Shown: in pieces, positions 1-64,000 of the stretch | Numbering within the stretch: position 1 is the stretch's first letter | How the letters are laid out: every line of letters begins with the position of its first letter | IMG/VR virus record: IMGVR_UViG_3300013233_000246 | Span: 29,126-93,125 of that record | Direction: 5' to 3' (one strand) | From: a virus | Length of the DNA: 64,000 nucleotides | Made by a program: the position numbers and the translations under genes | The notes under the pieces: model-generated | Told to the model about the DNA's origin: nothing | The model's input: the letters and a program-made list of their open reading frames with translations, nothing else | Database searches by the model: none

Positions 1-1050
1 CAACAAGTAGCCGATGGCGTTTCTGCTATTCTTGGTGGTTTAGGTAATGCTTATACTACTATACAAGGTGACATTGGCACTGCTGTAGCAGGAAGTACAA
101 CAGATACATTAGCGTTTATTGGTGCTGTTAATGGTGGTATAGTAACGGTGGCAACGGATAGTGCGCCAGATACTGTTACTTTTGCATTTGATTTGCCAGA
201 TCTCGCTGGTGGTGTAGGAACAGTAGCATTGACCGATACGATTGCTGTTGGTGAAGGATTAAATACTGTAACTTATACATTCCAGGATATGGTTACTGAT
301 TTGGGCATTCCTAGTGGTGTTGGATCATTAACTGGAATTATTGTTGGAGATGGAGCAGGTAATTACATTGTTCGTTCCATAGCGGTTGATGGAGCAGGTG
401 CTTTGGATGGTATTGCTATCACCAATTCCACTGGTGTTGCTGCCAATCCAACGATAGGATTAGATATAAACGGTAATGTTGCAGCAGCAGAAGATTTGGC
501 GGCAACAGATAAAGTTATTGGATATAATACATCCGCAAATGCGAATCAGACATTTACTGGTCAAGAGGTTGCTAATGGCGTTTCTACCATGTTAGGTCTT
601 GGTGGATTGGCAGTTACTACAATAAATGCAAGTGTAGGTACACAGGATGTATTAACATTGGTTGATACATCAAGAGGTAATAAAATATTATCTATTGGTG
701 ATACTTCTGTCACATGGGCAGAAAACCGAGTTGGTAATAATGACTGGCTACAGATTGGATCTGCCGTAGATGCAAAATCAGGATATATAGTTCCACTCAA
801 TGCTACTATTGTAAAAGTAACAGCACACACTGAAAATAATAAAGGTCATACTAAACCTATATTATTGTATGTAAATGGTGCACTTAACAGTACAATAGGT
901 ACATTTAACGGAGTCGCAGGTGAAGATACTTTTGAAGATGTAACGGTAGATATTAATGTTGCTGCTGGTGATAAATTGCGTTTGCGTGGTGGAACAGGTG
1001 GGCGTATTGAAGATACTGTCATCACACTTTGGATCAAATGGCGAGGATAA
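1..1050 (+). CDS. virion structural/tail-fibre-like protein, 5'-partial
   Basis: Frame is open from base 1; Gly/Thr/Ala-rich beta-type sequence in the late module. Confidence 0.65.
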   Translation, partial: QQVADGVSAILGGLGNAYTTIQGDIGTAVAGSTTDTLAFIGAVNGGIVTVATDSAPDTVTFAFDLPDLAGGVGTVALTDTIAVGEGLNTVTYTFQDMVTDLGIPSGVGSLTGIIVGDGAGNYIVRSIAVDGAGALDGIAITNSTGVAANPTIGLDINGNVAAAEDLAATDKVIGYNTSANANQTFTGQEVANGVSTMLGLGGLAVTTINASVGTQDVLTLVDTSRGNKILSIGDTSVTWAENRVGNNDWLQIGSAVDAKSGYIVPLNATIVKVTAHTENNKGHTKPILLYVNGALNSTIGTFNGVAGEDTFEDVTVDINVAAGDKLRLRGGTGGRIEDTVITLWIKWRG

Positions 1051-1089
1051 AGTTTGTGGGGAATAATACCCCCACAAAATTAAATAATA

Positions 1090-1593
1090 ATGAGTTTTAT
1101 AATACGCAATATTTCTGGTGCGCCAATAGAAGTTGATGATATTGGTATACGTTTAGAGATTGGAGAAGATGTAAGTCTTGTTGAGGAAGCATCCAAAGAT
1201 ATTGCGGTATCCGATGATTTAATATTAGCGATACAGAATTCTGAAATTATTGTTTTGGATCCTCTTGATGGATTGACGCCATTAACACAAGCCCAAAGTA
1301 TTGAAGCGATTCGGGTTGCAAATGATCCTCATTTTAGGATTCATGGTGGTGAATTATCACAATTAGATGATGTGTCTAACACAGTACCACCTGATGGTTA
1401 TGTATTGACGTATAATCAAATATTACAATTGTGGGAACCACAGGCAGGAGGGGGAAGTGGTGGACCAGCTGCATCATGTTTCCCATTTTTTAAATCTGAT
1501 GGTACGGAAGATGATATTAAAGTAACAGGCGGCCAATTTCCATTTTTTAAATCTGATGGTACACAAGATAATATAATAATACAAATTTGTTAA
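1090..1593 (+). CDS. putative virion protein
   Basis: Fibre-type motif LSQLDDV..PPDGYVLTYN....WEP; C-terminal FPFFKSDGT repeated twice. Confidence 0.55.
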   Translation: MSFIIRNISGAPIEVDDIGIRLEIGEDVSLVEEASKDIAVSDDLILAIQNSEIIVLDPLDGLTPLTQAQSIEAIRVANDPHFRIHGGELSQLDDVSNTVPPDGYVLTYNQILQLWEPQAGGGSGGPAASCFPFFKSDGTEDDIKVTGGQFPFFKSDGTQDNIIIQIC

Positions 1594-1602
1594 GGAATAA
1601 GA

Positions 1603-2499
1603 ATGGCAGATAAAATACCAGTACGGGCAAGATTTATAGGTACAGATGTAACCGCCTTGCAAGAATTTGAACCTACAGATACAATTGCACTGTCAATTAT
1701 ATCTGGTTTCGCAGCTGGTGTAACTATAGAACTTGGCAATAATAGCATTGCTGCTTTGGCGGATGTTAATACACCTACACCAGCAAATAACGAAGTGTTG
1801 ACTTTTAATAGTGGTACTGGTAAATGGGAAGCACAAGTATCTCCAGGAAATAGTGCTGCTATTTGGGGAAATATCACAGGCACGTTATCAAATCAATTAG
1901 ATTTACAATCAGTATTGGATACAAAGATTGAAACAGCTTCTAATGTTGGAACTGGTGATGGTGTATTTGCACAAAAAGTAGCACAGGATTTAGAATTAAA
2001 AACATTGGTAGCAGGTGAGAGTATCCAGATAACACCATCTGCAACAGAATTGTTGATTGATAGTAGAAGGGATAAATTTTTTGCACATAACGGAGGAATT
2101 ACCCAAACCTTTGGGAGTGGTCGTATAACTGTTTTGTTTCCAACAGTAGCTAGGAGTGATGCTGCATATACATATAATTCTGGTGAAGTTACAATCAACA
2201 CCGCCGGGTGGTATTTTATAGAATATCAAGTATCTGCTGATAACACAGGAAATTCAAGATCGACATCGGAGATAGGTGTTACGATAAATTCACTAACAAC
2301 TTTCCAACCAGGGTCATTTGGATACGGATATCATAGAAATTCATCTGATGGCAAAGGTTCATTTACTGGTAGAATATTAGTACAATTATCAGTCAATGAT
2401 ATAATTCGTATTAGAATTCGTAGAGATGGTAGTGGATCTACATTAGAAACATTACCAGATGCTTGTAGATTGACAATAATTAGTACGGGAGCACCATAA
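1603..2499 (+). CDS. tail-fibre-associated protein, C1q/BclA-like C-terminus
   Basis: LADV..TPANNEVLTFN motif; C-terminal VTINTAGWYFIEYQV...VQLSVNDIIRI; AAGGA SD. Confidence 0.55.
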   Translation: MADKIPVRARFIGTDVTALQEFEPTDTIALSIISGFAAGVTIELGNNSIAALADVNTPTPANNEVLTFNSGTGKWEAQVSPGNSAAIWGNITGTLSNQLDLQSVLDTKIETASNVGTGDGVFAQKVAQDLELKTLVAGESIQITPSATELLIDSRRDKFFAHNGGITQTFGSGRITVLFPTVARSDAAYTYNSGEVTINTAGWYFIEYQVSADNTGNSRSTSEIGVTINSLTTFQPGSFGYGYHRNSSDGKGSFTGRILVQLSVNDIIRIRIRRDGSGSTLETLPDACRLTIISTGAP

Positions 2500-3314
2500 T
2501 GTCAGTAGAAGTAATTAAAACATTTACCACCACATGTTATGGAGCAGTGCACGATGCAATAAATAATGATGCAGCTTTTTCTGCTGTAACATTAGAACAA
2601 GTTGTAGCATCAGGTGGAACAACCACATCATTTTTCTTTAGCACTGTATTAACTGGACCGGAAGATATAGCGCTAGACAATTTATTGGCTGTGTGGGTAT
2701 GCCCCCCTACTGTGTCACCGGACAGCCCTAATGGAACATTAGTATCCACAGAACTTGATACGGTAGATGTATCAGCAATAACAGAAGATTCATATATTAT
2801 ATATGATTTTTCCGCGAGTAAATGGGATATAATTCCAACTCCAACCAGTGGATCTTCTGGAAAACTATTACAGGTTAAAATGGGGGATATTCCTGCACAA
2901 TCAGGCACCACCAAAATACCAAAAGATTCCTCAGTGCCATTAATAACAGAGGGGTCTGAAATATGGTCGCAAACTTTCACGCCAACAAATACCGCAAGCG
3001 TAATACGAATAAATACTAACGTGACTGCATCCTTCTCTGAAGATAAAAAGAATATAGTTTTTGCAGTTTTTCGGGATAATGTGTGCATCGGAACAGCATT
3101 GCAAAATATAACTAAAAAGAAATCTGGATTTGTTGTATCATTATCTGTTACAGACTTACCTAATACTATAACTTCGGTTACGTATTCAGTAAGAGTGGGT
3201 AGAACTGGAAACAATGATGTGTGGTATATAAACGATATTCATAATACTCCAAATGCATTTGGTGGTACATTAATTAATAATGGATATTCTGTTGAAGAGT
3301 TGGAGATAATATAA
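2499..3314 (+). CDS. putative virion/tail protein
   Basis: Coupled ORF; GKLLQV..TFTPT..SVIRI..TYSVRV pattern typical of phage fibre-tip modules. Confidence 0.5.
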   Translation: MSVEVIKTFTTTCYGAVHDAINNDAAFSAVTLEQVVASGGTTTSFFFSTVLTGPEDIALDNLLAVWVCPPTVSPDSPNGTLVSTELDTVDVSAITEDSYIIYDFSASKWDIIPTPTSGSSGKLLQVKMGDIPAQSGTTKIPKDSSVPLITEGSEIWSQTFTPTNTASVIRINTNVTASFSEDKKNIVFAVFRDNVCIGTALQNITKKKSGFVVSLSVTDLPNTITSVTYSVRVGRTGNNDVWYINDIHNTPNAFGGTLINNGYSVEELEII

Positions 3315-3925
3315 TGCCAAACTATATAGAAATCATAGGTAGATGTTTTGATAGCGTAGAAGCTTCAGTTGTTCAAGGTGGTGATCCAACAATATATACG
3401 GATATTGTTTGGTCAAGTACACCAATCCCCCAAGCAACATTAGATGCTGGGGATTGTACTGGTTCGTTGGTAACAACATCTGTCAATTTGGAATCTGGTG
3501 AGGGAATTATATTACCACTAACCTTTAATCATGAATCTACTGCTAAAAATAAATGGCTCTCTCATGAGGGGGATACAGGACTATCAAGTGATGAAACACC
3601 AGCAATAATACCTTTTTCGTGTAAACTTGTTGGTATGACATTTAGCAATTCTAAAAATAGTGTTGAAACAGACGTTGAGGTATATCAAACACCGAAGAAT
3701 AGTAGTACACGAACACTGGATTCGACTTGGCAAATAAGAGCGTCCAGGTCGGGATACAAAACGAATGTCGTAGAAACTATCTTCGAAGCTGGATCAAAAA
3801 TAGGAATATATCTTAGGGATAAGGGAACGGATCCGAAGAGAGTAGTGGTAATTTTATATGTTCAAATATTACAACTACTACCAGAAGAAAATACAGAAGA
3901 TTATACAACTTCTGATGATGATTAA
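3314..3925 (+). CDS. hypothetical virion protein
   Basis: Coupled ORF (TAATG) in structural operon. Confidence 0.5.
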   Translation: MPNYIEIIGRCFDSVEASVVQGGDPTIYTDIVWSSTPIPQATLDAGDCTGSLVTTSVNLESGEGIILPLTFNHESTAKNKWLSHEGDTGLSSDETPAIIPFSCKLVGMTFSNSKNSVETDVEVYQTPKNSSTRTLDSTWQIRASRSGYKTNVVETIFEAGSKIGIYLRDKGTDPKRVVVILYVQILQLLPEENTEDYTTSDDD

Positions 3926-3936
3926 GAGGAAAAATA

Positions 3937-4890
3937 ATGTCACAAATAGTACGAATAAAGAACAACACTATCATTGATAAAAAATGGGCGGGTCAGTCGG
4001 TGTTAGCTGGTACATATTATGATATACCAGAATCGGAAATATCGGCTTGGAAAGATGATGATATGGTATTCACCGCTATAGCGAATGGAGACGTTATTGT
4101 TAACAAAGGCTCGGATATAACGGATGACATATTAGACATAACAGAAGCATGGAAATGGATGCTTGGCGATACATTACCAATATCTTCACTTGGCAAACAA
4201 CTATCAGTTCATTCTTCTACTAAACCGGAAGTTAACGGAAAAGAATTTTTCTTACAATGGACCGGAGCTGGTGATGATGTAACTAATGGAATAATTGGGG
4301 AAGGAGAATTGCTTTCGTTTTCACTAACTCCCACCGATGCTTCAATAAGTAAAGAGATAAGATTTGATCCACAGTTTGGTGATACCTACATACATGAAGG
4401 ATATGCAAAGTGGTATCATGATTTGAATGTATCTAATGGTGCAGGAGATTATATGTCAGCCATGATAGTTTCGGATCCAACACAATTACAAACGGTTGCC
4501 AGTTTAGATTGTGTGATTGTAAATGATTGGGTTAAATATGCACCTGGTGGTGCGGGTACTGGTACACATGGTTTCGCCGCAACCCCCATATTAGTTCCTA
4601 GAGGATTTAGTAAAGATGGGGATTGGGATTATGATGGAACAAACCTCACACCAAATTTGTTAGGTACTGGTGGTTATAATATATCTAGTGTTGAGAGAAT
4701 TGTTCATAGATATATTAATAAAATACCTATGTGCTTTACTAGTAATTCATTCAACAGACTAACATCAGATGAAACAGCATACTTACCACCAGGATATTTT
4801 ATACGCGTAACAGCATTTAATGTATCTGCTTCCAATTGGAATTGTGCGTTTATGTTTGAAGTTTATAGGGAAAGAACAGCAGTACCATAA
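3937..4890 (+). CDS. hypothetical virion protein
   Basis: 317-aa ORF with GAGGA SD. Confidence 0.55.
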   Translation: MSQIVRIKNNTIIDKKWAGQSVLAGTYYDIPESEISAWKDDDMVFTAIANGDVIVNKGSDITDDILDITEAWKWMLGDTLPISSLGKQLSVHSSTKPEVNGKEFFLQWTGAGDDVTNGIIGEGELLSFSLTPTDASISKEIRFDPQFGDTYIHEGYAKWYHDLNVSNGAGDYMSAMIVSDPTQLQTVASLDCVIVNDWVKYAPGGAGTGTHGFAATPILVPRGFSKDGDWDYDGTNLTPNLLGTGGYNISSVERIVHRYINKIPMCFTSNSFNRLTSDETAYLPPGYFIRVTAFNVSASNWNCAFMFEVYRERTAVP

Positions 4891-4900
4891 GGAGAAATAT

Positions 4901-5323
4901 ATGTATAAATGTAAACATTTTATAATACAAGAACTAGTATCACCAGGAACTTTTCAAAAGCGTGGTGAAAAAGCATGGCAATTATTGGACGACGGGATGC
5001 TGATGACATTAGATCGTTTGCGCGACAAATATGGCAAAATGACCGTCAATAATTGGAAATGGGGTGGTGATCGTGAATGGTCGTGTCTACGAACAGCAGA
5101 TAGTCCATGGTTTAGCACATACAGCCAGCATTCTTTTGGTAGGGCAGCTGATATAATATTTGCTGATGTAACAGCAGAATCCGTACGGCAGGATATATTG
5201 GCAAATCCAGACGAATTTGCCTTTGAATTTATCAACAGTTTTGAAGAAAATACATCTTGGTTGCATTTTGACGTTAGAAATTGTGATAGAGTTCTTACAT
5301 ATCCAATACCTATGAAAAAATAG
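4901..5323 (+). CDS. peptidase M15A-like Zn peptidoglycan peptidase (endolysin candidate)
   Basis: LR..SQHSFGRAADI...WLHFD motif; AGGAG SD places the start at 4901. Confidence 0.8.
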   Translation: MYKCKHFIIQELVSPGTFQKRGEKAWQLLDDGMLMTLDRLRDKYGKMTVNNWKWGGDREWSCLRTADSPWFSTYSQHSFGRAADIIFADVTAESVRQDILANPDEFAFEFINSFEENTSWLHFDVRNCDRVLTYPIPMKK

Positions 5324-5377
5324 TCTGTATACCACATGTGATAAATACATGAAAGATATGTATTTAGGATAAATCGC

Positions 5378-7933
5378 ATGATAGTAAACTTTCAACAAGG
5401 TATTGTAAGCCACCAAGATGGTGGATTTTTGCAGGTTAATGGGGCTGTTGTTGGCATATTGGCCACCAACCGTCCTACCACCATTACAGTAGCGCACAGG
5501 CAGACAAATTATACACATTCAGAAGATTTGGCGCTGCCTGCTGCATGGATTGGACCATTCACGGAAATCAATTATTGGCTGTACTGGGATTTTAACCCAT
5601 TAGATTTCACTAGGACTTTTGGTAAAACAAGCCTAGAACCTGTAGCACAATCCATACCACCTGGTTCTGGAAATACGGATATTTTTGATGTCGTTGATGG
5701 TGCCGCAGGTATTGGTAAATTTATTGTTGAAGGGAAATTCGTTCTACCCATCAATAAGCCATTTGCGGTTTTAAACTCTACGGGCAATAATGGTTCATAT
5801 ACTGTTTTGGGAACCATTTATGATGCAAATACTGGACGAACCACAATAACAGTAAATGAAACAGTTCCTGATCCCGTGGCTGACGGTGAAGTAACCTTAG
5901 ATATTGATTCTTCAGGCAATCCATTGTTTGTTGATGGACGCCATTGGTTTGATACGTCTACAAATAAGCATTATATTCTCAATGGAACGCTGTGGCAGGA
6001 AGTAATACGTGTATTTGCTGCACAATTAATTAATGGTGTAACTTTAATAAGCTTTAGTCAGAATTCTGCCCTTGGTGATTTCACGGGAACGCAAATAGGT
6101 AGTAACGTACAAGTCCCTTCTGGAAGGATTTTGTTTGGCGAAGCAAGCAATCCAATACGTAGAGATAATGGAACATTTTTCACAACAGAAGATCAGTTTT
6201 TCACAAATCAATCTCGCGTTGATGCGTTGCGTTTAGAATCTAATGTTACGCGGGCACAATCTATAGAAGGTACGATACTTTCCCAATTTAGCATTGTGGC
6301 GTGGACAAATGATGGTCAAGTAACATCTGCGCAATATGATGATACGGGAAATACCGTTCTTGGTATTCTCACAGAAACAATACAAAATTTAGAAGTTGGA
6401 GCAATAATAACACAAGGATCTGTTACCAATCCTGATTGGAATTGGACTGGTGGAATAGATCCTATTCCTGTTGGTAGTCAATTGTGGGTACAGAATGGAC
6501 AATTAGTAACATCAAATCCAAACTTGAGTGACCCAATAACATACCCTGTACCCCATGTGCCAGTAGCACGGGTGTTGGATAAAGATACTATTATTTTTGA
6601 ACAAGGTCTTGGAGGAGTTGGTCCACGAGGTCCAATAGGTAGTATTAGTAATTTACCAATTGCAGATACTACGGATGCGGGCGCTGTAACATTATTAACA
6701 CCTTCATCCAATTCATTGCGTGGCATTGTAATTAGTGATACAGATTTTAGGTTGACCAATGCTCGACAACCATTGTCACATTCACATCAAGCATCCGATA
6801 TAGGATTTATTCCTGGTAGTGGTATTATATCTTCCGATGTTCAGAATGGTATGTTGGAGTTGGGAGCTGGTAAATTGGATTTGATTGGTGGTACTATGAC
6901 AGGACCACTTACATTATTTGCTAATCCATCCAATCCATTAGAAGCTGCAAATAAACAATATGTAGATAATTTAGTATCTGGTCTTATTTGGTTAGAACCT
7001 GTAGATTTAATTGACATGGTTTCGGATGCAGTAACTACACCGCCAACAAGTCCACAGCTGGGAGAAGCATATATAATTCCGTCTGGTGCAACGGGTGCAT
7101 GGTCAGCAATAGCACAAGGAAACGTAACATCGTGGGATGGCACGGCATGGCAGGATTTGGGTGCAGTTTCTACTTTTGACGCTTCGCCAAGATTTGGTAT
7201 TGCATTTTTTGTTTCTGCGACTCCATCGGGTTCTTTTGCTGGTAGAAAAAATGATATAGTAACATATTCTGGTTCTACCTTAAGTGGGTTTGAAACCCCA
7301 ATATCAAACAATGCCATATTTGTTCGTTCATCATTGTCTTCAAATGCGTTTAAACGATATGCGTTTAATGGAACTTCTTGGATATTGTTTAGTAGTGGTC
7401 AAAATTTAACAGCCGACGGAACTACAATAGAATTCAATACTAATGTGGTGAGTGTTAAGCCATTTGGCGCTGGCGGTACTGTTGATGCAGAATTGTGGCA
7501 AGGGTTACAACCAACGGATCTTGCTACAGTATATGCCCCTATTGTACATACACACACAATACCATATGATTTTGGTTTCTTTATAACAGGTCCCATACAA
7601 CCGAGCGTTCTTGTCGGTTCATTTATGGTTACAAGACCAATATCGGTTAAGTCACCAGCCGCTGAAAGTATAGCATATGCTAAAGTTGCTTCTACGGCTT
7701 CTTACACACTTGATATAGTACATGAAATACCAACTGTTAGTACAACAACCGTTGGTACAATTAATTTTCAAGCAGGTATTAATTATGGTATAATAACATG
7801 GGGATTTGATACTTCATTCTCCGCAGGTGATTTATTGCAAATAGCAACTCCATCGGGTACACCAGACAGTACTTTAGGAGAAATAACAATCACAATAGTT
7901 GGTTGTGCGTTGGCTTCAACCTGTACATTATAA
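5378..7933 (+). CDS. tail fibre/baseplate-associated protein
   Basis: GGTMTGPL..AANKQYVD fibre motif; DUF2793-like TPP..GEAYII...GAW segment; N-terminus paralogous to the 12553 protein. Confidence 0.7.
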   Translation: MIVNFQQGIVSHQDGGFLQVNGAVVGILATNRPTTITVAHRQTNYTHSEDLALPAAWIGPFTEINYWLYWDFNPLDFTRTFGKTSLEPVAQSIPPGSGNTDIFDVVDGAAGIGKFIVEGKFVLPINKPFAVLNSTGNNGSYTVLGTIYDANTGRTTITVNETVPDPVADGEVTLDIDSSGNPLFVDGRHWFDTSTNKHYILNGTLWQEVIRVFAAQLINGVTLISFSQNSALGDFTGTQIGSNVQVPSGRILFGEASNPIRRDNGTFFTTEDQFFTNQSRVDALRLESNVTRAQSIEGTILSQFSIVAWTNDGQVTSAQYDDTGNTVLGILTETIQNLEVGAIITQGSVTNPDWNWTGGIDPIPVGSQLWVQNGQLVTSNPNLSDPITYPVPHVPVARVLDKDTIIFEQGLGGVGPRGPIGSISNLPIADTTDAGAVTLLTPSSNSLRGIVISDTDFRLTNARQPLSHSHQASDIGFIPGSGIISSDVQNGMLELGAGKLDLIGGTMTGPLTLFANPSNPLEAANKQYVDNLVSGLIWLEPVDLIDMVSDAVTTPPTSPQLGEAYIIPSGATGAWSAIAQGNVTSWDGTAWQDLGAVSTFDASPRFGIAFFVSATPSGSFAGRKNDIVTYSGSTLSGFETPISNNAIFVRSSLSSNAFKRYAFNGTSWILFSSGQNLTADGTTIEFNTNVVSVKPFGAGGTVDAELWQGLQPTDLATVYAPIVHTHTIPYDFGFFITGPIQPSVLVGSFMVTRPISVKSPAAESIAYAKVASTASYTLDIVHEIPTVSTTTVGTINFQAGINYGIITWGFDTSFSAGDLLQIATPSGTPDSTLGEITITIVGCALASTCTL

Positions 7934-7943
7934 GGATATATAA

Positions 7944-8894
7944 ATGCCAATACAGGTAATTACAACATATAAGAGAATACCACCATCACCAGTCACATTA
8001 AAAAGTGCTGGTGATGATATATTCCCTATTTGTGATGTAACCATATTTCTTACTGCCATAGTGGATAATATACCTAATTTAAATCAAGGACATACTATAT
8101 TGTGGGAGCAATTGAGTGGCACACCCGTAACCTTGATAAATCCAGATCAGCAAGTTGCATCATATTTACAAATACCACTAGATGAGACAGATAAGGAATT
8201 TCGCGTAACAATAGATAAATTTTTTCCTGAAGAACAAAGTTCTACGGTTACTGTTTATGCAACGCCAACATCTATAGCCACAACTAAATTTTGGGTAGAT
8301 TCAAAAAATTTCACACCAGCAACGCCTGTGGATTTTAACACAATTAATGTGACTACATCTGCACAAATACCTGAACCACTGGGGGTAAGAAATAATAACG
8401 TTACACCCATAGAAATATTTAAGATATTTTGGGATATTCCACCAGATATAATATTGCAACCATTTTTGACACAAATGACATTGTTTGAGAATGATATTCC
8501 AGTGGCTACATATTTACCTACTGATTTATTGGAATATTTAGGTGGACCAAACGTATACAATGTTTCGTCTGACTATATCGTTAATGGCCAACCATCTACG
8601 GCAAATAGTAGAAAGAAAGATTTTTTTGGAACAGTTGTTCCAAAAACTAAAGCAATAGATGACATATTTGATGGCATTGCATTTACATCGGATACTATAT
8701 TGACAATTTTTACAAATAATATACAATCCCAAGAATCCATTATGCCAACATCAAGTTTGCCACCAAATGATACAAATGTAGTAAGATTCATAAATAATAG
8801 TAGACAACTTGACCAATCACCAGTATATTCTTCATTTACTACTGGATCGTCAACAATATTTCGTTCTGACCCTGGTGGTATAGGCGGAGGATAA
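7944..8894 (+). CDS. virion protein with PKD/Ig-like domain
   Basis: AGDD...LTA...WEQLSGTPVTL motif. Confidence 0.55.
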   Translation: MPIQVITTYKRIPPSPVTLKSAGDDIFPICDVTIFLTAIVDNIPNLNQGHTILWEQLSGTPVTLINPDQQVASYLQIPLDETDKEFRVTIDKFFPEEQSSTVTVYATPTSIATTKFWVDSKNFTPATPVDFNTINVTTSAQIPEPLGVRNNNVTPIEIFKIFWDIPPDIILQPFLTQMTLFENDIPVATYLPTDLLEYLGGPNVYNVSSDYIVNGQPSTANSRKKDFFGTVVPKTKAIDDIFDGIAFTSDTILTIFTNNIQSQESIMPTSSLPPNDTNVVRFINNSRQLDQSPVYSSFTTGSSTIFRSDPGGIGGG

Positions 8895-8901
8895 AGGAAA
8901 A

Positions 8902-11900
8902 ATGAAAATTGAAGGAATTGTAACATTAGTATTTCGAGATATTGATACTGGTGAAATAACAAAAACTGTTAAACAAGACAATAATATAACTACCAATTGG
9001 ATTGAAACTTCTATGGTTACTAATAGCACGAGTAGTTCTGTCAACCAAGGAAAATTTGGCTCAAAGATATTTATTAGTGGTTATCTTATTGCTTTTACCG
9101 ATCCGGATGTATATAAAATTCCACTAGTGCATGGCATTGGATTCATAGAAACAGGAGTTACATCACCAACAATAGTAAATTCCACAAGCACAACCCATGG
9201 ATATGGGCAACATCAACAAAGATTCGCTCCTCCTGCAAATACTATTAATATCAATATCATTGGATTGACTTATCAAACTTCTATAAGTGCTGATACCACC
9301 GTTATAGCACAAGCTTATGTTAAGCTCGCCAGCACATGTACACAAACCCCAACAGAAACATTGGATATTTTTTATAGAGTTCAATTTCCATACGATTATT
9401 TTAAGTTACCAGCACCACCAGATAGGAATACATCAGGTATAAGTTCACTACAAGCGGATATTATGTTAGATCGTTTTTTTATAACACCAACCAATCAAGA
9501 TTATTTTAATAATGTATCTTCTGATTGGAATGGTACAATGGATTACACTAGGCTCGCATATAAATCTACAAGAAATACAGGTCATGATTTGGGAAATGTT
9601 TTTTCAGGAACTAAAACAATATCTGGTGATTCTACATTACACAAAATGAAAGTAGATACTTTAATAACCATTGATAAGAGTGTGGGAAATGTTATTGGAT
9701 TCTTATCATTTGGCCAAGGCTCAACCACTGGTATAAATCCATGGTCGCGGGGCGTTACGGATCTGGGTGTAGATGTTATTCAAAATATATTTGGTCATTC
9801 CTCAACCGCAACTAAACCATTTTTTGATTCAACACAACAAAATTCTGGTGATGGTACGATAGCTTTGAATGGTTCTTCGTGGACAAATCCAAATTTTCCA
9901 AAACAATATAGATTGAATATTACAGGTTCTGGAGCATTGGGTATCGGAACATATCAATTTCAGGTCCGCAATCATTTTGGTTTTTTGAACAATTCATATG
10001 AAGATATGATTCGATCTATGTCTGGTATGATGGAACAAAATAAACATATGCATGATGGATTTTTGTTTACGATAGGAACAAATGTGGGAACAACTGCGGA
10101 TGTTAGAGAAAGACCTAAAATAATAAGATATGATATAGATACAACAAATACTAATGTTTTGTGTATAAACAAAACAGAAGTCTATGTATTTAATTTATTG
10201 ACACAAACCGGCGTTCTTTATAATGTAACAAATAATCCTACATTTACGCCCACTAATATAACACAAGTAACGTATGATTCCGCAGGCACTATATATGTTG
10301 CATGTAGGGACACAGGAATATATAAAATCTCTACACCATTAGGAATCCCAACAATAACACATATAGATAATACTACTACAGGTCTGACTGGTTTATTGGT
10401 GAGTAAATGTTATGGTATTGCTATTGGTAGTGGTGGTTTTTTATGGGCTGCATTTGATGGTGGTTTATTTTCATCTATAGATGGTGGTGTAACATGGACA
10501 CAGGCTACGTTCACAAATGCTACAATAATTAGTGATTGGAACAGGGTAAAATTTATACAAGTAGACCCATCACATGCAGATCAGCGTATGGCATTAGTAT
10601 ATGAATCGAGCACACCAGCAACCGGAACTTATTTACAATTGAGCATCCTTTGGTGGAATAACAATACTTCTACTGATGTTCAAGGTGTACAATTCAAATC
10701 ATTCGATAGAAATATTCAAAGTTCTTATATTGCAAATACTAGATTTTTAGCAGAAGAGCCATGGACATACTTTGATTCTTTGAAACCATCACCAACACAA
10801 AATAAATGGGGTGGTGCTATGGGTACTACTCCAACTACACAGGATTCTGATGCATATCCTACTTATTTTACATTTAATACTAATACGTTTATACAAGATA
10901 TAAATTCTCAACTGCGAACATTTCAAGAACATATAGATTGGGAACTTCATTCTAGTGGAAGCCAAAGCATAATATCAATTTCGTCTGTGTCTACTTCGGA
11001 TGCTAGAATATCATTATATAAAGATGATAATACCTTTACATTTAACAAATATAAGAATGTAAATTCTACGAGCATAGGGGATGTTGATTCTATTGAAAAG
11101 GGGCCGGTGTGTTATTTGGGAAATTTGGTAGTGTTGGGTTGGCAGCCTACTGCAACATTACAATACTATACGATTATGACATGTGGTGATAAAACGGCAT
11201 CAGGCGGTGCACTCAACTATCTATTATATGATAGTTATGGTTGGAATGGTTCAAATTGGGTATTAGACAACCCTGGTTCAAAAACCATACACGGCACCGC
11301 CGAAGTCTTGAGTGATGGTGTAACTATAGCATTTGATGATAATCTTGGAACACAAACGTTCGTAGCTAACGATTATTATACTTTTGGTGTTTTACAAGGC
11401 ATATGGTTGGATGGCTCTACACAAATAACACACAAAACAGGATTATATTTTAAAAATATTTTACAAAACCAAACAACTTTAGAGGTAGGAACTTTATCTG
11501 CTATTCCAAGATCACCTGAAATATTTGAACGAAAACCAAATATTTCAGCAACACAAATGACATGGCAAGACCAATTTGGTGTGACAACATCCACAATAGA
11601 TACTGTTCGCACTAATCCCTCTACTGCACTTTATGACGCTGGTGCAAGATCCATAGAAAAAATAACAGGTTTGGGATTAACAAATAAATCCCCCTCTGAC
11701 ACAATTTACGGAACTTTTACGTTTGGTTTGTATACTAATATGGGCGGCACCGCTGCATCTGAGGCTATAGCTTGTGGTTTATCACCAGCTTCAGTGTTAA
11801 CAACACCAATAGATAGGGCATCTGTGCATTATGGTTTCGAACTTGTAAATGTTGGTACTGGTGTAGACAACGGACTAATGGCAGATATTAGTATAATTGA

Positions 11901-12501
11901 GCAGGGTAGCATAGTAGCTTCTAATATTAGAAGAATTGACACCACTGCTTCCGCTTCTTTTGAGTTTGAAGTAGAAATATTAAATGATGGTACTGTAAAT
12001 TATTACTTATTGAATTCAACATCCACGACACAATCAACAGCAAATTACGTTCCATTGACTAAAGATTTATTGTATACGTCTGCCGCTCCCGCACCCATAG
12101 TGGATTATTATGCTGATCTTGCAATGAATGGTGGAAGTGTAGGAATAAATACATCATTGACTTCAAGTCCTGGAAGTACTTTAAAACCACGCCCTGATAA
12201 TTATCCAGTCGGCGGTCGTAGATTGGTTAATAGAGTACCAGATGGTCTATATTTGTCTATTGGTGACTTCACGACTTCTAAAGGACGGTATGAACCACAA
12301 TTTTTGGCTATTGATTATTCACAAAATGTAGATATTTTAATAGATGGTACATTAGTTATATTGATTTTAGAAAACGATATAGATACATTATTGAACGCTG
12401 GCGAAATATCAATATTTGCAAGAGAAGGATTTATCCGCTACAGCGCGGCTGATATAGGCAAAACAATTACCGCCACATACAATGTAATACTTAAACAATA
12501 G
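8902..12501 (+). CDS. large virion protein with beta-propeller/BNR region
   Basis: 1199 aa; SIDGGVTW Asp-box and propeller-like repeats. Confidence 0.65.
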   Translation: MKIEGIVTLVFRDIDTGEITKTVKQDNNITTNWIETSMVTNSTSSSVNQGKFGSKIFISGYLIAFTDPDVYKIPLVHGIGFIETGVTSPTIVNSTSTTHGYGQHQQRFAPPANTININIIGLTYQTSISADTTVIAQAYVKLASTCTQTPTETLDIFYRVQFPYDYFKLPAPPDRNTSGISSLQADIMLDRFFITPTNQDYFNNVSSDWNGTMDYTRLAYKSTRNTGHDLGNVFSGTKTISGDSTLHKMKVDTLITIDKSVGNVIGFLSFGQGSTTGINPWSRGVTDLGVDVIQNIFGHSSTATKPFFDSTQQNSGDGTIALNGSSWTNPNFPKQYRLNITGSGALGIGTYQFQVRNHFGFLNNSYEDMIRSMSGMMEQNKHMHDGFLFTIGTNVGTTADVRERPKIIRYDIDTTNTNVLCINKTEVYVFNLLTQTGVLYNVTNNPTFTPTNITQVTYDSAGTIYVACRDTGIYKISTPLGIPTITHIDNTTTGLTGLLVSKCYGIAIGSGGFLWAAFDGGLFSSIDGGVTWTQATFTNATIISDWNRVKFIQVDPSHADQRMALVYESSTPATGTYLQLSILWWNNNTSTDVQGVQFKSFDRNIQSSYIANTRFLAEEPWTYFDSLKPSPTQNKWGGAMGTTPTTQDSDAYPTYFTFNTNTFIQDINSQLRTFQEHIDWELHSSGSQSIISISSVSTSDARISLYKDDNTFTFNKYKNVNSTSIGDVDSIEKGPVCYLGNLVVLGWQPTATLQYYTIMTCGDKTASGGALNYLLYDSYGWNGSNWVLDNPGSKTIHGTAEVLSDGVTIAFDDNLGTQTFVANDYYTFGVLQGIWLDGSTQITHKTGLYFKNILQNQTTLEVGTLSAIPRSPEIFERKPNISATQMTWQDQFGVTTSTIDTVRTNPSTALYDAGARSIEKITGLGLTNKSPSDTIYGTFTFGLYTNMGGTAASEAIACGLSPASVLTTPIDRASVHYGFELVNVGTGVDNGLMADISIIEQGSIVASNIRRIDTTASASFEFEVEILNDGTVNYYLLNSTSTTQSTANYVPLTKDLLYTSAAPAPIVDYYADLAMNGGSVGINTSLTSSPGSTLKPRPDNYPVGGRRLVNRVPDGLYLSIGDFTTSKGRYEPQFLAIDYSQNVDILIDGTLVILILENDIDTLLNAGEISIFAREGFIRYSAADIGKTITATYNVILKQ

Positions 12502-12552
12502 CCAATATATCATAAATAAGAATAAGTAAAAAAATTCTTATTGGAGATAATA

Positions 12553-15500
12553 GTGGCTCGTATTAATTTTAGACAAGGCATAGTAAGACACGGAAAAACG
12601 CCCAATCAACCATTCTTTCTACAGCAAAATGGAAATGATGTTGATTTATTAATTTCGCCCGAATTAACCACCATCGCCTTTGAAGATGGCGATAAAGACT
12701 ATTTATTCACCGAATCTACCTCAATTTCCAATGCATGGTTGAATTTATCAATTCCGTCGCAAGATTATTGGCTTTATTGGGAACTTGATCGTATTACTGG
12801 TGTGCGCACTTTTGGCACTACAACTTTTGAACCTATTTATTCCCCAACAGCCCCAGTTACCCCAGCGGTTAATCAAATGTGGTTTGATACTAGTATTGGA
12901 AATATTAGTAGTTCCCGTATGCATTACTGGAATGGTAGTGTGTGGATTCACGTATTACGTGTTATAGCATCTAAAGTTAACAATTTTCAGTTCTTTTCCC
13001 CAATAGATGGTTTTTCAGTAGAAAGCAATTATATAGGCACGCAAATAGGTATTACTGGAAACGTCATTTCCAATGTTGGTTCACTTGCGTATGATAAAAA
13101 CGGAAAGCCAATAGTAAATCAAGATGGAAGATTTTTTACAACAGAAGACGTATTCACTACTGGTGTACCGGATGGGGCATCCATAAAAGTAAATAATACC
13201 TTAACTCGCGCTAGAGCTACCGAACCTCTTGGCGCATATCAAGTTGTAGTTTTTGATGATTTTGAGAAAGTTTCCCTTGCGACCACGTTTTTTACTATTG
13301 ATAAAATATATGGCTTGGTGGATGTTCCTGCAATAATAAATCAGACAGTAAATATTATTACAAAAGGTTCTATATTTAACGAAGCGTGGGATTTTTCATC
13401 CACTGGTGCCACGCCACCAATGGAAGGTAGCATCAATTCACCAATATACATTACACCATTGGGTGAGCTTACAACCGATACAGGTTTTGCTATGCCCGGA
13501 CAAATCCCAGTGGGTGCTATTATTGGCAAACAGACAATCTTATTTAGTCCTGGAATTTATGGTACTATAAATGTACCACCTACAACATCACATAGTGGCT
13601 TGGCAAATCTTAATGCTGATGACCATTTACAATATCATAATGATGCAAGGGGAGACATGCGATATTATGAACAGACGGTAGCAGATAGTGTTTTTGCCCC
13701 AATTATACATACACACACAAAGACTGATATCACCGATTTTGCGCATACTCATCTTGAAGCAGACATCACAAATTTAGACAAATATACACAAGCTGAAGTT
13801 GATACATTTGTTAACAATCTCGATGCTATTAAGGTTAATATTTCTGGTTCTACTATGACAGGACCATTAATATTACCTGCTGATCCAACTACATCATTAC
13901 AAGCCGCAACAAAACAGTACGTTGATGCATTGGCTTCTGGTATAGACGCCAAAGAGTCAGTAGTTGTTAGTACAACAGCAGATATTGGTGGAACATATAC
14001 ATCTATAGGTGGTACATCAGGCTCGGGAAGTTTTATTGGTGTAAACATAACTGCATTAGATGGCACTTATTTGACTGATTATGATTTTACTACAAATAAC
14101 AGGGTGTTGGTTAAAGATCAGACTGATCCAAAACAAAACGGCATATATATAGTTACAAACTTTACAACACCGATATCGTCAGATTTAGAACGTGCTCCAG
14201 ATCATGATGGTAGCCCCATTTTTGAAGTTTCTCCCGGCAATTTTGTTTTTGTAACTGATGGTATATCTCTAGCAGGTTCGGGATGGACAATTTTGGGTGG
14301 AACTGCCACAGGACCTAATGGTACAATAGTTTTAAACACAGATAATATTAATTGGGGTCAGGTAGCAGCATCAACACTGTATGAACCAGGGACAAATATA
14401 TCTATAGATGCTAGTAATAATATAAGTGTTATAGATGCATTATCGGGTGGTACAGTAGATGCACTCAAATGGAATAATAATACATTAACTTTGACATTAC
14501 CAGCTACGGGTCAGCCTATAATTTATAATGCTACAACTCCTACATTTGAAAATGCTAGTTTTTCTTTACCATCAAATGTTGGTTTGGGTGATCAAGTTTT
14601 AGTTACTGACGGATTGGGTTCTACTTCATGGACAAATCCGCAAGTTACAAATCCAATGACTTCTAGCTTGGATGTAGCTGGTTTTTCATTAAATAATTCT
14701 TTAGGAACGTTTGTATTACCTACTGATAACGGAACTAATGGATTTATATTATCAACTGATGGCGCAGGTCTAACCTCTTGGATTTCCCCACCAGCTGGTG
14801 GAAATCAAACGCCATGGACATCAAATATAGATGCCGCCGGTTTTAGCTTAATAACATTGGACACCGTAGAAGCTGATGCAAATGCGATAACATTGAATCC
14901 TGGTGATAGCACTGGCGGTGGAATAAACACTGCCGGTGGTGGCGATATAAATTTGCTTGCAGGAAATAATACATATAGTTCTGGATCTGGTGGTGCTATA
15001 AACATAACGGGCGGTAGTCAGCAATACGATTTAAGTGGTAATGGTGGCGATGTTAACATAACAGCTGGCAACACCTCACACACAGGATTTTCACAACCAG
15101 GATCTGTTTTAATTAAAGGTGGCGATACCGCAGCCGCACAAGGCGGTGCTGTATCCCTTTTTGGCGGTGATAGTACAAGTGCATTTGGTCATACTGGACA
15201 AATATTCATATCAACATTAAATTCAACGGCTGGATATGCAGGAAATATATCCATACTTTCTGGAAATACTGGTTATGATGATGGTACAGGCGGTTCTGTT
15301 AATATAGATAGTGGTAATGGATATTATGGTGGAAAAATAACTTTATCACATGGTGCAGGTTCGGGTGGTACTGGAAGTTATTATCAGGGTGCTGTTATAA
15401 TATCATCAAAAAATTCAACATCTGGATTACTGCGAATAAGTTCTGGTGGTACGTATCATGCGGAAATAAATGTTCCTGTTACCTTGGGTTCATATACAAA

Positions 15501-16353
15501 TTTCACATTACCACCAAATAATGGTACTGTTGGACAAGTATTAACTACAGATGGAACAGGAATAACAACTTGGACATCCTCTTCAGGTCTTCAAAATATA
15601 GTAGAGGATTTAACACCTCAATTGGGGGGTGATTTAGATGTTGGATTGTTTAGTATCAAGGGTCCTGATGGTAACACTGTTCCCGGTGGTATTTTAAATT
15701 TACATGGTGGTGATGGACTAATAGATCAACCCGGTGGAGCAGTAAATATAACAGGTGGAACTGGTCAAGGTATTGCATTTGCTGGTAGTGTTAATATAAC
15801 TGGTGGTGCTTGTACTGGCTCTGCTTATGGTGGTGACGTATTATTGCGCCCAGGAGATTCGGCGACAGGAACCGATGGAAGAATTAGAATAGAAGGTCCA
15901 ACATTAACTTCAGAGGGTGAGATAAGATTGGTTCGCCGACAAAATAGTTTATTTGTTGGATTGTCCACACCACCCACCTTATCGGCATCCGTAATTTATA
16001 AGCTTCCCACATCCGACGGTTCAAGTGGAGATGTTTTACAAACAGATGGCTCTGCAAATTTGAGTTTTGTAACACCTTCTGCGCCAGCATCAAAACCATC
16101 ATATGAAAAGATTGCTGTAACAGCTTCACCACCGAGTGACGTAGTAAATACCACAGTTTCTATCATAGCAACTACAGGAAGTCCCCTACAAGCGAGCTTA
16201 CAAGTATTTAGAAATGGTATGTTGCAAGAAGAAGATTTAGATGGAGCCATCCCAATAGTGGGAGACTTTATAGTTTCTGGAGCAAACCAATTGACTTTTG
16301 CACCAGGCACACTATTAAATGGTGACACAATAATAATTTATGTATTTAATTAA
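12553..16353 (+). CDS. long tail fibre protein
   Basis: GGAG SD before GTG at 12553; HTH metal-binding repeats, AATKQYVD, RVLVKDQT..QNGIY, Gly-rich repeats. Confidence 0.75.
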   Translation: MARINFRQGIVRHGKTPNQPFFLQQNGNDVDLLISPELTTIAFEDGDKDYLFTESTSISNAWLNLSIPSQDYWLYWELDRITGVRTFGTTTFEPIYSPTAPVTPAVNQMWFDTSIGNISSSRMHYWNGSVWIHVLRVIASKVNNFQFFSPIDGFSVESNYIGTQIGITGNVISNVGSLAYDKNGKPIVNQDGRFFTTEDVFTTGVPDGASIKVNNTLTRARATEPLGAYQVVVFDDFEKVSLATTFFTIDKIYGLVDVPAIINQTVNIITKGSIFNEAWDFSSTGATPPMEGSINSPIYITPLGELTTDTGFAMPGQIPVGAIIGKQTILFSPGIYGTINVPPTTSHSGLANLNADDHLQYHNDARGDMRYYEQTVADSVFAPIIHTHTKTDITDFAHTHLEADITNLDKYTQAEVDTFVNNLDAIKVNISGSTMTGPLILPADPTTSLQAATKQYVDALASGIDAKESVVVSTTADIGGTYTSIGGTSGSGSFIGVNITALDGTYLTDYDFTTNNRVLVKDQTDPKQNGIYIVTNFTTPISSDLERAPDHDGSPIFEVSPGNFVFVTDGISLAGSGWTILGGTATGPNGTIVLNTDNINWGQVAASTLYEPGTNISIDASNNISVIDALSGGTVDALKWNNNTLTLTLPATGQPIIYNATTPTFENASFSLPSNVGLGDQVLVTDGLGSTSWTNPQVTNPMTSSLDVAGFSLNNSLGTFVLPTDNGTNGFILSTDGAGLTSWISPPAGGNQTPWTSNIDAAGFSLITLDTVEADANAITLNPGDSTGGGINTAGGGDINLLAGNNTYSSGSGGAINITGGSQQYDLSGNGGDVNITAGNTSHTGFSQPGSVLIKGGDTAAAQGGAVSLFGGDSTSAFGHTGQIFISTLNSTAGYAGNISILSGNTGYDDGTGGSVNIDSGNGYYGGKITLSHGAGSGGTGSYYQGAVIISSKNSTSGLLRISSGGTYHAEINVPVTLGSYTNFTLPPNNGTVGQVLTTDGTGITTWTSSSGLQNIVEDLTPQLGGDLDVGLFSIKGPDGNTVPGGILNLHGGDGLIDQPGGAVNITGGTGQGIAFAGSVNITGGACTGSAYGGDVLLRPGDSATGTDGRIRIEGPTLTSEGEIRLVRRQNSLFVGLSTPPTLSASVIYKLPTSDGSSGDVLQTDGSANLSFVTPSAPASKPSYEKIAVTASPPSDVVNTTVSIIATTGSPLQASLQVFRNGMLQEEDLDGAIPIVGDFIVSGANQLTFAPGTLLNGDTIIIYVFN

Positions 16354-16365
16354 GGATAATTAAGA

Positions 16366-18702
16366 ATGGCTAAAATACGCGGCAATCAAACAGAAATAGA
16401 AGAAATCTTAAACGATCCATTAGCAGCGGCGTCAAATATAAAATCTGGTTCTCTTAGGATAGCAACACAAATAGAAGTAGATGCTGGCACCGATACTTTG
16501 ACAGCAGTAACACCAAATACTTTGTCAAATTTTTCTGGGCTTGGATCAATAACACTTAGTGGTTTGACAGATGTTACGATAACAACACCGGTATTGAATG
16601 AAGTATTGACGTATAATGGTTCTACATGGGTAAATCAGGCACCATCTGGCGCAGCCGCAAACAATTGGTTGATAGCTAATAATGGTGTAGATTTCACAAC
16701 ATCACCAACAGCAGCTGGTAGTAATTCTATTTCTATTGGTGATAATGCCCGGAATGTAAATGGTATAAATTCAATAACGCTGGGTACTACCGCCTATGCA
16801 TATAGAACGGGCTGTGTTGCTATTGGTAATGCATCACGAGCAAACCGCGACGGAGCTATTGCTATTGGTGACGGAGCAAATACGAATGGAACAACAAGTA
16901 ATAATGCGGCAAACATTGCCATAGGAACTGGTGCACAAGCCACCGATGGTGGTCCTAATATAGCATTGGGTAAAAATGCATATGCAGCATCAACAGGAAC
17001 TATAGCTATTGGTAGTTCTGCCAACGTTTCTGCTGTTGCATCCTTCGCGACTGTAATTGGCAATCTTTCGTCGTCCTCTTTTGATAGTTGTACTATCATT
17101 GGCGCAGGCTGCGTGTCTTCAACATTCAATCAAACGATTATCGGCAAGGATATTACTTCTGCGGATGTGCCAGTAGATGTTTCATACAGTGTTAAAATTG
17201 GTACTGGTGTTGCTGGCCAACTTAATATGTTACACTTACATACAAAAGGATTATTAGAATTGGTTGGTGACAACGCACAATTTATATTTCCCAATTATAT
17301 TACAGCTTCTATTCCGGCTACAACGACTGAAGGTGGTGCTATATGGGATGCAACAACCAAAGAACTTAAGATTTATAATGGAACTGCATTTACTGCAATT
17401 GGTGGCGGGGGTGGACTCGCCAACATTGTTGAGGATACTACACCACAATTGGGTGGTAATTTAGATGTAAATGGTTTTGATATTATTACTCCATCGAGTT
17501 CAACCGCAACATCACCATCACATATACAAATACGTGGTGGTGACAAAACATATGTTGGTGGTGGATATGCTGCTGATAGTGTACATTTGTATGGTGGATC
17601 TGCGACCAATAATAACCAGGCGGGTGCTGTTTTTTTGCAAGCTGGTAATGCTTCAGGAACAAGCGATGGTGGTGGTATAACAATAGAATCGGGTTCGGCA
17701 ACAGGAACTGGTGCATGTGGTACAGTGAATATACGTGGGGTTGATACATCAGGTGCAACTGTTACTAGCGCAGGCTCTATGGTTTTGCGTGGTGGTAATG
17801 CTTTTGGTAGCGCTACTTCCACTGCTGGTGGTGATATATCTATGTATGGTGGTAGTGCAGTCGGCGGCACTGCTGGTGTAATTACTATAAGGGGTGGCCT
17901 GCCATCTGGTTCAGGAGTATCTTCTACGGTGCCTGGTGCAGTCAACATTACAGCTGGCGGGCATCTTACTACATATGGTAGTGGTTCAGATTTAAACCTT
18001 AAAGCTGGTGCTGGTTTTTTCGGGGCGGGTTTTATTGGTGGTGATGTTAACATTGATGGTGGCCCCGGTAATTCTAATGCTGACGGTGGTCATGTAAATA
18101 TAACAGGTGGCAATACCACATATTTTAGTACACAGAGAACCCCTGGTAATGTAGTAATCGCGGGTGGAACAGGCACAACACTTGCAGATGGTGGTAATAT
18201 ATCTATTGTTGGTGGTGCTGCGACGGGAGCTGCCTATGGCGGCAATGTCACTATTAAAGGAGGTGCTGATGTAGCAGGTAATGGTATTGTTGCTATTGGT
18301 AATAGTACGGACGGTGCTAAATTAGTATTTAATAACGGAACTAAGATTACAATGTCTGGTACTTTGGATGCCACCAACAATGACATTGATAATATTAAGA
18401 CTATTACATTTAACGGTGAAGTTGCTAATACTACAACAACACAGACAGTGGATTGGACTGTTGGTCAAAAACAAAAGACTACTATTACGGCAGCAACCAC
18501 AATCACATTTACTGCTCCAATAGGTCTTGCTAATTTAACACTCAAGATTATTAATGGAGGACTTGGTATAATTACTTGGCCTGTTAGCATTAAATGGCCT
18601 GGCGGTACGGAACCAACATGGACTAGTTCTGGTACTGATATAGTAACGTTCTATTATGATGGGACGGATTATTTTGGCAGCGCAAGTTTGGCATTTGCAT
18701 AA
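16366..18702 (+). CDS. tail fibre/adhesin with YadA-head-like repeats
   Basis: Repeated AIAIG..A units, then Gly-rich GG-V-I-GG repeats; C-terminal WP..IKWPGG..P..T. Confidence 0.75.
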   Translation: MAKIRGNQTEIEEILNDPLAAASNIKSGSLRIATQIEVDAGTDTLTAVTPNTLSNFSGLGSITLSGLTDVTITTPVLNEVLTYNGSTWVNQAPSGAAANNWLIANNGVDFTTSPTAAGSNSISIGDNARNVNGINSITLGTTAYAYRTGCVAIGNASRANRDGAIAIGDGANTNGTTSNNAANIAIGTGAQATDGGPNIALGKNAYAASTGTIAIGSSANVSAVASFATVIGNLSSSSFDSCTIIGAGCVSSTFNQTIIGKDITSADVPVDVSYSVKIGTGVAGQLNMLHLHTKGLLELVGDNAQFIFPNYITASIPATTTEGGAIWDATTKELKIYNGTAFTAIGGGGGLANIVEDTTPQLGGNLDVNGFDIITPSSSTATSPSHIQIRGGDKTYVGGGYAADSVHLYGGSATNNNQAGAVFLQAGNASGTSDGGGITIESGSATGTGACGTVNIRGVDTSGATVTSAGSMVLRGGNAFGSATSTAGGDISMYGGSAVGGTAGVITIRGGLPSGSGVSSTVPGAVNITAGGHLTTYGSGSDLNLKAGAGFFGAGFIGGDVNIDGGPGNSNADGGHVNITGGNTTYFSTQRTPGNVVIAGGTGTTLADGGNISIVGGAATGAAYGGNVTIKGGADVAGNGIVAIGNSTDGAKLVFNNGTKITMSGTLDATNNDIDNIKTITFNGEVANTTTTQTVDWTVGQKQKTTITAATTITFTAPIGLANLTLKIINGGLGIITWPVSIKWPGGTEPTWTSSGTDIVTFYYDGTDYFGSASLAFA

Positions 18703-18742
18703 TAAAATTGGGTTACTGAATATTCAGTAACCCAATTTTATT
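18701..18742. repeat. perfect 42-bp palindrome (probable terminator of the late operon)
   Basis: aataaaattgggttactgaat|attcagtaacccaattttatt. Confidence 0.85.
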
Positions 18743-18774
18743 GCAACTATTTTAAAATAAATGATAAATAAGTA

Positions 18775-18802
18775 TTGACAAGTAATATTTATATGGTATA
18801 AT
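18775..18802 (+). promoter_or_regulatory. sigma70-type promoter for gp32-uvsX
   Basis: TTGACA-16 bp-TATAAT with extended -10 TG. Confidence 0.7.
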
Positions 18803-18884
18803 TTGTCGCATTGATAGGCAATGCTTAAATAACCTATTGATAAGAAAAGCCAATTTAGATAATAAGAAATGAAGGAGAAATGAA

Positions 18885-19808
18885 ATGGCACTCACTATAG
18901 AACAGCTCCAAGCTGTATTCACCAAAAGCGATAACACCGAATCACGTCCAAGCAACTATTACAGGTTCTGGGATATGAAATTTGGCGAAACCGCAACCGT
19001 ACGTTTTTTACCAGACGCTAATGAAAATAACCCATTAGGATTCATGGTTGAAAAACTTATGCACAACCTTACAATTAACGGCGAACGTCGTTCAGTACCT
19101 TGTCGCAAGATGGTCAATGAAGATTGCCCTATTTGTAGTGTATCAACTGCTTTCTATAAAGAAGAAGGTGATGGTTCGCAAAACGGAAAAAATTACTGGC
19201 GTAAAAAGCAACATCTTGTTCAAGCGTTAATCATCGAAGATCCACTGGCTCCAGATGCAACCACGGGCGAAAATTCTGAAGGAAAAGTTTGCTACCTTAA
19301 TTTAGGTTACCAACTTTACAGTGTTATCAAAGAATCACTTACAAGTGGCGACCTTGATGCAATACCATTTGATTATGAAAATGGTTATGATTTTATCATC
19401 AAGAAGACAGAAGGTCAAGGTGGTAATCCAAAATATGATGTTGGTTCAAAATTCTCGCGTCGTAGCACATCCTTAACCGAAGATGAAATTGCGTTTGTAA
19501 AAGATGAAATGATTGACTTGTCAACATTAATTCCTAGTGCAATGGATCTTGATAAAATGGAAGCTATGTTAACAGCTTCACTTACAGGTGAACATTATGA
19601 AGATGGTAATTCATCTGGCGGTAATGCAACCACAGCATCAACAACTACAGAATCTACACCAGTAGTATCTGCCGTTGAATCTACACCAATTGTTGAAGTT
19701 GAATCTACACCAGTAGAAACTCAAACTGAAACATCGGCTGAATATTCTGAAAAGGGTGACGCTGTTTTGGAAATGATTCGGAAACGTCAACAAAAATCCG
19801 CAGAATAA
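18885..19808 (+). CDS. ssDNA-binding protein (T4 gp32-like)
   Basis: ATVRFLP, Zn ligands H..C..CPIC, GYDFIIK, acidic tail. Confidence 0.9.
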   Translation: MALTIEQLQAVFTKSDNTESRPSNYYRFWDMKFGETATVRFLPDANENNPLGFMVEKLMHNLTINGERRSVPCRKMVNEDCPICSVSTAFYKEEGDGSQNGKNYWRKKQHLVQALIIEDPLAPDATTGENSEGKVCYLNLGYQLYSVIKESLTSGDLDAIPFDYENGYDFIIKKTEGQGGNPKYDVGSKFSRRSTSLTEDEIAFVKDEMIDLSTLIPSAMDLDKMEAMLTASLTGEHYEDGNSSGGNATTASTTTESTPVVSAVESTPIVEVESTPVETQTETSAEYSEKGDAVLEMIRKRQQKSAE

Positions 19809-19819
19809 GGTAACTTGTT

Positions 19820-20902
19820 ATGGCTGATTTTCTCAAAGGTATAAACAAAAAACTTGAGAAATCTGGATTCGATGTGGGTGAAGCACTTCCCCCACGTTGG
19901 TGGATTTCAACTGGTAATTTTGTTTTAAATAAGATTACATCAAAACAATTTAAACGTGGTATTCCACAGGGACGTTTGACTGGGTTGACAGGGCCATCAG
20001 GAGCAGGTAAGTCATATGTACTTTGTAATATTATGCGTGAAGCACAAAAAGAAGGATGTGTTGTTGTGGCGATTGATTCTGAAAATGCATTAGACGATGA
20101 TTTTGTTAGTGCGATTGGAGTTGATATAAGTGACGATAAATATTCACATATTCACGTCGATACTATTGCTGATGTTATTAGTGTAACGTCTACTATCATA
20201 CAAGGTTATAAAGCAGATTACGGTGAAGATGTAAATGCACCAAAAGTTTTTATTGGTTGTGACAGTCTTGATATGTTGATAACAGATACAGAAATGGATA
20301 ATTATACCAAGAAGGGTATTGTTAAAGGCGACCAAGGACAAAAGAATAAGCAGTTGAAGGCTATGCTCCGTCCATTAGTACATGCTATAAAAAAACTTAA
20401 CGTGGCGATGGTTGTTACGGATCAAGTTTACAAAAATCAAGATACAATGAATGGTGAAGGTACTTGGATAATTAAAGATGCAGTTCAATATTCATTGTCC
20501 CAAATAATATTGATAACTAAACTTAAGCTAAAAAATGATAAAGCTGATAAACAACACATTACTGGTATTAAGATGAAGTGCTTGGCGTATAAGACACGCT
20601 TTGCACAACCATTTCAATCAGTTACTATCGAAGTCCCATATGAAACTGGAATGGACCCATATAATGGATTATTAGAAGTTGCTAAAGAACTTGGTGTTAT
20701 CACACAGGCTGGATCTTGGTATGCATTTAATGGAAAAAAATTCCAATCCAAAAATTTTGATGAAATAGCTGAAGAAGTGTTGGGAGAATGCGACAAATTA
20801 AATGTTGATTTCCTTGAAGCTGCAATGGAAGATTTAGAAGAAGTTGGTGTTCCTAAGCCAATATCACGGGAAGATAAAATCTCCAATAAGCTTGATAATT
20901 GA
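19820..20902 (+). CDS. uvsX: UvsX/RecA-like recombinase
   Basis: ISTGN..LN, GPSGAGKS Walker A, IDSENA, DSL. Confidence 0.92.
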   Translation: MADFLKGINKKLEKSGFDVGEALPPRWWISTGNFVLNKITSKQFKRGIPQGRLTGLTGPSGAGKSYVLCNIMREAQKEGCVVVAIDSENALDDDFVSAIGVDISDDKYSHIHVDTIADVISVTSTIIQGYKADYGEDVNAPKVFIGCDSLDMLITDTEMDNYTKKGIVKGDQGQKNKQLKAMLRPLVHAIKKLNVAMVVTDQVYKNQDTMNGEGTWIIKDAVQYSLSQIILITKLKLKNDKADKQHITGIKMKCLAYKTRFAQPFQSVTIEVPYETGMDPYNGLLEVAKELGVITQAGSWYAFNGKKFQSKNFDEIAEEVLGECDKLNVDFLEAAMEDLEEVGVPKPISREDKISNKLDN

Positions 20903-20915
20903 TACAAAATATCCC

Positions 20916-20965
20916 TTGACTTTTGTAACCATATAGTGTATACTGTGCGCTATATGGTTATTTTA
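20916..20965 (+). promoter_or_regulatory. sigma70 promoter overlapping a terminator-like hairpin
   Basis: TTGACT-17-TATACT inside inverted repeat taaccatatag...ctatatggtta followed by a T-run. Confidence 0.55.
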
Positions 20966-20981
20966 GTTTTAAGAGAATATA

Positions 20982-21554
20982 ATGTTTACCCACCAAATTA
21001 AATCAGTTAGACGCCCAGCGGAACTAATGAAAGACAATATGATTGTTAAGCATTACGCCGGTTCTATTTCGTATGGCACAAATCTACCAACGTCCGACGT
21101 GGACTTTCGTGGTGTATTTTGTGCCGACCCAATTAATATCCTCGCACCTTTTCACGTTATTAAAGAATGTAAAGATCAAGATGAAGAAGATACTAAGTTG
21201 TTTGAATTAAGACACTTCTTTAAACTGTGTGTGGATTGTAACCCAAATATTATTGAAACATTATGGGTTGATGATTCAGATATCGTCTTTCACACTCAGG
21301 TATATGATTATATTCGTAGTTATCGAAATGATTTATTATCGCAAAAGATTGCCTATACAACTTCAGGGTATGCGATAGCTCAATTAAAGCGGCTGAAAAG
21401 TGCTAAGAAACATGTTAATTATTTACCAGATTTAATACAGTTGTGTAAATTATTATCGAACGCTGTTATAGATGGCATTATAGATGAAGAGTTTATAGAT
21501 ATTAATTGTGGAAACAAAGTACTTACTTTTATGCGGGAAAATAAATACATATGA
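20982..21554 (+). CDS. RlaP-like (Pol-beta superfamily) nucleotidyltransferase, N-terminal half
   Basis: GSISYGTN...SDVDFRGVF, NPNIIETL, GYA..QL. Confidence 0.85.
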   Translation: MFTHQIKSVRRPAELMKDNMIVKHYAGSISYGTNLPTSDVDFRGVFCADPINILAPFHVIKECKDQDEEDTKLFELRHFFKLCVDCNPNIIETLWVDDSDIVFHTQVYDYIRSYRNDLLSQKIAYTTSGYAIAQLKRLKSAKKHVNYLPDLIQLCKLLSNAVIDGIIDEEFIDINCGNKVLTFMRENKYI

Positions 21555-21593
21555 TAAATACTTACACACAATTGGCGTGTATAAGGAGTCATA

Positions 21594-22628
21594 ATGTATA
21601 CAGCAGAAAAATTAAAGAACAAAATAGAAAAAAAACTGATACGCAAAGATGGTAGACTCAATTCACCATTTTTACAAAACGAAGAAGCCAAAAAATTAAT
21701 AAAGGCAGCAAGGGAAATAACTAAAGATTTTTTAGATGATACTGCAACATTTTCACAAGTTTGGTGGCATATAAAAAACGATATTATGTATATACCATTA
21801 TGTGTTGGATGTAATAAAACGGTACCATGGAATAGTAAATATTCAAGATTTTGCACTCAACATTGTGCGGTCACTTCGGAAGAAGCTTCACACAGGATGA
21901 GTAAACAATTTGGGGGAAAGAAACGATCCCAAAAGGATATTTTAGCCGCAGTTGAAGGAAGAAAAGCTTGGACAAAAAAACGTGGTTATTATCATAGTAA
22001 GGAAACAAGGAAAAAATTAAGTTTCGTTAAAATGGGAAAAGATAATCCTATGTTTGGAAAACCTGCGTGGAATCGTGGATTAATTGGAATAGATAACCCT
22101 ACATTTGGTAAAACGAGACCATGTACAGGGATGAAAGGTAAAGACAATCCTCAATATGGTCGGTCCCCATCGCCGAGAGCTGGTAGAGGTATTAGTGGAC
22201 ACTTTAATGGAAATTATTTTAGAAGTAGTTTAGAATTATTGTACTTAATTTATTGGTATGTTAATAATATTGAGATTATTAATGCAGAAACGAAAAGATT
22301 TAGGGTAGAATATATTGGTACGGATGATACTCATCATACTTATTCGCCGGATTTTTACCTATGCGAACAAAACACATTGGTAGAATTAAAACCAGAAAAG
22401 TTGCATACTAATACTGAAGTTATACTTAAATTTAATGCTTTAAAAAATCATCATTCAGATATCAATTGTGAACTAAGAGGATTTAAAGGGATTGCTGGTT
22501 TTATAAGAGATATCATAGAGATGAATAAAATTGAAGATTATAAACAAAATGGTTTATTAAAAATTACAGATAAACAATATGAAAGGTTGAAACGAAATTA
22601 TGGTGACATCATTAGAGCAACTCTTTGA
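21594..22628 (+). mobile_element. free-standing homing endonuclease (NUMOD3-like repeats + PD-(D/E)XK/TnsA-like domain)
   Basis: HSKETRKKLS, GKDNPMFGK repeats; FRSSLE...YSPDF..LVELKP. Confidence 0.8.
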
Positions 22629-23298
22629 ACATTATTCTATAAATGATGAAGATAAAAATCGCATGGCTCATGTATATATGCCAAAACAAAAGGATTTTGT
22701 TTCGTTGGTGCAATATTTTGGCAATGCGAAAATGTTGAAATTAAATTTAAATGAATGGAATAAAAATCATAGATTGATACCATATGGTAATAATATTTAT
22801 GGAATATATGAACAAGCCGGATATGATTTATATGATTCTAGAGGAAACCTAAATAGTACGTTTGAAGGCAATCGCGAAGATTGTGGAAATCCTATCATGA
22901 TTGTTAAATTTAATGTTGAAGTATACAAACAAACAAAGGAAGAGTATAATAGGTTTTGGGAATGGAGGAATAATAGAAATCCAATTAGAATGGCAATGGA
23001 AGAAGAATTTAATTTTGATGGTAAACATGCTATGCATTTAGTTCGGCTGTTAAGAATGGGTGAAGAAGTTCTAACAACCGGTCAGATTATTGTTAAACGT
23101 CCAGATGCAGATGAACTACTTGGTATCCGCAATGGTTCTATGACGTATGAAGAAATTGTTGAATATGCCGAAGACATGGATAATAATATCAAGAAAAATT
23201 TATTGAAAAATACAGATCTTCCAAAAAATGTGAATTTGATTAAAGCATCCAACATTCTAATGAACGCACAAGAAATGGTTTGGAGTAATGATGCCTAA
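22600..23298 (+). CDS. RlaP-like nucleotidyltransferase, C-terminal half
   Basis: NRN..R..EEEFNFDGKHAMHLVRLLRMGEE.L..G....RPDA.ELL.IRNG. Confidence 0.85.
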   Translation: MVTSLEQLFEHYSINDEDKNRMAHVYMPKQKDFVSLVQYFGNAKMLKLNLNEWNKNHRLIPYGNNIYGIYEQAGYDLYDSRGNLNSTFEGNREDCGNPIMIVKFNVEVYKQTKEEYNRFWEWRNNRNPIRMAMEEEFNFDGKHAMHLVRLLRMGEEVLTTGQIIVKRPDADELLGIRNGSMTYEEIVEYAEDMDNNIKKNLLKNTDLPKNVNLIKASNILMNAQEMVWSNDA

Positions 23299-23827
23299 AA
23301 CAAACTCGGATGAGTCAGTACTGAATTTTGGAACTGACAGTCCGTTGTTTACCAAAAAGAAAACCATCAAAAAGAAGGCACCCAAGAAAAAGATCGCAGT
23401 ACCAAAAAAGGCAAGGCGTAAAGTTGACCCATTGGAAAACAGCAGTCCATTGTTTGTGGAAAAGGAACCCCCAAAGAAGCGCGGTCCAAAATCACATGCG
23501 CAGATTGAAGAAGAAGCGATTATTACTGAAAATAAACGTGTTGCTAAAAAGGCAACTGCACGCGCAAAGAAATTACCAAAAAAGAAAGCTAGGGTTTATC
23601 CTAAAGTTACTTCACCAAAAAATTGCAAACACATTCTTCCAGCTTTTAAAAAACAGTTATTGGCACAATGGAAATTATTGGAAGATGGGACATTGGCAGA
23701 ATCTTCTGCTGTTGCTAGTTACATTAATGGTGTAATGGTTGTATGTAAAGAAAAACATCCAAAAGAATATGAAGAATTATATATATTAAAAGCAATAGCA
23801 AAGAAGGTTTATATTGAACGAAGCTGA
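23288..23827 (+). CDS. Lys-rich basic hypothetical protein
   Basis: Coupled ORF; histone-H1-like K/A/P composition. Confidence 0.55.
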   Translation: MMPKTNSDESVLNFGTDSPLFTKKKTIKKKAPKKKIAVPKKARRKVDPLENSSPLFVEKEPPKKRGPKSHAQIEEEAIITENKRVAKKATARAKKLPKKKARVYPKVTSPKNCKHILPAFKKQLLAQWKLLEDGTLAESSAVASYINGVMVVCKEKHPKEYEELYILKAIAKKVYIERS

Positions 23828-24500
23828 AATCAATAATTTAAGAGAATTATATATTCAAGATTTGAGTAAGATAGTCAATTGCGGTGGCAATGATAGACCA
23901 CGAGTACGACATCCTGGAAAATGGGCAAAGTTGGATTCTGTTGTTAATTTGAAAGAAAGTGCAATAACATTGGATGGAAGAAAAGTTTGGTGTTGGTCGG
24001 ATTTGCATTTCTGGCATTGGAACATTCTTGAATTTAGTGAACGTCCATATCCTGATATGTATACAATGCATGAACACTTACTCGCAAATCACAATGAACT
24101 TGTGGGTAAAGATGATATTGTTATTTGGGGTGGTGATATTGGCTTTAAAGGTACAACTATTCTCAATGAAATGTTGTCCGAATATAATGGTTACAAAATC
24201 CTTATTGTTGGTAACCATGATTTTAATGGTAAGAAACTTCGCAAATTGGATTTTGATGAAACACATTTAATTTATACAATTGAAACGCCAGAAATTGGGA
24301 TGGTATTTACACATTATCCGATGTATAATGTACCAGAGGATTGGGTTAACGTACATGGACATTTACATGTGTTCCCCAACCCATTTTCTGATCATCCACG
24401 ACACATCAACATTAATTGTGAAGTGCAAGGATATAAACCAAGACCTTTGGATGAAATAAAAGAACAGGCAAGAATTAAACTTATAGCAGATAATATATAG
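23814..24500 (+). CDS. calcineurin-like metallophosphoesterase
   Basis: SDLH, GD, GNHD, THYP, HGHLH motifs. Confidence 0.9.
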   Translation: MNEAEINNLRELYIQDLSKIVNCGGNDRPRVRHPGKWAKLDSVVNLKESAITLDGRKVWCWSDLHFWHWNILEFSERPYPDMYTMHEHLLANHNELVGKDDIVIWGGDIGFKGTTILNEMLSEYNGYKILIVGNHDFNGKKLRKLDFDETHLIYTIETPEIGMVFTHYPMYNVPEDWVNVHGHLHVFPNPFSDHPRHININCEVQGYKPRPLDEIKEQARIKLIADNI

Positions 24501-24512
24501 GAATGAATAGAC

Positions 24513-25460
24513 ATGGGTAGAAATAATAATATTACCGAATGTGTAGAACAACCGAGTTGTCAATCAGATCGCGAAGAATTTGATGAAGATAAACATACGA
24601 TGTGGATGGCAGCAGACGGCGGACAAAGATTTTATTCTTGTGAGGTATCAATACCACAGATACCAGCTGGTCAATATGATATGGAATATGATCATAGTCG
24701 TGGCGAACCGTATTTTGAAATTAAAGAACCACTCACAGACGACCTTATCATATTACCAGATTCTGCATCAGAAGAAGTCATTGCAGCAGTTGAAGATTTT
24801 TGGACAAAGAAAGATTTGTTCCACAAGTATGGATTTTAACACAAACGCGGCGTTTTGTTATGGGGACCACCAGGTTCAGGCAAAACTTGTACAGTGGAAA
24901 TCATTGCACAGAATATTGTAAATGATGGTGGGGTTGCCATGTATATGAAAGAACCAAGCTTCGCATCTTTTGCACTTGACTCTTTTCGTGAAGTAGAACC
25001 AGAACGACCAATGGTTGTGATGATGGAAGATGTTGATTCTATTATTCATAACTTCGGTGACGCTGCAATATTGAATCTTTTGGATGGTGCCGATCAGATA
25101 GAAAACGTCCTTTTTATTGCTACTACAAACTATCCAGAGAAGTTGGATAAGCGGATTCGTAATAGGCCAAGCAGGTTTGATATTGTAAAGCTTATAGATA
25201 TGCCTTCGGCAGCTGCACGCGAAGAATTCTTGTTGGTTAAAGACTACCATAGATTTGGTGACGGAAATAATTCGCTGGAATTAAAGAAGTGGGTAAAAGA
25301 GACAGAAGGTTTTTCTGTTGCACATCTGAAAGAAGTCATCATTTCTGTTGAAGTGTTCGGCGTATCGTTTGATGCTACGTTAAGACGCTTGAGATTGATG
25401 ATGGATAACACTCCATCTTCAGAAGAGATTTCTAAAGAATTGGGAATGGTAGATAGATAA
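24513..25460 (+). pseudogene. AAA+ ATPase interrupted by in-frame TAA (24837-24839)
   Basis: KYGF*HKRGVLLWGPPGSGKT reads in one frame; Walker B MEDVD; ATTN; RPSRFD. Confidence 0.85.
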
Positions 25461-25481
25461 ATAATATTATGGTAACAAAAA

Positions 25482-25727
25482 ATGAGTAAGCACGATCGTG
25501 GCGCGGTTGCACAAGATGTAGCATATACAGTACATCAAGTGAACACTTTGCCAGAAGATGAAGTAAAGTCCTTGTATGGTATTGAAATTCTTAAAGATGG
25601 TAAAGTGTTTGACCCAACATATAATCAGGAATTTGGTTCAGTTGGTGAATGGGCAGAATTTTGTGCAAACGAAGATATGACGGAATATGATGAACATTTT
25701 TCGTATGATGATGCAGGATATGACTAA
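25482..25727 (+). CDS. acidic hypothetical protein
   Basis: ORF after a GATAAATA late-promoter-like motif. Confidence 0.55.
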   Translation: MSKHDRGAVAQDVAYTVHQVNTLPEDEVKSLYGIEILKDGKVFDPTYNQEFGSVGEWAEFCANEDMTEYDEHFSYDDAGYD

Positions 25728-26257
25728 TGTTAATGGAAGAACTACAACCAGAAGAAAAGAAGCAATATAAAATTTACGTCGATATGGATGGGGTTTTGGC
25801 TGATTTTGAAGCTGGTGTGGACAAAATTTTGGATGGCGGGTATAATGATGATAAGTATCATTCAGATCCTGATTTCAGAAGTAAGATGTGGCGTGCGGTT
25901 GCTAAATATTCTAAAGAAGGTGGTCAACTTTGGTCAGAATTGCCAGCAATGAAAGACGCTAAAGAACTTTGGAGTTATGTCGAAAAATATAATCCGCAGA
26001 TTCTAACAGCAACTGGTGACCCTTTATATGGTGCCGAAGAACAAAAGCGAGTATGGGTTCCATGGATGGTGGGTTCTGACATTGTTGTAAATGTTGTCCG
26101 CCGTTCTGCTGAAAAAGCACAATATGCAACACCAGAAAGTATATTAATAGATGACCAACCAAAATCTATTGAACCTTGGAAAGCCGCTGGTGGTATAGGA
26201 ATACTACACACATCCGCCGCCGATACAATTAATAAATTAAAAGAATTAGGATTATAA
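25727..26257 (+). CDS. HAD 5'(3')-deoxyribonucleotidase (NT5C-like)
   Basis: DMDGVLADF, ILT, K, LIDD, W..AGG.GILH. Confidence 0.88.
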   Translation: MLMEELQPEEKKQYKIYVDMDGVLADFEAGVDKILDGGYNDDKYHSDPDFRSKMWRAVAKYSKEGGQLWSELPAMKDAKELWSYVEKYNPQILTATGDPLYGAEEQKRVWVPWMVGSDIVVNVVRRSAEKAQYATPESILIDDQPKSIEPWKAAGGIGILHTSAADTINKLKELGL

Positions 26258-26258
26258 A

Positions 26259-26630
26259 ATGTATATAGCATATGTTCTTACAGAAGCATCAAAAAATGAA
26301 CTTTTAGAACGTTTTCCACCAAAATATAGTAAAGTAGTAGCACATCATGTGACTATTCAGTTTGGTGTTCCAGAGGGTACAGAACCACCAGAAATGGCTG
26401 ATTTGCGTGTGATTGGTGAAGCGGATAGTGGCGATGGATTACAAGCCCTTGTTGTGTCGGTTAATGGTAGCTATCGTCGTGAAGACGGTAGTACATATCA
26501 CATCACATGGTCTTTGGAACCAGACAAATACAAGCCAGTAGATTCTAATAAATTAGTTAATAATTACGAAAAGCGATGGAAAGTAGTATTGCCCGTGGAT
26601 ATAGAAACTGTCCCAGAGGTTTTAAGTTAA
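26259..26630 (+). CDS. 2H phosphoesterase
   Basis: HHVT and YHIT motifs. Confidence 0.8.
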   Translation: MYIAYVLTEASKNELLERFPPKYSKVVAHHVTIQFGVPEGTEPPEMADLRVIGEADSGDGLQALVVSVNGSYRREDGSTYHITWSLEPDKYKPVDSNKLVNNYEKRWKVVLPVDIETVPEVLS

Positions 26631-27499
26631 GATTTGTTGTGTTGGGTTTTTATAATTTGCCAACCTTTCCATTTCCCCCGCTGAAGTTTTTTACCATGTC
26701 TTTGTGCCCTTAGAAATGTATCAAATGGTGCTTTTAACTCAGCACAGACATCTCTCAGATATCCATTACCAACAAGTTCATTTTCAGGATTAAATACTTT
26801 ACAAAATACTGCTAATGGATTTTTTGCACCAACATTTCTGCTCATTTCCTGCCATGTCTTTTTTCTTTTTTTCATTAATGTGGGGTCTTGAAATGGATGC
26901 TTTCTTTGTTTAAATAAATCTCGTAAATTTTGTTTATGTGCTTCGGTATGAATATGTCCACCAGTTCTAGTTATCCCAGACCTCTTCATTGCTTCTTTGG
27001 ATGGTCTTGGTGGTCTGGTATTGTTTTTAATTGCCAGTTGTCTAAAATATTCGCGTAATTCTGGATGATTTTTATATCTTAGATTCATCCCATCACTTAT
27101 TTTCTTTTTGTGTTCTTCAGATAATGTTTTCCCTGTTCTTTGTGCAGACCACATCAATCTAGTTTTTTCGCAAGGAATCCATCCATAATTACCTTCACCA
27201 CCTTTTGTTAGATTGTATCCACTTTCAGTGATATGCGTGTTGTATTCTTCGATAAAATAATTCTCCATAATATTTAAAGTATGTGCTGCATCCATTGAAC
27301 AATAAATTACTTCAAAACTAAAATTTTCAATACCATATTTTCGTAAAGCTCTGTATATAGGTCTATGTTTTGTTTCTGTAGAATGGATATCTACTATATG
27401 TTTCTCCCAGCGTTTTTCTGGAGGGTTTTGGGATGTATATCCCACATATTGTTTGTTGTTAACCCTATTGACAATTCGGTAAATATAGTGTATAATCAT
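26627..27499 (-). mobile_element. GIY-YIG homing endonuclease (Seg-like)
   Basis: YIYRIVNRVNNKQYVG, RW..H, KYG.ENF, E..FI, GYN.T.GG, NUMOD3-like tail. Confidence 0.88.
27468..27496 (+). promoter_or_regulatory. consensus sigma70 promoter for the RNA ligase gene
   Basis: TTGACA-17-TATAAT. Confidence 0.8.
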
Positions 27500-27538
27500 G
27501 GTACTTTCACTATTAATCGTATCGTTATTACTTTATTT

Positions 27539-28693
27539 ATGAATATTACAACAAACGACTACCAAAAAACCTTATATAGCAATTTGATGAATCTTGTTGA
27601 AGGAAATGAAGCGTTCTTCTTTAATGATTGGGAATTGGGTGGTAATTGGTACAGAAACTTCAATTATTGCTTGGCTTCATATACAGATTTCTGCGCTACG
27701 GACGCGCTAGAATGTCGTGGTATTATGTTTGAAATATCCGAAGGGGGGGGAAATGCTACAATGGTTCGTTTGGCATCTATTGGATTTCCGAAGTTTTTCA
27801 ATGCAGGCGAGAACCCATTTACCATGGATATAGATTTGTCCACTGTAGTTGAACTCGCAGATAAAGCAGATGGAAGTCTCATAACCACTTATATGGACGA
27901 TGGTGTTCTACGAGTTAAGACAAAAGGTTCATTGACTTCCGACCAAGCAATAAATGCTAACGCATTTCTTCGTCTTGATGAAAACGCACAGTTCCGTGCC
28001 GAATTAATTAAAGGCGAACAATTGGGATTTACTATTATTTGTGAATGGGTATCGAGCGCTCATCGCATAGTACTCCCATATTTTAAGCCAGAACTGCGGG
28101 TTCTTGGTGTGCGTTCTCGAGAAGATGGGTCGTTTATTCATTTTGATGATATAGATTGCGAACATTTCCCTGAAACGTTGGATCGTTGGACTAAGATAAT
28201 TGAAACTGATGATACGGAAGCATATATTAAATCTGTTTCTGATATGCAACACATAGAAGGTGTGGTAGCTCGCTTACCATCAGGTCAATATTTCAAAGTT
28301 AAAAGTTTGTGGTATCTCGCTCTCCATCGTACCAAAGATTCTATCACCATCCCACGTCGTTTATTTGAATGTGTGCTGGAAGAAGCATCCGACGACTTAC
28401 GTACATTGTTCCATGATGATGAACTTGCTATCAAGATGATCGAAGACATGGAAGCATTTGTTGAACAGAAGTACAATCACATGGTTGATTCTGTTGAACG
28501 TTTCTATGAACGCAACAAGCATATGGAACGCAAAGAATTTGCTATCCTTGGTCAAGAAGAACTGAACCGTATGTACTTCGGGTTGGCTATGCAACGTTAT
28601 GTAGGTAAGGACGTTGACTATAAAACTTTCTTGAAAGGTAAATGGAAACAACTTGGACTCACGGATGAGAAAACTGATTTTGAAAACGAGTAA
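27539..28693 (+). CDS. rnl1: RNA ligase 1 (T4 Rnl1/gp63-like)
   Basis: ECRGIMF, KFFN..E, motif I KADGSL, KTKGS, EW, EGVV, KVKS.WY..H. Confidence 0.9.
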   Translation: MNITTNDYQKTLYSNLMNLVEGNEAFFFNDWELGGNWYRNFNYCLASYTDFCATDALECRGIMFEISEGGGNATMVRLASIGFPKFFNAGENPFTMDIDLSTVVELADKADGSLITTYMDDGVLRVKTKGSLTSDQAINANAFLRLDENAQFRAELIKGEQLGFTIICEWVSSAHRIVLPYFKPELRVLGVRSREDGSFIHFDDIDCEHFPETLDRWTKIIETDDTEAYIKSVSDMQHIEGVVARLPSGQYFKVKSLWYLALHRTKDSITIPRRLFECVLEEASDDLRTLFHDDELAIKMIEDMEAFVEQKYNHMVDSVERFYERNKHMERKEFAILGQEELNRMYFGLAMQRYVGKDVDYKTFLKGKWKQLGLTDEKTDFENE

Positions 28694-28699
28694 TAAATT

Positions 28700-28990
28700 A
28701 TGAGTATGTCAACATATGTTTACGGGATTGTTCCCGCCGATGAACACTTTAAGAAAATGAAAGACCTCTATGATAAGTGCAAAGAAATGGGTGTTAGTCA
28801 ACCAAAAGAAGTCATGGACTTTTTTGGTGATGACGAGCCGCCCGATGATAGTGGACTTCTTGTTTGGATGGAAGAAGGACAAGACCTTGCGGTAGTTGAA
28901 TATTTTAGTGATGGTCAATCTGGTTTTGAAATTGACATTGCAAAGCTTGATCCAAAGATTAAGAGGCTTCGCTTTGTAAATAGTTGGTGA
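28700..28990 (+). CDS. hypothetical protein
   Basis: ORF in co-oriented run. Confidence 0.55.
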   Translation: MSMSTYVYGIVPADEHFKKMKDLYDKCKEMGVSQPKEVMDFFGDDEPPDDSGLLVWMEEGQDLAVVEYFSDGQSGFEIDIAKLDPKIKRLRFVNSW

Positions 28991-29139
28991 TTTAATATGA
29001 ATATGAAAGTAAAACTGCGTGCAGCAGATGAAACAATAATCGAATTGAAGCGTTCAAGACTAATGTGGAAAAACCTTGCAATTATTTTTGGTTGTGGTAT
29101 AATCGCATTATCAGTAGTATTTTTTGGTAGGTATACATC

Positions 29140-29382
29140 ATGAGTAGAATAGTAGTGACAGTCAGTGGTTTTGCAAATACAGGTAAATCTACAATAGCAT
29201 CTATAATTGTGGATGCACTGGCGAAACATGATATACGTTCATTGTATATCAATCCAGAAGGTGAACCCAAATTACCAAATGAAGTATTGACCGCAGTTCG
29301 ATTAGAAGCTCTTAAGGATAAAGGGTTACAAGTTATTGTTGATGAAAAACAAACACATAGAATGAGTATTAAAGATGAATAA
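29140..29382 (+). CDS. small P-loop-containing protein
   Basis: VTVSGFANTGKST Walker A; only 80 aa. Confidence 0.5.
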   Translation: MSRIVVTVSGFANTGKSTIASIIVDALAKHDIRSLYINPEGEPKLPNEVLTAVRLEALKDKGLQVIVDEKQTHRMSIKDE

Positions 29383-29743
29383 ATTAATAGATGATTACTT
29401 TGCATTACAAAAGAAAGTACACGAAGCATTTGGTTATGTTGAAGATTGGGTTAAGATTCCAATGGAAGATTCCCGTGAATATTTTTGGTTTATAGAGGGT
29501 GATGACGATAACGGTGATGACGATAACGGTGAAGTTTTATTTGCTGAAACTAAGGAAGCCCTTGATGATATTGATTCTGATGATATTGATTCTGGTGACT
29601 ATTATTTAAATGAAATATACACACAGCGATTCCTTTCAAAATGGGTTTATCGTACTGAAGATTTTACTATGATATGCGTTGACACGCATTGTGACGGAAA
29701 CAAATATTTACAAATATTTGACAATGAAAAAGAAATAAAATAA
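29375..29743 (+). CDS. hypothetical protein
   Basis: Coupled ORF containing two short tandem duplications. Confidence 0.6.
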   Translation: MNKLIDDYFALQKKVHEAFGYVEDWVKIPMEDSREYFWFIEGDDDNGDDDNGEVLFAETKEALDDIDSDDIDSGDYYLNEIYTQRFLSKWVYRTEDFTMICVDTHCDGNKYLQIFDNEKEIK

Positions 29744-29752
29744 ATAAAATAA

Positions 29753-30751
29753 ATGAACAGAATAATCACACGTGCACTAATGCGTCACCACAATGATTTC
29801 TTTAAGATGTCAGAAGATGAACAGGACGCATTCAAATTGCAAGATCATGACGAGCTTGATGAAAAAATTTCTGAGTTTGTGAACGAAGAAATTGGTTTTG
29901 ATGAAAAGAAGGATGAATATAATCATAAGAAACTTCTTGAGCGCAATAAAATTATGTTGCATTATCTGGGTATAGGGTCAAATTATTTCATGCTCAATGA
30001 ATTTGGTTGGCGTGAAGAAGTCCTCAAATATAAAAACTTCTACGAATATAATGAAGCTAATCACATCTTCCAAGAAACTTCTTGGGCTGAAGAGTCTTCA
30101 GACTATAAACAAAAAGAATTATTTAATAGACTTTCTGAATGGGCACGCGTAGAAATCGACGGAAAGTTTAATTATCTTAACATCAACAGTTATCAAATTT
30201 GGATTTACTATGCCATAGAAGAATTTGAGATGGATTGGATTGATGATCATATCCCCAATGAATATGTACCTGGGCCAAATAATGGTAAGAAAGCAAAAGG
30301 TGGAACTATTTGGGATATGCGTCCTGATGCCCAAGGCAAAGAAGGTTGGCTTGAACAGATGAGAGACTTTTCACGTAAATGGATTAGTGCATGGTATGAT
30401 AAAGCCATCTATGAACATAAATGGAATGTAGTATTCATCAACGATACATCTGGTAAAGATTTTGATGGCGACCCAAACAAAGAATACATTTTTGGTTCCT
30501 TGGATATTCTAAAGAACGTTGGGTTTAAGACTTTCGTGGATGATTGTGAAAAATTGAAAGGTGATTCTGAGTTGGCATATCAATATAGAGATGGAATCAT
30601 AAAAGAATTGCGAATCGCTCTCGAAGAAAAGTTCATTGAAGTGCAGAAGACTCCACCCAATGTAGTTAAGCTGCGTAAAAAAATGAAAGTATCTGTGGCT
30701 GATGGTGCATTTGATAGTTTAATAGACACTGGTGATGAAGATGGGGATTAG
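29753..30751 (+). CDS. hypothetical protein
   Basis: 332-aa ORF. Confidence 0.65.
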   Translation: MNRIITRALMRHHNDFFKMSEDEQDAFKLQDHDELDEKISEFVNEEIGFDEKKDEYNHKKLLERNKIMLHYLGIGSNYFMLNEFGWREEVLKYKNFYEYNEANHIFQETSWAEESSDYKQKELFNRLSEWARVEIDGKFNYLNINSYQIWIYYAIEEFEMDWIDDHIPNEYVPGPNNGKKAKGGTIWDMRPDAQGKEGWLEQMRDFSRKWISAWYDKAIYEHKWNVVFINDTSGKDFDGDPNKEYIFGSLDILKNVGFKTFVDDCEKLKGDSELAYQYRDGIIKELRIALEEKFIEVQKTPPNVVKLRKKMKVSVADGAFDSLIDTGDEDGD

Positions 30752-31459
30752 GATTAATCGTGTATTGGATTATGGTTTAACCAATGTTGTGGCAAATAAG
30801 GAACGCTGGATTACGGCGATGATCCGCGTTTCAATAAAAATAGTTATCTATTCAATGAATTTGATGAAAAGTATTCTATTGGGGGCTTCATTGAATATTT
30901 GCAGGCACAATTGGAGAAACTCGATGAAGGTGACACGCCTCGTTTTGATTTGCGACTTCTTATACGTGAATTAGAAGACGAGGAAACAAAATACGACTTC
31001 TATAATTCGCTTGTATATGATATGGAAATGGGACTCGACAATGTTATGTGTTTTGTCCCACCGTCACAGGTTCGTGTATGGCACCGATATGACGATACTA
31101 TTGATTATTATGATCCTACAAATCGTTCAGAAGATGGTGGCATGCGGACTTTCATCATGGTAGATAGCGCTTTATATCCATATGACTCATATACAAATAT
31201 TAAAAAAATACCACCTACTACTTTGACTGGTGTTCAACTTTCACATTATTATTCGTTAAAAAATCATGGATTTGATAGGCTGGTTGATCCAGAATCGGCA
31301 TTTAAACACCTTGGGGTTGATAATCTTAATGAATTGAAAAATATGATAATCCCAACAATACCATTAGAACTTGTTGAATTGTTAAAATATCTTGAGATTT
31401 TTGTTGATGAAAGTTGGATTTATCAACTAAGACCCATGATTTACGGTTATTGGGCATAG
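30741..31459 (+). pseudogene. hypothetical gene with frameshift near 30800-30820
   Basis: MGIRINRVLDYG.. frame; the frame of the 30899 ORF is open back to 30800 (DYGDDPRFN...). Confidence 0.55.
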
Positions 31460-31489
31460 ATTCTTTTTGCTTAGTTCATTGCAAACTCT

Positions 31490-31497
31490 TATAAATA
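31490..31497 (+). promoter_or_regulatory. T4-type late promoter TATAAATA
   Basis: Exact T4 late consensus; also at 42642, 43498 and 48387, with (C/G)ATAAATA variants ahead of many other genes. Confidence 0.7.
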
Positions 31498-31528
31498 CAA
31501 GGAAATATGTATAATACGGAGTTCATAG

Positions 31529-32722
31529 ATGAAACCTTTAAATAAATTACGTATAAACGCTGGTCTTCCAATGGATCTTACCATTGAAACTGCACCAGAT
31601 GTTGAAGGTAAGCAAATCACAGAAGCACGCGAAGCCCCAAGAATGTCCCGTGACTTAGCCACAACGGATAAGCGCAGTCTTGGTTCAAAAGTACGTGGTG
31701 TTGAACGTGCGATGGATCACATCAGACAGGCAATTGGTGTTTTAGAAAAAATCCCCGCAACTGATTATAGTGGTGAAATCCCTCACTTTATAAGCGAGCT
31801 TGAAGATTTGTTGGATGGTGATACCCGTAGTGGTATGACTGGTTATCTTGATACTATATCTGGCGAGCGCGATAATTTTGGCAAAGAACCAGAACTAGAA
31901 GCAGATCCTGAAGAAATGGATGCGGACATGGAAATGTCGGATGATCCAGAGATGGCTGTTGATGATGAAATGGGTGCAATGGATGATATGCCACCAGAAG
32001 AAGATGAAGTTATGCCCGAAGCTGATGATTTCATGAAAAATCTTACACCAAAGCAACAAGAACAACTAGCAGCTGCTATTGCCACGCTTAGTATTCTTAC
32101 CAATGGAAGCATGATTAAAGAAACTATGATGCGCGTTGCTAAGATAACAGGCAAAACTCTTGAAGAAGCGGCTGGTTATTATAATGTGAATTATGATAGT
32201 TGGGAAGATTCTTCGCGACCTGTTAATGTTTCCAATGGTTCTGCAAATGATGAACAAGTAATGGATACTATGTCTGATCCTAAGAAAGAAGGTCCAGAAC
32301 AAACAAAAACAATGGATCAGCAAGATAATTCACCTGTTGATAAATCTGGAGATGACTTATCTAACACAATCAAAATTCCTAAATATGTAACAAAGGGTTT
32401 GAAAGATGCTATTGCAGACTTTCGTAAATCTGAAAAGGATGAACAAAAACGAAACAAAGGATTTGCAAAAGACGCAGAATACCTTTATAGGGATTCTGCC
32501 CGTGCGTTTGAAGAATTATTGGAATTGCTCAATGGTAGTGTTTACGATTTTAAGCTTGCTCAAGTTAAAATGTCATCTTTGATGGGACCTATGCTTCATA
32601 AGATTCCACCCAAAATAGTTAAATTTATTGCATCCGGCGGTGAACCACAATCATTGAAAAGTTATATGACTGAGGTACCTAAGAAGTACCCAATCACTGG
32701 ACCACGGAATACAATGAAATGA
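31529..32722 (+). CDS. acidic hypothetical protein (possible prohead/internal protein)
   Basis: Follows late promoter; D/E/M-rich linker. Confidence 0.6.
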   Translation: MKPLNKLRINAGLPMDLTIETAPDVEGKQITEAREAPRMSRDLATTDKRSLGSKVRGVERAMDHIRQAIGVLEKIPATDYSGEIPHFISELEDLLDGDTRSGMTGYLDTISGERDNFGKEPELEADPEEMDADMEMSDDPEMAVDDEMGAMDDMPPEEDEVMPEADDFMKNLTPKQQEQLAAAIATLSILTNGSMIKETMMRVAKITGKTLEEAAGYYNVNYDSWEDSSRPVNVSNGSANDEQVMDTMSDPKKEGPEQTKTMDQQDNSPVDKSGDDLSNTIKIPKYVTKGLKDAIADFRKSEKDEQKRNKGFAKDAEYLYRDSARAFEELLELLNGSVYDFKLAQVKMSSLMGPMLHKIPPKIVKFIASGGEPQSLKSYMTEVPKKYPITGPRNTMK

Positions 32723-33189
32723 AAGTAAAAGATATTATAAGTGAAACATTCGGACAAGGATTCTCCAGTGGCGAAGACAATGGGTATGGTGAAAACTATG
32801 CTTCCGAAATGGAACAGGAAACTATTAATTCAGAAATGGCTGCCGATTATAAAAAGGATAGGACGCCTGTAAGTGAATTTGATATTGAAGAAATAAAACG
32901 TTTGGTCAGCCCTGCTGCTAGAAACAGCCGGGATGTTAAAAAGCAAGTTGATGGTGTTATTGCCGACTGGCAAGAAATGATGGATGAAGATTCATATATA
33001 GAAGATGATCTTTTCAATAAAACATATGCACAGTATAAAGCATTAAAAGATTCCAAAGATGAACCACTTATTAAATTTAATAAAATGCACGCAATAACAA
33101 AGGAAGTTAAGGATGCCGCAGATAAATTTGAAGAATATTCAAATAGTGATAAAGCGGATCAGTGGAAAGACGAAAAAGGTTATTTCTAA
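32719..33189 (+). CDS. putative internal head protein (MKVKDIISE)
   Basis: Shared N-terminal motif. Confidence 0.55.
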   Translation: MKVKDIISETFGQGFSSGEDNGYGENYASEMEQETINSEMAADYKKDRTPVSEFDIEEIKRLVSPAARNSRDVKKQVDGVIADWQEMMDEDSYIEDDLFNKTYAQYKALKDSKDEPLIKFNKMHAITKEVKDAADKFEEYSNSDKADQWKDEKGYF

Positions 33190-33194
33190 AAATA

Positions 33195-33383
33195 ATGAAA
33201 CTTAAAGAAGTGGCAAATAAGCCACTACAATATGGTGACCGAGTGGTACATGTGGACGAAGATTCAAAGTACGCAGGTCTTATTGGAAAGATAGTGGAAA
33301 TGAACCCTTCTATGGCGATGGTAAAATGGGAATTTCAAAATAAGCCAATAGCAATGACATTAAATGGATTGAAACGAGCATGA
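33195..33383 (+). CDS. small SH3/KOW-like protein
   Basis: LQYGDRVVHV...GLIGKIV. Confidence 0.5.
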   Translation: MKLKEVANKPLQYGDRVVHVDEDSKYAGLIGKIVEMNPSMAMVKWEFQNKPIAMTLNGLKRA

Positions 33384-34000
33384 AAGTAAAGGACATAGTA
33401 GAAGGTAGGCATCCGCACGATCAATATTATCGTCCAAAGCCAAAAAGCCAATTTAAAACTAAGCCCCGCCCAAAGAAAACCCTCCATTATACGAAGGATA
33501 TGTTTGATAATTGGGCAACTGACATTCGTACGCGATTTTCTGATGCTACTGCGTATTACGACGAAGAAAATGAAGAGGTTATAGCAACTTCACCCGATAA
33601 GAAACACACATATGGTAAATGGTCTAAGAATCGTAAAGGGGATTACAAAGGCGTATCCTTTTACAATAAAAGACCATTAAACACTGTTACGCGTTCAAAG
33701 CGGTTGACACCAACAGCAGAAGGATTGGATGTGAAAATATTAAAAGATTTGTTATTTGAAAATGAAACGGTAGAAGATCTTCCTGATGATTTAGTTAATC
33801 AACTAGAACAGCGGGCACAGGATGAAAGGTCGGCAGGCGGATCTGTTGAAATTAATTATGGTTTGCCTTATGTTGCCGTAACCATGTCAGATGGCGCAGA
33901 ATATTTTTTCCAGGGTGAAGAAGCTGATGATTTGTTGTCGGAAGTACCAGACAACATACACCCAGAAGATTTTATATTGATGATAGCACAGAATTGGTAA
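33380..34000 (+). CDS. putative internal head protein (MKVKDIVE)
   Basis: Shared N-terminal motif plus an internal copy. Confidence 0.55.
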   Translation: MKVKDIVEGRHPHDQYYRPKPKSQFKTKPRPKKTLHYTKDMFDNWATDIRTRFSDATAYYDEENEEVIATSPDKKHTYGKWSKNRKGDYKGVSFYNKRPLNTVTRSKRLTPTAEGLDVKILKDLLFENETVEDLPDDLVNQLEQRAQDERSAGGSVEINYGLPYVAVTMSDGAEYFFQGEEADDLLSEVPDNIHPEDFILMIAQNW

Positions 34001-34006
34001 TATGAT

Positions 34007-34432
34007 ATGAAAATGATACAAGCTTTATTAGAAATGTCACAACAAAATATAGTTCTTAGAACTAATGATATTGATGAATATAATGCCTTTATTGATAAGG
34101 CATCAAGACCAGACAACGATTACCATTATGAAGAAGTCCCAGACAAAAATGGTACTGGTCTTTATGATATTATCGTAGAAGTATTTGATTATGCGAGATC
34201 ACCTCAAACTAGACACGATCCAGAAAGTGTTGATATAGATTGGGATGTAGTATATTATGGTTCTGGGGATTTTGATAATGAACGCGATTTTTATATTGTC
34301 AAAGGGAGTATAGAATTGCCAGATAACGTAGAACAAGATATTGAACAACGTCTTATGGAAGATCAGGATGATCAAAAAGCTAACGAATATGATGATCGTG
34401 GTGATTACGAATACGATAGGAATATGAATTAA
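34007..34432 (+). CDS. acidic hypothetical protein
   Basis: ORF in late operon. Confidence 0.55.
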   Translation: MKMIQALLEMSQQNIVLRTNDIDEYNAFIDKASRPDNDYHYEEVPDKNGTGLYDIIVEVFDYARSPQTRHDPESVDIDWDVVYYGSGDFDNERDFYIVKGSIELPDNVEQDIEQRLMEDQDDQKANEYDDRGDYEYDRNMN

Positions 34433-34434
34433 TT

Positions 34435-35049
34435 GTGAAAGTTAATGATATTCTTTGCGAAGCCAATCGTAACAAAATAATTTTAGTAGACTTTCAACCA
34501 GTATATCTAAATGGTGGTTATGGTCACGACGAAGCCCTAGAAAATGTAATAGAATCCCTCAATAAAATGAACCCTACGGATATTTTAGTATTTTATAATG
34601 GCGAAGAAGTTAGTATTGAAGATACATCTGATGAAGTTTTACAAATGTACATTGAACGTGGTTTAGATGAAAACATCGCAAGTAATATGAAATTTCGTGA
34701 AAAGTCTTATGCATGGCTTCGTAATTTTATGGACGCTGGTATGGACGCTTCGTTGATAATTGCTATAATAAGATACATGGCAATGAACAGAATAAATGAT
34801 TCGCGAGATATAGATCCAGAAACGATGTCTAGTATAATAGGTAAAGAAAACTACGAAGAATGGGAAGATCTTATTGAAGGTGGTGGTATGATTAATATAC
34901 CAGACATAGCAATTGATGAATTGAAGGCAATGTCCGGTGCGTTAATTGGCGGTGGTGGTGAACATGAATGTCTTAAAGAAATTCAATTGCTTATGAACGC
35001 ATTCAATATAAAATACAAAGAAGTTCAAGATTGGATTTACGGTGGTTGA
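34435..35049 (+). CDS. isochorismatase/cysteine-hydrolase-like protein
   Basis: ILVDFQ, EKSY, GGGEHECL suggest a D-K-C triad. Confidence 0.5.
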   Translation: MKVNDILCEANRNKIILVDFQPVYLNGGYGHDEALENVIESLNKMNPTDILVFYNGEEVSIEDTSDEVLQMYIERGLDENIASNMKFREKSYAWLRNFMDAGMDASLIIAIIRYMAMNRINDSRDIDPETMSSIIGKENYEEWEDLIEGGGMINIPDIAIDELKAMSGALIGGGGEHECLKEIQLLMNAFNIKYKEVQDWIYGG

Positions 35050-35081
35050 TAAATTATTTTTAAAAATAATTAAAAAAAGAG

Positions 35082-35110
35082 TTGACAAATGAAAAAAGGT
35101 GGTGTATAGT
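35082..35110 (+). promoter_or_regulatory. sigma70 promoter of the tRNA array
   Basis: A-rich UP element, TTGACA-17-TATAGT. Confidence 0.8.
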
Positions 35111-35216
35111 CCACACCATACCTGCAAAGACAAATGAAAAGTTTTTTGCAACAAGCATATATAGTATTAAGAGACAAATAAATTTTAACGCGGAAACGCA
35201 TACAAAAGAGAACGTA

Positions 35217-35372
35217 ATGACTTCAACAATAAGACAATATACAAACTGGTTATTTATGCAACCCTTACATCAAGGGCAGAGTTCATTGCGTCCATGTTCT
35301 ATAGATATGGAACTACGAGGTTATGAACCTAGTAAGCCTTTTGTGGCGGATTCAAAGGAGAAAACATACTGA
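35217..35372 (+). CDS. putative attenuator leader peptide (51 aa)
   Basis: Short ORF containing the antiterminator strand 35332-35345. Confidence 0.6.
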   Translation: MTSTIRQYTNWLFMQPLHQGQSSLRPCSIDMELRGYEPSKPFVADSKEKTY

Positions 35373-35401
35373 TAAAGTAGCAATCTCGAAAAGAATTTCA
35401 C

Positions 35402-35433
35402 AAAAGGCTTACCCAAAAAGGTAAGCCTTTTTT
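35402..35433 (+). terminator. intrinsic terminator with a competing antiterminator
   Basis: aaaaggcttacc-caaaaa-ggtaagcctttt + T; 5' arm also complementary to 35332-35345. Confidence 0.85.
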
Positions 35434-35446
35434 GCGTTTGGAGGAT

Positions 35447-35590
35447 ATGAAAATGTTACATAAGTTTTTAAAAGTTTTCATTATCAAAGTAGAACGACAA
35501 GTGAAAGCTAAAGTGGCTCTAACACCACTACAACGAAAGTTGTTAATGTTAGAAATGAAGAAACGAAGAGAACTTAAGAATCAGAGGTAA
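35447..35590 (+). CDS. small basic protein (47 aa)
   Basis: GGAGG SD; MKMLHKFLK...KKRRELKNQR. Confidence 0.45.
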   Translation: MKMLHKFLKVFIIKVERQVKAKVALTPLQRKLLMLEMKKRRELKNQR

Positions 35591-35808
35591 TTAGCGGAAC
35601 GCTTAGATACTAATTACTTTGTAGAAAAACGGTTTACGTGCCACCGGTAGGGTTGAAATTCCCCCCGATCACGTAAAGGAACTTATCCTATATTTAGCGA
35701 GATAGGGTACCCACCATCGCGGAAATTGAACTGTAAAACCAGTCCCGTCAAAGTTAATTATCGTGTCGTATCGCACGTAAAAAATGGATACATGATTTTA
35801 ATATTAAA

Positions 35809-35884
35809 CTCTCTGTAGTGTAGCCTGGCAACACGGTCCGTTTGGGGCGGAGCATCGTAGGTTCAAATCCTACCAGAGAGACCA
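35809..35884 (+). tRNA. tRNA-Pro(TGG)
   Basis: Cloverleaf, TGG anticodon, CCA. Confidence 0.85.
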
Positions 35885-35889
35885 AACAT

Positions 35890-35962
35890 CGGAGTGTATT
35901 GTCAGCTTGGTCAGACGGCCGGTTTTGGATACCGGAGGCCGTGGGTTCGAATCCCACCACTC
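35890..35962 (+). tRNA. tRNA-Pro(TGG), 3' end truncated
   Basis: ccggt-TTTGGAT-accgg; acceptor 3' strand ends at CACTC. Confidence 0.7.
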
Positions 35963-36018
35963 ATTATAAGTTCAGGTATTGTACTTTGAACTTACTTAAA
36001 TATATAGAAGAATAACAG

Positions 36019-36885
36019 CTATAAAGGCACTTTATTGTATTTTTCGTTCCACTTAACTATACGGATTTTTAGTTCTTCTAATGTTATAGAACTATTTCCA
36101 TTTTTACTATTATTACCACATTTTCCGTTATGTAACATTATTTTACAGTTTGTGGGATGTGCTAATATTTTTGGATTGATTTGTTTAGAAAATCCTTCAC
36201 TAACGGAATATAAATGGTCACGCGAAACACCAGTCAAGTTTGGTTTTGGATTTTTGCTTTTATAACCATTTGGTGAATACCACCCATATTTTTCTATAAG
36301 AGCGATATCAAATTCTTCTGGATATTGATATACATTAAAATTAAAATTGCATCTAGTTCTATAATGGCGAATATTCGGTGAACAAGATTGACAATACTTT
36401 TGATAAGTTTTTGTGGCAAATTGAATACCACAACATTTACAAGTGTTTGTAACTATTATAGAATGATCTTTACCCTTGCATTCAATGCAAATATTATTTC
36501 TTTTCTTTATATTTCTATGATGTCTTACATAATAATCATTGTGACACAGATTGCATTTGGTAAATTGTATTTTGCTGAATTTTGGTTCTGAATTTCCATA
36601 TCTTCCTGTCTTTTTACGATTGGGATATATCCTGTTTCGTAGGGTGTTACCTATTTCTATATTAGTTTCGGCGGATCTTTCGCGTCTAGTGTTGTGGTGG
36701 CTTGCTGCACAAGAGCTAGAACAAAATATCTTGTAGCTACGATACGGCAATACTTCACCACAATGTTTACAATAATCAGGATTTAATAAATATTTCTTTT
36801 TATTGGCGATGGCTTTAGCACGACTGGCTGCACCTGCTCTTTTACCAAAGTTTTTATTTTGTGGTCTATTTGCTAAATTAGTCAT
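36019..36885 (-). mobile_element. HNH-like homing endonuclease with Zn-finger repeats
   Basis: CxxC and FCSSSC motifs; VSRDH...HPTNC...N..K. Confidence 0.75.
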
Positions 36886-36957
36886 ACGTAGTGTTACCTT
36901 ACTATGTATTTATGGTTCAAGTCCTACGACATACACTTAAAAATATTAAAAATTAAC

Positions 36958-37047
36958 GGAGAATGCAATAAGGTTAGCAGGTGCTGACATTGAGCTGTAA
37001 CCTCAATCCCTATGGGCATGGCGTTCGATACGACCCTTTCTCCACCA
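36958..37047 (+). tRNA. atypical tRNA-Tyr(GTA)
   Basis: ttgag-CTGTAAC-ctcaa; GGAGAA/TTCTCC-ACCA; aberrant linker and T-arm. Confidence 0.65.
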
Positions 37048-37049
37048 AA

Positions 37050-37682
37050 TTAAGTATAGTATTGTTTAATGACTTTTGAACTTCCACCGATATCGATTAT
37101 AGCTGGACGGTTTTGGTAGATTCCCCAATTTGCCAATCTTCTTAAATCTCCATGAGCAATATCATAGTTACCAATAAGGTCAACAAGACTATCAAGATAA
37201 TCATTCTCTTCAATTAATTGTTGGTATCTTTCGGTTTCTTCTGGACTTACATTAATTTTGCCTGAACCATATTCAGCAACTCGTATTGCTTCATCTGGTG
37301 TCAAACCACTAAAGAATTTTTTGAATTGTGTTGGCTTCATTTTGTCAGCCTTTTCCATATGAATCCAAACTGGTGATTCATTTTCCTCATCATAATCAAT
37401 CATGGGGATGTTAAGACCAAGACCAGTGAAATAATAGTCATCAAGCATCTGTGATTCATAATCATTTTGTGCAATGCCTTTTTTATTCTTTGCAACTTTT
37501 AAAACAGTCGGACGACCTTCATATTCAATTTCGAAGGCAACACGCGAAGATCCTGTGCCAAGTTTTTGTGCACGTTCAACAGCGTAACGGATTCTTGATG
37601 CAAACGAAGTGTTTGATTTATAAGCGGATTTATCCCAATCATCTGGTAACGGGGCTTCTTTTAAGATGTCTTTAACTTTCAT
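37050..37682 (-). CDS. protein-kinase-like phosphotransferase with MKVKDILKE N-terminus
   Basis: LGTGSSR, VLKVAK, E, HGDL...NWG, IIDIG. Confidence 0.7.
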   Translation of the reverse strand: MKVKDILKEAPLPDDWDKSAYKSNTSFASRIRYAVERAQKLGTGSSRVAFEIEYEGRPTVLKVAKNKKGIAQNDYESQMLDDYYFTGLGLNIPMIDYDEENESPVWIHMEKADKMKPTQFKKFFSGLTPDEAIRVAEYGSGKINVSPEETERYQQLIEENDYLDSLVDLIGNYDIAHGDLRRLANWGIYQNRPAIIDIGGSSKVIKQYYT

Positions 37683-37705
37683 TACTTTATTTATCAAAAT
37701 ACAAT

Positions 37706-37780
37706 GCCCTTGTGAGTCAATTGGAAACGGTCGGCCTTCTAAGCCTAACAATGCGGGTTCGAATCCTGCCAAGGGTGCCA
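37706..37780 (+). tRNA. tRNA-Arg(TCT)
   Basis: Loop CTTCTAA, GTTCGAATC, GCCA end. Confidence 0.8.
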
Positions 37781-37841
37781 AATTATGGACTGGTCTACAG
37801 TGAATGTCATGACATAGTGAAATAGAAGGCTCATCCCTTCG

Positions 37842-38321
37842 TCAGTCCCCCTTAATAATTTTAGTTTTATTTTTCCCCCTATATGTTGGGGTTTGTGCAT
37901 GACAGTTAGGGCACAAAAGCCGTAGGTTTGACAATTCGTTGTTGGTATTATCACCGTTAATGTGGTCTAATTCCATCGGAGCTTTTTCACCCTGCCATTC
38001 AGTGATACCACAACAAGAACATTTATGTTCAAACACACTAGCATCAATTAAATATTGTCTTAATTTGCTGGATTGTATGTTAGACGTTTTTGTAAGATAT
38101 TCTTTTATATCTTTTCTTCTGTTTGTTAACCTTTTACCAGCTGTCCACGCTTGCCCAGAAAAATGAGAAGTATCTATATTGAAGTATTTTACTGCCTTTT
38201 AAAATACTTGATAATTTCCTCCGTACGCAGCCACTTCTAATTTTAATAACGCTTGACGTATTGATATTGATGTTTTAACGGATTCTTTTAGTTCTTCTAA
38301 TGTGTATTTGTGTAACTTCAT
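37842..38321 (-). pseudogene. HNH endonuclease with in-frame TAA at codon 41
   Basis: GGNYQVF*KAVKYFNIDTSHF...ELDHING...NLRLLCPNCH. Confidence 0.8.
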
Positions 38322-38388
38322 AAACTATAACCTAAAATGGTAATGATGATTGGTAGAAAATCGCTTTACTGTATTTATAATTAAATTT

Positions 38389-38470
38389 GCCTCGCTACGC
38401 AATTTGGTATCGCGGCGGGATTTAAAATCCCGTGTTATGTCTCCCGGTTCGAATCCGGGGCGAGGCACCA
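38389..38470 (+). tRNA. tRNA-Leu(TAA)
   Basis: cggga-TTTAAAA-tcccg, CCA. Confidence 0.85.
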
Positions 38471-38659
38471 AATTAGAAGTGTTGGGGAAAGTTGCTGCAA
38501 CAATATAACTCAACACATCGGGGATGGAATGAATTGCAATTCTGAACATCCTTAACTTGCTAGAGGTCAGGCGGCGAATCGTGTACGAGCCTGAATGGTG
38601 CAGCGTGGAGTTGTAACCAACGAATGATTACTTAGGTTGGTGGTAGGTTAAAAATAAAT

Positions 38660-38733
38660 GACTTGTTGGTATAATGGTATTATGGGAAGCTGCAACCTTC
38701 CAGACGCGTGTTCGATTCACGCACAAGTCTCCA
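38660..38733 (+). tRNA. tRNA-Cys(GCA)
   Basis: ggaag-CTGCAAC-cttcc, TCCA. Confidence 0.88.
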
Positions 38734-38734
38734 A

Positions 38735-39004
38735 TTATAAATCTTTCTGGGAACCTTCTTCTGAAAGATTTAAATCACTATGCAGATATAAATTTTCATA
38801 TTGTTTTTTACTAAATTTAAGGATTGAAGATGTTTTAATTACCCAATGATTTTCAATATCATCGTGTACATTTTCTTCAATCCATTTATCGCCATCTTCT
38901 TTTGTAATCAAATCGGTTTGCATGAAGATATATTTCTGGTCTGGTGTAAAGAATGCGTGTTGTTTAGATTTAATCACTTCTGGCATGTGAATAACTGAAT
39001 ACAT
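38735..39004 (-). CDS. hypothetical protein
   Basis: AGGAG SD and late-type motif upstream. Confidence 0.55.
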   Translation of the reverse strand: MYSVIHMPEVIKSKQHAFFTPDQKYIFMQTDLITKEDGDKWIEENVHDDIENHWVIKTSSILKFSKKQYENLYLHSDLNLSEEGSQKDL

Positions 39005-39070
39005 ATTAATTCTCCTAAAACCATATTTATAACTGAATACATATTAATTCTCCTAAAACCATATTTATAA
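38991..39070. repeat. exact 38-bp tandem duplication
   Basis: ataactgaatacatattaattctcctaaaaccatattt x2. Confidence 0.9.
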
Positions 39071-39081
39071 AAAGAATCTAT

Positions 39082-39159
39082 TGCCCTGTAGCATAATTGG
39101 AATAATGTCCAACGCTTTGAACGTTGTTGATATCGGTTCGAGTCCGATCAGGGTTGCCA
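39082..39159 (+). tRNA. tRNA-Gln(TTG)
   Basis: caacg-CTTTGAA-cgttg, CCA. Confidence 0.85.
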
Positions 39160-39165
39160 AACTAT

Positions 39166-39242
39166 AGCAAGGTTCGGGACGGTTTCATGAGCCGTTTTGG
39201 GTAGCGCACCCCCCGAAGGTTAATAGCCTTCCCTTGCGACCA
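39166..39242 (+). ncRNA. D-armless tRNA-like RNA, CAT anticodon
   Basis: GCAAGG/CCTTGC acceptor, acggt-TTCATGA-gccgt, gaagg/ccttc arm, ACCA. Confidence 0.6.
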
Positions 39243-39374
39243 ATACTATGTGGGATGATACACGGTTTTATCGCCGTGCCCACTCCAAACATGTAGACGC
39301 TACCACGGTAATGCATTCTGTGGAAAGCGAAGCGGGTGGAATCCCCGCTGCCAAATTTAAATGAGGAAAATGTT

Positions 39375-39557
39375 ATGAAAGTTGAACAGGATTTAGATGG
39401 GTTTTGGACAGTATATAGTAGTATGTTTGATTATATGGCGTATGGAAATACACAAGAAGAAGCATTGGAAAATTTTGAAAAAGGATTACATGCTACTATC
39501 ATAGAAAGGGAAAAGGCGGGGCTGTATCCTGTTTCTAATATGGATCAATATCTATAA
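39375..39557 (+). CDS. HicB-like small protein
   Basis: AYGNTQEEALENFE motif; GAGG SD. Confidence 0.55.
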   Translation: MKVEQDLDGFWTVYSSMFDYMAYGNTQEEALENFEKGLHATIIEREKAGLYPVSNMDQYL

Positions 39558-39589
39558 CATAAATACATAATCATATTGAGGAATTGGTT

Positions 39590-39796
39590 ATGTTATTGAA
39601 TGAAATCGCAAAAGTTATAAATTTTCCAACTAAAAAGAAGAAAAAGAAATCAGAAGACATAAAAATACCAGACACGATTGGTGCACCTGCATCAGATTCT
39701 GTCAGTAATAAGCGACGTGCAAAATTATCCCCATCTGATCAGCTTAGAGATGTTGCACGTCAATTAAGAAATAAAATAAATGCTCCGGACGACTAA
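39590..39796 (+). CDS. small basic protein
   Basis: CATAAATA and GAGGA SD upstream. Confidence 0.5.
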   Translation: MLLNEIAKVINFPTKKKKKKSEDIKIPDTIGAPASDSVSNKRRAKLSPSDQLRDVARQLRNKINAPDD

Positions 39797-39869
39797 TTGG
39801 CGGGTCACCAGACTTTCAATCTGGCGGTGGTAAAACACTAAGTGGGTTCGAATCCCATTCGGAGCACCA
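39782..39869 (+). tRNA. tRNA-Glu(TTC) with long variable arm
   Basis: ccaga-CTTTCAA-tctgg, ACCA. Confidence 0.8.
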
Positions 39870-39875
39870 AACAAT

Positions 39876-39952
39876 AGCGCTGTGGAGAAGTCTGGTCTAT
39901 CTCATATGGCTCATAACCATAAGGTCGCAGTGTTCGAATCCTGCCAGCGCTA
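39876..39952 (+). tRNA. tRNA-Met(CAT)
   Basis: tatgg-CTCATAA-ccata. Confidence 0.8.
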
Positions 39953-39969
39953 CAGAATATAAAAATAAT

Positions 39970-40056
39970 AGCGGGGTATACAAGTGGTCAAAGTGCTGAG
40001 TCTCATAAGCTCAGACCGAAAGGTTTCGCTGGTTCGAATCCAGTCTCCCGCCTCCA
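39970..40056 (+). tRNA. tRNA-Met(CAT) with variable hairpin
   Basis: ctgagt-CTCATAA-gctcag, acc-gaaa-ggt, CCA. Confidence 0.75.
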
Positions 40057-40061
40057 GTAAT

Positions 40062-40135
40062 GGTAACAGGTCTACGGCGACCAACAATCTTTCATACGGA
40101 ATGTTAGCTGAGTTCGAATCTCAGTGTTACCACCA
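40062..40135 (+). tRNA. atypical tRNA (CAT)
   Basis: GGTAACA/TGTTACC-ACCA, perfect T-arm, extended irregular anticodon stem. Confidence 0.6.
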
Positions 40136-40139
40136 AATA

Positions 40140-40214
40140 GTATATCACAGTGTAGTTGGTCGTACGCCTTGGTTTGGACAAGGAAGCACGGGTTCGATCC
40201 CCCGTTGGTATGCA
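40140..40214 (+). tRNA. degenerate tRNA (anticodon TTG, uncertain)
   Basis: ccttg-GTTTGGA-caagg, acggg-TTCGATC-cccgt; weak acceptor stem. Confidence 0.5.
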
Positions 40215-40330
40215 AGATAAAGCAAACCCGTTGGCAGACGGTTCAAACTTTATCGGAAACCATCACACATAATGTGTACTTGTTGCCTGCCAGCTTCATT
40301 CTATGTTTTGTATGTGGTGTAACTTATTAT

Positions 40331-40403
40331 GGTAGTATTAGCTTAATGTAAAGCCCCTCCCTGTGAAGGAGGAAAATATCGGTTCGTTCCCGATATACTA
40401 CCC
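40331..40403 (+). tRNA. tRNA-His(GTG)
   Basis: cctcc-CTGTGAA-ggagg, C discriminator. Confidence 0.82.
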
Positions 40404-40453
40404 CGCGTGAAACTATTGTTCCTCTTTGATAAATACGTCAAAGAGGAACAATT

Positions 40454-41362
40454 ATGATAAAGAAATATCATTACATTTATAAGACTACCAATATTTTGAA
40501 CAACAAATTTTATATTGGTATGCATTCAACCGATAATTTAGATGATGGTTATATTGGTTCGGGTACATTATTGCGGCGTTCAATAAAGAAATACGGAAGA
40601 GATAAGCATAAAAAGGAAATATTGGAATATTTGGATAGTAGGGAATCACTCCACATACGCGAAAAGGAGATAGTCAATGAAAAATTATTGAATGATGTAT
40701 TAAGTATGAACCTTGCTGTTGGTGGTCAGGGTGAAGGTAGTTGGCAAAAAATAAATCAAAATAGTGAATTACAACGCCAGAAAAATAAAAAGGGGCAAAT
40801 TAAACAAGAGTGGTTACGCAAAAACGACCCTGAATGGGTAAAGCACAAGTCGGAGAAAATTAGTGCTGGCAATAAACTAGCCTTTTTAGAGGGAAGAAAA
40901 GTTAACACATTACCAGATTGGACAGGCAAAAAACATACAGAAGAGTCAAAACGAAAAATGTCTGCATCTCAAAAAGGAAAACATGTTGGTGAAAAGAATT
41001 CACAATATGGCACTAAATGGTCGTGGATTCACAAAGATGGAATCGTTAGAAAAGTTAAATACGAAGATAGAGAATCATACTTAGAAAATGGTTGGAAAAA
41101 TGGCATAAAAGAAAAATGTGATATAATCAATACTTGTAAAAAATGTAATATTGAATTTAATGCTAAGAAAAAAACCACAAAATATTGCTCTTTGGCATGT
41201 AGAAATGCCGCAAACTCTAATGAAATAGTGGATAATTTTGAAAAGCTTGAGGAAGAATATATAGAACATGGTACTTTATGTAAGGCATTTAAAATCTGCG
41301 GAATAACTAGATCTAAATCAAGATATGATATATTTTATAAATTATTAAATAGTAAAATTTGA
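40454..41362 (+). mobile_element. GIY-YIG homing endonuclease
   Basis: YIYKTTN..NNKFYIGMHST...GYIGSG; GKKHTEESKRKMS. Confidence 0.88.
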
Positions 41363-41425
41363 TTGGTATGTCAATATTTTTCAAGTGTAAATACATGTAA
41401 CTATTACAGAATTTACGAGATTAAT

Positions 41426-42547
41426 ATGAAATACGAAAAGCATATATCAAAACTTCGTCATCTTATGGTGAAGATTCAGGGAACAGATTTACAACAAGTA
41501 CTGTTACGCGCAGCAGCAAAAAGATCAGAAGAAATTGCTGATAAATTGTACACATCTGATGAAATCTTTGCAGAAGTCAAACCTAAAATTTTAAAAAACA
41601 CTAATAAACTATCATGGAATGAAAGTTTTGAATTGGTTTCAGATGCTGAAAGTTTGGCAATACTTAAACAGGAACTAATAGAAGATAACGTAGAAAGTTT
41701 CCAGTGGGAAGAAACATTATCTTCATTGTTGGAAGGGTTAACACCAACCCAACAAACAATCCTCGCGCCATTGTTAAGAAACCAACATTCATATATTCAA
41801 TCAGAAAGGGCGATGATGCCGAACCGCACCCTTGCCTCACAACATAGTTTAATGCCTGAAAGTGTATATCTTGGCATAACCAGAAGAATATTTGCAGGAA
41901 ATTTTGAAGCATCACAAGGTCTTAAAGCATTTCATGGATTAAATATTGAATTAGAAATGATACAAGCGTTTGCATCTGAGATACAGACTAAAATATCATA
42001 CGAGATAATTAGTGATCTTAAGGCACTTGCCAACAAACAAAATATAGATACAGTAAAATGTAAATCAAATGCCACAATGGAACAAAATGCAAAGAGTATA
42101 GGCATCCATATCAACATGGCAGCAAATAATATAGCATGTACCACCCGTCGTGGGGCTGGTAACTGGATTGTTGTTTCACCAACAATGCTTTCGGTATTGC
42201 AAGAGTCTAATAGTTATAAACAATCAGACGCAGAAGAATTTGGATTGTTTGGTGAGTTGATGGAAGTGGGAACGTTAAATAAGATAATCAAAGTCTTTTC
42301 GGCACCACACTTTGCTGATGATGAAATATTAGTAGGTTATAAAGGTGGTAATGGTGAAATTGATACTGGATACATCTATTGTCCATATGTGGCACTGATG
42401 ACAGATGGCTTGGCTATGCATCCAATGACATATGAACAATCAATGCGTTTTATGACAAGATATGGTAAATTTATTACAGAAAAAGCGGAAGCGTATTACC
42501 GTAATATTAAAGTAGGAAGTGATTTACTTATTACCAAAAAAGAATAA
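41426..42547 (+). CDS. divergent gp23 major-capsid-protein paralogue
   Basis: TRRGAGNWIVVSP, VGYKG..E.DTGYIYCPYV, FMTRYG. Confidence 0.8.
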   Translation: MKYEKHISKLRHLMVKIQGTDLQQVLLRAAAKRSEEIADKLYTSDEIFAEVKPKILKNTNKLSWNESFELVSDAESLAILKQELIEDNVESFQWEETLSSLLEGLTPTQQTILAPLLRNQHSYIQSERAMMPNRTLASQHSLMPESVYLGITRRIFAGNFEASQGLKAFHGLNIELEMIQAFASEIQTKISYEIISDLKALANKQNIDTVKCKSNATMEQNAKSIGIHINMAANNIACTTRRGAGNWIVVSPTMLSVLQESNSYKQSDAEEFGLFGELMEVGTLNKIIKVFSAPHFADDEILVGYKGGNGEIDTGYIYCPYVALMTDGLAMHPMTYEQSMRFMTRYGKFITEKAEAYYRNIKVGSDLLITKKE

Positions 42548-42549
42548 TT

Positions 42550-42625
42550 GGAACTCTGGCAGTGATGGTTCATGCGCCCGGTTGAAGCCCGGTATATCAC
42601 GGTTCGATCCCGTGGGGTTCCACCA
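42550..42625 (+). tRNA. tRNA-Phe(GAA)
   Basis: ccgg-TTGAAGC-ccgg, ACCA. Confidence 0.85.
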
Positions 42626-42657
42626 TTTTTAACCCAATTGATATAAATACCTTCAAA

Positions 42658-43026
42658 ATGGAGGATATTATGTGGTTAGGTGAATTTGTAAAAAATAATC
42701 CGTTTAAAACGGTAACAGGTATATTAGCTATAATTTCAGCATTAAGTACTGGTGTATATCAATTATATTCAACAGGTAATGAAATATTGGACAATTATGC
42801 CACGAAAGAAGATGTATTTAATTCCAAGCGTTCTACGTCATTAGAAATTTTAGATGTATCTATCATGAATTATGAAGATAATTTGATGATTTTAGACTTT
42901 AAGATTGAAGATGGTGTTGCAACCAACACAGATAAAGCAGATAAAAGAAATATTGTGCGTAGGTTACAAGATTTAAAACAAAAGCGCACTTTATTGGAGA
43001 ATAAAAAATATGGTGAACATAATTAA
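42658..43026 (+). CDS. membrane-anchored coiled-coil protein
   Basis: N-terminal hydrophobic helix; late promoter. Confidence 0.55.
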   Translation: MEDIMWLGEFVKNNPFKTVTGILAIISALSTGVYQLYSTGNEILDNYATKEDVFNSKRSTSLEILDVSIMNYEDNLMILDFKIEDGVATNTDKADKRNIVRRLQDLKQKRTLLENKKYGEHN

Positions 43027-43291
43027 AAGATTTGTTATTATTTTGATAGTATGTTTCATATTGGCACCATTATCCGCTATTGGTTCTGATAGTAAGATCG
43101 ATGCCTTTTATACAGAAGCGTATGAAGTGTATGAAGGCGAACTGGAATATAGAATACAAGAAATTGAAGATCGTGAAAAGGAAAGAAAACTTTCTGATTA
43201 TGATAAAAGGTATAAAAGATATCTTCAACAACGTCTTCAAAAGATAAATAGTCGAGATTATCAGCGCGAACAACAAAGATACGACTATTAG
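43010..43291 (+). CDS. signal-peptide-bearing small protein
   Basis: Hydrophobic N-terminus, coupled to previous gene. Confidence 0.5.
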   Translation: MVNIIKRFVIILIVCFILAPLSAIGSDSKIDAFYTEAYEVYEGELEYRIQEIEDREKERKLSDYDKRYKRYLQQRLQKINSRDYQREQQRYDY

Positions 43292-43374
43292 CCGTATATC
43301 AAATTAGGAAGATAACCGCTCACACCACGCATATTGCAAGCGGAAATGTCATGTTGTTTTCCTTTCTAAACAAT

Positions 43375-43454
43375 GCCCTTGTATACCCTCACGCTACGAA
43401 CGTGTTGAAAGGTTAACTGGACACATGCAGGTTCGAACCCTGCCAAGGGTGCCA
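43375..43454 (+). ncRNA. rearranged (D-armless) tRNA-Arg(ACG)-like RNA
   Basis: GCCCTTG/CAAGGGT-GCCA; cacg-CTACGAA-cgtg only 8 nt after the acceptor strand; canonical T-arm. Confidence 0.7.
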
Positions 43455-43511
43455 AATAACTGTCTGGACAAAACTGTAGGTTTGGATTTGTGAAAACTAT
43501 AAATACATTAT

Positions 43512-44218
43512 ATGAATTACAATAACCACTATAACAAATTAATAACTCGTGCGAAATCACAAAATAGGAAAAAGGGTTATGGTGTGTATTATGAACAGCA
43601 CCACATATTACCTGAATGTATGGGTGGTACAAACAACCAAAATAATTTGGTGCTTCTTACATCAAGGGAACACTTTATAGCTCATATACTTCTTATAAAA
43701 ATGCACCCAAACCAACATGGTCTTATATATGCAGTTAATAAAATGTGTAGGTTTAACAAACATCAACGCAGATCAAAAAATAGAATGTATGGTTGGTTGA
43801 AGGAGAAATTTTCAAGAGAAGTTTCCCATAGGCAATCGGGAAATAATAATTCCCAATATGGAACGTGCTGGATATTTAATGAAGAATTAGAAATATCCAA
43901 GAAAGTGGTGAAGCGTGAACTTGAAGAATATCTGATTGATGGATGGCAATCTGGTAGGGTTGTAGACTTTTTGAAATATAAAGAAAATATTTTAAAAAAG
44001 ATAAGATTGAAAAAGATAAAATGATTAAAAAAACTCTTAAACGTGAGTATTATATTGGGCTTTATAATGATTTTATGAAAAGTGATTGTACGTCAATTCG
44101 TGAATTTCAGCGCAATAACGACCTAAAAATACAAAGTTTGATAGATAATTGGAGAAAATATATTAAAGATTTTTCACCAAGAAGAAGTATAGAATATAAA
44201 AAAACATTGGAGCCATAG
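43512..44218 (+). mobile_element. HNH homing endonuclease (C-terminal part possibly frameshifted near 44010)
   Basis: YEQHHILPECMGG.N...NLV.LT.REHFIAH. Confidence 0.8.
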
Positions 44219-44284
44219 CATAACTGGTAGTGCACTTCCCTGTCACGGAAGAGGGTGCGAGTTCGAACCTCGTTGGTTTCGCCA
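44209..44284 (+). tRNA. tRNA-Asp(GTC)
   Basis: cttcc-CTGTCAC-ggaag, GCCA. Confidence 0.9.
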
Positions 44285-44290
44285 AATTAT

Positions 44291-44344
44291 AATGTATCAT
44301 ATAGTATACATTTTACCCCCTTAATGTATACTATATGATACATT
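44291..44344. repeat. 22-bp perfect inverted repeat with 10-nt loop
   Basis: aatgtatcatatagtatacatt-ttaccccctt-aatgtatactatatgatacatt. Confidence 0.85.
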
Positions 44345-44432
44345 GCAAATAGCTTGATCGTGAATGCTAACACATACAACTTAGACCTGTGATTATAGAA
44401 TAGTTAAAAGCATTCATAGAACTATTTATCAT

Positions 44433-44510
44433 ACCCTCGTAACCCAATTGGCAGAGGTGGCTGGTTTAGACCCAGTTTATGTGTCGGTTCGACTCCGACC
44501 GAGGGTACCA
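44433..44510 (+). tRNA. tRNA-Leu(TAG), short variable region
   Basis: gctgg-TTTAGAC-ccagt, ACCA. Confidence 0.85.
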
Positions 44511-44512
44511 AT

Positions 44513-44631
44513 AGTAAAGTGGCGGAACTGGTATACGCTACAGCACGCCAAGTGTCTGTTTGTCAGATGATGTAATCTGGCTGCTAATAAGTGGGAAATC
44601 CATTGCAGGTTCGAGTCCTGTCTTTGCGCCA
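44513..44631 (+). ncRNA. tRNA-like RNA with branched domain replacing the anticodon arm
   Basis: D-arm gcggaactggtatacgc, T-arm gcagg-TTCGAGT-cctgt, GCCA end. Confidence 0.65.
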
Positions 44632-44703
44632 AATAAAGTGTTGCTTTAATGTTATAGTTATGTTATAATCACATTTCAATTAACTTTTAAAGAGTAAGAA
44701 ATT

Positions 44704-45222
44704 ATGGAATTTGCATTAGGAATGTTCGCAGGCTTGATCTTGTGGCCGTGGTGGGGATTGGGTATTTTCATATTATTGTGTATTGTCGATTCCGTTTTGG
44801 TCGAAAATGAAAATGCTTCATTTGGTACTGGCATGATGGTTGTAGGTACCGCAATGCTTGTTTGGTTGGCTGGTGATATGAACCCATTTGTCCTTGCATG
44901 GGACAATTTTGGTAATATACTTAAGTTTTTCGTTGTATATTTTGCTGTTGGTGGATTATGGTCAATTGCCAAATGGTATCTTTATCTTATTGGCGTGCGT
45001 GATGATATGCGCCAACGTGGTGAAAAGAAACGTCCATGTAGAACATATGCAAGAAACAATCAGGCAAGAATATACGCATGGATTGGTCATTGGCCGTTCA
45101 GTATGATTGGTTCTTTGTTTGGTGACTTCTTAGGTCGTATTGTTAAAATGATTTATCGTTCTTTGACAAACTTATATGACAGAATGGCGAATAACATATT
45201 TAAAGATTTTGAATCTGAATAA
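44704..45222 (+). CDS. multi-pass membrane protein
   Basis: Several hydrophobic helices; TTGCTT-17-TATAAT promoter upstream. Confidence 0.65.
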   Translation: MEFALGMFAGLILWPWWGLGIFILLCIVDSVLVENENASFGTGMMVVGTAMLVWLAGDMNPFVLAWDNFGNILKFFVVYFAVGGLWSIAKWYLYLIGVRDDMRQRGEKKRPCRTYARNNQARIYAWIGHWPFSMIGSLFGDFLGRIVKMIYRSLTNLYDRMANNIFKDFESE

Positions 45223-45282
45223 TATATAAGTAGTACAATGTTAAAAATAAATGCCACTGACTTTGTTAGTGACATTTTTAAT

Positions 45283-45355
45283 GCGGGTTTGGTGTTTAAT
45301 GGTAGCATGGGAGTTTTCCAAACTTTTGGTATGGGTTCGAATCCCGTAACCCGCT
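45283..45355 (+). tRNA. tRNA-Gly(TCC)
   Basis: Loop TTTCCAA; GCGGGTT/AACCCGC. Confidence 0.85.
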
Positions 45356-45404
45356 CAAAAAGACTTGACAAATAGGTTATGATGTGTTATAGTTGTACGC
45401 ATAT

Positions 45405-45554
45405 TCTCCGTGTAGCTCAGTTGATAGAGCGCTGCCGCTGAAGTTTCGAAACTTGGCAGAGGTCGTGTAGGAAGGTAAAGGCTTATTATTGTGTGGTGAT
45501 ATCCACATAACCGGTGCTAATACTAACCGATGGTTTGAGTCCCGCCACGGAGAC
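45405..45554 (+). ncRNA. tRNA-like RNA with ~60-nt insertion in the T-stem
   Basis: TCTCCGTG/CACGGAGA, canonical D-arm TAGCTCAGTTGATAGAGC; own sigma70 promoter 45365-45393. Confidence 0.65.
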
Positions 45555-45591
45555 TGAGGACGTTTTATTAATACTTCAAAGAGGAATAAAT

Positions 45592-46281
45592 ATGCCAAGA
45601 AAGCAAAAGAAATACCATTACATTTATAAAACTACCAATATATTAAATTATAAGTTTTATATTGGAATGCATTCAACTGATGACTTAGATGATGGGTATG
45701 TTGGTTCTGGTAAAAGACTTTGATATTCAATAAACAAACATGGAAAAGAAAATCACAAGACTGAAATATTAGAATATCTTCCAGATAGGGAATCACTCAG
45801 GAATAGAGAAGAAGAAATAGTCAATGATGAATTGTTAAATGAAGAGTTGTGTATGAATTTAATTGTTGGTGGTAATGAACATTGTGAGCAATTTAATACT
45901 CCAGAAGGCATTGAACGCCGCAGGGATTCAATTAATAAATGGATGAAATCAAAACAACAAGGCTGGCACAAAAAATATCATAACGACGAAGAATTTAGGA
46001 ATAATTGGAAATTGCATTTAAACAAAATGTTAGAGAAACGATTGGCAATGCCACGTTCCACATTTCAGACTTTTCTTGGAAAGCATCATACACAAGAAAC
46101 AAAAGATAAGATGTCTAAAGCAAAAAAGGGCATAGATAAGTATTGCGGTAAAAATCATTCACAATATGGTACTTGTTGGATTTATTCGCTACAACAGGTG
46201 AAAAGCATCAAGATTAAAAATAACCAATTGAATGAATATATTAATAATGGTTGGATTAAAGGCAGAAAGATGAAATTTTAA
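45592..46281 (+). pseudogene. GIY-YIG homing endonuclease with in-frame TGA (45721-45723)
   Basis: GSGKRL*YSINKHGKENH; paralogue of the 40454 gene. Confidence 0.85.
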
Positions 46282-46328
46282 TATTTTGTTGACAAATGGG
46301 TTACGTTGTGTTATAGTTTATCTTAACA

Positions 46329-46480
46329 AAGAGTGCTTACGGTGTGTGGCTGAAGCCACTGCAACGTGTAGGAAGGTAGTAATAGGGCAGACGTGTCTTA
46401 TCATTTATTATCATGCAGCCTTGCTTGTGAGTTGATTGCCCCACAAGGGAAAACATTAACCGCACACCGCAAGCACTCTT
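46329..46480 (+). ncRNA. structured ncRNA of unknown family
   Basis: Long closing stem aagagtgcttacggtgtg/cacaccgcaagcactctt; sigma70 promoter 46289-46317. Confidence 0.65.
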
Positions 46481-46501
46481 ATTTTAACTTAGGAAAATAT
46501 T

Positions 46502-46915
46502 ATGAAATTCACATAGAACGAAAAGCTTGGTTTAAAAGAAGATCCTTATCTGACCCGTTGGGTTATTGATTTAGGATTCATATCATTTAGGTTACATCAT
46601 TGGAAACACTCTGATGATTTGCGCCATCCACATGACCATCCTTGGTCGTTCATCACATTTATCCTTTGGGGTAAATATGAAGATGTTTCACCAGCAGGAA
46701 ACGACATCTGTTCTACTGGTAGTATAAAATTTAGAAAAGCGGAACACCAACATAGTGTCAAGGTATTGACTAAACATTGTTGGACGTTACTCATCACTGG
46801 TCCAGAACGAAGACTTTGGGGTTTTTGGGTAAACGGTAAGTTTCGCAAACGCAATAAATACTTTTACGAATATGGACATCATCTTCCAGATGGTACCAGT
46901 AAACGAAGAGATTAA
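46502..46915 (+). pseudogene. cupin-like protein with in-frame TAG at codon 5
   Basis: AGGA SD; MKFT*NEKLG..PYLTRW..RLHH..SDDLRHPHDHPW. Confidence 0.7.
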
Positions 46916-46972
46916 TATGAAAATATATCACAATTATGATTCACGCTCGTATATTTTACGAGGAGAATCAAA

Positions 46973-47290
46973 ATGTCCAGAACATACAGAAGAAAGAATG
47001 CGCACGAAGAATATAGTTGCACTTACGAAGACGATTTAGTATCTTTAGAAGGCGGTGGCTATGATTGGCATCGCCGTTTTTTGAAAGGCAAAGAACTTAA
47101 ACAAGCATTAGCAGATTACCATTCCGATACTTCGCAGTGGAACTGGAACGTTCCTAAAGATTTTATACGTGCTAAAAACGTAGAAGTTCGTAGAAAAAAT
47201 AAAGCTATCTTTGATCGTTCCATTCGCGACGATAATGACGAACCCGTGTTCATCCCTTATATTCACAATGCTGCATATGATTATTGGTAA
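46973..47290 (+). CDS. hypothetical protein (MSRTYRRK)
   Basis: GAGGAG SD. Confidence 0.65.
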   Translation: MSRTYRRKNAHEEYSCTYEDDLVSLEGGGYDWHRRFLKGKELKQALADYHSDTSQWNWNVPKDFIRAKNVEVRRKNKAIFDRSIRDDNDEPVFIPYIHNAAYDYW

Positions 47291-47355
47291 AAATTGTTTG
47301 ACATATAATTGTCTATTTGCTAAAGTATCGTCTAAATTAAACAAAGGAAAAAGAA

Positions 47356-47550
47356 ATGCCCAAAAGTAAAAAAGTTACAAAAGTGGATGGACATACAGTC
47401 CGTTCTAAGAATCCAATGAGGCTTCGTATTGGAACACGTAAAACTGGTAAATCGGCAGTACAGATGTCAACGCCAGAATTGCAAGCAGTGCTAGAAGAAA
47501 ACGATAAACGAAAGGGCTGTGCAATGCAAACAGAATTAGATAAACCCTAG
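47356..47550 (+). CDS. small basic protein
   Basis: AAGGA SD; TTGACA promoter at 47298. Confidence 0.55.
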   Translation: MPKSKKVTKVDGHTVRSKNPMRLRIGTRKTGKSAVQMSTPELQAVLEENDKRKGCAMQTELDKP

Positions 47551-47627
47551 TCTATTATATTCGGGTCGCTGCCAATAGATGAATGGTTACCGTTATACAG
47601 AATCCTGGCTACTGAAGTGATAATCTT

Positions 47628-47710
47628 GCCCCGCTACGCAAATTGGCAAAGCGGCTTCATTCAAAATGAAGTGATGTTGTTTCTCGGTTCGACTCCGAGG
47701 TGGGGCACCA
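47628..47710 (+). tRNA. tRNA-Leu(CAA)
   Basis: cttca-TTCAAAA-tgaag, ACCA. Confidence 0.85.
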
Positions 47711-47728
47711 ATCATCATAAATAGAATC

Positions 47729-48112
47729 ATGGATATTATATTAGTCAATGATTTTATTAGTGATTTAAGGGTTGAATCTGTTAAGCTTCATCTTCAATTA
47801 TCGTCACCATCAGACATTTCCCAAAGTAACGATGTTTTGGGAATGCTTATTGATGGGGAATTGGATCCATCGTATACTATGACCGTTATCCGCGATGCTA
47901 TGGTAGAACTGCGCGAAGTGAAAGATTTAAAAGGACTACATAAAATCTATGATTTGTGGAATAAAACACGAATTAAGATACAATACGATGGTTATGGTTT
48001 TGCGCGTGAAGGCGCAAAACGCCGTGGACAGGCATATGCATATATTTTCATGATTCGGGTTTTAAAACAGCGCCACAAAAGGCTATACAATTTCATGAAA
48101 ATAGAACATTAG
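47729..48112 (+). CDS. hypothetical protein
   Basis: ORF after CATAAATA. Confidence 0.5.
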   Translation: MDIILVNDFISDLRVESVKLHLQLSSPSDISQSNDVLGMLIDGELDPSYTMTVIRDAMVELREVKDLKGLHKIYDLWNKTRIKIQYDGYGFAREGAKRRGQAYAYIFMIRVLKQRHKRLYNFMKIEH

Positions 48113-48129
48113 ATTATAAATAGTTACAT

Positions 48130-48203
48130 GCGAGTATAGTACAACGGTAGTACATGGCGTTGCCAACGCTAAGATGAGGGTCCGATTCCCTTTACTCGCT
48201 CCA
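48130..48203 (+). tRNA. tRNA-Gly(GCC)
   Basis: tggcg-TTGCCAA-cgcta, TCCA. Confidence 0.85.
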
Positions 48204-48204
48204 C

Positions 48205-48297
48205 GGAGAGTTGACAGAGCTGGCTTATTGTGGCACTTTGCTAAAGTGTTGGGGAGCGAAAGCTTCCCCATGGGTTCGAATCCCATACTCTCCTCCA
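48205..48297 (+). tRNA. tRNA-Ser(GCT)
   Basis: gcact-TTGCTAA-agtgt, long variable arm, CCA. Confidence 0.88.
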
Positions 48298-48304
48298 AAA
48301 TAAT

Positions 48305-48374
48305 ACCCCTATCAGCGGCTGGCTTCGAGGTTTCGACCCTTGATTGAAACGTTCAACTCGTTTTGGGGGTGCCA
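48305..48374 (+). tRNA. compact atypical tRNA-Arg(TCG)
   Basis: tcgagg-TTTCGAC-ccttga, shrunken D-arm, GCCA. Confidence 0.6.
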
Positions 48375-48417
48375 ATTAACTTTTGGTATAAATACAATAA
48401 AACAATGGAGATTATAA

Positions 48418-48837
48418 ATGTTATTAGAACAAATTAAAAACATTGAAGAAAAAGATGAAGAATTTGAAAGTGAGTATAATAACTTAGTAGAAAGTATTTC
48501 GGTGCTTTTAGAAGATCTTGGAATGTCCACCTCCGGTGGTAGAATGAAACCACCAGGGATGGTAGATGATAAAATACGTAGGCAGGGTATGCCAGATGAT
48601 GATAAAGAACTCGAAAATGCATTAAATGACATCGTAAAGCAATTACAAGCAGCAAAAAAAGCAATGGGGATGTTGAATAAAATGGCAGATAGCCCTTTCA
48701 GAACTAAACATCGTTCACGTGTTATGAGTAATTTAAATAGAATACGTGGATCATATCAAAGAATTATGAAAATGGTGCCAGATACTTCTGATCGTGGAAA
48801 TTATGATGATGTGCATAGTCATCCATCAGATGTATAA
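48418..48837 (+). CDS. hypothetical late protein
   Basis: TATAAATA and GGAG SD. Confidence 0.6.
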   Translation: MLLEQIKNIEEKDEEFESEYNNLVESISVLLEDLGMSTSGGRMKPPGMVDDKIRRQGMPDDDKELENALNDIVKQLQAAKKAMGMLNKMADSPFRTKHRSRVMSNLNRIRGSYQRIMKMVPDTSDRGNYDDVHSHPSDV

Positions 48838-48868
48838 ATAATAAGTAATAATTAATAAGGAACTAAAA

Positions 48869-49237
48869 ATGAAATTAGAAGATATACTTAAAGAAGCACC
48901 AAACATGCCGGAAATGATTGGTATGCCATCTGACATGGAACACCGTGTACATATGCGTGATGCATTATCAGACATGGGTGCACAAGAACTTCAGAAGATT
49001 GCTGATGATCCACAGGCTTATTATCAGGGTGAAGTATCACCAGAACAAGCACAAGAAATTACACGTGTAATTAATGGTGTCGATCAGAAAACATTTGATT
49101 TAATGGCACAAAGTCAATACATTATTCAAAACCTTGAGCAGAATGTTCAAGATAGTGGTGAATTTGGTACTGAATCACGAATTGATTTAGAGACATTAAT
49201 GATGGTTCTTGACCGCGCTAAAGCAAAAATGGGTTAA
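48869..49237 (+). CDS. putative internal head protein (MKLEDILKE)
   Basis: Shared N-terminal motif. Confidence 0.55.
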   Translation: MKLEDILKEAPNMPEMIGMPSDMEHRVHMRDALSDMGAQELQKIADDPQAYYQGEVSPEQAQEITRVINGVDQKTFDLMAQSQYIIQNLEQNVQDSGEFGTESRIDLETLMMVLDRAKAKMG

Positions 49238-49294
49238 ATAATTTGGAAGTCAGTATATTATACTGATAAGTATTATTAAACTATAGGAGAATAT

Positions 49295-49687
49295 ATGTTT
49301 AATAATACATCTACTACCAGAGGTCAAGGTGATATAGGATTGACCTTTGCTATATATAAATTGTCTGAGATGGGATATACCGTATCTTTGCCAATAACAG
49401 ATAACAATATATACGATTTGATTGTTGATATTGCTGGTAAATTAAAATCAGTTCAAGTAAAAACATCTTCGGTAATTAGAGATTCTGGAAATTATGAAGT
49501 ACAATTGCGCCGTATTCGCACAAATACATCACAAACAAAAATACACAAGTTCGATAATACCGAAGTAGATATTTTGTTTGTAGTTTTGGAAAATGGTGAA
49601 AGTTATATGATACCATCTATAGAACTTACAGTAAAAAATACATTAACAATTTGTGAAAAGTATAAAAAATATAAAATGGAGAGGTAA
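49295..49687 (+). mobile_element. PD-(D/E)XK homing-type endonuclease (I-Ssp6803I-like)
   Basis: QGDIG..A...L...GY.VS.P......YDLIVD......VQVKT. Confidence 0.8.
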
Positions 49688-49778
49688 GTCAAAAGATTCT
49701 GGGTAATGACAGCACTCTTGAAAAGTGATTATGTATAGTGATATATGTGTCAGGGTTCGAATCCCTGTCTCTCCTCCA
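49678..49778 (+). tRNA. tRNA-Ser(TGA), enlarged D-loop
   Basis: gcact-CTTGAAA-agtga, long variable arm, CCA. Confidence 0.82.
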
Positions 49779-49876
49779 ATTGTAGCTAAGTCATAGACTT
49801 CCTTCTATAATTTTCACTTGATATGAAAATTAGCTTAATCGCTAATTAAAATAGTCCTGACAATTCCTACAATTTT
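49779..49876 (+). ncRNA. Y-RNA-like ncRNA, short paralogue
   Basis: Both ends nearly identical to those of 50445-50597. Confidence 0.6.
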
Positions 49877-49932
49877 TAATTTGACAATATTGTCCAACCC
49901 TGTTAGAATGTTAATTTTGGCAGGGTTTTCTT

Positions 49933-50226
49933 ATGGATGTTGTATTTAATTTACCAGACTTCATCGAAAGTGAAGTTCCACCAGTAACTATAAAGGTGTT
50001 GAAATCGCGACCAAAAAAAGATGATTTTGAGTTAGTCCCTTGGAGTCACATTACAATGCAGATTGTTAAAGATCCAGTCTGTCCTGATGTTATATTTGAA
50101 ATAACAAAAACTGAAATCGAACCTATATCTCATAAACTTAAAGATGGTTATTATCTTAAAGATGGGTTCCCTGTAAAGATTGAAGAAACTGGTTCACGGG
50201 AGTTAAATTTAGGTGAAGATAGTTAG
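49933..50226 (+). CDS. hypothetical protein
   Basis: TTGACA-17-TAGAAT promoter at 49881. Confidence 0.5.
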   Translation: MDVVFNLPDFIESEVPPVTIKVLKSRPKKDDFELVPWSHITMQIVKDPVCPDVIFEITKTEIEPISHKLKDGYYLKDGFPVKIEETGSRELNLGEDS

Positions 50227-50348
50227 TGTATGTCCAAAAGAATTACGAAAAGGCGATGTTAAAGATTACCACAAAGCAGTTGCCGTAATGATATTAGCTT
50301 ATCGTAAAGGCAACTATACAGATATAACAAACGAAAAATTATAAAATT

Positions 50349-50444
50349 GGTGGGTTGACAGAGAGGCTTATTGTGCTTCGTTGGAAACGAAGTGTGTAGT
50401 GTAAAAGCACTGCACCATGGGTTCAAATCCCATACCCACCTCCA
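50349..50444 (+). tRNA. tRNA-Ser(GGA)
   Basis: cttcg-TTGGAAA-cgaag, long variable arm, CCA. Confidence 0.88.
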
Positions 50445-50597
50445 AATTGTAGCTAAGTTATAGACTTCCTTCTAAAACTTTGTAAAACTGGGAATGCAGC
50501 GTTCGACTCCTGCCATCCCCACCGATAAGATTATTGGGGGTGTAGCCAAATGGTAAGGCACCAGTCCGTGATAGTCCTGACAATTCCTACAATTTTT
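50445..50597 (+). ncRNA. YrlA-like Y RNA containing a circularly permuted tRNA domain
   Basis: Order T-arm, loop-closed acceptor stem, D-arm, all inside a bulged closing helix. Confidence 0.7.
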
Positions 50598-50678
50598 GCC
50601 CCGCTACGCAAATTGGTAAAGCGGCAGTGCTAAGAACGCTGTGATAGTCTCCCGGTTCGACTCCGGGGTGGGGCACCA
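50598..50678 (+). tRNA. tRNA-Leu(AAG)
   Basis: cagtg-CTAAGAA-cgctg; body paralogous to Leu(TAA) and Leu(CAA). Confidence 0.82.
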
Positions 50679-50718
50679 ATTTGATTGACTTTTTGTTATA
50701 AATGGCGTATAATGCCAT

Positions 50719-51232
50719 ATGTCTTATAATATCCCACAATTTGATAAATTATTGTCACGAAATGATTTCCGCGAAGCAGTTTTCGAGCGCGATAATCAAT
50801 TGGGTTAAAAATTTCTGGTCAAACTTTAATTTTGAAATTCCAAAAGACTGGCGTGTTTGTGGTGAAAATGTGTTTGCCGAACATTCTATCAAATACAATG
50901 AACTGGATTCTTACTTCTATGGATTTTCTATCTGGAATGATAAGAATGAATGTTTGTCTTGGGATGATACATTGGAATGGTTTAGTATTCTTCACCCCGA
51001 TATGAAGACTGTACCAGTTCTATATGACGGAATATTTGATGTTGATATTATCCAAGATTTGTGGGATGATTCAATGTACGATGAACACGAAGGCTATGTA
51101 CTTCGTTTGGCTGATAGTTTTCCAATGAGTAATTTTAGAACTTCCGCTGGAAAATTTGTCAGAAAGAATCATGTCAATACAGTCAAGCATTGGATGCATG
51201 GAAGACGAATGGTGGTTAACAAATTAAAATAG
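50719..51232 (+). pseudogene. ATP-dependent RNA ligase, N-terminal part deleted
   Basis: CGEN..AEHSI.Y, FYGFSIW, VPVLY.G, EGYVLR, KFVRKNHV present; motif I KxDG absent. Confidence 0.7.
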
Positions 51233-51304
51233 ACCGTTGGTATAATGGTATTGCAGGGTTCTCCAAAAGCTCTGATGGGGGTTCGATTCCCTCACGGTCT
51301 GCCA
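51231..51304 (+). tRNA. tRNA-Trp(CCA)
   Basis: Loop CTCCAAA, GCCA end. Confidence 0.85.
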
Positions 51305-51312
51305 AATAAAAT

Positions 51313-51405
51313 GCCCCTATAGTGTAACGGTAGCACCCGAAGTTTATACCTTCGTTTCCAGCAGATTACTGGGTAGTACAGGTTCGAATCCTGTTAGGGG
51401 TACCA
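51313..51405 (+). tRNA. tRNA-Ile(TAT) with long variable arm
   Basis: cgaag-TTTATAC-cttcg, ACCA. Confidence 0.8.
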
Positions 51406-51591
51406 AGAAAATGAAAAATAACATATTACAATACAAGTACATACTCAACAGTTGTATTCCAAAAAAGCGGAGTATGGTATTGTGTTATGCACGATCCATC
51501 TGAAGAATTAAAGCCGTCTGGCAGAAGTTCTTAAAATGATGTACGCAAAGACTTATTAGTAAGTATAAATTTATAATTCATAAATATTACC

Positions 51592-52383
51592 ATGAATTAT
51601 AAAAAACAATACGAATTGTTGATATCCACAAGACTTAAATTGCATCAAGAAAGAATCTACAATAAAAAACAAGGCGCATATTACGAAAAACACCACATTC
51701 TTCCCAAATGTATTGGTGGTGATAATAGCCCAACCAATTTATTATTACTAACTTCTCGTGAACATTTTATTGCACATTTGTTGTTGTGGAAAATACATGG
51801 TGGTAAATTATTCTATGCTATTTGGCTAATGATGCAACGCAACACCTCCTGTTGTAAAGATGTAACGATAACCAGTAGAAGATTTGCATATCTCCGCGAG
51901 GAACAAAAAAGATTGAATCGTAAAACTGGTAAAGATCATTGGAATTATGGAAAGCATCATACTATTAAATCTAAGCAAAAAATGCGTGAAGCTAAACTTG
52001 GAAAACCCAGTTCAAGAAAAGGCATAAGGTTAACAGAAAAAACGAAGGAAAAAATAAGAATAGCAAATGTAAATAAGAAGTTATCTGCTGCTCATAAGCA
52101 AAATATTTCAAATGCACTCAGGGTAAGTAAGCATCCAATGATGACAAATACGCAGCCATTTCAACATATGAAAGTAAAATCAAATAAAAATCTCCAAATG
52201 AAATGGATGAATGCCATGGAAATATACGATGTGTGGATAAATAACAATAAGCCAGGATATGTTAATATGCAAAAAATAACTAAAATATCTTCACTCAGAG
52301 CCATGATAAAGTGGTTTGATAAGTGGGGCAATCCTTCAAAAAATGATACGTGGATAGACTGGCGCAAAAATCACACACAATAA
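51592..52383 (+). mobile_element. HNH homing endonuclease with NUMOD3-like repeats
   Basis: YEKHHILPKCIGG.N...NL..LT.REHFIAH. Confidence 0.85.
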
Positions 52384-52397
52384 GGAGAAAAAATGAA

Positions 52398-53432
52398 ATG
52401 AAAAGGAAAGCATTAATTTGTGGTATAAATTATCCAGGAACATCATACCCACTTAAAGGTTGTGTTAATGATGTAAATCTTATTGCAGATATGTTAACAA
52501 ATAATTTTGGATTTACTGATGCAAAAAATCGTAGGATGTTGACTGACGCTTCTGCAACAGCCGCTGCCATAAGAGAAAGACTTGAATGGTTGGTGGCAGA
52601 TGCACAACCTGGTGATATTCTTTGGTTTTCTTATTCTGGTCATGGTTCACAATTAATAAATCAAAAATATGATGATGCTGACTTTGAACCAGACAATAAA
52701 GATGAGATAATTTGTCCAATTGATTTGAATTGGCGAGATAAAATTATTCGCGATGATGAACTAAAAAGAATTTTTGACAAGGTCCCCAATGGCGTTAATC
52801 TTACAGTTTTGTTGGATTGTTGTAATTCTGGATCTGGTCTTGATCAACTTAACCAATATCAATCACTAGGACTGGGCGAAACCCGCGCATTAAAACAACC
52901 GAATTCAATAGTAGAAGGTTCGCGATGGTTGCCTATGCCAGATGATATTGCTAATCGTGGTAGAGGATTAGATTTGTCAATCCGTCCACGTTCAGTACAA
53001 TCAAGAAATGTTAATAATACTGGATTGTTGATTAGTGGTTGCCAAGCGCAACAGACCAGTGCCGACGCATGGATTGGCGGAAAATATATGGGGGCTGCTA
53101 CATATCATCTTGTTGACGCGCTTAAAAATTCTAACTATGATATGAGTTATAAAGATTTAATTGATACTATGAATAAATCTATGGTAACAAAAGGATTTTC
53201 ACAACGACCACAACTCGATGGTTCTGCTGATTTATTCCAAGCAAAATTCCTTGAACCGCTTCTTATTGGTACTGGATTGGAAGAACCAGTTACGGCACCA
53301 GTTGTAGTACCACCTGATGTTGAACTTACTTCTGAAGTTAAAGAACCAGAACCTAAAAAGAATTGGATGAAGATAGCAGCCATCACAGCAGGTTCAATAG
53401 CTATTGGTGTAGTCATATTCCTTTCTTTATAA
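52398..53432 (+). CDS. caspase-family (C14 metacaspase-like) protease with C-terminal TM helix
   Basis: ALICGINY, LKGCVND, YSGHG, DCCNSG, SGC..QTSADA. Confidence 0.9.
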   Translation: MKRKALICGINYPGTSYPLKGCVNDVNLIADMLTNNFGFTDAKNRRMLTDASATAAAIRERLEWLVADAQPGDILWFSYSGHGSQLINQKYDDADFEPDNKDEIICPIDLNWRDKIIRDDELKRIFDKVPNGVNLTVLLDCCNSGSGLDQLNQYQSLGLGETRALKQPNSIVEGSRWLPMPDDIANRGRGLDLSIRPRSVQSRNVNNTGLLISGCQAQQTSADAWIGGKYMGAATYHLVDALKNSNYDMSYKDLIDTMNKSMVTKGFSQRPQLDGSADLFQAKFLEPLLIGTGLEEPVTAPVVVPPDVELTSEVKEPEPKKNWMKIAAITAGSIAIGVVIFLSL

Positions 53433-53440
53433 GAAATAAT

Positions 53441-53511
53441 TGGTGTATGGGGTAATGGTAGCCCACGATCTTCTGACGTTCGTAACCTTGGTTCGATTCC
53501 AAGTACACCAG
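53441..53511 (+). tRNA. tRNA-Gln(CTG)
   Basis: Loop TTCTGAC; TGGTGTA/TACACCA. Confidence 0.8.
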
Positions 53512-53530
53512 CTAATTCATATATACACAT

Positions 53531-53791
53531 ATGGATATGGTTATTGTTGGTTGGATTGGTTCGATTCTTCTGGCATTTTCTGCGCTTCCCCAAGCGATAA
53601 AATGTCATCGTGAAGGTCATGCCCATGGATTGTCCATACTTTTTATAGCCATGTGGTTCTTTGGTGAAGTGTTTACTTTGATGTACATTTTTCCAGAAGC
53701 ACAGTATCCCCTCATCGCAAACTATACCGCCAACATAATTATAATCAGTGTTATCATTTGGTATAAGTTTTTTCCTACTAAAACCCCCTAA
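53531..53791 (+). CDS. PQ-loop/SemiSWEET-like transporter
   Basis: Three TM helices, LPQAIK..R....GLS. Confidence 0.8.
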   Translation: MDMVIVGWIGSILLAFSALPQAIKCHREGHAHGLSILFIAMWFFGEVFTLMYIFPEAQYPLIANYTANIIIISVIIWYKFFPTKTP

Positions 53792-54036
53792 TTTTACCCC
53801 TTTTACAGCTTTTGATGAACTTTTGATATCAGGTTGACATATCGTATTAGTTATGTTAATATACTTAAACCATGGCAATATATGTGCCTTTTTGTTGTGT
53901 ACTTATAAATATCTTAATGGTAACTATATAGGAACATTATGAAAAGCACAAAATATAAAAAGGGTTATAAAACCGAAGGTGGATTGGAAGTAATATGCCC
54001 CATTTACACAAATAATAAAATAACACACTTTCACAT

Positions 54037-54291
54037 ATGAAATTTTATGGCATGAGTTCTAAACAAGCCATGGCAAAATGTGCAGGCGGTGTTGCAGAAT
54101 ATCGTGCAAGCGAAGGAAAAGAAGTATTGGTACCATATCGTGGCAATGTTAGTGACACCATACGCGAAGTTTTGGGTGGTATCAGAAGCGCCTGCACCTA
54201 CACTGGTAGTAAGACGTTAAAAGAATTGCCAAAACGTACTACGTTTGTTAAAGTTCATCGCACACATAATACTGTTTTCGGTGACAAATGA
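54037..54291 (+). pseudogene. guaC: GMP reductase C-terminal fragment
   Basis: FYGMSS..AM....[17 protein letters not shown]...[11 protein letters not shown]...[10 protein letters not shown]. Confidence 0.8.
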
Positions 54292-54782
54292 AGTTAGTAA
54301 AGCAAAAACGAGATGCTTGTGTACCAACATCAATTTTTATGTTGAATGACAATAAAGATTTTCGTAAGATAAAGAATATGTGCAAGAAAAGATTTGGTTA
54401 CAGCCATTCAAGAGGAAATGGATGTTTCACAAAAGAAGATGCTATGTTGACATTGTTGAACCAATTGGGAATGCAAGCATCTTCTATTGACGAAGGTATT
54501 ACCTATAGAACTTTTTGTGAATTGTCTGGGTATTCACGTGGGTTAATTATGATACAACATAAGGAAAGTAGTGTAGGACACTGTGTTGCATGGAATGGCT
54601 ATAAGGCATTCGATCCTATATTGGATAATCCAATATCCGATGCTCACGTATTTAAGATTTATGGGGATGATATTATATGTTCTTTTTATAAAGTAAAGAC
54701 ATCATTGTGTATAAGATTGATGAACATTATAAGAAAACCATTTTTTGAATTGAGGTATAATTGTGCAAAAATTATTGGATGA
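54288..54782 (+). CDS. papain-like (C39-like) peptidase candidate
   Basis: Q....C, GHCVA, DP motifs. Confidence 0.5.
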
Positions 54783-54999
54783 TACAGAACTTACATTTGG
54801 TAAGTATAAAGGTGAAACTCCAAATGAGATAGCGGAAGAAGATCCACAATATTTAATGTGGATGTATGATACGTTAAACACTAAATTTTGTACTAAAAAG
54901 CTTCGTGATCAATGCGAAGATTGTTCCCTTGAAAGTTGGGAAGCCGACAAAGAGGCGGATGAATTTCATGGATTTGATGGATTTGATGGTTTGAGTTAA
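54763..54999 (+). CDS. small FGKYKG-domain protein
   Basis: LTFGKYKG....I..DPQYL.W. Confidence 0.6.
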   Translation: MQKLLDDTELTFGKYKGETPNEIAEEDPQYLMWMYDTLNTKFCTKKLRDQCEDCSLESWEADKEADEFHGFDGFDGLS

Positions 55000-55001
55000 A
55001 T

Positions 55002-55919
55002 ATGGGTAGTTGGAATCATACATGTGCGGTAACGTATTTGCCAATTGTTGTAGGCGAAGAAGTCGAAGTTATTATGCTTCAGGATGTTAATACTATTGCA
55101 GGTTCATCACTATGCTATCCGTATGCATATCATGTACCATTGCCAGTAATATTTCATGGAAATTATAATGACTATGGTGCAGTGGAAGATTGTGAAGGCA
55201 TTGCATTGGATATAGTTGTTGGGAGTATTCGTGATAAGCTTTATGAAATGGAAGTAGGTGAAAATGAATATCATGATATTGCCGTAAAGAAGGAAGGCTT
55301 TGATGTTAACGCTATGTTTGAAGCAGATCACGAAGACCGATTGAATATTGTGAATATTTACCGTGGATACGAAAACGAAAAAGATAAAACAAGACTAAAG
55401 CATATCGTAGTAAAAAAGAAAGTTTACGATACAGTTATTTCTGAAATGACAATTTATAATTGGGATGGTGAAGCAGGCAAATCGTCCGAAGTAGGTATGG
55501 ATTTTTTATTAGATGGAAAAGAAAAAATAACTTCCGATATTGATAGAATTATTTCGTTGGATGATGATTCTTTTGAAAAATTATCTTGGATGATGAGAGA
55601 TTCTATAGGTAGAGATACTTTAGCAGGACAATTTTTACAGCCATCTGGCGAGTACCGTGGCAGCGACAATCCAATACGAATTATGGAAGTGTTGATGGAA
55701 CTTAGGGAAAACAAAGATGAAAAGTACGACGGTGTTTTAGAAAATGCGTTACGGTTTGGTATGTTCAGACATTTTATGATGAAATCAAGAAGATCTTGGG
55801 TAATACCGTCGGGTCTTGGTCCACAAGATGAAGATACATTTGCACAACGATTGTGTGCAAAATTAACTTTAGAATCTGCCGAAATTATTGATAAGAGGTG
55901 GGACGAATACGAGGATTGA
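55002..55919 (+). CDS. hypothetical protein
   Basis: 305 aa; MGSWN.TC...LPI, G.YNDYG. Confidence 0.65.
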   Translation: MGSWNHTCAVTYLPIVVGEEVEVIMLQDVNTIAGSSLCYPYAYHVPLPVIFHGNYNDYGAVEDCEGIALDIVVGSIRDKLYEMEVGENEYHDIAVKKEGFDVNAMFEADHEDRLNIVNIYRGYENEKDKTRLKHIVVKKKVYDTVISEMTIYNWDGEAGKSSEVGMDFLLDGKEKITSDIDRIISLDDDSFEKLSWMMRDSIGRDTLAGQFLQPSGEYRGSDNPIRIMEVLMELRENKDEKYDGVLENALRFGMFRHFMMKSRRSWVIPSGLGPQDEDTFAQRLCAKLTLESAEIIDKRWDEYED

Positions 55920-55923
55920 TACA

Positions 55924-56343
55924 ATGTGGCACACTGGTTACGGTTATATTAAATATGATCCATATCGTGGCAGTATGAAAAAGCGTACAAGCTGGTGGGC
56001 AGTTGTAGAAATTGACTGTGAGATTACGCGCTACTTCCGATGGTGGGTTAAGAAAGAATTTTGGATAGATTTAAAGCAACCTTCTTGGGATGCACACATC
56101 TCTATTATTCGTGGTGAAAGACCTCCAGAAGATTTGCAACACCTTTGGAAGAAGTATGATGGTCAAAGGGTTGAATTTAAATATAAGCATCACGTAAGAC
56201 AATCTGGTGATACTACTGGTAGTGATCGTCCAGACTACTACTGGTTTGTTGAAGTTGACTGTCCATTGTTGAAACAGATTCGTGATGAGTTTGGTTTTCC
56301 ATCTGATTGGAAGCAGCATATAACAATCGGTAGAACATATTGA
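55924..56343 (+). CDS. 2H phosphoesterase
   Basis: AHISI and HITIG motifs; GAGG SD. Confidence 0.75.
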   Translation: MWHTGYGYIKYDPYRGSMKKRTSWWAVVEIDCEITRYFRWWVKKEFWIDLKQPSWDAHISIIRGERPPEDLQHLWKKYDGQRVEFKYKHHVRQSGDTTGSDRPDYYWFVEVDCPLLKQIRDEFGFPSDWKQHITIGRTY

Positions 56344-56965
56344 TATTATGATACAAAATATGAAAAGAAAGATCTTGATTTAGTTTATTGGTTGTATTAC
56401 AATAAATTATGCGATGGTGACGGTACATTAATCCTACTAATGTATTCGTGACGCATAAGAAGTCGTAGGACACATAGGTGAGGGGGGAACCCGTAGAACC
56501 GATAATCGTGGGCGTTGTTTCCTGATGCAACTGAAAATAGAAAGGTCATATTGGGGTGGTTAGAGATCGGTAGGCTGTGCCCAATTAAACAGCCAACCAT
56601 TTAATTGTTATGAATAGATATCCTAAAAGTCGGTGAAGAAGTTGAAATTATTATTCCTATGGCACCAAGCCTAAAAGGTGATAATATTGGGGTTGTCATA
56701 AAGCGCGATGGTGAATACATTTATATTAAATTGAATAAATCGGGTGTAGTTGTTGAAAACTATCCCTGTGAACTGAACAGTACGGAATTAAGTTGACAAA
56801 TTTTCGTGGAGGAACAAGCCTGCTGTGCTTGGTAAAGCCCCTTTAAGGCATAGGATGAAACCAGTACAAACTGATTAGGCTGGCGGAGGTCTACGACCTA
56901 TGAAGCGGAAAGAAGTTATAAGTAATCAGTTGCTTATAACTTGAACTTAGTTCTTAATAAACAAA

Positions 56966-57039
56966 TGGGGTGTAGCCAAGAGGTCTAAGGCAACGGATTT
57001 TGATTCCGTCATTCGGTGGTTCGAATCCACCCTCCCCAG
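56966..57039 (+). tRNA. tRNA-Gln(TTG)
   Basis: acgga-TTTTGAT-tccgt. Confidence 0.9.
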
Positions 57040-57100
57040 CAAGGATTTGTACTTTAATGTATGTCACATAAATACAGGTACCAACAGTGCGGAATAATTT

Positions 57101-57823
57101 ATGTGTAAAATTGATTGGAATGATAAAGAAAAAATTGAGATGGCAGTAAAAACATCTTATAGTTATGCAGAAACATTGAGATTTCTTGGTATTTCACATA
57201 GGGGCGGTAACAATAAAACATTAAAGAAATATATCAAAAAATTTAATATTTCAATAACACATTTCAATCCAAATTATTATAAAATATCCCACATGGGGGA
57301 AGATTCCACTATTCCACTGTATGAAATTTTGGATGGGAAGCATCCACAGTATCAAACTACTAAATTAAAATCCCGACTATTGAAAGAGGGATTAGTTGAA
57401 AATATATGCGACGAATGTGGACAGTGTGATACGTGGAATGATAAACCATTGGTTATACAACTTGACCATATTGATGGTAATAGTATGAATCACAAAAAGG
57501 ATAACTTGCAGATGCTATGCCCAAATTGTCATACACAAACTACTACGTATGCTGGAAGGAAAAACCAAACCAAGGTTAAAAAATATAAGGATAGGGATGA
57601 TTATATGGCAACAAGAAAGGAAAATTATATCATTTCGCAGCAAAAGTATGTGCATGACGTATTGACATCTGGTATTAATTTTGATAGTATTGGTTGGGTA
57701 GCAAAAGTTGCACAAATTATAAATCAAAAACCACAAAAGGTTGGAAATTGGATGAACACCATGATGCCAGAATTTTATAAAAATTGTTATAAGAGGAAAT
57801 ATATATGCAAGCACCACTTATAA
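57101..57823 (+). mobile_element. HNH homing endonuclease
   Basis: C..CG..W....QLDHIDG...NL..LCPNCH. Confidence 0.85.
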
Positions 57824-58083
57824 TTGAAGATGTTATTTTGGGAACACCTCAGAAGACAGCTAGAGTTGAAGAAAATTTAGCATTCTTCGCACCGAGCTGT
57901 TTGAATGACTTGTACAATTGTGGTAATGAAGAATTGCATGAAGCTTTGCAGTTAGAACATGAAACAGTAACATCAATCCAACGCCTGCACGCAGTATTGC
58001 CATATGTTGCAATATATTATGATTTAGACAAGACAGATCTGTTGAAGTCTTGGGTTGACAACCATGGAATATACGTATTATGA
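57805..58083 (+). CDS. hypothetical protein
   Basis: GAGG SD, coupled ORF. Confidence 0.5.
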   Translation: MQAPLIIEDVILGTPQKTARVEENLAFFAPSCLNDLYNCGNEELHEALQLEHETVTSIQRLHAVLPYVAIYYDLDKTDLLKSWVDNHGIYVL

Positions 58084-58397
58084 CAATTGAAGAAGAATTT
58101 ACAAAATGGTTTGATGAACAAATCGAAAATGGCTTGGTTGATTTCAAATTGGATGTCCGTAGTGCGCTTGAAGGTTCAACTAAAGAAGAAGTAATGGCGG
58201 AAATCCTTGAATGTGAAAGATTGATTACTGCTGGTGAAGTGGAAGAATTTCTACCAGAACCAGACTTAGAGTGCCATCAAGGTGCACAGTATATTATTGG
58301 TTCATGTCTTTTTGGTACCACAGTAGACCAAGAACATCTTGACCATCTTATGAAAATGGAAAAGCTTGGTTACACTAAAGAATACTGCGATTATTAA
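58080..58397 (+). CDS. acidic hypothetical protein
   Basis: Coupled ORF. Confidence 0.5.
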   Translation: MTIEEEFTKWFDEQIENGLVDFKLDVRSALEGSTKEEVMAEILECERLITAGEVEEFLPEPDLECHQGAQYIIGSCLFGTTVDQEHLDHLMKMEKLGYTKEYCDY

Positions 58398-58403
58398 AAC
58401 ATG

Positions 58404-58479
58404 GGGCCTCTAGCTAATCAGGTAATAGCACACCGCTCATAACGGTGAGGACGGGGTTCGAGTCCCTGGAGGCCCACCA
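58404..58479 (+). tRNA. tRNA(CAT), Ile2 or Met
   Basis: caccg-CTCATAA-cggtg, GGGCCTC acceptor, ACCA. Confidence 0.85.
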
Positions 58480-58530
58480 AATAATTCCCAAATTGGGTAC
58501 GATAACATAGAGATAATATAGAGGTGCAAT

Positions 58531-58839
58531 ATGATTTTGAATTTGGGTGTACAACTTGATGCAGAAGGTTTTTTGGTTAATCGTGATGATTGGTCAAAAG
58601 AAATAATGTCTGCCATTGCAGAAGACGTTGGTATTGATTTGACTGATGAAATTGTTGATTATGTTTTTAAGGCACGTGAAATGTTTGAAGCAGACCAAAC
58701 AGTCCCACCTATTCACACATTTAGTAAAGCAACGGACGGTGATCGTAAAGGTACCCACCTTAATAAAATTTTTAATGGTGCATCGATGAAGAAAATTGCA
58801 TGTCTTGGTGAATTACCAAAACCAACAGGATGCGTGTAA
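58531..58839 (+). CDS. TusE/DsrC-family sulfur relay protein
   Basis: LDAEGFL...DWS.E...IA; C-terminal LPKPTGCV. Confidence 0.88.
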   Translation: MILNLGVQLDAEGFLVNRDDWSKEIMSAIAEDVGIDLTDEIVDYVFKAREMFEADQTVPPIHTFSKATDGDRKGTHLNKIFNGASMKKIACLGELPKPTGCV

Positions 58840-58927
58840 CCTATTGGTAAGCTAAAAGTTTGACATGATATATATTATTGTGGTATAATTATCATGCTAA
58901 TAATAACAACAATAAGGAGAAAATCCA

Positions 58928-59629
58928 ATGTCAGAAGATCTATTCGCTGATGCTAAAGAAAAAATTAAAGCCAAAATTGAAGCAGCCAAATCGGACGGTA
59001 CAGACGAAATCGTATGTATTATTGACCGTTCTGGTTCTATGTGGAGCATTAAAGAAGATGCCGCCGGAAGTTTAAATTCGTTTGTCTCTGATCAGGCAGC
59101 AGTAGGTGACGCCAATTTAACAATTGTTGAATTTGATAACAACATTGAAACTGTTTGTGATCGAGTAAATATTAACGAAGCAAAAGAATATAAACTTGAA
59201 CCAGGGGGTTCTACGGCATTATTAGATGCTATCGGTTCCGTTGTTGCAAATAATCTCAAATATAATGCACTAGATGGTAAAACTGTCGTAGTTATTATTA
59301 CTGACGGTGGTGAAAATGCTAGTCAAGAATGGTCACGCGATGATGTATTTTCGTTGATAGAAGAACGAAAAGCCGATGGTTGGGAATTTTTATTCCTTGC
59401 TTCTAATCAAGATGCTATCACCACGGGCATGAAGTATGGTTTTGATATGGATCAAACTGTAAGCTTTGCTAATGATGCTAGAGGTATTCAAGCAGCAAAT
59501 GCTATGGCTTCTGCATATACAACGACAACCCGTGCTTATTCCAAGGGCGAAGCAATGGCTATTAAGAAACAATATGTAGATATGAATGTGTCAGACCTAT
59601 CAGATACTGGTGCCGTCGATAATAAATAA
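58928..59629 (+). CDS. vWA-domain protein
   Basis: MIDAS DRSGSM, G.TALLDAIG, ITDG.ENAS; TTGACA..TATAAT promoter upstream. Confidence 0.88.
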   Translation: MSEDLFADAKEKIKAKIEAAKSDGTDEIVCIIDRSGSMWSIKEDAAGSLNSFVSDQAAVGDANLTIVEFDNNIETVCDRVNINEAKEYKLEPGGSTALLDAIGSVVANNLKYNALDGKTVVVIITDGGENASQEWSRDDVFSLIEERKADGWEFLFLASNQDAITTGMKYGFDMDQTVSFANDARGIQAANAMASAYTTTTRAYSKGEAMAIKKQYVDMNVSDLSDTGAVDNK

Positions 59630-59639
59630 GTAGGAGTCT

Positions 59640-59663
59640 AAAAAGGGGCGAAAGCCCCTTTTT
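59640..59663. terminator. bidirectional intrinsic terminator
   Basis: aaaaggggc-gaaa-gcccctttt between convergent genes. Confidence 0.9.
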
Positions 59664-59686
59664 ATCCAAATATATATTGTGAAATT

Positions 59687-60094
59687 TCATTCACCCAAAA
59701 ATTCAACCTTTCTTCCATCGTCTATAACACAAAAATCGTATTTATCTGGCGGTTCAAAAATTTGGTTTGTATCATAAAATCTTCCTTCCTTAATCCGATC
59801 TACCCATATAACAAATGCCTCATCTGCACCAAACGCTACGCGGGTTTCTTTGGTGGGGCATACAAAATCTACAATACACATATTGCCAGATTCAACTACC
59901 TTATCCGATAACCACTTCATTGTCTTGGCTTGTTTTATTCTGTCCTCGTGCGAAAACGTTAGGTGTGAATTTATTGAATGACGAACTTCATTCGCATTCC
60001 AATAGACAGCAGTGTCGATTATTAATTTGAGTTCATTAGCTAACGTGGTCTTGCCGGAACCCGGTAAGCCCATTATCAAAATTTTTATTTTCAT
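59687..60094 (-). CDS. adenylylsulfate-kinase-like P-loop kinase
   Basis: GLPGSGKTT, L.FS.EDR..Q, DFVCP, FEPP. Confidence 0.75.
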   Translation of the reverse strand: MKIKILIMGLPGSGKTTLANELKLIIDTAVYWNANEVRHSINSHLTFSHEDRIKQAKTMKWLSDKVVESGNMCIVDFVCPTKETRVAFGADEAFVIWVDRIKEGRFYDTNQIFEPPDKYDFCVIDDGRKVEFLGE

Positions 60095-60106
60095 AGCAAA
60101 ATTAGG

Positions 60107-60445
60107 TTAAATTTTACCCATTAATCGTGCGTTTAATTTTTGTAGCATCTTACTAATGCCTTTCTTTTTAGTTATTTGTGATTTGCGTTGAATTACTCTT
60201 TTTTTAGAACGCATTACTCTTTTGCCAACACGTTTCTTTTTAGGATCCTTTCTTATACCACACGCACCTGGTTTTGAAACTAATCTTCCCTTCTTTGGAC
60301 CAGACATACAACGATATTTCATCACTCGCTTCTTGCCCGACATTTTCCATTGTCGCACAGCTGCTTCTTCTAGAATGTTATCTTCTTCATCTGCCCATGT
60401 AGATTCATAACATTCTGTTTCGTATAAAATATCTTTTACTTTCAT
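60107..60445 (-). CDS. basic protein with MKVKDILYE N-terminus
   Basis: Shared motif; KYRC.SG.KKGR.V. Confidence 0.6.
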   Translation of the reverse strand: MKVKDILYETECYESTWADEEDNILEEAAVRQWKMSGKKRVMKYRCMSGPKKGRLVSKPGACGIRKDPKKKRVGKRVMRSKKRVIQRKSQITKKKGISKMLQKLNARLMGKI

Positions 60446-61134
60446 TACATCATTCCCGTTCCAGGTCTTTCACCTGTATCGCCTTGAATGCCTTGTGCTT
60501 GTTCAGAATTTTTATCCTTTTGTTCAAGCTTCTTCTGCTGCATAGCTGCTTGTTTCTTAAGATTTAAAAGCCTTAATTTTTCAGATTTGTTTGTTGCATC
60601 AGGGTCTTTTTGTATTTCTCTTGAAACTTCTATATTTTTCCGCAAATTTTCTTTATCTGCACGTTCAGGATTTTTGTTGTGCATTTGTACAGAACGCATT
60701 TGATCTTGTGCGGACATTGTATCATCTACTTCAAATTCAAATAAATAATCTTTAAATGTGCATTCTTTAATAGGTTTTTTCATATCTTCCTCGTCATATG
60801 GTTCATCAAATGGATTATCTGAATTTTGTTTAAATGGATTTATGTGATTATTTTTTGTAATCTCAAACTCATCACTATCGTCTTCGTGTCTTGCGCTTCC
60901 TTCGTGTCTTGCATATTCAACACCAATTCTTAAAGTTTTTAATGCTTTAGTTCCCACCTTGTCCCTTACTGTATATGTTTTAATATTAGATTTGTCTTTG
61001 CTGTTGTTGACAACATTCATTATTCTTTCAACTTGTTCCTCGTGGAGACTAAAGACAACAGTAAGTATTTCCTTAAAGAACCCTATGCTTTGATCATCTT
61101 TTACTGCACCGTGATGTTTTTCCTTAGATGCCAT
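60445..61134 (-). CDS. hypothetical protein
   Basis: Coupled ORF. Confidence 0.6.
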   Translation of the reverse strand: MASKEKHHGAVKDDQSIGFFKEILTVVFSLHEEQVERIMNVVNNSKDKSNIKTYTVRDKVGTKALKTLRIGVEYARHEGSARHEDDSDEFEITKNNHINPFKQNSDNPFDEPYDEEDMKKPIKECTFKDYLFEFEVDDTMSAQDQMRSVQMHNKNPERADKENLRKNIEVSREIQKDPDATNKSEKLRLLNLKKQAAMQQKKLEQKDKNSEQAQGIQGDTGERPGTGMM

Positions 61135-61140
61135 GAGTTA

Positions 61141-62232
61141 TTATCCCTGATGGCGCAAATTTTTAAGTATGAGGTTTGTTAATTCTGTGAGAGTGATTTC
61201 CTTTTCATCATCATCGTCATCATCAACACTTTCCATAGAAAGCGATGCTTCTCGATCTTGGGCTTTGGAATGTTGATATCTGGCTAATTTTGCTTGTTCT
61301 TCAGCAGATTTTTTTAATTCTTTTTGTTCTTTATCTGCCGCTTCCATATCAAACACTTGTTCTTCACGCTTAACACGTGCACTTGCTGCCTGACCAGTAT
61401 ATTCTGCTTCTTTGGCACGTGCTTCTGCTGTTCTCGCTTCGGCATCTGCTAACCTTGCTTCGGCATCTGCCTTCATCACATCAATAACGTCCTGAAGTGC
61501 TGATTTGGCATCATCATTGGCTGTCATATCACCCTCAACACCAAGATCTAATTCACCACCTTCCACATCATCAAGTCCCAATTCATCACCCTTACCAGCA
61601 GTGTCACCACCTTCAAGATCTAAACCATCACCTTTAGGATTACCACCAGCAGCACCAGCATCTCCAACTACTACTTGTTCTTCTTCCTCATCACCATTAA
61701 TACCAGGCCATTCTACATCTACTAAATCGTACTTATCTTTCAATTTAAATAGTACTTCTGCTATTTCTGGAGCGGTGTTTTCTTGTTCGTTATTTTCGAG
61801 TTCACCAGCTAACATAGCGGCTAATGATTTTTCAAATTCTTCGGCTTGATCATTTTGTACGTATACTTTGACTAAGTTTCCTTGGTCATCTTCTAATCCA
61901 AATGCGGTAGTATCGTCGTTCTGAATTTCTCGTTTTTGTGCTGCATCAACTTTAGATAGTACATCAGAAGCATCAAAGTCTGTACTCCCATGATCAACAC
62001 CCAAAGATTCAATAACTGATTCTAAATTGGTTTGCTTTTTATGTGCCATATTAATAACACGACGTAACACATTTCGTGGTTTGCCATTTACTACCCCACC
62101 ACCCCACAATGTACCATCCTTCTTTTTATTTTGGATATCGGTTGTGGTTTCGTGTCCACCGCCTGTGGCAATTGCATGAGCACCAGTGGCACCATCTGCC
62201 ATTTCGCTTACTAAAGTTTTTAATAAAGACAT
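61141..62232 (-). CDS. acidic coiled-coil protein (possible prohead/internal protein)
   Basis: 363 aa; AGGA SD. Confidence 0.6.
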   Translation of the reverse strand: MSLLKTLVSEMADGATGAHAIATGGGHETTTDIQNKKKDGTLWGGGVVNGKPRNVLRRVINMAHKKQTNLESVIESLGVDHGSTDFDASDVLSKVDAAQKREIQNDDTTAFGLEDDQGNLVKVYVQNDQAEEFEKSLAAMLAGELENNEQENTAPEIAEVLFKLKDKYDLVDVEWPGINGDEEEEQVVVGDAGAAGGNPKGDGLDLEGGDTAGKGDELGLDDVEGGELDLGVEGDMTANDDAKSALQDVIDVMKADAEARLADAEARTAEARAKEAEYTGQAASARVKREEQVFDMEAADKEQKELKKSAEEQAKLARYQHSKAQDREASLSMESVDDDDDDEKEITLTELTNLILKNLRHQG

Positions 62233-62304
62233 ATTTTCTTCCTAAAATTGAACATTCTCTACTATTTATACTTTATAGATTATGTATTTGTTTTTTCAAG
62301 ATAA

Positions 62305-62331
62305 AAAAAATCCCCTATATTGGGGATTTTT
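62305..62331 (-). terminator. intrinsic terminator
   Basis: aaaaatcccc-tatatt-ggggattttt. Confidence 0.8.
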
Positions 62332-62349
62332 AAACGTTGTGGATGAAAA

Positions 62350-62634
62350 TTAACCTTCGTCTGGAACTTCAGTAGCATCTGTATCATCAGGCGCTTCCGT
62401 TGTGTTAACTTCCGCTTCTTCGGGTGCATTATCAGCGCGAATCTTAGCAATGATTTGCGTAGATAGTGTTTGTTTGGCAGCTTGGAATCGGGTCAATTCG
62501 TCACGAACTTCCGCTTCTTTTTTATTCCAATCGTTATAAATGTCTACTAAAGCACGGGCTTCTTCAGAAAGGTCTTCAACCTTGTAAGTAACCTCGTCGA
62601 TATTAATAGTTTCAATGTTGTTTACTGTTGGCAT
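62350..62634 (-). CDS. small acidic coiled-coil protein
   Basis: AGGAG SD; TINIDEVTY..EDLSEEAR. Confidence 0.6.
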   Translation of the reverse strand: MPTVNNIETINIDEVTYKVEDLSEEARALVDIYNDWNKKEAEVRDELTRFQAAKQTLSTQIIAKIRADNAPEEAEVNTTEAPDDTDATEVPDEG

Positions 62635-62681
62635 GTTAATCTCCTATTTTTATTGTTATATCATGCAGTTTATTATATTTA

Positions 62682-64000
62682 TCAAAGAGTAAAGCTGGTG
62701 AGCATATCAGTCAGCTTGTCGCCCGTTGGTTTATTATCATCCAATAAATCATTGGTTTTATCCTCTAATTTGTTGGACTTATCCACTTTAGACCTTAAAT
62801 CATTGAGTGGTTTTGCTATACTGTTGTCGTCTTCGTCAACAATTCGCAAATTTTTTGGAACCCATTTGAGATGAATTTGCTTACCAAGTCCATCACTGTT
62901 CCTTGTTTTTTGTAATATGAATATAACCTTATTCATAGCACGCTTCTGTTCTGTAAAGATAATTGACCAATATACATCAGAAACGTTTATTTTACTTATA
63001 CCACCAGCAATTTGGCTGTGGTTATGGTCGGTTGCACCAACCGCGCTTCTATTTAGCTGTGAAGCAGTAGCAATATACATGTTGTAATCAACACCTATCT
63101 GCCGCAATTGTTCAGAACTTCTTTTGTCTTTTTCAAATACGTTATCCGCAGATACCTTTTCATTTGGTGACATATTATCAAGGTAATCCAAAATCAACAT
63201 ATCTGGCATCATGCCATAGTGAAGATTGAATTCTTTCAAATATGCACGTATTTGATATGAAGTGGTACCAGATGGCATTTGTATAATATCCAATATACCA
63301 TTATTTTCACCTTCAGCAGTAATTCTTGTGGTAATTTCATCAGTATGGTCTTTCCAAACCTTACGACTAATGCCCGTGAATATAGTGTCAAATCTTTGTG
63401 CTACAACATCCTCAGACAGTTCCAATGATATGTATAATACATTCAAACCTCTATTTATAAAATTGAATCCAAGATTGGCAAGCACCAAAGATTTACCACC
63501 ACCAGAGTTGGCAGATACTAACAATAATTCTTTTCTGGATATTCCACCAAAAAGAGCATCGTCTATATCCCGCCAACCTGTTGGTGCTGTTGGGTTTTCG
63601 TTGAGCATTCTTTGTATACGTGCTTCCACGTCTTCAAAATATCTCAATCCTAGTTCATTTGTCAATGATACCATTACGGCATCTTTCACTATCTGTTCTG
63701 CTTCTGCATATTTACCTTCTTTAATGAGTGCTGGTAAAGAATTTGATGCTTTCCTCATAGCAGAATGTTTACAGAACTTTTCTATTTCAATAGAGCAATA
63801 TTTTATTTCATCTGGCATAATTTTGTATGTGTCAAATACTTGCCCAGCTTCAGCTTCTATTTGTTTTGGGTTTGGTGTAGCACTATATTCATCGTAATAT
63901 TGTTTTATAAATGACACAGATTGTCTAAATTCTGGGTCAAAATAATCTGCCTCTACTATATTTTGGCAGAGGGCGAAAGTATCAGTAGAAGATATTAAAT
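62682..64000 (-). CDS. replicative DNA helicase (gp41/DnaB-like), 5'-partial
   Basis: PTGW..ID..L.GG, ANSGGGKS, ISLELSE, LDYLD, TASQLNR, KTR; frame open to the window end. Confidence 0.92.
   Translation of the reverse strand, partial: LISSTDTFALCQNIVEADYFDPEFRQSVSFIKQYYDEYSATPNPKQIEAEAGQVFDTYKIMPDEIKYCSIEIEKFCKHSAMRKASNSLPALIKEGKYAEAEQIVKDAVMVSLTNELGLRYFEDVEARIQRMLNENPTAPTGWRDIDDALFGGISRKELLLVSANSGGGKSLVLANLGFNFINRGLNVLYISLELSEDVVAQRFDTIFTGISRKVWKDHTDEITTRITAEGENNGILDIIQMPSGTTSYQIRAYLKEFNLHYGMMPDMLILDYLDNMSPNEKVSADNVFEKDKRSSEQLRQIGVDYNMYIATASQLNRSAVGATDHNHSQIAGGISKINVSDVYWSIIFTEQKRAMNKVIFILQKTRNSDGLGKQIHLKWVPKNLRIVDEDDNSIAKPLNDLRSKVDKSNKLEDKTNDLLDDNKPTGDKLTDMLTSFTL

Follow-up and report, generated by a model that had tools for sequence, protein, structure and literature searches.

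A block of phage tRNA genes is preceded, on the plus strand of the DNA analysed here, by a sigma70-type promoter, a short leader ORF, a terminator, a second small ORF and a structured RNA. The window, i.e., the whole stretch that was analysed, comprises the final 64 kb of a 93-kb IMG/VR contig from a giant uncultured phage, for which CheckV estimates a completeness of 27%. A protein search identified homologues of the leader peptide of 53–72 amino acids. Scans of metagenomic collections yielded seven close loci (L002–L008), and three distant relatives (L009–L011) were reached through the 397-amino-acid protein encoded in the upstream flank, which is about 46% identical; the contig of L011, called G001, is complete and measures 363.5 kb. 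ORFs and promoters were compared in these ten relatives (seven close and three distant), and pairings and folds in nine full-length sequences. All relatives have the same order of elements: a sigma70 promoter, a GNRA-capped hairpin, an SD-like AAGG or AAGAG, an ORF of 47–53 codons, an antiterminator, a terminator, a structured RNA, and tRNA-Pro(UGG). In five of the close relatives (L002, L003, L004, L005, and L007), the contig breaks off no more than 140 nt past the leader ORF, which looks like a branching of the assemblies at this conserved element.

Four relatives only were found in IMG/VR, and none in GTDB genomes. GenBank phages contain no relative of the leader DNA, of the leader peptide, or of the upstream gene, and the arrangement is absent from the cultured phages there. 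Among cultured phages, the nearest are of the jumbo type (for instance Vibrio phage 2.275.O and Atu_ph07), with DnaB helicases that are 36–40% identical.

The promoter P1 (35082..35110, +) has the form TTGACA-17-TATAGT, with an A/T-rich stretch upstream; with 11 of 12 matches, it is the best site in 15 kb, and both of its hexamers are kept in all relatives, with a spacer of variable sequence. The 5' UTR behind it contains two elements conserved in the alignment (35156..35199, +): the motif CATATATAGTATTAA (35156–35170) and a GNRA-capped hairpin (35190–35199), whose stem covaries (GCG/CGC versus GCC/GGC) and whose 3' half is missing from L008. At the place of these two elements, the three distant relatives carry TTGACA 17 nt upstream of TAAGAT or TAATAT, which may constitute a tandem second promoter.

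The last element before the ORF is an SD-like AAGAG together with the sequence CAAAAG (35203..35210, +), here called segment 0, which is complementary to the 5' arm of the antiterminator according to predicted pairing. In the window clade, the SD-like sequence is weak: it reaches −2.9 kcal/mol, a strength that is equalled by 30% of random windows and that lies at the 35th percentile among the genes of the phage. It is average in L009–L011, and L008 has lost it by deletion; the leader ATG and the open frame are retained in 10/10 relatives. The pairing of segment 0 with the arm is predicted at −10 to −15 kcal/mol in 7/10 relatives; in the window it is weak (−7.6 kcal/mol), and L008 has none. This pairing of segments 0 and 2 is best taken as a possibility, given its weakness in the window and the fact that any A-rich SD pairs with CCUUUU. 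Another candidate, a helix sequestering the start codon (35212–35220 with 35283–35291), was dropped as unproven: it forms in the window clade only, with no single register in the other lineages.

The leader ORF (35217..35372, +) consists of 51 sense codons and TGA, followed by an in-frame tandem TAA. It is open in all relatives, where it varies between 47 and 53 codons, and every indel is in frame. Among L009–L011, its dN/dS is 0.33–0.75, and the C-terminal residues S-T-E-T-I are common to both clades despite five synonymous differences. From this pattern, we infer that the ORF is translated. In a profile search of 1.84 billion representatives, the peptide family comprised 15 proteins at E<1e-3, twelve of which are peptides of 45–70 amino acids, including eight new ones of 45–49 amino acids. 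Two peptide variants, P0004 and P0005, imply natural deletions in which parts of the switch described below are missing: one lacks the 5' strand of the terminator, and the other lacks the apical hairpin, with the result that its ORF runs through the terminator. Within the ORF, a hairpin named H1 (35281..35328, +) lies just 5' of a U-rich arm; its outer helix (TCATTGCG with TATGA) is possible in all four lineages, with slight covariation, and H1 followed by the arm is a possible pause site.

The leader ORF could also be an ordinary early gene for a micro-protein, closed by a terminator of its own, in which the hairpin around the stop codon would only stabilise or process the mRNA (for instance as an RNase III site) and read-through would be independent of decoding speed. 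Strong early promoters that drive small genes are common in large phages, the peptide is conserved as an amino-acid family, and the tRNA array of the distant relatives has a separate promoter past the terminator, all of which is in keeping with this explanation. However, the family (45–53 amino acids) has no match in Pfam or PHROG, and the AlphaFold model of the peptide is of low confidence (pLDDT 60, pTM 0.18), with no confident fold.

The conserved residues (W, CGM, SLR, DPR, YE, and PF) are distributed over some 35 residues, a span close to the length of the exit tunnel. This would also suit a terminator that is controlled by translation but through another input, either nascent-peptide arrest of the TnaC or SecM kind, triggered by a small molecule or a factor, or ribosome availability. 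The conservation itself counts toward such an arrest peptide, as classical attenuators usually show no conservation of their leader peptides beyond the regulatory codons. On the other side, the single copies of the rare residues W, C, Y, and D fit a constraint for a complete set of amino acids.

The 3' part of the ORF overlaps the first of two mutually exclusive RNA structures. Codons 39–43 form the 5' arm of an antiterminator (segment 2; 35332..35345, +), which is the exact reverse complement of 35399–35412. Between the two strands lie the inner stems and the apical hairpin of the antiterminator (35346..35398, +; predicted folds, nine sequences), with the stop codon (35370–35372) in the apical loop; the leader stop is in this loop or at its edge in 9/9 sequences. 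The downstream strand, segment 3 (35399–35412), is common to both helices and forms part of the terminator (35399..35433, +), with a stem of 35402–35413 paired to 35420–35431 and a T run at 35428–35433; the pairing is found in nine sequences. Chance does not account for an exact 14-nt complement over a span of about 60 nt. The main features had been proposed from the window alone in an earlier note: a sigma70 promoter ahead of the ORF, a 51-codon ORF at 35217–35372, an intrinsic terminator at 35402–35433, and a 14-nt complement inside the ORF that renders the two helices mutually exclusive. Each of them stood up to closer analysis, as the promoter proved to be near consensus at 35082–35110, the frame was recovered as described, the terminator has a 12-bp stem and six T, and the complementarity is exact and recurs in relatives at 11–14 bp. 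The note had also named conservation of the small ORF ahead of tRNA arrays, the folding of both conformers, and covariation of the two helices as checks; the first of these was borne out by the ORF being kept in seven close and three distant relatives, and the other two gave the results that follow.

For the window, the predicted energies are −31.7 kcal/mol for the antiterminator conformer and −17.6 kcal/mol for the terminator hairpin, and the whole leader has a z of −4.5 versus shuffles. The antiterminator conformer is the more stable in 9/9 sequences (−22 to −32 versus −15 to −18 kcal/mol). Over these nine sequences, 95.1% of cells are paired in the terminator, with two-sided changes in three pairs and a covariation score that 0/500 shuffles reach. 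For the antiterminator, 89.6% of cells are paired, and there are likewise three compensatory pairs, one of which lies in a GTG/CAC extension outside the terminator. The three strands vary together, with TAAGCC / GGCTTA / TAAGCC in the window and CAGCC / GGCTG / CAGCC in L011, and the stems between the arms differ wholly in sequence among lineages, with a hairpin that is always formed. Both helices are thus kept by compensatory change, which indicates that both are under selection and implies a switch. Run on the window clade by itself, RNAalifold was uninformative, as there is hardly any variation in the core.

Predicted folding also links the two states to the position of the ribosome. In the window, a footprint mask placed at the stop codon led to the terminator fold, while masks at codons 12–34 led to the antiterminator fold. 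The predicted default fold depends on the clade: it is the antiterminator in the window clade, versus the SD–arm pairing together with the terminator in L009–L011.

An RNA so strongly structured, with an SD so weak, could in principle act without translation. A ligand, protein, or tRNA would then bind the leader RNA itself, as in a riboswitch, a T-box, or protein antitermination, and the ORF would be incidental. The core (35205–35350) shows about 98% DNA identity within the window clade, as opposed to 65–78% for the flanking genes and about 93–95% for the tRNAs, which speaks for such an element. However, no Rfam family, the T-box (RF00230) included, was matched by positions 35000–35900 at E up to 5 or by the relatives; above thresholds, Rfam 15 yielded only tRNAs. 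In addition, the leader of the L009–L011 clade diverges as fast as its flanks, to 72–78%, yet keeps its frame, with in-frame indels, synonymous changes, and the stop codon in the loop, and the composition signal presented below belongs to the reading frame. Of the explanations considered here, an RNA switch of this type is the least probable. The attenuator model preferred in this study, in which translation of the leader sets the choice between the two helices, does not in turn explain the 98% identity of the core; codon-specific constraint, overlapping structures, and recent recombination may each contribute.

The first gene past the terminator is ORF2 (35447..35590, +), which encodes a basic peptide of 47 amino acids behind a strong SD (GGAGGA) and is conserved in L009 (13495–13635) and L010 (13014–13169), with peptides of 46–51 amino acids. 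ORF2 has no match in Pfam or PHROG. In L009 and L010, the coding sequence of ORF2 itself contains a consensus sigma70 promoter (TTGACA-17-TATAAT); in the window, the hexamers have decayed and the residues LTPLQ are kept. ORF2 is followed by RNA2 (35590..35800, +), a structured RNA of about 200 nt directly 5' of the first tRNA, with covarying stems in all lineages and no match in Rfam. RNA2 has a T-loop-like hairpin (GGGTTGAAATTCCC), and in L008 and L011 its stretch GTGCCAGCC...GGTAAT may resemble the 530-loop region of 16S rRNA. The array then begins with two tRNA-Pro(UGG) genes (35809..35964, +), and it starts with tRNA-Pro(UGG) in all relatives. The first of these tRNAs (35809) is thus located 376 nt downstream of the terminator, with ORF2 and RNA2 in between.

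In the window, no sigma70-like promoter was found on the plus strand between the terminator and the tRNA-Pro pair, and expression of ORF2, RNA2, and this pair would therefore depend on read-through. The distant relatives L009–L011 have a consensus sigma70 promoter just downstream of the terminator; since it sits inside ORF2 in L009 and L010, ORF2 would be the read-through-dependent gene in these two phages. Further strong promoters are present in the array of the window, at 45365, 46289, 47298, 53834, and 58860. The existence of such extra promoters past the terminator suggests that the switch modulates only part of array expression and is not its sole gate.

Several other features were observed in this region. 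Two of the promoters, at 45365 and 46289, are of the same style (TTGACAAAT...GTGTTATAGT). Each is followed by a structured RNA (regions 45365–45560 and 46289–46480), and the motif GTGTAGGAAGGTA is common to both RNAs; the stretch 45400–45560 resembles a tRNA into which about 80 nt have been inserted. Genes resembling an HNH homing endonuclease and a kinase lie antisense, on the minus strand (36019–37781), where they separate the tRNA-Pro pair from tRNA-Arg. At this position, L008 has a tRNA-Tyr and no insertion.

The amino-acid composition of the leader peptide is related to that of the array behind it. The earlier note had emphasized that the peptide contains all 20 amino acids, 17 of them before the antiterminator. 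This is true for the window, and all 20 are found within 51 residues in only 1–2% of windows or random open frames, but it is not conserved, as relatives carry 17–19. The presence of all 20 amino acids was consequently rejected as a design principle, and the note's reading of a sensor for almost any codon is not supported: the complete repertoire is confined to the window clade, and the set that is sampled amounts to roughly the 14–15 amino acids of the array. The observation that Lys, Val, and Ala first appear from the antiterminator on, with none of the three before codon 39, proved to be a real signal. In the stretch before the arm, A, V, K, N, and T together account for 0–5 of 35–39 residues, versus 33% expected, and from the arm on they make up 22–58%. 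Conversely, of 13 family peptides, 12 have the full set of 14 amino acids (P, Q, Y, E, D, H, F, L, G, S, R, C, W, and M) ahead of the arm; for a 36-amino-acid window, the null value is 0.002, although the family peptides share ancestry and their P values are not independent. These 14 amino acids are exactly the tRNA identities of the G001 array behind the leader. In the five phages in which the array behind the leader was compared (the window, L008, L009, L010, and G001), it contains no Ala, Val, Lys, or Asn tRNA, and one Thr tRNA.

The correspondence is less strict in detail. Before the arm, the leader of the window includes three Thr, one Asn, and two Tyr residues, for which there are no tRNAs in the window; Thr and Asn had already been set apart as exceptions, and both hold, with Tyr as a third, as ARAGORN calls no tRNA-Tyr in the window. 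The match that had been drawn between three Arg codons and the array loses its CGT part, since no tRNA-Arg(ACG) was called by ARAGORN or Rfam. More generally, exact codon–anticodon matches are modest (19/38 in the window, versus 33% background). Amino-acid identity is conserved in the leader and codon identity is not. An ordinary micro-protein gene leaves unexplained both the set of 14 array amino acids before the arm and the avoidance of A, V, K, N, and T.

A second leader was found in the complete genome of G001. This phage has 44 tRNA genes, which are split by amino acid into two arrays (loci L020–L023). The second array encodes Val, Ala, Thr, Lys, Asn, and Ile(GAU) tRNAs and lies 32–48 kb from the first. 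At its head are its own TTGACA-17-TATAGT promoter, an ORF that contains an antiterminator arm, a stop codon in the loop, and a terminator. The ORF, leader 2 (peptide P0019; L022:17224–17325, −), has 33 codons and is rich in the amino acids of the second array: 18 of the 20 first codons after Met specify those six amino acids, with several isoacceptor codons in use. Its U-rich arm, at codons 24–26, is complementary to the 5' strand of the terminator. When leaders and arrays were compared by composition, the counts were 33/3 versus 4/18 (Fisher 1.6e-8). The partial contigs (those of the window, L008, L009, and L010) yielded no copy of leader 2, and its back-translated pattern matched only G001 itself. 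G001 has in addition a third small cluster, consisting of tRNA-Arg(CCU) and two tRNAs with the anticodon CUA, which read amber codons; a tRNA(CUA) is also present in the L010 array, and these tRNAs may reflect reassignment or suppression of TAG.

Leader 2 has no sequence similarity to leader 1, with which it shares the same RNA design and to which it is complementary in composition. This combination points to the amino-acid content of the peptides, and not to an arrest motif, as the relevant property; a nascent-peptide arrest or another translational input is accordingly judged very unlikely, if slightly less so than a translation-independent RNA switch. It is also left unexplained by the micro-protein gene, as is the compensatory pairing of segment 3 with both of its partners, and that explanation, while the best placed of the three alternatives, is in our opinion unlikely as well. 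The reciprocal pairing of leaders and arrays is the strongest argument that the leaders would serve to gauge decoding by the tRNAs that they precede.

Taken together, these data make it quite probable that a ribosome-mediated transcription attenuator, multivalent and matched to its array, heads one block of phage tRNA genes. The initial proposal of an attenuation of the trp/his type is therefore retained in two of its parts, with comparison supporting its geometry and the link to a tRNA block; its extension to almost any codon is not. According to the model, P1 would transcribe the leader, and the ORF would sample every amino acid of the block before the antiterminator arm and stop in the apical loop. 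When decoding is smooth, the lead ribosome would be on or inside the antiterminator hairpin, segment 3 would pair with segment 4, and transcription would terminate at 35433. A ribosome stalled at any of codons 2 to about 34, for want of a charged cognate tRNA, would leave the arm free to pair with segment 3. Starting from inner stems that are already in place, the antiterminator would then close before nucleation of the terminator, and this would permit read-through into ORF2, RNA2, and the tRNAs. In most relatives, segment 0 (CAAAAGG, at the SD) could pair with the arm as well, and the ground state of L009–L011 would be this pairing plus the terminator.

We infer the direction of the switch, and likewise its physiological trigger, which would be either tRNA homeostasis of the phage or the depletion of tRNAs by host defence. 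In functional terms, the phage probably makes more of the array tRNAs when ribosomes decode the corresponding codons slowly. A broader proposal, to which we give only a little more than even credence, is that a lineage of phages of about 350 kb splits its 40-odd tRNA genes into amino-acid blocks, each gated by its own leader with a complete set of the amino acids concerned. Such an arrangement would act as a closed-loop homeostat that tops up the tRNAs for which ribosomes are waiting, and it would also respond to host defences that cleave tRNAs.

The tRNA genes of phages are usually viewed as helpers in codon usage or as spares against anticodon nucleases. To our knowledge, little has been described about the control of their expression. 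If the model is correct, the phage would measure decoding speed and tune its tRNA transcription to it, and classical attenuation would apply to the tRNA pool as well as to amino-acid biosynthesis. The element is small and modular, and the partition into two leaders and two arrays provides a built-in control for specificity.

Full-text searches of the literature yielded no leader-peptide attenuator for phage or tRNA genes. A close formal likeness is with the enterobacterial leaders trpL, hisL, leuL, pheL, thrL, and ilvL (ilvGMEDA), which also have a short promoter-proximal ORF, mutually exclusive 2:3 and 3:4 helices, and codons that name the relevant amino acids. As in leaders of the trp type, segment 2 has a possible upstream partner, and the ground state of L009–L011 would correspond to the trp 1:2 and 3:4 pairings; the ilv and thr leaders are multivalent, as here. 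However, the genes regulated by the enterobacterial attenuators encode biosynthetic enzymes, whereas those behind the phage leader are tRNAs, a small ORF, and a structured RNA. Some 14–15 amino acids are sampled once or a few times each and not in runs, and the ORF ends within the apical loop of the antiterminator and not before segment 2. Moreover, read-through is the predicted default of the window clade when the leader is untranslated, the sequence of the peptide family is conserved, and no leader in Rfam is matched.

Attenuators that sense impaired translation through ribosome stalling are also found ahead of vmlR and bmrCD. The leader of mef(E)/mel is another attenuator driven by ribosome stalling (PMC4335068). 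In this type, as in the phage model, a ribosome stalled on the leader ORF favors the antiterminator and opens the terminator, and the output helps translation to recover. The difference lies in the signal and in the product: stalling in these leaders is induced by antibiotics at specific peptide motifs, whereas the composition of the phage leaders points to the supply of cognate tRNA, and the output would be tRNA. T-box riboswitches similarly report tRNA charging through a choice between terminator and antiterminator, but they bind the tRNA directly, via the specifier loop and the T-box bulge, and need no ORF.

The closest published biology that we found is a stress-induced tRNA array in a bacterium. 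In Anabaena sp. PCC 7120, the trn operon, a long array of supernumerary tRNAs, is induced under impaired translation and aids survival (PMC8421152), and it is controlled by the ribbon-helix-helix repressor TrcR (PMC10272220). Control is therefore exerted in that case by a protein repressor on a bacterial array carried by a megaplasmid, whereas the arrays described here belong to phages and would be controlled by a leader peptide.

What the first reader, a model, noticed from the sequence alone, without database searches (positions are those of the whole stretch)
43375..43454. tRNA-Arg(ACG) with rearranged arms
Seen: intact acceptor and T-arm nearly identical to tRNA-Arg(TCT) at 37706, but the anticodon hairpin starts 8 nt after the acceptor strand, and a D-loop-like TAACTGGA sits 3' of it where the variable arm should be. 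The 5' acc could pair with the downstream ggt. Inference: a non-canonical fold that rebuilds the elbow from the other side, acting as a nuclease-resistant tRNA or as a decoy.
Basis: partly seen in the sequence, partly recalled or inferred. Interest (0 to 1): 0.74.

Follow-up and report, generated by a model that had tools for sequence, protein, structure and literature searches.

The report
Phage arginine tRNA, relocated D-loop
This 80-base phage gene is very probably a working arginine tRNA that keeps every standard tRNA part but has one D-stem strand and the D-loop placed after the anticodon arm instead of before it, a non-cloverleaf layout shared by hundreds of phage tRNA genes, missed by tRNA finders and not found in any paper I could search.

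Summary
Window 43375-43454 (+) has a 7-bp acceptor stem, a T-arm, G73 and CCA. It has a tRNA-Arg(ACG) anticodon arm only 7-8 nt after the acceptor strand, and a D-loop-like CUGGA after that arm. ARAGORN and Rfam do not call it.

It is not a deletion product. I collected 256 distinct homologues from unrelated phages: Streptomyces BE phages, Microbacterium phages and many IMG/VR contigs.
- The helix ACC/GGU that encloses the anticodon arm covaries: 15 sequence types, 256/256 fully paired.
- The relocated GG covaries with T-loop 55-56: 255 of 256 fit.
- The base after UA covaries with the last base before the T-stem, as the 15-48 Levitt pair does.
- Base 20 is A in all 111 Arg members (the ArgRS mark) and U in 142/144 Ile members.
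- Anticodons are Arg or Ile, plus one Val.
- Rearranged and ordinary tRNAs with the same anticodon exclude each other in phage tRNA arrays (ACG: 0 loci with both, p=2e-7).

Best reading: a functional tRNA-Arg with a permuted D-arm. The decoy idea is unlikely, and nuclease evasion is untested.

Earlier notes of this scan reached the same reading on at least 32 other genomes. No published description was found.

The parts
43375..43381 (+). Acceptor stem, 5' strand (positions 1-7), GCCCTTG
   Evidence: Pairs with 43444-43450. All 7 acceptor pairs show compensatory changes across 105 aligned members.
43382..43384 (+). Linker U8 A9, then U taken as position 22
   Evidence: T8 and A9 were fixed by my search patterns. 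The third base is T in most members, A or C in a few. The numbering is inferred.
43385..43387 (+). D-stem strand ACC (equivalent to positions 23-25), directly upstream of the anticodon arm as in a normal tRNA
   Evidence: Pairs with 43411-43413. 256 of 256 members are fully paired, with 15 sequence types. The helix was left unconstrained in the searches.
43388..43388 (+). C taken as position 26. It may pair with the invariant G at 43407.
   Evidence: C in 82 of 82 members found by a pattern that left this position free. The pairing with G is inferred.
43389..43405 (+). Anticodon arm: U27, CACG, loop CTACGAA (anticodon ACG at 43396-43398), CGTG, U43
   Evidence: The 4 Watson-Crick pairs covary and are 99.8% paired. 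The loop has U33 and A37. The U27-U43 pair was fixed by my patterns.
43406..43410 (+). Linker U-GAAA between the anticodon arm and the second D-stem strand (3-nt A bulge in the model)
   Evidence: The first base varies (T/A/C/G). GAAA was fixed in all my patterns, but it is also kept in the divergent covariance-model hit L309:8849-8924. Its role is inferred.
43411..43414 (+). D-stem strand GGT (equivalent to positions 10-12) plus U13
   Evidence: Covaries with 43385-43387. U13 is T in 82 of 82 members where the position was free.
43415..43426 (+). Relocated D-loop and junction: A14 A15 C U G18 (43419) G19 (43420) A20 (43421) C A C A U48 (43426)
   Evidence: GG covaries with T-loop 55-56: GG/TC 240, GA/TT 11, AG/GC 4, one exception. 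Position 15 covaries with the last base before the T-stem: A-T 206, G-C 29, T-G 4. Base 20 is A in 111 of 111 Arg members.
43427..43443 (+). T-arm GCAGG-TTCGAAC-CCTGC (T54 43432, psi55 43433, C56 43434)
   Evidence: Four of the 5 stem pairs show compensatory changes. The loop is the standard TTCRA.
43444..43454 (+). Acceptor 3' strand CAAGGGT, discriminator G73 (43451), encoded CCA (43452-43454)
   Evidence: Identical to the 3' end of the ordinary tRNA-Arg(TCT) at 37706. CCA is encoded in 96 of 256 family members.

Best explanation
Window 43375-43454 is the gene of a functional phage tRNA-Arg with anticodon ACG. It belongs to a large family, seen almost only in phage sequence, that has a permuted D-arm.

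The order of parts is:
- acceptor 5' strand;
- U8 A9;
- the D-stem strand that normally lies at positions 22-25;
- C26;
- the anticodon arm;
- a U-GAAA linker;
- the D-stem strand that normally lies at positions 10-13;
- the D-loop (A14, R15, G18, G19, N20);
- C-A-Y48;
- the T-arm and the acceptor 3' strand.

Shown by covariation: the short D helix, the G18-psi55 and G19-C56 elbow contacts, and the 15-48 pair.

Inferred from these: the D helix stacks on the anticodon stem as one continuous bulged helix of about 10 layers, the same count as D-stem + 26 + anticodon stem in a normal tRNA. The RNA therefore still forms the L-shape.

Inferred function: host ArgRS charges it, reading A20, C35, G36 and G73. 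Host TadA converts A34 to inosine. The tRNA then decodes CGU, CGC and CGA for the phage, filling the slot that an ordinary tRNA-Arg(ACG) fills in other phage tRNA arrays. Why the rearranged core is kept is not known.
For: Structure:
- The D helix is fully paired in 256 of 256 distinct members with 15 sequence types, and it was unconstrained in the searches.
- On 105 aligned members, 98.8% of cells are paired. Of 21 pairs, 19 show changes on both sides. None of 500 shuffles reaches any measure, and slid controls drop to 32-49% paired.
- RNAalifold predicts the same fold on its own.
- Elbow contacts: GG/TC 240, GA/TT 11, AG/GC 4, one exception.
- Levitt pair 15-48: A-T 206, G-C 29, T-G 4.

Identity marks:
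- Base 20 is A in 111 of 111 Arg members and T in 142 of 144 Ile/CAU members.
- The discriminator is A in 144 of 144 Ile/CAU members.
- That A20, C35 and G36 are bacterial ArgRS determinants, and A73 an IleRS determinant, is established knowledge recalled from memory.

Context:
- The element sits on the same strand inside a 25-tRNA array.
- Loci with members carry a median of 9 tRNAs.
- CCA is encoded here, as it is in the neighbouring tRNA at 37706.

Functional replacement (loci with 3 or more tRNAs):
- ACG: rearranged and ordinary together 0, rearranged only 84, ordinary only 24, neither 79; p = 1.8e-7.
- GAT: 7 / 50 / 63 / 67; p = 1.3e-6.

Need in this phage:
- The 93-kb record has no ordinary tRNA-Arg(ACG).
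- CGT+CGC+CGA make up 52% of Arg codons in its long ORFs.

Conservation: in the distant relative L036 the tRNA is 90% identical while the flanks are 70-82% identical.
Against: - There are no expression, charging or decoding data. No sequencing run could be listed, so this is untested.
- The backbone around A20 and the D-stem differs from a normal tRNA. ArgRS, EF-Tu and the ribosome may handle it less well.
- In this copy the anticodon stem has a U-U pair at 27-43, and pair 1-72 is G-U.
- Several invariant positions (U8, A9, U27, U43, GAAA, A14) were fixed by my own search patterns. Their conservation is therefore only partly tested.
- The window's record is about 27% complete. An ordinary tRNA-Arg(ACG) could lie elsewhere in the genome.
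- The restriction of the layout to Arg and Ile (plus one Val) is unexplained.
Confidence: 0.78

Rival explanations
1. Decoy or sponge. The RNA mimics tRNA-Arg(ACG) to soak up a host anticodon nuclease or another tRNA-binding factor, and is not itself used in translation.
For: The anticodon loop CTACGAA is almost invariant in 88 ACG members. Phage tRNA arrays are known to counter tRNA-targeting defences (general knowledge). The unusual core might block normal use.
Against: A decoy for an anticodon nuclease would not need A20, an A73 specific to Ile members, a 7-bp acceptor stem with encoded CCA, or preserved elbow and Levitt contacts. A decoy would also be expected to sit beside ordinary tRNAs of the same anticodon. 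Instead these genes exclude them.
Confidence: 0.07
2. Working tRNA whose rearranged core is an adaptation. It escapes a host or phage tRNA-directed nuclease or modification enzyme that reads the normal D-arm/variable-loop geometry of tRNA-Arg and tRNA-Ile. This is a sub-case of the best explanation and adds a selective reason.
For: The layout is restricted to a few isoacceptor families: Arg 111, Ile/CAU 144, Val 1. It is confined to phage arrays, with only 5 hits in 185,579 species genomes, all of them MAG contigs carrying tRNA arrays. It has spread across unrelated phages.
Against: No candidate nuclease was identified. No gene is consistently linked to these tRNAs. The shared neighbour I found at 45563-45898 is only a homing endonuclease. 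The pattern could equally reflect a single origin followed by horizontal spread and anticodon switching.
Confidence: 0.25
3. Degenerate pseudogene: an ordinary tRNA-Arg that lost its D-arm through deletion or rearrangement and is no longer functional.
For: Standard finders do not call it. The single-sequence fold energy is not distinctive.
Against: There are 256 distinct homologues in unrelated phages with compensatory changes in every helix and in three tertiary contacts. The covariance model separates members cleanly, at 63-95 bits against 23 or less for ordinary tRNAs.
Confidence: 0.01
4. Precursor that is cut and re-ligated (for example by a phage RNA ligase) into a normal cloverleaf order, as happens with the permuted or split tRNA genes of some algae and archaea.
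For: Some carrier phages encode RNA ligases close to their tRNA arrays.
Against: Restoring the normal order would need two cuts and two ligations inside the folded core. The covarying helix and tertiary pairs are all satisfied by the unprocessed order. Many carrier contigs show no ligase nearby, although this was not surveyed systematically.
Confidence: 0.03

Closest known systems
Canonical class I tRNA-Arg(ACG) of bacteria and phages (Rfam RF00005)
   Same: 7-bp acceptor stem, discriminator and CCA. T-arm with TTCRA. 5-layer anticodon stem with a 7-nt loop CUACGAA (U33, A37). G18G19 contacts to psi55 and C56. R15-Y48 pair. A20, C35 and G36 marks. Position inside a tRNA array.
   Different: There is no D hairpin between positions 9 and 26. 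One D-stem strand and the D-loop lie 3' of the anticodon arm. The D helix has 3 pairs and is closed by the anticodon arm rather than by the D-loop. There is no 4-5 nt variable loop. RF00005 gives no match at E<=1 and ARAGORN gives no call.
D-armless and armless mitochondrial tRNAs of animals (nematodes, mites; e.g. PMC6158502, PMC4394434, listed)
   Same: Natural tRNAs that depart from the cloverleaf and are missed by standard finders. Only a short linker lies between the acceptor strand and the anticodon arm.
   Different: Those tRNAs have lost the D-loop and its contact with the T-loop, and they are shortened. This family keeps the D-loop, the elbow contacts and full length (77-80 nt). The parts are reordered, not lost.
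Class II tRNAs (Leu, Ser, Tyr, Sec) with a long variable arm
   Same: A long stretch (21 nt here) between the anticodon arm and the T-arm.
   Different: In class II tRNAs that stretch folds into its own hairpin and a normal D-arm is present. Here it pairs with the 5' linker and carries the D-loop.
Circularly permuted and split tRNA genes (Cyanidioschyzon merolae, Nanoarchaeum; recalled from memory)
   Same: The order of tRNA segments in the gene differs from the textbook order.
   Different: In those cases processing restores a normal cloverleaf. Here the rearranged order itself satisfies all covarying pairs, so the mature RNA is expected to be non-cloverleaf.
allo-tRNAs and other 8/4 or 9/3 tRNAs (PMC5389517, listed)
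   Same: Non-canonical tRNA shapes discovered by mining genomes and metagenomes.
   Different: Those change helix lengths within the cloverleaf topology. This family changes the connectivity of the strands.

Membership tests
tRNA, canonical cloverleaf (Rfam RF00005) | 7-bp acceptor stem with discriminator and 3' CCA end | tested here: met
   43375-43381 pairs with 43444-43450, followed by G and CCA. All 7 pairs covary in the family.
tRNA, canonical cloverleaf (Rfam RF00005) | T-arm: 5-bp stem and 7-nt loop T54 psi55 C56 R57 A58 | tested here: met
   GCAGG-TTCGAAC-CCTGC. Four of 5 pairs show compensatory changes.
tRNA, canonical cloverleaf (Rfam RF00005) | Anticodon arm: 5-layer stem and 7-nt loop with U33 and purine 37 | tested here: met
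   U-U plus 4 Watson-Crick pairs; loop CTACGAA. The stem is 99.8% paired and covaries.
tRNA, canonical cloverleaf (Rfam RF00005) | D-arm hairpin between positions 9 and 26 | tested here: not met
   Only 7 nt (TATACCC) separate the acceptor strand from the anticodon arm.
tRNA, canonical cloverleaf (Rfam RF00005) | Tertiary core: G18-psi55, G19-C56 and R15-Y48 | tested here: met
   Covariation tables: 255 of 256 members consistent for 18-19/55-56; 15/48 gives A-T 206, G-C 29, T-G 4.
tRNA, canonical cloverleaf (Rfam RF00005) | Scores above the family's gathering threshold, or is called by tRNA finders | tested here: not met
   No RF00005 match at E<=1. ARAGORN does not call it and overlaps only 3 of 278 family members.
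Bacterial tRNA-Arg identity (ArgRS substrate) | A20 in the D-loop, C35, G36 or U36, and A or G at 73 (determinants recalled from the literature) | tested here: met
   A at 43421 follows G18G19. The anticodon is ACG and the discriminator is G. A20 is present in 111 of 111 Arg members, against T in 142 of 144 Ile members. The position numbering rests on my structural model.
Bacterial tRNA-Arg identity (ArgRS substrate) | Is actually aminoacylated with arginine | not testable with these tools
   Needs a charging assay.
Phage tRNAs with permuted D-arm (the family defined here; model R1) | Layout acceptor-UA-N-[3 nt]-C-anticodon arm-N-GAAA-[3 nt complementary]-U-A-R-D-loop-CAY-T-arm, with a high score to the covariance model | tested here: met
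   92.4 bits, E 7e-25. Members score 63-95 bits and ordinary tRNAs 23 or less.
Mitochondrial-type D-armless tRNA | Loss of the D-loop and of the D-loop/T-loop interaction, with a shortened molecule | tested here: not met
   The D-loop motif is present and covaries with the T-loop. The length is 77 nt plus CCA.
Class II tRNA (long variable arm) | The extra region forms its own stem-loop, in addition to a normal D-arm | tested here: not met
   The extra region pairs with the 5' linker and no D hairpin is present.

The most novel reading that the evidence does not exclude
The permuted core is a counter-defence adaptation. Phages would keep translating Arg and Ile codons with tRNAs whose D-arm and variable-loop geometry cannot be recognised by a host (or phage-encoded) tRNA-directed nuclease or modifying enzyme that disables the ordinary cellular tRNA-Arg and tRNA-Ile. 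That would make this the first natural, topologically rewired tRNA fold selected for immune evasion.
Probability: 0.25. Interest if true: 0.93.

Novelty: new variant of a known kind. Interest (0 to 1): 0.82.

Why it matters
The cloverleaf is treated as universal outside animal mitochondria. [quoted passage not shown]

If these RNAs are charged and used in translation, several things follow:
- The L-shape could be built from a different strand connectivity.
- ArgRS and IleRS, together with EF-Tu, RNase P and the ribosome, would accept that connectivity.
- Phage tRNA counts are systematically too low. Some records also mislabel these genes: EGole lists one as tRNA-Leu(UUA) and Mildred21 lists one as tRNA-Phe(gaa).
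- The family would give a natural scaffold for orthogonal tRNA engineering.
- It would give a concrete case for asking why only Arg and Ile tRNAs were rewired.

Cultured carriers exist (Streptomyces BE phages and Microbacterium phage A3Wally), so the question can be tested directly.

Tried and rejected
- Rfam at E<=1 over 35000-60000 gave nothing at the element.
- The single-sequence MFE fold is not distinctive.
- The alternative helix CCAGUU/AACUGG, seen in many ACG members, is not kept in the window or in other members, so I dropped it.
- Sequencing runs: none was listed for 42500-44600 and no RNA holder was listed. Expression is therefore untested.
- Ten literature searches found no description of this layout. 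They covered D-arm, non-canonical, permuted, cloverleaf variants, the motif strings and Streptomyces BE phages.
- One viral scan was wasted on a mis-spaced pattern.
- The genome-contig scan gave 62 hits. Of these, 57 were chance matches without a T-arm, about what is expected for 17 fixed bases. The 5 real ones lie in tRNA arrays on MAG contigs.
- I looked for a gene linked to these tRNAs. The DNA segment shared by many loci (window 45563-45898) is a GIY-YIG homing endonuclease gene and not a specific partner.
- Pfam on the flanking ORFs found only a Gp23-like capsid domain upstream.
- The promoter and terminator scans were uninformative.
- No RNA 3D prediction tool was available.

Full report
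**1. Observation**

The sequence at 43375-43454 (+) reads as follows:
- acceptor 5' strand GCCCTTG;
- TATACCCT;
- hairpin CACG-CTACGAA-CGTG;
- TTGAAAGGTTAA;
- CTGGACACAT;
- T-arm GCAGG-TTCGAAC-CCTGC;
- acceptor 3' strand CAAGGGT, then G and CCA.

Both acceptor strands, the discriminator and CCA are identical to those of the ordinary tRNA-Arg(TCT) at 37706. The T-arm matches that tRNA at 15 of 17 positions.

ARAGORN finds 25 tRNAs in the window but not this element. Rfam finds no family here even at E<=1. The single-sequence fold energy is unremarkable (z = -0.35).

**2. Homologues**

BLAST against cultured phages found the same 64-nt core, unannotated, inside the tRNA arrays of two groups:
- Streptomyces BE phages such as Mildred21 and Persimmon;
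- Microbacterium phages A3Wally and Zooman.

Pattern scans of IMG/VR then gave many more members.

After requiring only a T-arm and an acceptor stem, I hold 256 distinct sequences.

A covariance model built from 105 of them separates the family cleanly:
- members score 63-95 bits;
- ordinary tRNAs score 23 bits or less;
- the window's copy scores 92.4 bits, and it is the only member in the window and in the whole 93-kb record.

The commonest sequence variant was also scanned across 185,579 prokaryote species genomes. That scan gave 5 real hits, all inside tRNA arrays on MAG contigs. The layout therefore looks phage-borne.

**3. Structure from covariation**

- **The ACC/GGT helix is real.**
  - The searches left these six bases free. 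Even so, every member pairs all three positions: 82 of 82, 69 of 69, and 256 of 256 overall.
  - Fifteen sequence combinations occur, among them ACC:GGT, CTC:GAG, CCC:GGG, GCC:GGC, AAC:GTT and CGG:CCG.
- **Secondary structure on 105 ungapped members.**
  - 98.8% of cells are paired, and 19 of 21 pairs show changes on both sides.
  - None of 500 shuffles reaches any measure, and slid controls fall to 32-49% paired.
  - RNAalifold predicts the same secondary structure independently.
- **Three tertiary contacts of the normal tRNA core also covary.**
  - The GG after the anticodon arm against T-loop positions 55-56: GG/TC 240, GA/TT 11, AG/GC 4, one exception.
  - The base after U-A against the last base before the T-stem behaves like the R15-Y48 Levitt pair: A-T 206, G-C 29, T-G 4, with few others.
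- **Resulting map.** The parts lie in this order:
  - acceptor 5' strand, U8, A9;
  - positions 22-25, C26;
  - anticodon arm 27-43;
  - N-GAAA linker;
  - positions 10-13, A14, R15, then G18, G19, N20;
  - C-A-Y48, T-arm.

One D-stem strand and the D-loop have therefore changed sides. The D helix is closed by the anticodon arm instead of by the D-loop.

The following points are inferred, not shown:
- C26 pairs with the invariant G of GAAA.
- AAA is a bulge.
- The D helix (3 pairs plus U13-U22), the C26-G pair and the anticodon stem (U27-U43 plus 4 pairs) stack into about 10 layers, the same count as in a normal tRNA.
- A21 lies in the conserved C-A before position 48.

**4. Function**

- **Anticodon repertoire** of the 256 members:

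| Amino acid | Anticodons (count) |
|---|---|
| Arg | ACG 88, TCT 15, TCG 4, CCT 3, GCG 1 |
| Ile or Ile2/Met | TAT 80, GAT 55, CAT 9 |
| Val | TAC 1 |

- **Synthetase identity marks** follow the anticodon.
  - The base after G18G19 is A in 111 of 111 Arg members. A20 is the main D-loop determinant of bacterial ArgRS (recalled from the literature).
  - The same base is U in 142 of 144 Ile/CAU members.
  - The discriminator is A in 144 of 144 Ile/CAU members and varies among Arg members.
- **Array context.** The genes lie in phage tRNA arrays, with a median of 9 tRNAs per locus.
- **Exclusion of ordinary tRNAs.** The genes exclude ordinary tRNAs with the same anticodon. Counts are loci with 3 or more tRNAs:

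| Anticodon | Both | Rearranged only | Ordinary only | Neither | p |
|---|---|---|---|---|---|
| ACG | 0 | 84 | 24 | 79 | 1.8e-7 |
| GAT | 7 | 50 | 63 | 67 | 1.3e-6 |
| TAT | 1 | 34 | 33 | 119 | 0.007 |

- **This phage.**
  - The window's 93-kb record has no ordinary tRNA-Arg(ACG).
  - It uses CGT+CGC+CGA for 52% of the Arg codons in its long ORFs.
  - In the distant relative L036 the same gene sits in the same place, after a Gp23-like ORF and before tRNA-Asp. There the tRNA is 90% identical while the flanks are 70-82% identical.

Taken together, this points to a tRNA that is charged and used in translation. It argues against both a decoy and a pseudogene. No expression or charging data could be obtained.

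**5. What is not explained**

- I cannot say why the layout exists or why it is limited to Arg and Ile. It may be a neutral solution that arose once and spread among phage arrays with anticodon switching. It may equally be an escape from a factor that reads the normal D-arm and variable loop. I give the second about one chance in four.
- I found no consistently linked gene. The DNA segment shared by many loci is only a homing endonuclease gene.

**6. Comparison with known systems**

It works like an ordinary class I tRNA-Arg, but it fails two defining cloverleaf features: the D hairpin between positions 9 and 26, and the short variable loop. It is invisible to RF00005 and ARAGORN.

It also differs from the other known departures from the textbook tRNA:
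- Mitochondrial D-armless tRNAs have lost the D-loop, whereas this family has relocated it.
- In class II tRNAs the extra arm is a separate hairpin.
- Permuted or split tRNA genes are processed back into a cloverleaf.

Ten full-text searches found no description of this layout. One 2024 paper states that all known bacterial tRNAs are cloverleaf (PMC11551756).

Earlier AI notes of this same scan describe the same layout on at least 32 other genomes and reach the same reading. These are not independent evidence, and I re-derived every claim here.

**7. Verdict**

The decoy idea is unlikely, and nuclease resistance remains untested. This is a new structural variant of tRNA. Interest is high.

Noticed in passing
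window 48305-48374 (+): ARAGORN calls a 70-nt tRNA-Arg(tcg) with the anticodon at position 29 and almost no D-arm. Neither Rfam (E<=1) nor model R1 matches it. It has a good acceptor stem, G and CCA, and a TTCAACT T-loop. It could be a second kind of odd tRNA or a wreck.
   Followed up: partly
window 51313-51405, 39782-39869 and 39971-40052 (+): Three otherwise ordinary tRNAs are unusually long because of an extra stretch between the anticodon arm and the T-arm: Ile(tat) 93 nt, Glu(ttc) 88 nt and Met(cat) 82 nt. In the Ile(tat) gene the extra stretch looks like a hairpin (CCAG...CTGG). A long variable arm is not expected for these isoacceptors.
   Followed up: no
window 45594-46281 (+): A GIY-YIG (Seg-like) homing endonuclease gene, conserved at DNA level in many phage tRNA arrays. 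The window's copy has an in-frame TGA where relatives have TGG (Trp), which splits it into ORFs 45514-45723 and 45832-46281.
   Followed up: partly
window 43512-44024 (+): A 170-aa ORF with DNA similarity to mobE-type homing endonuclease genes of T4-like phages. It lies between the rearranged tRNA-Arg and tRNA-Asp. In the relative L036 those two tRNAs are about 90 nt apart, so this ORF looks like an insertion.
   Followed up: partly
window 41363-42547 (+): An ORF with a Gp23-type major capsid domain (Pfam PF07068, E 1e-40; only the C-terminal half of the ORF matches) lies directly upstream of the tRNA array. This suggests a T4-like phage.
   Followed up: no
L265 (Streptomyces phage Mildred21) 3704-3780, 21368-21443, 24858-24934; L085 (EGole) 1195-1271: Mildred21 carries three family members. 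Ile(GAT) and Arg(ACG) are unannotated, and Arg(TCG) is annotated as tRNA-Phe(gaa). EGole annotates its Ile(GAT) member as tRNA-Leu (codon UUA).
   Followed up: yes
L265 16380-16454 and 14968-15044: Mildred21's 'tRNA-OTHER' at 16380 has a TCT anticodon loop and a D-loop-like AUAACGGAAA after it. It scores 37.7 bits with R1, which suggests a divergent cousin of the family. An unannotated 77-nt element at 14968 has an acceptor stem and a T-arm but no recognisable anticodon arm.
   Followed up: partly
L308:4-80 and L309:8849-8924: L308 is the only family member with a Val anticodon (TAC); it has U20 and A73. L309 is a divergent Arg(TCT) member with C27-G43 instead of U-U, G at position 26 and a shortened D helix.
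   Followed up: no

Follow-up and report, generated by a model that had tools for sequence, protein, structure and literature searches.

We consider it likely that a large T4-like phage has a small operon of stable RNAs at a locus in its tRNA region, that the first product of this operon (RNA1) is a tRNA mimic or scaffold that does not decode, and that a SegB-type gene and a copy of the operon promoter have been inserted behind it, ahead of a second structured RNA (RNA2). The phage is known from metagenomes alone and encodes an RnlA-type RNA ligase and a gp23-type head protein. The 64,000-nucleotide stretch that was analyzed is referred to as the window, and the features of the locus are listed in Table 1.

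Table 1. Features of the RNA locus, with positions in the window
Feature	Position	Strand	Basis
tRNA-Gly(UCC), conserved neighbor upstream of the RNA operon	45283..45356	+	ARAGORN; Rfam tRNA 37.5 bits
Promoter P1 (TTGACA, 17-nt spacer, TG-TATAGT), ancestral operon promoter	45365..45394	+	Pattern search
RNA1, tRNA-shaped RNA	45406..45553	+	Rfam tRNA 23.5 bits; helix tables for six homologues; covariance model
RNA1 acceptor stem	45406-12 with 45546-52; A73 at 45553		
RNA1 D-arm	45415-30		
RNA1 basal anticodon stem	45432-36 with 45455-59		
RNA1 18-nt element in place of the anticodon loop: GCTGAAG and palindromic hairpin AAGTTTCGAAACTT (45441-45454)	45437..45454	+	Sequence, fold
RNA1 variable loop, AGGUC	45460-64		
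RNA1 split T-stem	45465-67 plus 45532-33, pairing with 45541-45		
RNA1 64-nt insert between T-stem positions 51 and 52, irregular rod-like hairpin	45468..45531	+	Minimum-energy folds of six inserts
RNA1 T-loop	45534-40		
SegB-like GIY-YIG homing endonuclease gene, between RNA1 and RNA2	45592..46281	+	SegB alignment, NUMOD3, DNA similarity
Promoter P2, copy of P1 matching 27/30, now predicted to drive RNA2	46289..46318	+	Pattern search; L068 comparison
RNA2, structured RNA	46329..46480	+	Folding z; RNAalifold vs L068; nhmmer
RNA2 closing stem	46329-44 with 46465-80		
RNA2 hairpin A, GYGGC-UGAA-GCCRY	46346-59		
RNA2 core 14-mer, predicted single-stranded	46365-78		
RNA2 hairpin B	46377-46410		
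RNA2 stem C	46426-36 with 46455-64		

The initial annotation had proposed two noncoding RNAs, each preceded by a near-identical promoter. The 30-nt promoter pattern indeed occurs exactly twice, once ahead of each RNA, and in none of 100 shuffled sequences. Both P1 and P2 carry TTGACA and TATAGT at a spacing of 17 nt with a TG extension, matching the consensus at 11 of 12 positions. As far as sequence can tell, the two RNAs are genuine promoter-driven transcripts: promoters are in place, and RNA1 and RNA2 are both structured and supported by homologues. Conservation of RNA1 extends beyond this genome rather than being limited to a recent duplication, with homologues in six related contigs of metagenomic phages; all copies are metagenomic. 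The tRNA-Gly(UCC) gene also precedes RNA1 in L068, L072, L073, L075, and L091, and TTGACAAATAGGTTAC is kept upstream of RNA1 in L068, L073, L075, and L091. In each of the six contigs, RNA1 lies behind this tRNA gene and this promoter.

Searches of wider collections returned little else. No Rfam family reached threshold for either RNA, the sole match being a subthreshold tRNA, and at permissive E-values the window and the loci of its six relatives again yielded tRNA only. Megablast and blastn of the locus against GenBank phages (50,697 phage records for blastn) found only segB. Scans with 19-mers taken from the invariant block of RNA2 and from the T-arm/acceptor 3' end of RNA1 hit one relative only, and a degenerate T-arm/acceptor pattern recovered known copies and ordinary tRNAs. 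For the flanking protein, 27 more homologues came to light, and a scan of JGI metagenomes with their alignment gave only some related loci.

The closest relative, L068, has the order promoter, RNA1, CCA, AUUUUUU, RNA2, with a single promoter, none between RNA1 and RNA2, and no endonuclease gene. In other relatives the position of RNA2 is occupied by a tRNA-like RNA (RNA-C) followed by a U-run. On this comparison, the ancestral layout is a strong sigma-70-type promoter, then RNA1, then a second structured RNA, which in the present lineage is RNA2.

The gene now lying between the two RNAs had been described as a disrupted GIY-YIG gene, and a lone in-frame TGA (45721-45723, codon 44) does interrupt what is otherwise one reading frame. 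Its product aligns over its full length with T4 SegB (38% identity, 227 residues, E = 2e-45) and contains a NUMOD3 motif (27.2 bits), and its DNA resembles segB of T4-type phages. The TGA is not a conserved Trp codon, since it aligns with a Lys in T4 SegB; because of this early stop, the homing endonuclease is probably inactive. Reassignment of the stop codon was considered and rejected: only two in-frame stops interrupt plus-strand genes. The gene is absent from the syntenic region of L068. A SegB-type gene evidently landed just after RNA1, removing the encoded CCA, and has since been broken. The duplicated operon promoter, P2, would keep RNA2 transcribed. Like the window gene, T4 SegB has NUMOD3 and sits between RNA genes of a tRNA cluster; unlike it, the window gene is broken by a TGA and accompanied by a duplicated promoter.

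RNA2 folds well. Its long closing stem, described in the initial annotation, lies where it had been placed and comprises 16-18 bp; the fold has a z of -4.3, and equally good folds arose in 0 of 200 shuffles. An nhmmer search found a homologue in L068 only. RNAalifold on these two sequences, the only ones in all, gave 49 pairs, 5 with compensatory changes, and a 28-nt block is invariant between them. Might RNA2 act mainly in cis, as a terminator or 3' stabilizer of the RNA operon or as a 5' leader controlling the next gene? A U-rich tail follows the closing stem in both copies, the tRNA-like RNA-C and its U-run stand at the equivalent position in relatives, and an open reading frame starts 20-25 nt past RNA2 in both genomes. 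However, a terminator would need far less than the roughly 150 nt, the four or five internal helices, and the invariant 28-nt segment of RNA2, and the downstream gene is not the same in the window and in L068. We regard a mainly cis-acting RNA2 as unlikely.

The initial annotation had recognized RNA1 as a tRNA body with an insertion in its T-stem. RNA1 matches the Rfam tRNA model (RF00005) end to end at 23.5 bits (E = 0.042), below the gathering score of 29, in an alignment that gives it an "anticodon loop" of 18 nt and places a long insert ahead of the T-loop. ARAGORN did not call a tRNA in RNA1, even with introns allowed. The 7-bp acceptor stem, the 4-bp D-stem, and the elbow pair are canonical throughout the six homologues, and compensatory changes occur in the acceptor stem, the basal anticodon stem, and the split T-stem. 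Pair 19:56 of the elbow itself covaries (A-U, A-U, G-C, U-A, and twice G.U). Every cell (100%) of a five-row RNA1 alignment pairs, and in four pairs both sides change; when partners were slid as a control, 39-52% of cells paired. A covariance model of RNA1 scores family members, and those only, at 87-164 bits; against five large phage records and 16 loci, it yielded no new members, only ordinary tRNAs at 13-45 bits. The flanking protein is only 60-82% identical across the RNA1 contigs, yet every core RNA1 pair is kept. The overall folding energy of RNA1 is unexceptional (z = -1.8). We sought a parent among the tRNAs of the window and saw no clear one.

RNA1 derives from a class-I tRNA, with its 7-bp acceptor stem, A73, D-arm, AGGUC, T-loop, and 19:56 pair retained. 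A 3' CCA is encoded in its relatives and absent from the copy in the window. Since these tRNA features are retained and relatives encode CCA, we expect that RNA1 would take the tRNA L-shape and mature by RNase P and the CCA-adding pathway.

The anticodon loop of RNA1 is replaced by a hairpin that is a perfect palindrome, as had been noted initially. The homologues carry unrelated elements of 15-21 nt at this position, all on a conserved, covarying 5-bp stem, suggesting a fast-changing element in place of the loop. A search of the six homologues for a 7-nt loop containing U33 and an anticodon turned up no register common to them. Because no 7-nt anticodon loop is conserved, RNA1 very probably does not decode. 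Loops resembling the anticodon loops of Phe (CUGAA) or Leu (GUUAA) tRNAs recur in some homologues and leave a little room for a decoding-related role.

We determined the pairing of the T-stem insert from per-sequence folds and anchor-based pair tables; these were preferred to RNAalifold on MAFFT alignments because the two insert subtypes misalign. The insert is 64-67 nt long in the six homologues, and in five of the six its lowest-energy fold is a rod, GG-AA-GGUA-AA-GGC ... hairpin ... GCU-AA-UACU-AA-CC. With the T-stem split around it, five of five T-stem pairs form in each of the six copies, with one compensatory change (G-C to A-U in L091), while a contiguous T-stem leaves two mismatches in every copy. 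We set aside a variable-arm reading, in which GGUC pairs with GACC, since AGGUC has the standard form of a 5-nt variable loop and the compensatory change in L091 is accounted for by splitting the T-stem. Compensatory changes at five positions make the terminal hairpin of the insert the one well-supported helix, and the inner rod helices show little covariation among the six sequences. RNA1 is best described as a tRNA body with a conserved rod-like insert in the 5' strand of its T-stem. L072 and L075 have an additional D-loop insert, absent from the other homologues.

The T-stem is a contact site of EF-Tu and other tRNA-handling proteins. The rod, together with the altered anticodon loop, should prevent normal use of RNA1 by EF-Tu and the ribosome. 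Most likely, we infer, RNA1 would occupy a tRNA-recognizing factor as a nondecoding mimic or scaffold, with the rod as the docking surface; a mimic or decoy function is conjecture. A bolder version, to which we assign a rather low probability, would make the rod a dedicated docking domain, through which a correctly processed and perhaps chargeable tRNA body serves as adaptor to a protein of the host or the phage, for example as a bait that disarms a tRNA-targeting defense nuclease, or else would make the insert the first protein-spliced tRNA insertion outside the anticodon in a bacterial virus.

Perhaps RNA1 is instead a genuine tRNA gene with protein-spliced insertions, which phage RNA repair enzymes would remove from the T-stem and the anticodon arm, and in some relatives from the D-loop as well, to leave a working tRNA? 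This would develop the suggestion of a small intron in the initial annotation. Deleting the insert does restore a perfect 5-bp T-stem, the D-loop insert is confined to L072 and L075, the phage encodes two RNA-ligase-type proteins, and some homologues have the CUGAA or GUUAA loops. However, no register gives the homologues a common 7-nt anticodon loop: they differ in length and sequence there, and the copy in the window has the closed palindromic hairpin. The length of the T-stem insert and several of its sequence blocks are conserved as in a functional domain. We know of no tRNA-splicing endonuclease in bacteria or bacterial phages, and none was seen among the open reading frames scanned. We find a spliced, working tRNA very unlikely and prefer to read RNA1 as a nondecoding mimic.

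The initial annotation had further pointed to a core shared by the two RNAs. The sequences are there: GCTGAAG at 45437 and 46349, an exact 14-mer, CGTGTAGGAAGGTA, at 45464 and 46365, and a downstream aaYaYtaaccg motif, as aatactaaccg at 45519 and aacattaaccg at 46452. As a common module, the core does not hold up. In RNA1, the 14-mer (45464-45477) and aatactaaccg (45519-45529) are most likely the 5' and 3' strands of the predicted insert rod; in RNA2, the prediction leaves the core unpaired and gives the downstream motif another partner. Identity over 14 nt is specific to this genome, shrinking to 8-10 nt in relatives, and a scan of IMG/VR for the exact 14-mer returned 64 stretches, all unrelated coding sequence.

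The same core had been likened to the interdigitated double T-loop of the 23S rRNA L1 stalk, on which basis RNA1 and RNA2 might bind uL1 or tRNA elbows. Positions 2110-2131 of E. coli 23S rRNA read GUGUAGGAUAGGUGGGAGGCUU, and the RNA1 insert reads GUGUAGGAAGGUAAAGGCUU; the L1 stalk (H76-H78) and other double T-loop modules (RNase P S-domain, T-box stem I) have in common with the insert a short purine-rich word, GUGUAGGA...AGG...GGCUU, and a hairpin after it. In L073, moreover, helix-GAA-GGC...GCU-GAA-helix resembles what we take to be the L1 binding site on its mRNA. However, the similarity is at chance level. Smith-Waterman alignments of eleven RNA1, RNA2, and RNA-C copies with E. coli 23S rRNA scored 19-26 at best, against shuffle means of 20-21 and maxima of 26-34, and no best alignment fell at the L1 stalk (positions 2093-2196). 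The motif GUGUAGGA is variable, becoming GCGUUUGGA in L068, GCGUUAGGA in L072, and ACGUAGAAA in L091; variants of this first motif among the RNA1 homologues include UUUGGA and UAGAAA. A 12-nt strand with the second T-loop is expected, but in the RNA1 copy of the window only AA separates the GCU and UACU strands. The H77-like GGU/ACC pairing becomes AGU/ACC, with an A.C mismatch, in L073, where rod pairing is intact (AGU/ACU); L075 has no ACC partner for it, and the sole ACC of L091 is in a shifted register. RNA2 shows no pairing between the two motifs. Helix order and covariation instead fit a simple rod. An L1 mimic is highly improbable.

Equally hard to credit is that the RNAs are decaying tRNA pseudogenes and functionless spacer, with the 14-mer a by-product of local recombination around the homing endonuclease insertion: the 14-nt identity is indeed confined to this genome, and recombination is frequent in phage tRNA regions, which carry several homing endonucleases, but all core pairs of RNA1 are kept, with compensatory changes, despite the divergence of the flanking proteins, a dedicated strong promoter is conserved, and RNA2 keeps its 49 pairs, 5 of them compensatory, and its invariant block.

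How does RNA1 compare with known RNAs? Like a canonical elongator tRNA, it has the acceptor stem, U8-A9, D-arm, AGGUC, T-loop, A73, and 19:56 pair, and CCA in relatives; unlike one, it has a T-stem split by a 64-nt insert and lacks a 7-nt anticodon loop and a conserved anticodon. YrlA and other bacterial Y RNAs (RF02553) are likewise tRNA-mimicking noncoding RNAs, and tRNA-processing enzymes are expected to handle both. However, the tRNA-like module of YrlA is closed at its acceptor end and its termini form the Ro-binding stem, whereas RNA1 has free acceptor ends and its termini form the acceptor stem; RNA1 scores 15.3 bits against 69 with the Rfam YrlA model.

By analogy, the nearest counterparts of RNA1 and RNA2 are the stable RNAs RNAC (species 1) and RNAD (species 2) of T4, whose roles are still unknown (PMC3014915, PMC9697503). 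These too are small noncoding RNAs in a T4-type tRNA cluster beside a SegB gene, their own genes adjoining tRNA-Arg and segB, and the end of RNAC, like that of RNA1, consists of a T-arm and acceptor of tRNA type. A MAFFT alignment of rnaC and rnaD with the locus revealed no block of sequence similarity. RNA1 differs from both in its full tRNA core, with D-arm and elbow, in the extra domain inside its T-stem, and in having its own promoter.

For about fifty years, no function has been assigned to RNAC and RNAD. Uncultured T4-like phages keep a more elaborate RNA of this kind, under clear structural selection: a complete tRNA fold whose additional, conserved domain sits in the T-stem, an unusual place for one. 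Judged from its sequence, the locus also appears to be a clear-cut natural case in which a SegB-type homing endonuclease gene entered between RNA genes and expression was restored by duplication of the promoter. In the struggle between phage and host over host translation and over defenses aimed at tRNAs, phage tRNA mimics of this sort could serve as decoys or adaptors.

Two near-identical promoters had been noticed in the initial annotation, each ahead of an RNA carrying a common core, with a disrupted GIY-YIG gene between the RNAs. We found the 30-nt promoter pattern exactly twice in the window (zero in shuffles), both copies reading TTGACA-17-TG-TATAGT. Each RNA does carry the exact 14-mer CGTGTAGGAAGGTA (starts 45464 and 46365), GCTGAAG (45437 and 46349) and a downstream aaYaYtaaccg (45519 and 46452). 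The first RNA (RNA1) aligned end to end with the Rfam tRNA model, the "anticodon loop" taking up 18 nt and a long stretch being inserted ahead of the T-loop; its 23.5 bits fall under the gathering score of 29. The palindromic hairpin said to replace its anticodon loop is a perfect palindrome, AAGUUUCGAAACUU, and the long closing stem proposed for the second RNA (RNA2) was recovered in its predicted fold (z = -4.3). The Rfam scan that the annotation had called for matched the RNA1/RNA2 locus to no family other than tRNA.

We gathered syntenic loci by scanning with the 172-aa membrane protein encoded just upstream. In five of the loci recovered, an RNA1 homologue lies 3' of tRNA-Gly(UCC) and has the same promoter, and all five homologues encode a 3' end ...ACCA. 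In the closest relative, L068 (flanking protein 82% identical), RNA1 is followed by AUUUUUU and then directly by the only RNA2 homologue among the relatives' loci, with neither a GIY-YIG gene nor a second promoter in between. The other four have further oversized tRNA-like RNAs after RNA1 instead of RNA2. One of these, RNA-B (L072, L075 and L091; the L072 contig stops within it), is about 185 nt long, has a normal acceptor, T-arm and CCA around a large internal domain, and does not occur in the window's genome. The other, the 150-nt RNA-C, lies directly 3' of RNA1 in L073 and 3' of RNA-B in L075 and L091; it has a Lys-type loop (CUCUUAA or CUCUUGA), a D-arm lengthened by a 9-bp rod and a T-stem hairpin insert between GGG and GG. 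The locus is thus a conserved, separately promoted RNA operon. Given the L068 layout and the RNA-B and RNA-C genes downstream of RNA1 elsewhere, the ancestral unit is a series of structured RNAs behind a single promoter.

Coordinates of features at the RNA operon, its surroundings and related loci
Feature	Locus	Position	Strand	Remark
172-aa membrane protein	window	44704-45222		just upstream of RNA operon; homologues in metagenomes
Promoters	window	45365; 46289
RNA1	window	45406-45553
RNA1 homologue	L068	4497-4649
RNA1 homologue	L073	5936-6085
RNA1 homologue	L091	5746-5897
RNA1 homologue	L072	979-1170
RNA1 homologue	L075	6085-6272
SegB-like GIY-YIG ORF	window	45592-46281
RNA2	window	46329-46480
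RNA2 homologue	L068	4657-4806
RNA-B	L091; L072; L075	5908-6090; 1176-1359; 6278-6459
RNA-C	L073; L091; L075	6091-6247; 6096-6250; 6465-6612
Post-RNA2 gene	window	46502-46915	+	in-frame TAG at 46514-46516 (L068, near 5036-5050; L075, near 7107-7121)
Oversized tRNA-like gene	window; L068	44513-44630; 3606-3721	+ (window)	directly 3' of tRNA-Leu(UAG)
Short RNA-ligase-domain protein; T4 RnlA-type RNA ligase; caspase-domain (Peptidase_C14) protein	window	50702-51229; 27365-28690; 52350-53429	+
Further homing-endonuclease-type genes (NUMOD3 or HNH-like)	window	40454-41359; 43512-44021; 51592-52380; 57101-57820		spread across tRNA region

The GIY-YIG gene is indeed disrupted, by a single in-frame TGA at codon 44. 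Its ORF contains a NUMOD3 motif and matches T4 SegB over its full length (38% identity, E = 2e-45); in T4, segB sits between tRNA genes, adjoining tRNA-Arg and the stable RNAs rnaD and rnaC. Similarity between the window and L068 stops immediately 3' of ...CACGGAGAC, and the encoded CCA of the window's RNA1 is therefore lost; it restarts at AAAGAGTGCTTACGG, the RNA2 5' end. The inserted segment ends in a copy of the operon promoter (27/30 positions). We conclude that a SegB-type gene inserted here with duplication of the promoter. The pair of near-identical promoters is therefore the consequence of a mobile-element insertion, which would otherwise have parted RNA2 from its promoter.

Anchor-based dissection of the six RNA1 copies showed an intact tRNA core. 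In the 7-bp acceptor stem, pair 2 shows one compensatory change and one change to a wobble. The 4-bp D-stem and U8-A9 are present, three positions of the 5-bp basal anticodon stem show compensatory changes, and the variable loop is a standard 5-nt AGGUC. Three nucleotides follow (GYG; ACG in L091), then an insert of 64-67 nt, GG, a 7-nt T-loop, CCCGC (CCCGU in L091), the acceptor 3' strand and A73. A T-stem split by the insert (GYG + GG with CCCGY) gives 5/5 canonical pairs in every copy, including a G-C to A-U double change in L091, whereas a contiguous stem built from the five nucleotides adjoining the T-loop has two mismatches in 6/6. Hence the insertion lies in the T-stem, as initially annotated, between positions 51 and 52. 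On a five-row RNA1 alignment the core structure paired in 100% of cells, with 4 pairs changing on both sides, compared with 39-52% when partners were slid by 1 to 3 columns. The elbow pair, D-loop 19 with T-loop 56, co-varies across the six copies (A-U in the window and L068, G-C in L091, U-A in L073, G.U in L072 and L075), and RNA1 should therefore take the tRNA L-shape. RNA1 is thus tRNA-derived, with a remodelled anticodon arm: the element atop the basal stem measures 15-21 nt and fits no shared register, and several relatives have GUUAAC or CUGAA loops there. Two homologues have an extra D-loop hairpin of 30-39 nt (L072, about 994-1040; L075, about 6100-6138). In L075 the loop of this hairpin, CGUUAAAAC, is similar to the GUUAA(A)C loops that other homologues have on the anticodon arm.

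Could the insert be an intron, excised to leave a tRNA? Without it the T-arm would again be perfect, and RNA ligases are encoded by the phage. However, excision would leave none of the homologues with a 7-nt anticodon loop fit for use, and both the length of the insert and several blocks of its sequence are conserved; we consider splicing very unlikely. Folded alone, the inserts have a rod as their lowest-energy structure in five of six copies, L091 being the exception. In the window the rod runs GG-AA-GGUA-AA-GGC, internal loop, 8-bp hairpin, GCU-AA-UACU-AA-CC. Five positions of the terminal hairpin show compensatory changes among the six copies; the inner helices show little covariation and are less secure, since their changes are one-sided (for example G.U to A-U, window versus L073).

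RNA2 was modelled with RNAalifold on the window and L068 sequences, giving 49 pairs, 5 of them compensatory; with two sequences, this is little covariation. In the model the closing stem has 15 pairs, interrupted by a single bulge, and can be lengthened. Within it are hairpin A (GYGGC-UGAA-GCCRY) and hairpin B, the latter with four compensatory pairs; the aacauuaaccg motif and the invariant block GUGAGUUGAU pair to form stem C, and there is also a small CCC/GGG hairpin. RNA2 is a second structured RNA of the operon.

The "shared unknown core" stands as an exact 14-mer in both RNAs and falls as a common structural element. From the rod fold and the split T-stem, CGUGUAGGAAGGUA in RNA1 appears to be three parts in series: the variable loop ends in the C, GUG makes up T-stem positions 49-51 and UAGGAAGGUA is the rod 5' strand, with the downstream aaUACUAACCg predicted as that rod's 3' strand. 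In the RNA2 model the 14-mer is an unpaired linker and the downstream motif lies in stem C, so their roles would differ between the two RNAs. The identity also shrinks from 14 nt in the window to 8-10 nt once relatives are compared (L068 RNA2, CGUGUAGGGAUU; L068 RNA1, CGCGUUUGGAAG; L073 RNA1, CGUGUAGGAAAG), and 8 nt in common is not a significant match for two RNAs of 150 nt. We read the 14-mer as a genome-specific feature, probably a chance extension or small conversion tract over purine-rich strands of unrelated helices. A similar word in the relatives' RNA-C, ACGUGYUAGGUAAGG, is the 3' strand of the extended D-arm helix.

The core had also been likened to the 23S L1 stalk, and the sequence quoted for it was correct (GUGUAGGAUAGGUGGGAGGCUU, E. 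coli 23S positions 2110-2131); the likeness itself failed every test run (alignment, conservation, second T-loop, H77 pair). Smith-Waterman comparison of eleven sequences (RNA1, all six; RNA2, both; RNA-C, three) with the whole E. coli 23S rRNA gave best scores of 19-26 against shuffled means of 20-21 and maxima of 26-34, and no best hit lay at the L1 stalk. The word varies among RNA1 homologues. The stalk requires a 12-nt strand with a second T-loop between H78 and H77, where the window has AA. In L073 an A.C mismatch breaks the candidate H77 pairing GGU/ACC, with rod pairing left intact; L075 has no ACC partner, and the sole ACC in L091 is in a different register. That RNA1 mimics the L1 stalk or a double T-loop is scarcely credible.

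The source of the window, a 93-kb IMG/VR contig of about 27% estimated completeness, is by its gene content a large T4-like phage, known solely from metagenomes: the window has 25 tRNA genes (ARAGORN), several homing-endonuclease genes and genes for a T4 RnlA-type RNA ligase, a DnaB-type helicase and a paralogue of the gp23-type head protein. The short RNA-ligase-domain gene is flanked by tRNA-Leu and tRNA-Trp, with the RnlA-type ligase and Peptidase_C14 genes elsewhere. ARAGORN, with introns allowed, reads the oversized tRNA-like gene as tRNA-Gln(CTG) with a 29-nt intron; its loop is CUAAUAA in the window and CUUAUAG in L068, where the copy reaches 31.5 bits with the Rfam tRNA model. In an unrelated phage contig (L101, IMGVR_UViG_2627853778_000001), the anticodon region of one tRNA-like gene (reverse strand, ~2085-2210) is enlarged by about 50 nt; the gene is of normal length in a related contig, L097.

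The post-RNA2 gene starts ATG AAA TTC ACA TAG AAC..., and three diverged phages share this TAG. Database homologues start MKFTQNEKLG, with Gln at the TAG position. ARAGORN found no CUA-anticodon tRNA in the whole 93-kb record; the window has four tRNA-Gln genes, and its plus-strand genes are interrupted only by this TAG and the SegB-like TGA. The TAG may be read through site-specifically as Gln or bypassed by re-initiation. A distant relative's locus (L089, 1000-1076) has a tRNA whose anticodon, CUA, reads amber codons; ARAGORN labels it tRNA-Pyl.

A covariance model of RNA1 scored 87-164 bits on its own family. Its hits in the remaining loci and in five other large phage records were all ordinary tRNAs, none above 45 bits; pattern scans of IMG/VR gave no further RNA1 or RNA2 copies. 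As sampled, the RNA1 family amounts to six environmental-metagenome contigs that form a small clade, and RNA2 is represented by two sequences. The nearest known RNAs are T4 RNAC and RNAD, analogues by position and general type, with no homology found by alignment; their roles remain without assignment (PMC3014915, PMC9697503).

RNA1 would probably mature through the RNase P and CCA pathway. With its T-stem contact surface disrupted and no anticodon, it would be kept out of EF-Tu and the ribosome, and it would most likely act as a tRNA mimic or scaffold engaging some tRNA-recognising factor. We conjecture that a rapidly varying anticodon-arm element, carried by a conserved body, could serve as bait for anticodon-directed host nucleases.

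What the first reader, a model, noticed from the sequence alone, without database searches (positions are those of the whole stretch)
50445..50597. Circularly permuted tRNA inside a Y-RNA-like stem
Seen: tRNA halves in reverse order: actgg, T-arm (gcag..GTTCGACTCctgc), acceptor 3' strand catcccc, a linker loop, gggggtg, D-arm TAGCCAAATGGTAAGGC, ccagt. These are enclosed by aattgtag/ctacaatt and a bulged helix (gtta-ta-gact / agtc-c-tgac). Established: bacterial YrlA Y RNAs have this architecture and partner the Ro60 orthologue Rsr, often near RNA-repair genes. No Ro/TROVE gene is visible in this window. Inference: a phage Y RNA or tRNA decoy released by processing of the flanking tRNA-Ser and tRNA-Leu.
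Basis: partly seen in the sequence, partly recalled or inferred. Interest (0 to 1): 0.82.

Follow-up and report, generated by a model that had tools for sequence, protein, structure and literature searches.

The report
Phage tRNA-mimic RNA on reusable stem
Between two tRNA genes of an uncultivated T4-like giant phage lies a small RNA gene whose core is a glutamine-type tRNA written back to front and sealed at its acceptor end. It sits on a bulged stem that the phage uses a second time with a different interior, so it resembles the known Y RNAs (YrlA) but has a different stem and no visible protein partner.

Summary
When the two halves are put back in normal order, ARAGORN calls a tRNA. The 7-bp acceptor stem is closed by a 15-nt loop. 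An 8-bp terminal helix sits flush between tRNA-Ser (CCA encoded) and tRNA-Leu.

The main addition is a paralogue at 49778-49877. It has the same outer stem (61 of 64 arm bases identical) but an unrelated interior, and it also follows a tRNA-Ser-like CCA. The unit is therefore a modular "handle plus cargo" RNA.

The design is that of YrlA-type Y RNAs, which I found beside TROVE (Ro60) genes in many phage contigs. Strict membership fails on four counts:
- Rfam YrlA scores 13.5 bits against a cut-off of 69.
- The 5' motif of Ro60-adjacent phage RNAs is absent.
- The ACAGCAA handle of DUF2828-linked RNAs is absent.
- Neither TROVE nor DUF2828 is in the 93-kb record, which is about 27% of the genome.

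No homologue of the handle was found in any collection. Most likely this is a tRNA-mimic small RNA released by tRNA processing, with an unknown protein bound to the handle. This scan has met related handle-plus-tRNA-mimic RNAs in other phages. This one is a new variant and of moderate interest.

The parts
50349..50444 (+). tRNA-Ser(GGA) with encoded CCA. Its 3' maturation defines the 5' end of the element.
   Evidence: ARAGORN; Rfam tRNA 50.7 bits
50445..50452 (+). Handle helix P1, 5' strand AAUUGUAG. The A of the CCA at 50444 can add a ninth pair.
   Evidence: identical in the paralogue
50457..50466 (+). Handle helix P2, 5' strand GUUA-UA-GACU. The UA is bulged, and CUAA (50453-50456) forms the internal loop below it.
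   Evidence: cofold of the arms. The paralogue has GUCA, turning the U.G pair into C-G.
50467..50486 (+). 20-nt 5' joiner UCCUUCUAAAACUUUGUAAA. Its first 15 nt belong to the conserved 5' arm. With 50455-50466 it can form an alternative local hairpin (50455-50480).
50487..50495 (+). Anticodon-stem 3' strand ACUGG plus 4-nt variable region GAAU (U48 can pair with A15).
50496..50513 (+). T arm: five pairs, one bulged C between positions 52 and 53, loop UUCGACU.
50514..50542 (+). Sealed acceptor stem: CAUCCCC, then a 15-nt loop ACCGAUAAGAUUAUU, then GGGGGUG. Seven pairs including one G.U. RNase P cleavage is predicted between 50535 and 50536.
   Evidence: Precedent: the 7-bp acceptor of M. smegmatis YrlA is cut by RNase P (PMC4201824).
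50543..50565 (+). U8 A9, a Gln-type D arm GCCAAAUGGUAAGGC, A26, and the anticodon-stem 5' strand CCAGU.
50573..50581 (+). Handle helix P2, 3' strand AGUC-C-UGAC with a bulged C. It is preceded by the joiner CCGUGAU (50566-50572).
50587..50597 (+). Handle helix P1, 3' strand CUACAAUU plus a UUU tail. AAUUC (50582-50586) is the internal loop. The 3' end would be made by RNase P cutting at the tRNA-Leu 5' end.
50598..50678 (+). tRNA-Leu(AAG), flush downstream.
49778..49877 (+). Paralogous handle RNA. The 5' arm matches at 34 of 37 bases and the 3' arm at 27 of 27. The interior is two AT-rich hairpins instead of the tRNA body.
   Evidence: Its minimum-free-energy fold is P1 plus bulged P2, z -3.2.
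49678..49778 (+). Degenerate class II tRNA-Ser(UGA)-like gene ending in CCA, directly before the paralogue. ARAGORN misses it.
   Evidence: Rfam tRNA-Sec model 29.1 bits, below its cut-off; 61% identical to tRNA-Ser(GGA)
49881..49909 (+). Promoter-like site TTGACA-17-TAGAAT (11 of 12, with TG). It could drive the unit ORF 49933-50226, ORF 50213-50344, tRNA-Ser, the element and tRNA-Leu.
   Evidence: a consensus match only

Best explanation
The interval encodes a modular small RNA of the 'handle plus cargo' kind, transcribed with the phage's tRNAs.

The handle is a terminal 8-bp helix (P1), a 4/5-nt internal loop, and a helix interrupted by a UA bulge on one strand and a single bulged C on the other (P2). 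The phage uses the same handle a second time at 49778-49877 with a different interior.

The cargo here is a glutamine-type tRNA body in circularly permuted order: anticodon-stem 3' strand, variable region, T arm, acceptor stem closed by a loop, D arm, anticodon-stem 5' strand. It keeps the nucleotides that build the tRNA elbow but has no anticodon loop.

Shown:
- the anatomy
- the paralogue
- the flush position between two tRNAs
- the likeness of the core to Ro60-adjacent phage Y-like RNAs

Inferred:
- The 3' end is made by RNase P at tRNA-Leu and the 5' end by 3' maturation of tRNA-Ser.
- The handle is the docking site of a protein. This could be a Ro60-like ring encoded in the missing 73% of the genome or by the host, or an unrelated protein.
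- The cargo offers a tRNA-shaped surface that recruits or decoys tRNA-binding factors, as proposed for YrlA.
- Because the acceptor stem has 7 pairs followed by ACC, RNase P may also cut at 50535/50536. This would give a two-piece RNA, as reported for M. smegmatis YrlA.
For: - Anatomy and tRNA-likeness.
- Closed acceptor stems are rare among T-loop/D-arm junctions.
- The terminal helix arises by chance with p about 4e-4.
- A covariance model built only from nine elements of three other phages hits the window once, at 50465-50586 (50.4 bits, E 1e-8; next best 19 bits), and once in the whole 93-kb record.
- The same model finds 61 elements in 79 TROVE loci, all on the TROVE strand and mostly just upstream. 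Their core is 97% paired with heavy covariation.
- The handle is duplicated with 61 of 64 identical arm bases, while the preceding tRNA-Ser genes are 61% identical and the interiors and downstream DNA are unrelated.
- The one arm difference inside a helix changes U.G to C-G.
- The paralogue's minimum-free-energy fold is the proposed handle, z -3.2. The arm cofolds give z -2.95 and -4.2.
- Another phage element (L068) also starts right after a tRNA CCA.
- Precedent for RNase P cleavage of a 7-bp-acceptor YrlA: PMC4201824.
Against: - No partner gene is visible. TROVE, DUF2828, RtcB and a CCA-adding enzyme are all absent from the 93 kb, and neighbouring small ORFs are orphans.
- No homologue of the handle turned up in IMG/VR, JGI metagenomes, GTDB genomes or GenBank phages. 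There is therefore no cross-species covariation for the handle.
- The covariance model also scores ordinary tandem-tRNA junctions with the same D-arm type at 28-59 bits. Its score alone does not prove class membership.
- There are no expression data.
- The surrounding array contains decayed genes.
Confidence: 0.6

Rival explanations
1. It is a true Ro60/Rsr-bound Y RNA (a YrlA orthologue) whose Ro60 gene simply lies in the unsequenced part of the phage or in the host.
For: - The architecture is the same as YrlA.
- Phage TROVE genes are common: at least 483 loci.
- They are not always adjacent to the RNA: 86 kb away in G006.
- The complete genome G002 carries three near-canonical YrlA-like RNAs and no TROVE gene.
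- The P2 strand AGUC-C-UGA with a bulged C recalls the GGUC-C-GA Ro contact site of vertebrate Y RNAs. This rests on my own knowledge and PMC4201824 and is a lead only.
Against: - The conserved 5' motif is present in 51 of 56 TROVE-adjacent phage elements and absent here. An HMM of that segment finds nothing in the element.
- The GUCC-like strand lies on the 3' arm, which is the opposite polarity to Y RNAs.
- Rfam YrlA gives 13.5 bits, and the Y_RNA model gives no match at E up to 10.
Confidence: 0.25
2. It is non-functional debris: the inner halves of a tandem pair of Gln-type tRNA genes, left by deletions in an array that homing endonucleases keep rearranging.
For: - The ACC plus a 12-nt linker looks like an encoded CCA plus a normal inter-tRNA spacer.
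- The T stem has a bulge.
- The sequence is an orphan.
- Neighbouring genes are decayed: a ligase remnant and a degenerate tRNA-Ser-like gene.
- Homing endonucleases lie nearby.
Against: - All five helices of the tRNA body and both handle helices are intact.
- The handle is kept at 95% identity in a second copy whose flanks and interior have diverged or differ.
- The terminal helix is flush with the tRNA borders (p about 4e-4).
- The same design is under clear selection beside TROVE genes.
Confidence: 0.13
3. It is a genuine circularly permuted tRNA gene, or a two-piece chargeable tRNA or tmRNA-like molecule, that takes part in translation after processing or ligation. The phage encodes a T4 Rnl1-like ligase.
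For: - The halves are in 3'-then-5' order and a 7-bp acceptor stem is followed by ACC.
- An intact Rnl1-like ligase lies at 27365-28693.
- There are weak local matches to permuted tmRNA models (17.7 and 14.1 bits).
Against: - No anticodon-loop sequence or bulge-helix-bulge junction exists. The flanks are long helices shared with a cargo-less paralogue.
- The bulged T stem would disturb the part of a tRNA that EF-Tu and the ribosome read (my own knowledge).
- The acceptor has G3-C70, not G3:U70; there is no tag reading frame; ARAGORN finds no tmRNA.
- CCA is not conserved in the class.
Confidence: 0.04
4. The two copies are a DNA-level element, such as a small inverted-repeat mobile or recombination cassette that targets the 3' end of tRNA-Ser genes, and not an RNA with a function.
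For: - Both copies start right after ...CCTCCA of a tRNA-Ser(-like) gene.
- Both are bounded by an 8-9 bp inverted repeat.
Against: - There is no target-site duplication.
- Only two copies exist in 93 kb.
- Both have the same orientation as the tRNA operon.
- The cargo's anticodon stem sits just inside the handle helices, as expected of one folded RNA.
- The interiors differ, unlike copies of a mobile element.
Confidence: 0.05

Closest known systems
YrlA-type bacterial and phage Y RNAs (Rfam RF02553; Chen et al. 2014, PMC4201824)
   Same: - The order is T arm, loop-closed acceptor stem, D arm.
- A short stem in the anticodon-stem position leads to a terminal stem formed by the 5' and 3' ends.
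- The elbow nucleotides are kept.
- The 7-bp acceptor stem matches M. smegmatis YrlA, which RNase P cuts.
   Different: - There is no GNCGAAN0-1G or UUACUUC motif.
- The score is far below the Rfam cut-off.
- No Ro60 gene lies within 4 kb or in the 93-kb record.
- It is longer (153 nt against about 105 nt) and has a bulged second helix.
- It sits flush between two tRNA genes.
- It has a cargo-less paralogue.
Phage 'stem plus ACAGCAA' handle RNAs beside DUF2828 (Ro60-like) genes. These are known to me only from earlier notes of this scan; I checked them here on L045/G004 and L068/G007.
   Same: - The logic is the same modular one: a constant handle, swappable interiors, some of them sealed permuted tRNA bodies.
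- They lie inside phage tRNA arrays.
- The L068 element also begins right after a tRNA CCA.
   Different: - The handle sequence is different: there is no ACAGCAA in this tRNA array.
- There is no DUF2828 gene in the record.
- In L068, L088 and L033 the tRNA body is opened in the variable region and keeps an anticodon arm. Here it is opened at the anticodon loop.
Circularly permuted tRNA genes of Cyanidioschyzon merolae and some green algae (my own knowledge; Soma et al. 2007)
   Same: The 3' half lies upstream of the 5' half, joined by a short linker between the acceptor strands.
   Different: Those genes mature through a bulge-helix-bulge junction, circularisation and removal of the linker, and give a decoding tRNA. 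Here there is no anticodon loop, no such junction and a bulged T stem, and no such pathway is known in bacteria.
Phage T4 species 1 and 2 stable RNAs (rnaC, rnaD; annotated in AF158101)
   Same: They are small stable RNAs of unknown function placed directly after a tRNA gene in the tRNA cluster of a T4-type phage. rnaC ends in a T-arm-like hairpin.
   Different: There is no sequence similarity, no sealed acceptor stem and no shared handle. I made the comparison by eye only.

Membership tests
YrlA (RF02553) | tRNA-like module in the order T arm, loop-closed acceptor stem, D arm | tested here: met
   an independent phage model gives 50.4 bits
YrlA (RF02553) | Terminal stem formed by the 5' and 3' ends, linked to the module through a short stem in the anticodon-stem position | tested here: met
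   P1 8 bp, P2 4+4 bp, 5-bp anticodon stem
YrlA (RF02553) | 5' Ro60-contact motif GNCGAAN0-1G (PMC4201824), or its phage form RG-UUACUUC | tested here: not met
   Absent from the sequence. An HMM of the motif segment from 35 TROVE-adjacent elements finds nothing in the element. The motif is present in 51 of 56 TROVE-adjacent elements.
YrlA (RF02553) | Score at or above the Rfam gathering cut-off (69 bits) | tested here: not met
   13.5 bits, local match to model positions 30-81. TROVE-adjacent phage elements also score only 24-38 bits, so this cut-off is too strict for phage members.
YrlA (RF02553) | Encoded within about 4 kb of a Ro60/TROVE gene | tested here: not met
   No PF05731 match in the whole 93-kb record. 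The record is about 27% of the genome, so a distant gene is not excluded.
YrlA (RF02553) | Bound by Rsr/Ro60 | not testable with these tools
   Needs pull-down or gel-shift experiments.
ACAGCAA-handle phage RNAs with a DUF2828 partner | Closing helix followed by (Y)ACAGCAA | tested here: not met
   No YACAGCAA in the tRNA array. The motif is present in L068 and L045.
ACAGCAA-handle phage RNAs with a DUF2828 partner | DUF2828 (PF11443) gene in the genome, usually nearby | tested here: not met
   None in the 93 kb. Present 0.3 kb downstream of an element in G004 and 1.1 kb downstream of one in G007.
Circularly permuted tRNA gene | A complete anticodon loop and a functional tRNA can be rebuilt by joining the transcript ends | tested here: not met
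   Beyond the anticodon stem the flanks are 42 and 32 nt of handle shared with a cargo-less paralogue. The T stem is bulged.
Two-piece (permuted) tmRNA | G3:U70 alanine identity, tag reading frame, pseudoknots | tested here: not met
   The acceptor has G3-C70. ARAGORN finds no tmRNA. The tmRNA_permuted model gives 17.7 bits against a cut-off of 47.

The most novel reading that the evidence does not exclude
The P1/bulged-P2 stem is a third, so far undescribed protein-docking handle of phage small RNAs. It is distinct from the YrlA motif and from the ACAGCAA handle. It would define a new phage ribonucleoprotein that displays interchangeable cargo, here a sealed tRNA-Gln mimic, possibly independent of any Ro60-like protein, and is produced by the tRNA-processing machinery.
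Probability: 0.3. Interest if true: 0.7.

Novelty: new variant of a known kind. Interest (0 to 1): 0.5.

Why it matters
Y RNAs with tRNA-like domains are known beside Ro60 genes in bacteria and some phages, but what the tRNA mimic does is still open. This case adds three things:
- a clean natural 'domain swap', in which the same handle appears once with and once without the tRNA mimic
- a position where both ends are set by tRNA processing
- a handle that matches neither known type

That makes it a compact system for asking what binds the handle, what the tRNA-shaped cargo recruits or decoys during infection, and whether such RNAs can work without Ro60. On its own it is a single orphan locus in a partial genome, so the interest is moderate.

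Tried and rejected
- **Searches for close homologues, all empty or chance.**
  - A 23-mer of the T arm and acceptor stem hit only ordinary tRNA-Tyr genes.
  - An acceptor-junction pattern gave coding-sequence chance hits.
  - Two metagenome scans, two GTDB genome scans and three further viral scans found nothing, or only an ordinary tRNA-Gly.
- **Synteny route.** The upstream ORF is a singleton in the 5.8-billion-protein set. A large structural protein has no close relative in IMG/VR or GenBank phages. Relatives of the RNA ligase carry no tRNAs nearby.
- **Shared 5' string with L088.** A string GUAG..GUUAYAGA.UUYC is shared with L088, but it did not define a subfamily.
- **The covariance model R1 as a class test.** It also scores tandem-tRNA junctions with the same D arm, so I did not use its score as proof.
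- **Partner hunt.** Pfam, PHROGs and ESM Atlas searches on neighbouring ORFs gave nothing.
- **Relaxed motif search for the handle.** A regular-expression search over 1.6 Mb of held phage loci returned only noise.
- **Permuted tmRNA and true permuted tRNA.** Both rejected for the reasons given in the membership table.

Full report
**Context.** The window is the last 64 kb of a 93,125-bp IMG/VR viral contig that CheckV rates 27% complete, which implies a genome of roughly 340 kb. The gene content is T4-like: gp32, a UvsX/RecA-like protein, a DnaB-type helicase and a T4 Rnl1-like RNA ligase. The window carries 25 tRNA genes, all on the + strand. No close relative exists in GenBank phages or IMG/VR.

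**Observation.** In order, the interval holds:
- the anticodon-stem 3' strand (50487-50491)
- a 4-nt variable region
- a T arm with loop UUCGACU and one bulged C in its stem (50496-50513)
- the acceptor 3' strand CAUCCCC
- a 15-nt linker beginning ACC
- the acceptor 5' strand GGGGGUG
- U8 A9
- a glutamine-type D arm
- the anticodon-stem 5' strand (50561-50565)

The interval is exactly flush between tRNA-Ser(GGA), whose encoded CCA ends at 50444, and tRNA-Leu(AAG), which starts at 50598.

Four results show this is more than chance:
- When I rejoined the halves in normal order with an arbitrary anticodon loop, ARAGORN called a tRNA each time.
- The body is not a copy of any of the 25 tRNAs. Its 5' half is closest to tRNA-Gln.
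- Among about 129 T-loop/Gln-type D-arm junctions fetched from IMG/VR, acceptor complementarity clusters at 3-4 of 7. Only 8 reach the 7 of 7 seen here.
- The 8-bp terminal helix has a shuffle probability of about 4e-4.

The unconstrained fold of the whole RNA is unremarkable (z -1.7), as is common for tRNA-like sequences.

**The paralogue.** That 100-nt stretch has the same 5' arm (34 of 37 bases) and the same 3' arm (27 of 27) as the element, but its interior consists of two AT-rich hairpins. There are only these two copies in the 93 kb.

The paralogue also starts at the CCA of a tRNA-Ser-like gene (49678-49778). ARAGORN misses that gene and Rfam scores it below threshold. The two serine tRNA genes are only 61% identical, and the interiors and downstream sequences are unrelated.

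The isolated arms of both copies cofold the same way (z -2.95 and -4.2). The single arm difference that falls in a helix turns a U.G pair into C-G.

This settles the choice left open. There, with the tRNA core forced, a local 5' hairpin was slightly better than P2 in copy 1. The unit is therefore a constant handle carrying exchangeable cargo.

**Relation to Y RNAs.** Rfam's YrlA model matches only the T/acceptor/D core at 13.5 bits, against a cut-off of 69. Permuted tmRNA models match the same stretch equally weakly.

A degenerate pattern for a T loop followed by a Gln-type D arm, filtered for complementary acceptor strands, recovered true sealed-acceptor elements in eight other large phage contigs. 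Their partner genes are distributed as follows:
- Three of those records encode TROVE proteins. Two lie directly beside the RNAs (L026, L033) and one is 86 kb away.
- Two others encode DUF2828 proteins just downstream of the RNAs. I took that lead from earlier notes of this scan and verified it here.
- Three records have neither. They include one rated 100% complete that still carries three near-canonical YrlA-like RNAs.

I built a covariance model from nine elements of three of these phages, without the window's sequence. It hits the window once, on the element (50.4 bits, E 1e-8; next best 19 bits). In 79 phage TROVE loci it finds 61 elements, all on the TROVE strand and mostly immediately upstream. 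Their core helices are 97% paired and covary strongly.

One caveat applies. The same model gives 28-59 bits to ordinary tandem-tRNA junctions that share the D-arm type. The score therefore shows likeness of the core, not membership.

**Where membership fails.** In TROVE-adjacent phage elements, an 8-bp terminal helix ending in RG is followed at once by UUACUUC. The motif is present in 51 of 56 elements and the helix abuts it in 40 of 56. Bacterial YrlA has GNCGAAN0-1G at this place (PMC4201824).

The window's element has the terminal helix, ending in AG, but not the motif, and an HMM of that segment finds nothing in it. It also lacks the ACAGCAA handle of the DUF2828-linked RNAs. Neither TROVE, DUF2828, RtcB nor a CCA-adding enzyme is encoded in the 93 kb.

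The RNA ligase ORF just downstream (50702-51232) is a deletion remnant. Codons 2-17 of the full-length homologue are read in one frame, and the sequence then jumps to about residue 200 in another frame, so the KxDG lysine region is lost.

**Mechanism.** A promoter-like site at 49881-49909 could drive two small ORFs, tRNA-Ser, the element and tRNA-Leu as one transcript. This is a consensus match only.

RNase P cleavage at the tRNA-Leu 5' end would leave ...CUACAAUUUUU-3', and maturation of the tRNA-Ser CCA end would free the 5' end. Both steps are inferred.

Chen et al. showed that M. smegmatis YrlA, the one with a 7-bp acceptor stem, is cut by RNase P and receives CCA. The element has 7 pairs followed by ACC, so a second cut between 50535 and 50536 is plausible. 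This is also inferred.

The body keeps U8, A14, A15/U48, G18 G19, U54 U55 C56 and A58, so a tRNA elbow can form. It has no anticodon loop and its T stem is bulged, which argues against a decoding tRNA.

I therefore read it as a tRNA-mimic cargo on a protein-docking handle. It would work like a Y RNA, and the identity of the protein remains open.

**Rivals.**
- A true Ro60-bound Y RNA remains possible, because three quarters of the genome is missing. The bulged-C strand of P2 (AGUC-C-UGA) recalls the vertebrate GGUC-C-GA site, but it lies on the opposite arm.
- Debris from a tandem tRNA pair fits the ACC-plus-spacer linker and the decayed surroundings. It does not fit the intact helices or the conserved duplicated handle.
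- A true permuted tRNA, a two-piece chargeable RNA, and a DNA-level inverted-repeat cassette are each unlikely, for the reasons given in their entries.

**Novelty.** tRNA-like Y RNAs in phages have been in print since 2014. Earlier reports of this scan describe many handle-plus-tRNA-mimic RNAs in phage tRNA arrays.

What is new here is a third handle type, a with-and-without-cargo pair in one genome, and the flush placement between tRNAs. No homologue of the handle was found in any collection searched. The case rests on one locus and has no cross-species covariation for the handle.

Noticed in passing
window 50702-51232 (N-terminal fragment at 50749-50796 in another frame): The PF09414 RNA ligase gene is a deletion remnant. 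Residues 2-17 of a 346-aa homologue (L009 3443-4483) are followed, out of frame, by residues from about 200 to 336. The HNH/zinc-finger part and the KxDG nucleotidyl-transferase motif are missing.
   Followed up: yes
window 49678-49778: A class II tRNA-Ser(UGA)-like gene with encoded CCA that ARAGORN misses. Rfam scores it below threshold (tRNA-Sec model, 29.1 bits). It may be degenerate or non-canonical.
   Followed up: partly
window 27365-28693: An intact T4 Rnl1-like RNA ligase (phrog_562, E 1e-97), the ligase type that reseals broken tRNA anticodon loops in T4.
   Followed up: no
L031 2731-3143 and 9181-9694 (IMG/VR contig of 233 kb, rated 100% complete): Three tandem YrlA-like RNAs with a near-canonical GCCAAUGCUU motif and a GOLLD RNA (156 bits) sit in the tRNA array of a phage that has neither a TROVE nor a DUF2828 gene.
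   Followed up: partly
L068 1678-1812, L088 4173-4355 (- strand), L033 1470-1610 (- strand): Sealed-acceptor tRNA bodies that keep a complete anticodon arm (loops CUGAUAA, CGCAUAA, CUCUUAA) and are opened in the variable region. The closing helix therefore sits where a long variable arm would. If cut by RNase P they could give two-piece tRNA-shaped RNAs.
   Followed up: partly
L045 3720-3870 with G004:C1:15283-16032; L068 4210-4380 with G007:C1:60983-61819: Elements with a stem plus (A/U)CAGCAA handle lie 0.3-1.1 kb upstream of DUF2828 (PF11443) genes on the same strand.
   Followed up: partly
window 50568-50576 and 50641-50649: The 9-mer GTGATAGTC occurs both in the element's 3' joiner and in the variable region of the adjacent tRNA-Leu(AAG). 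This may be chance or a trace of recombination.
   Followed up: no
window 51592-53432: An HNH/NUMOD3 homing-endonuclease-like ORF (51592-52383) overlaps the start of a caspase-family peptidase C14 gene (52350-53432; PF00656, E 6e-34) inside the tRNA array.
   Followed up: no
L217 (phage T4, AF158101) 1909-2172, - strand: T4 rnaD and rnaC lie directly after tRNA-Arg. rnaC ends in a T-arm-like hairpin (CCGGGUUCGAAUCCCGG), and rnaD contains CACAGCAGAAA, which recalls the ACAGCAA handle.
   Followed up: no
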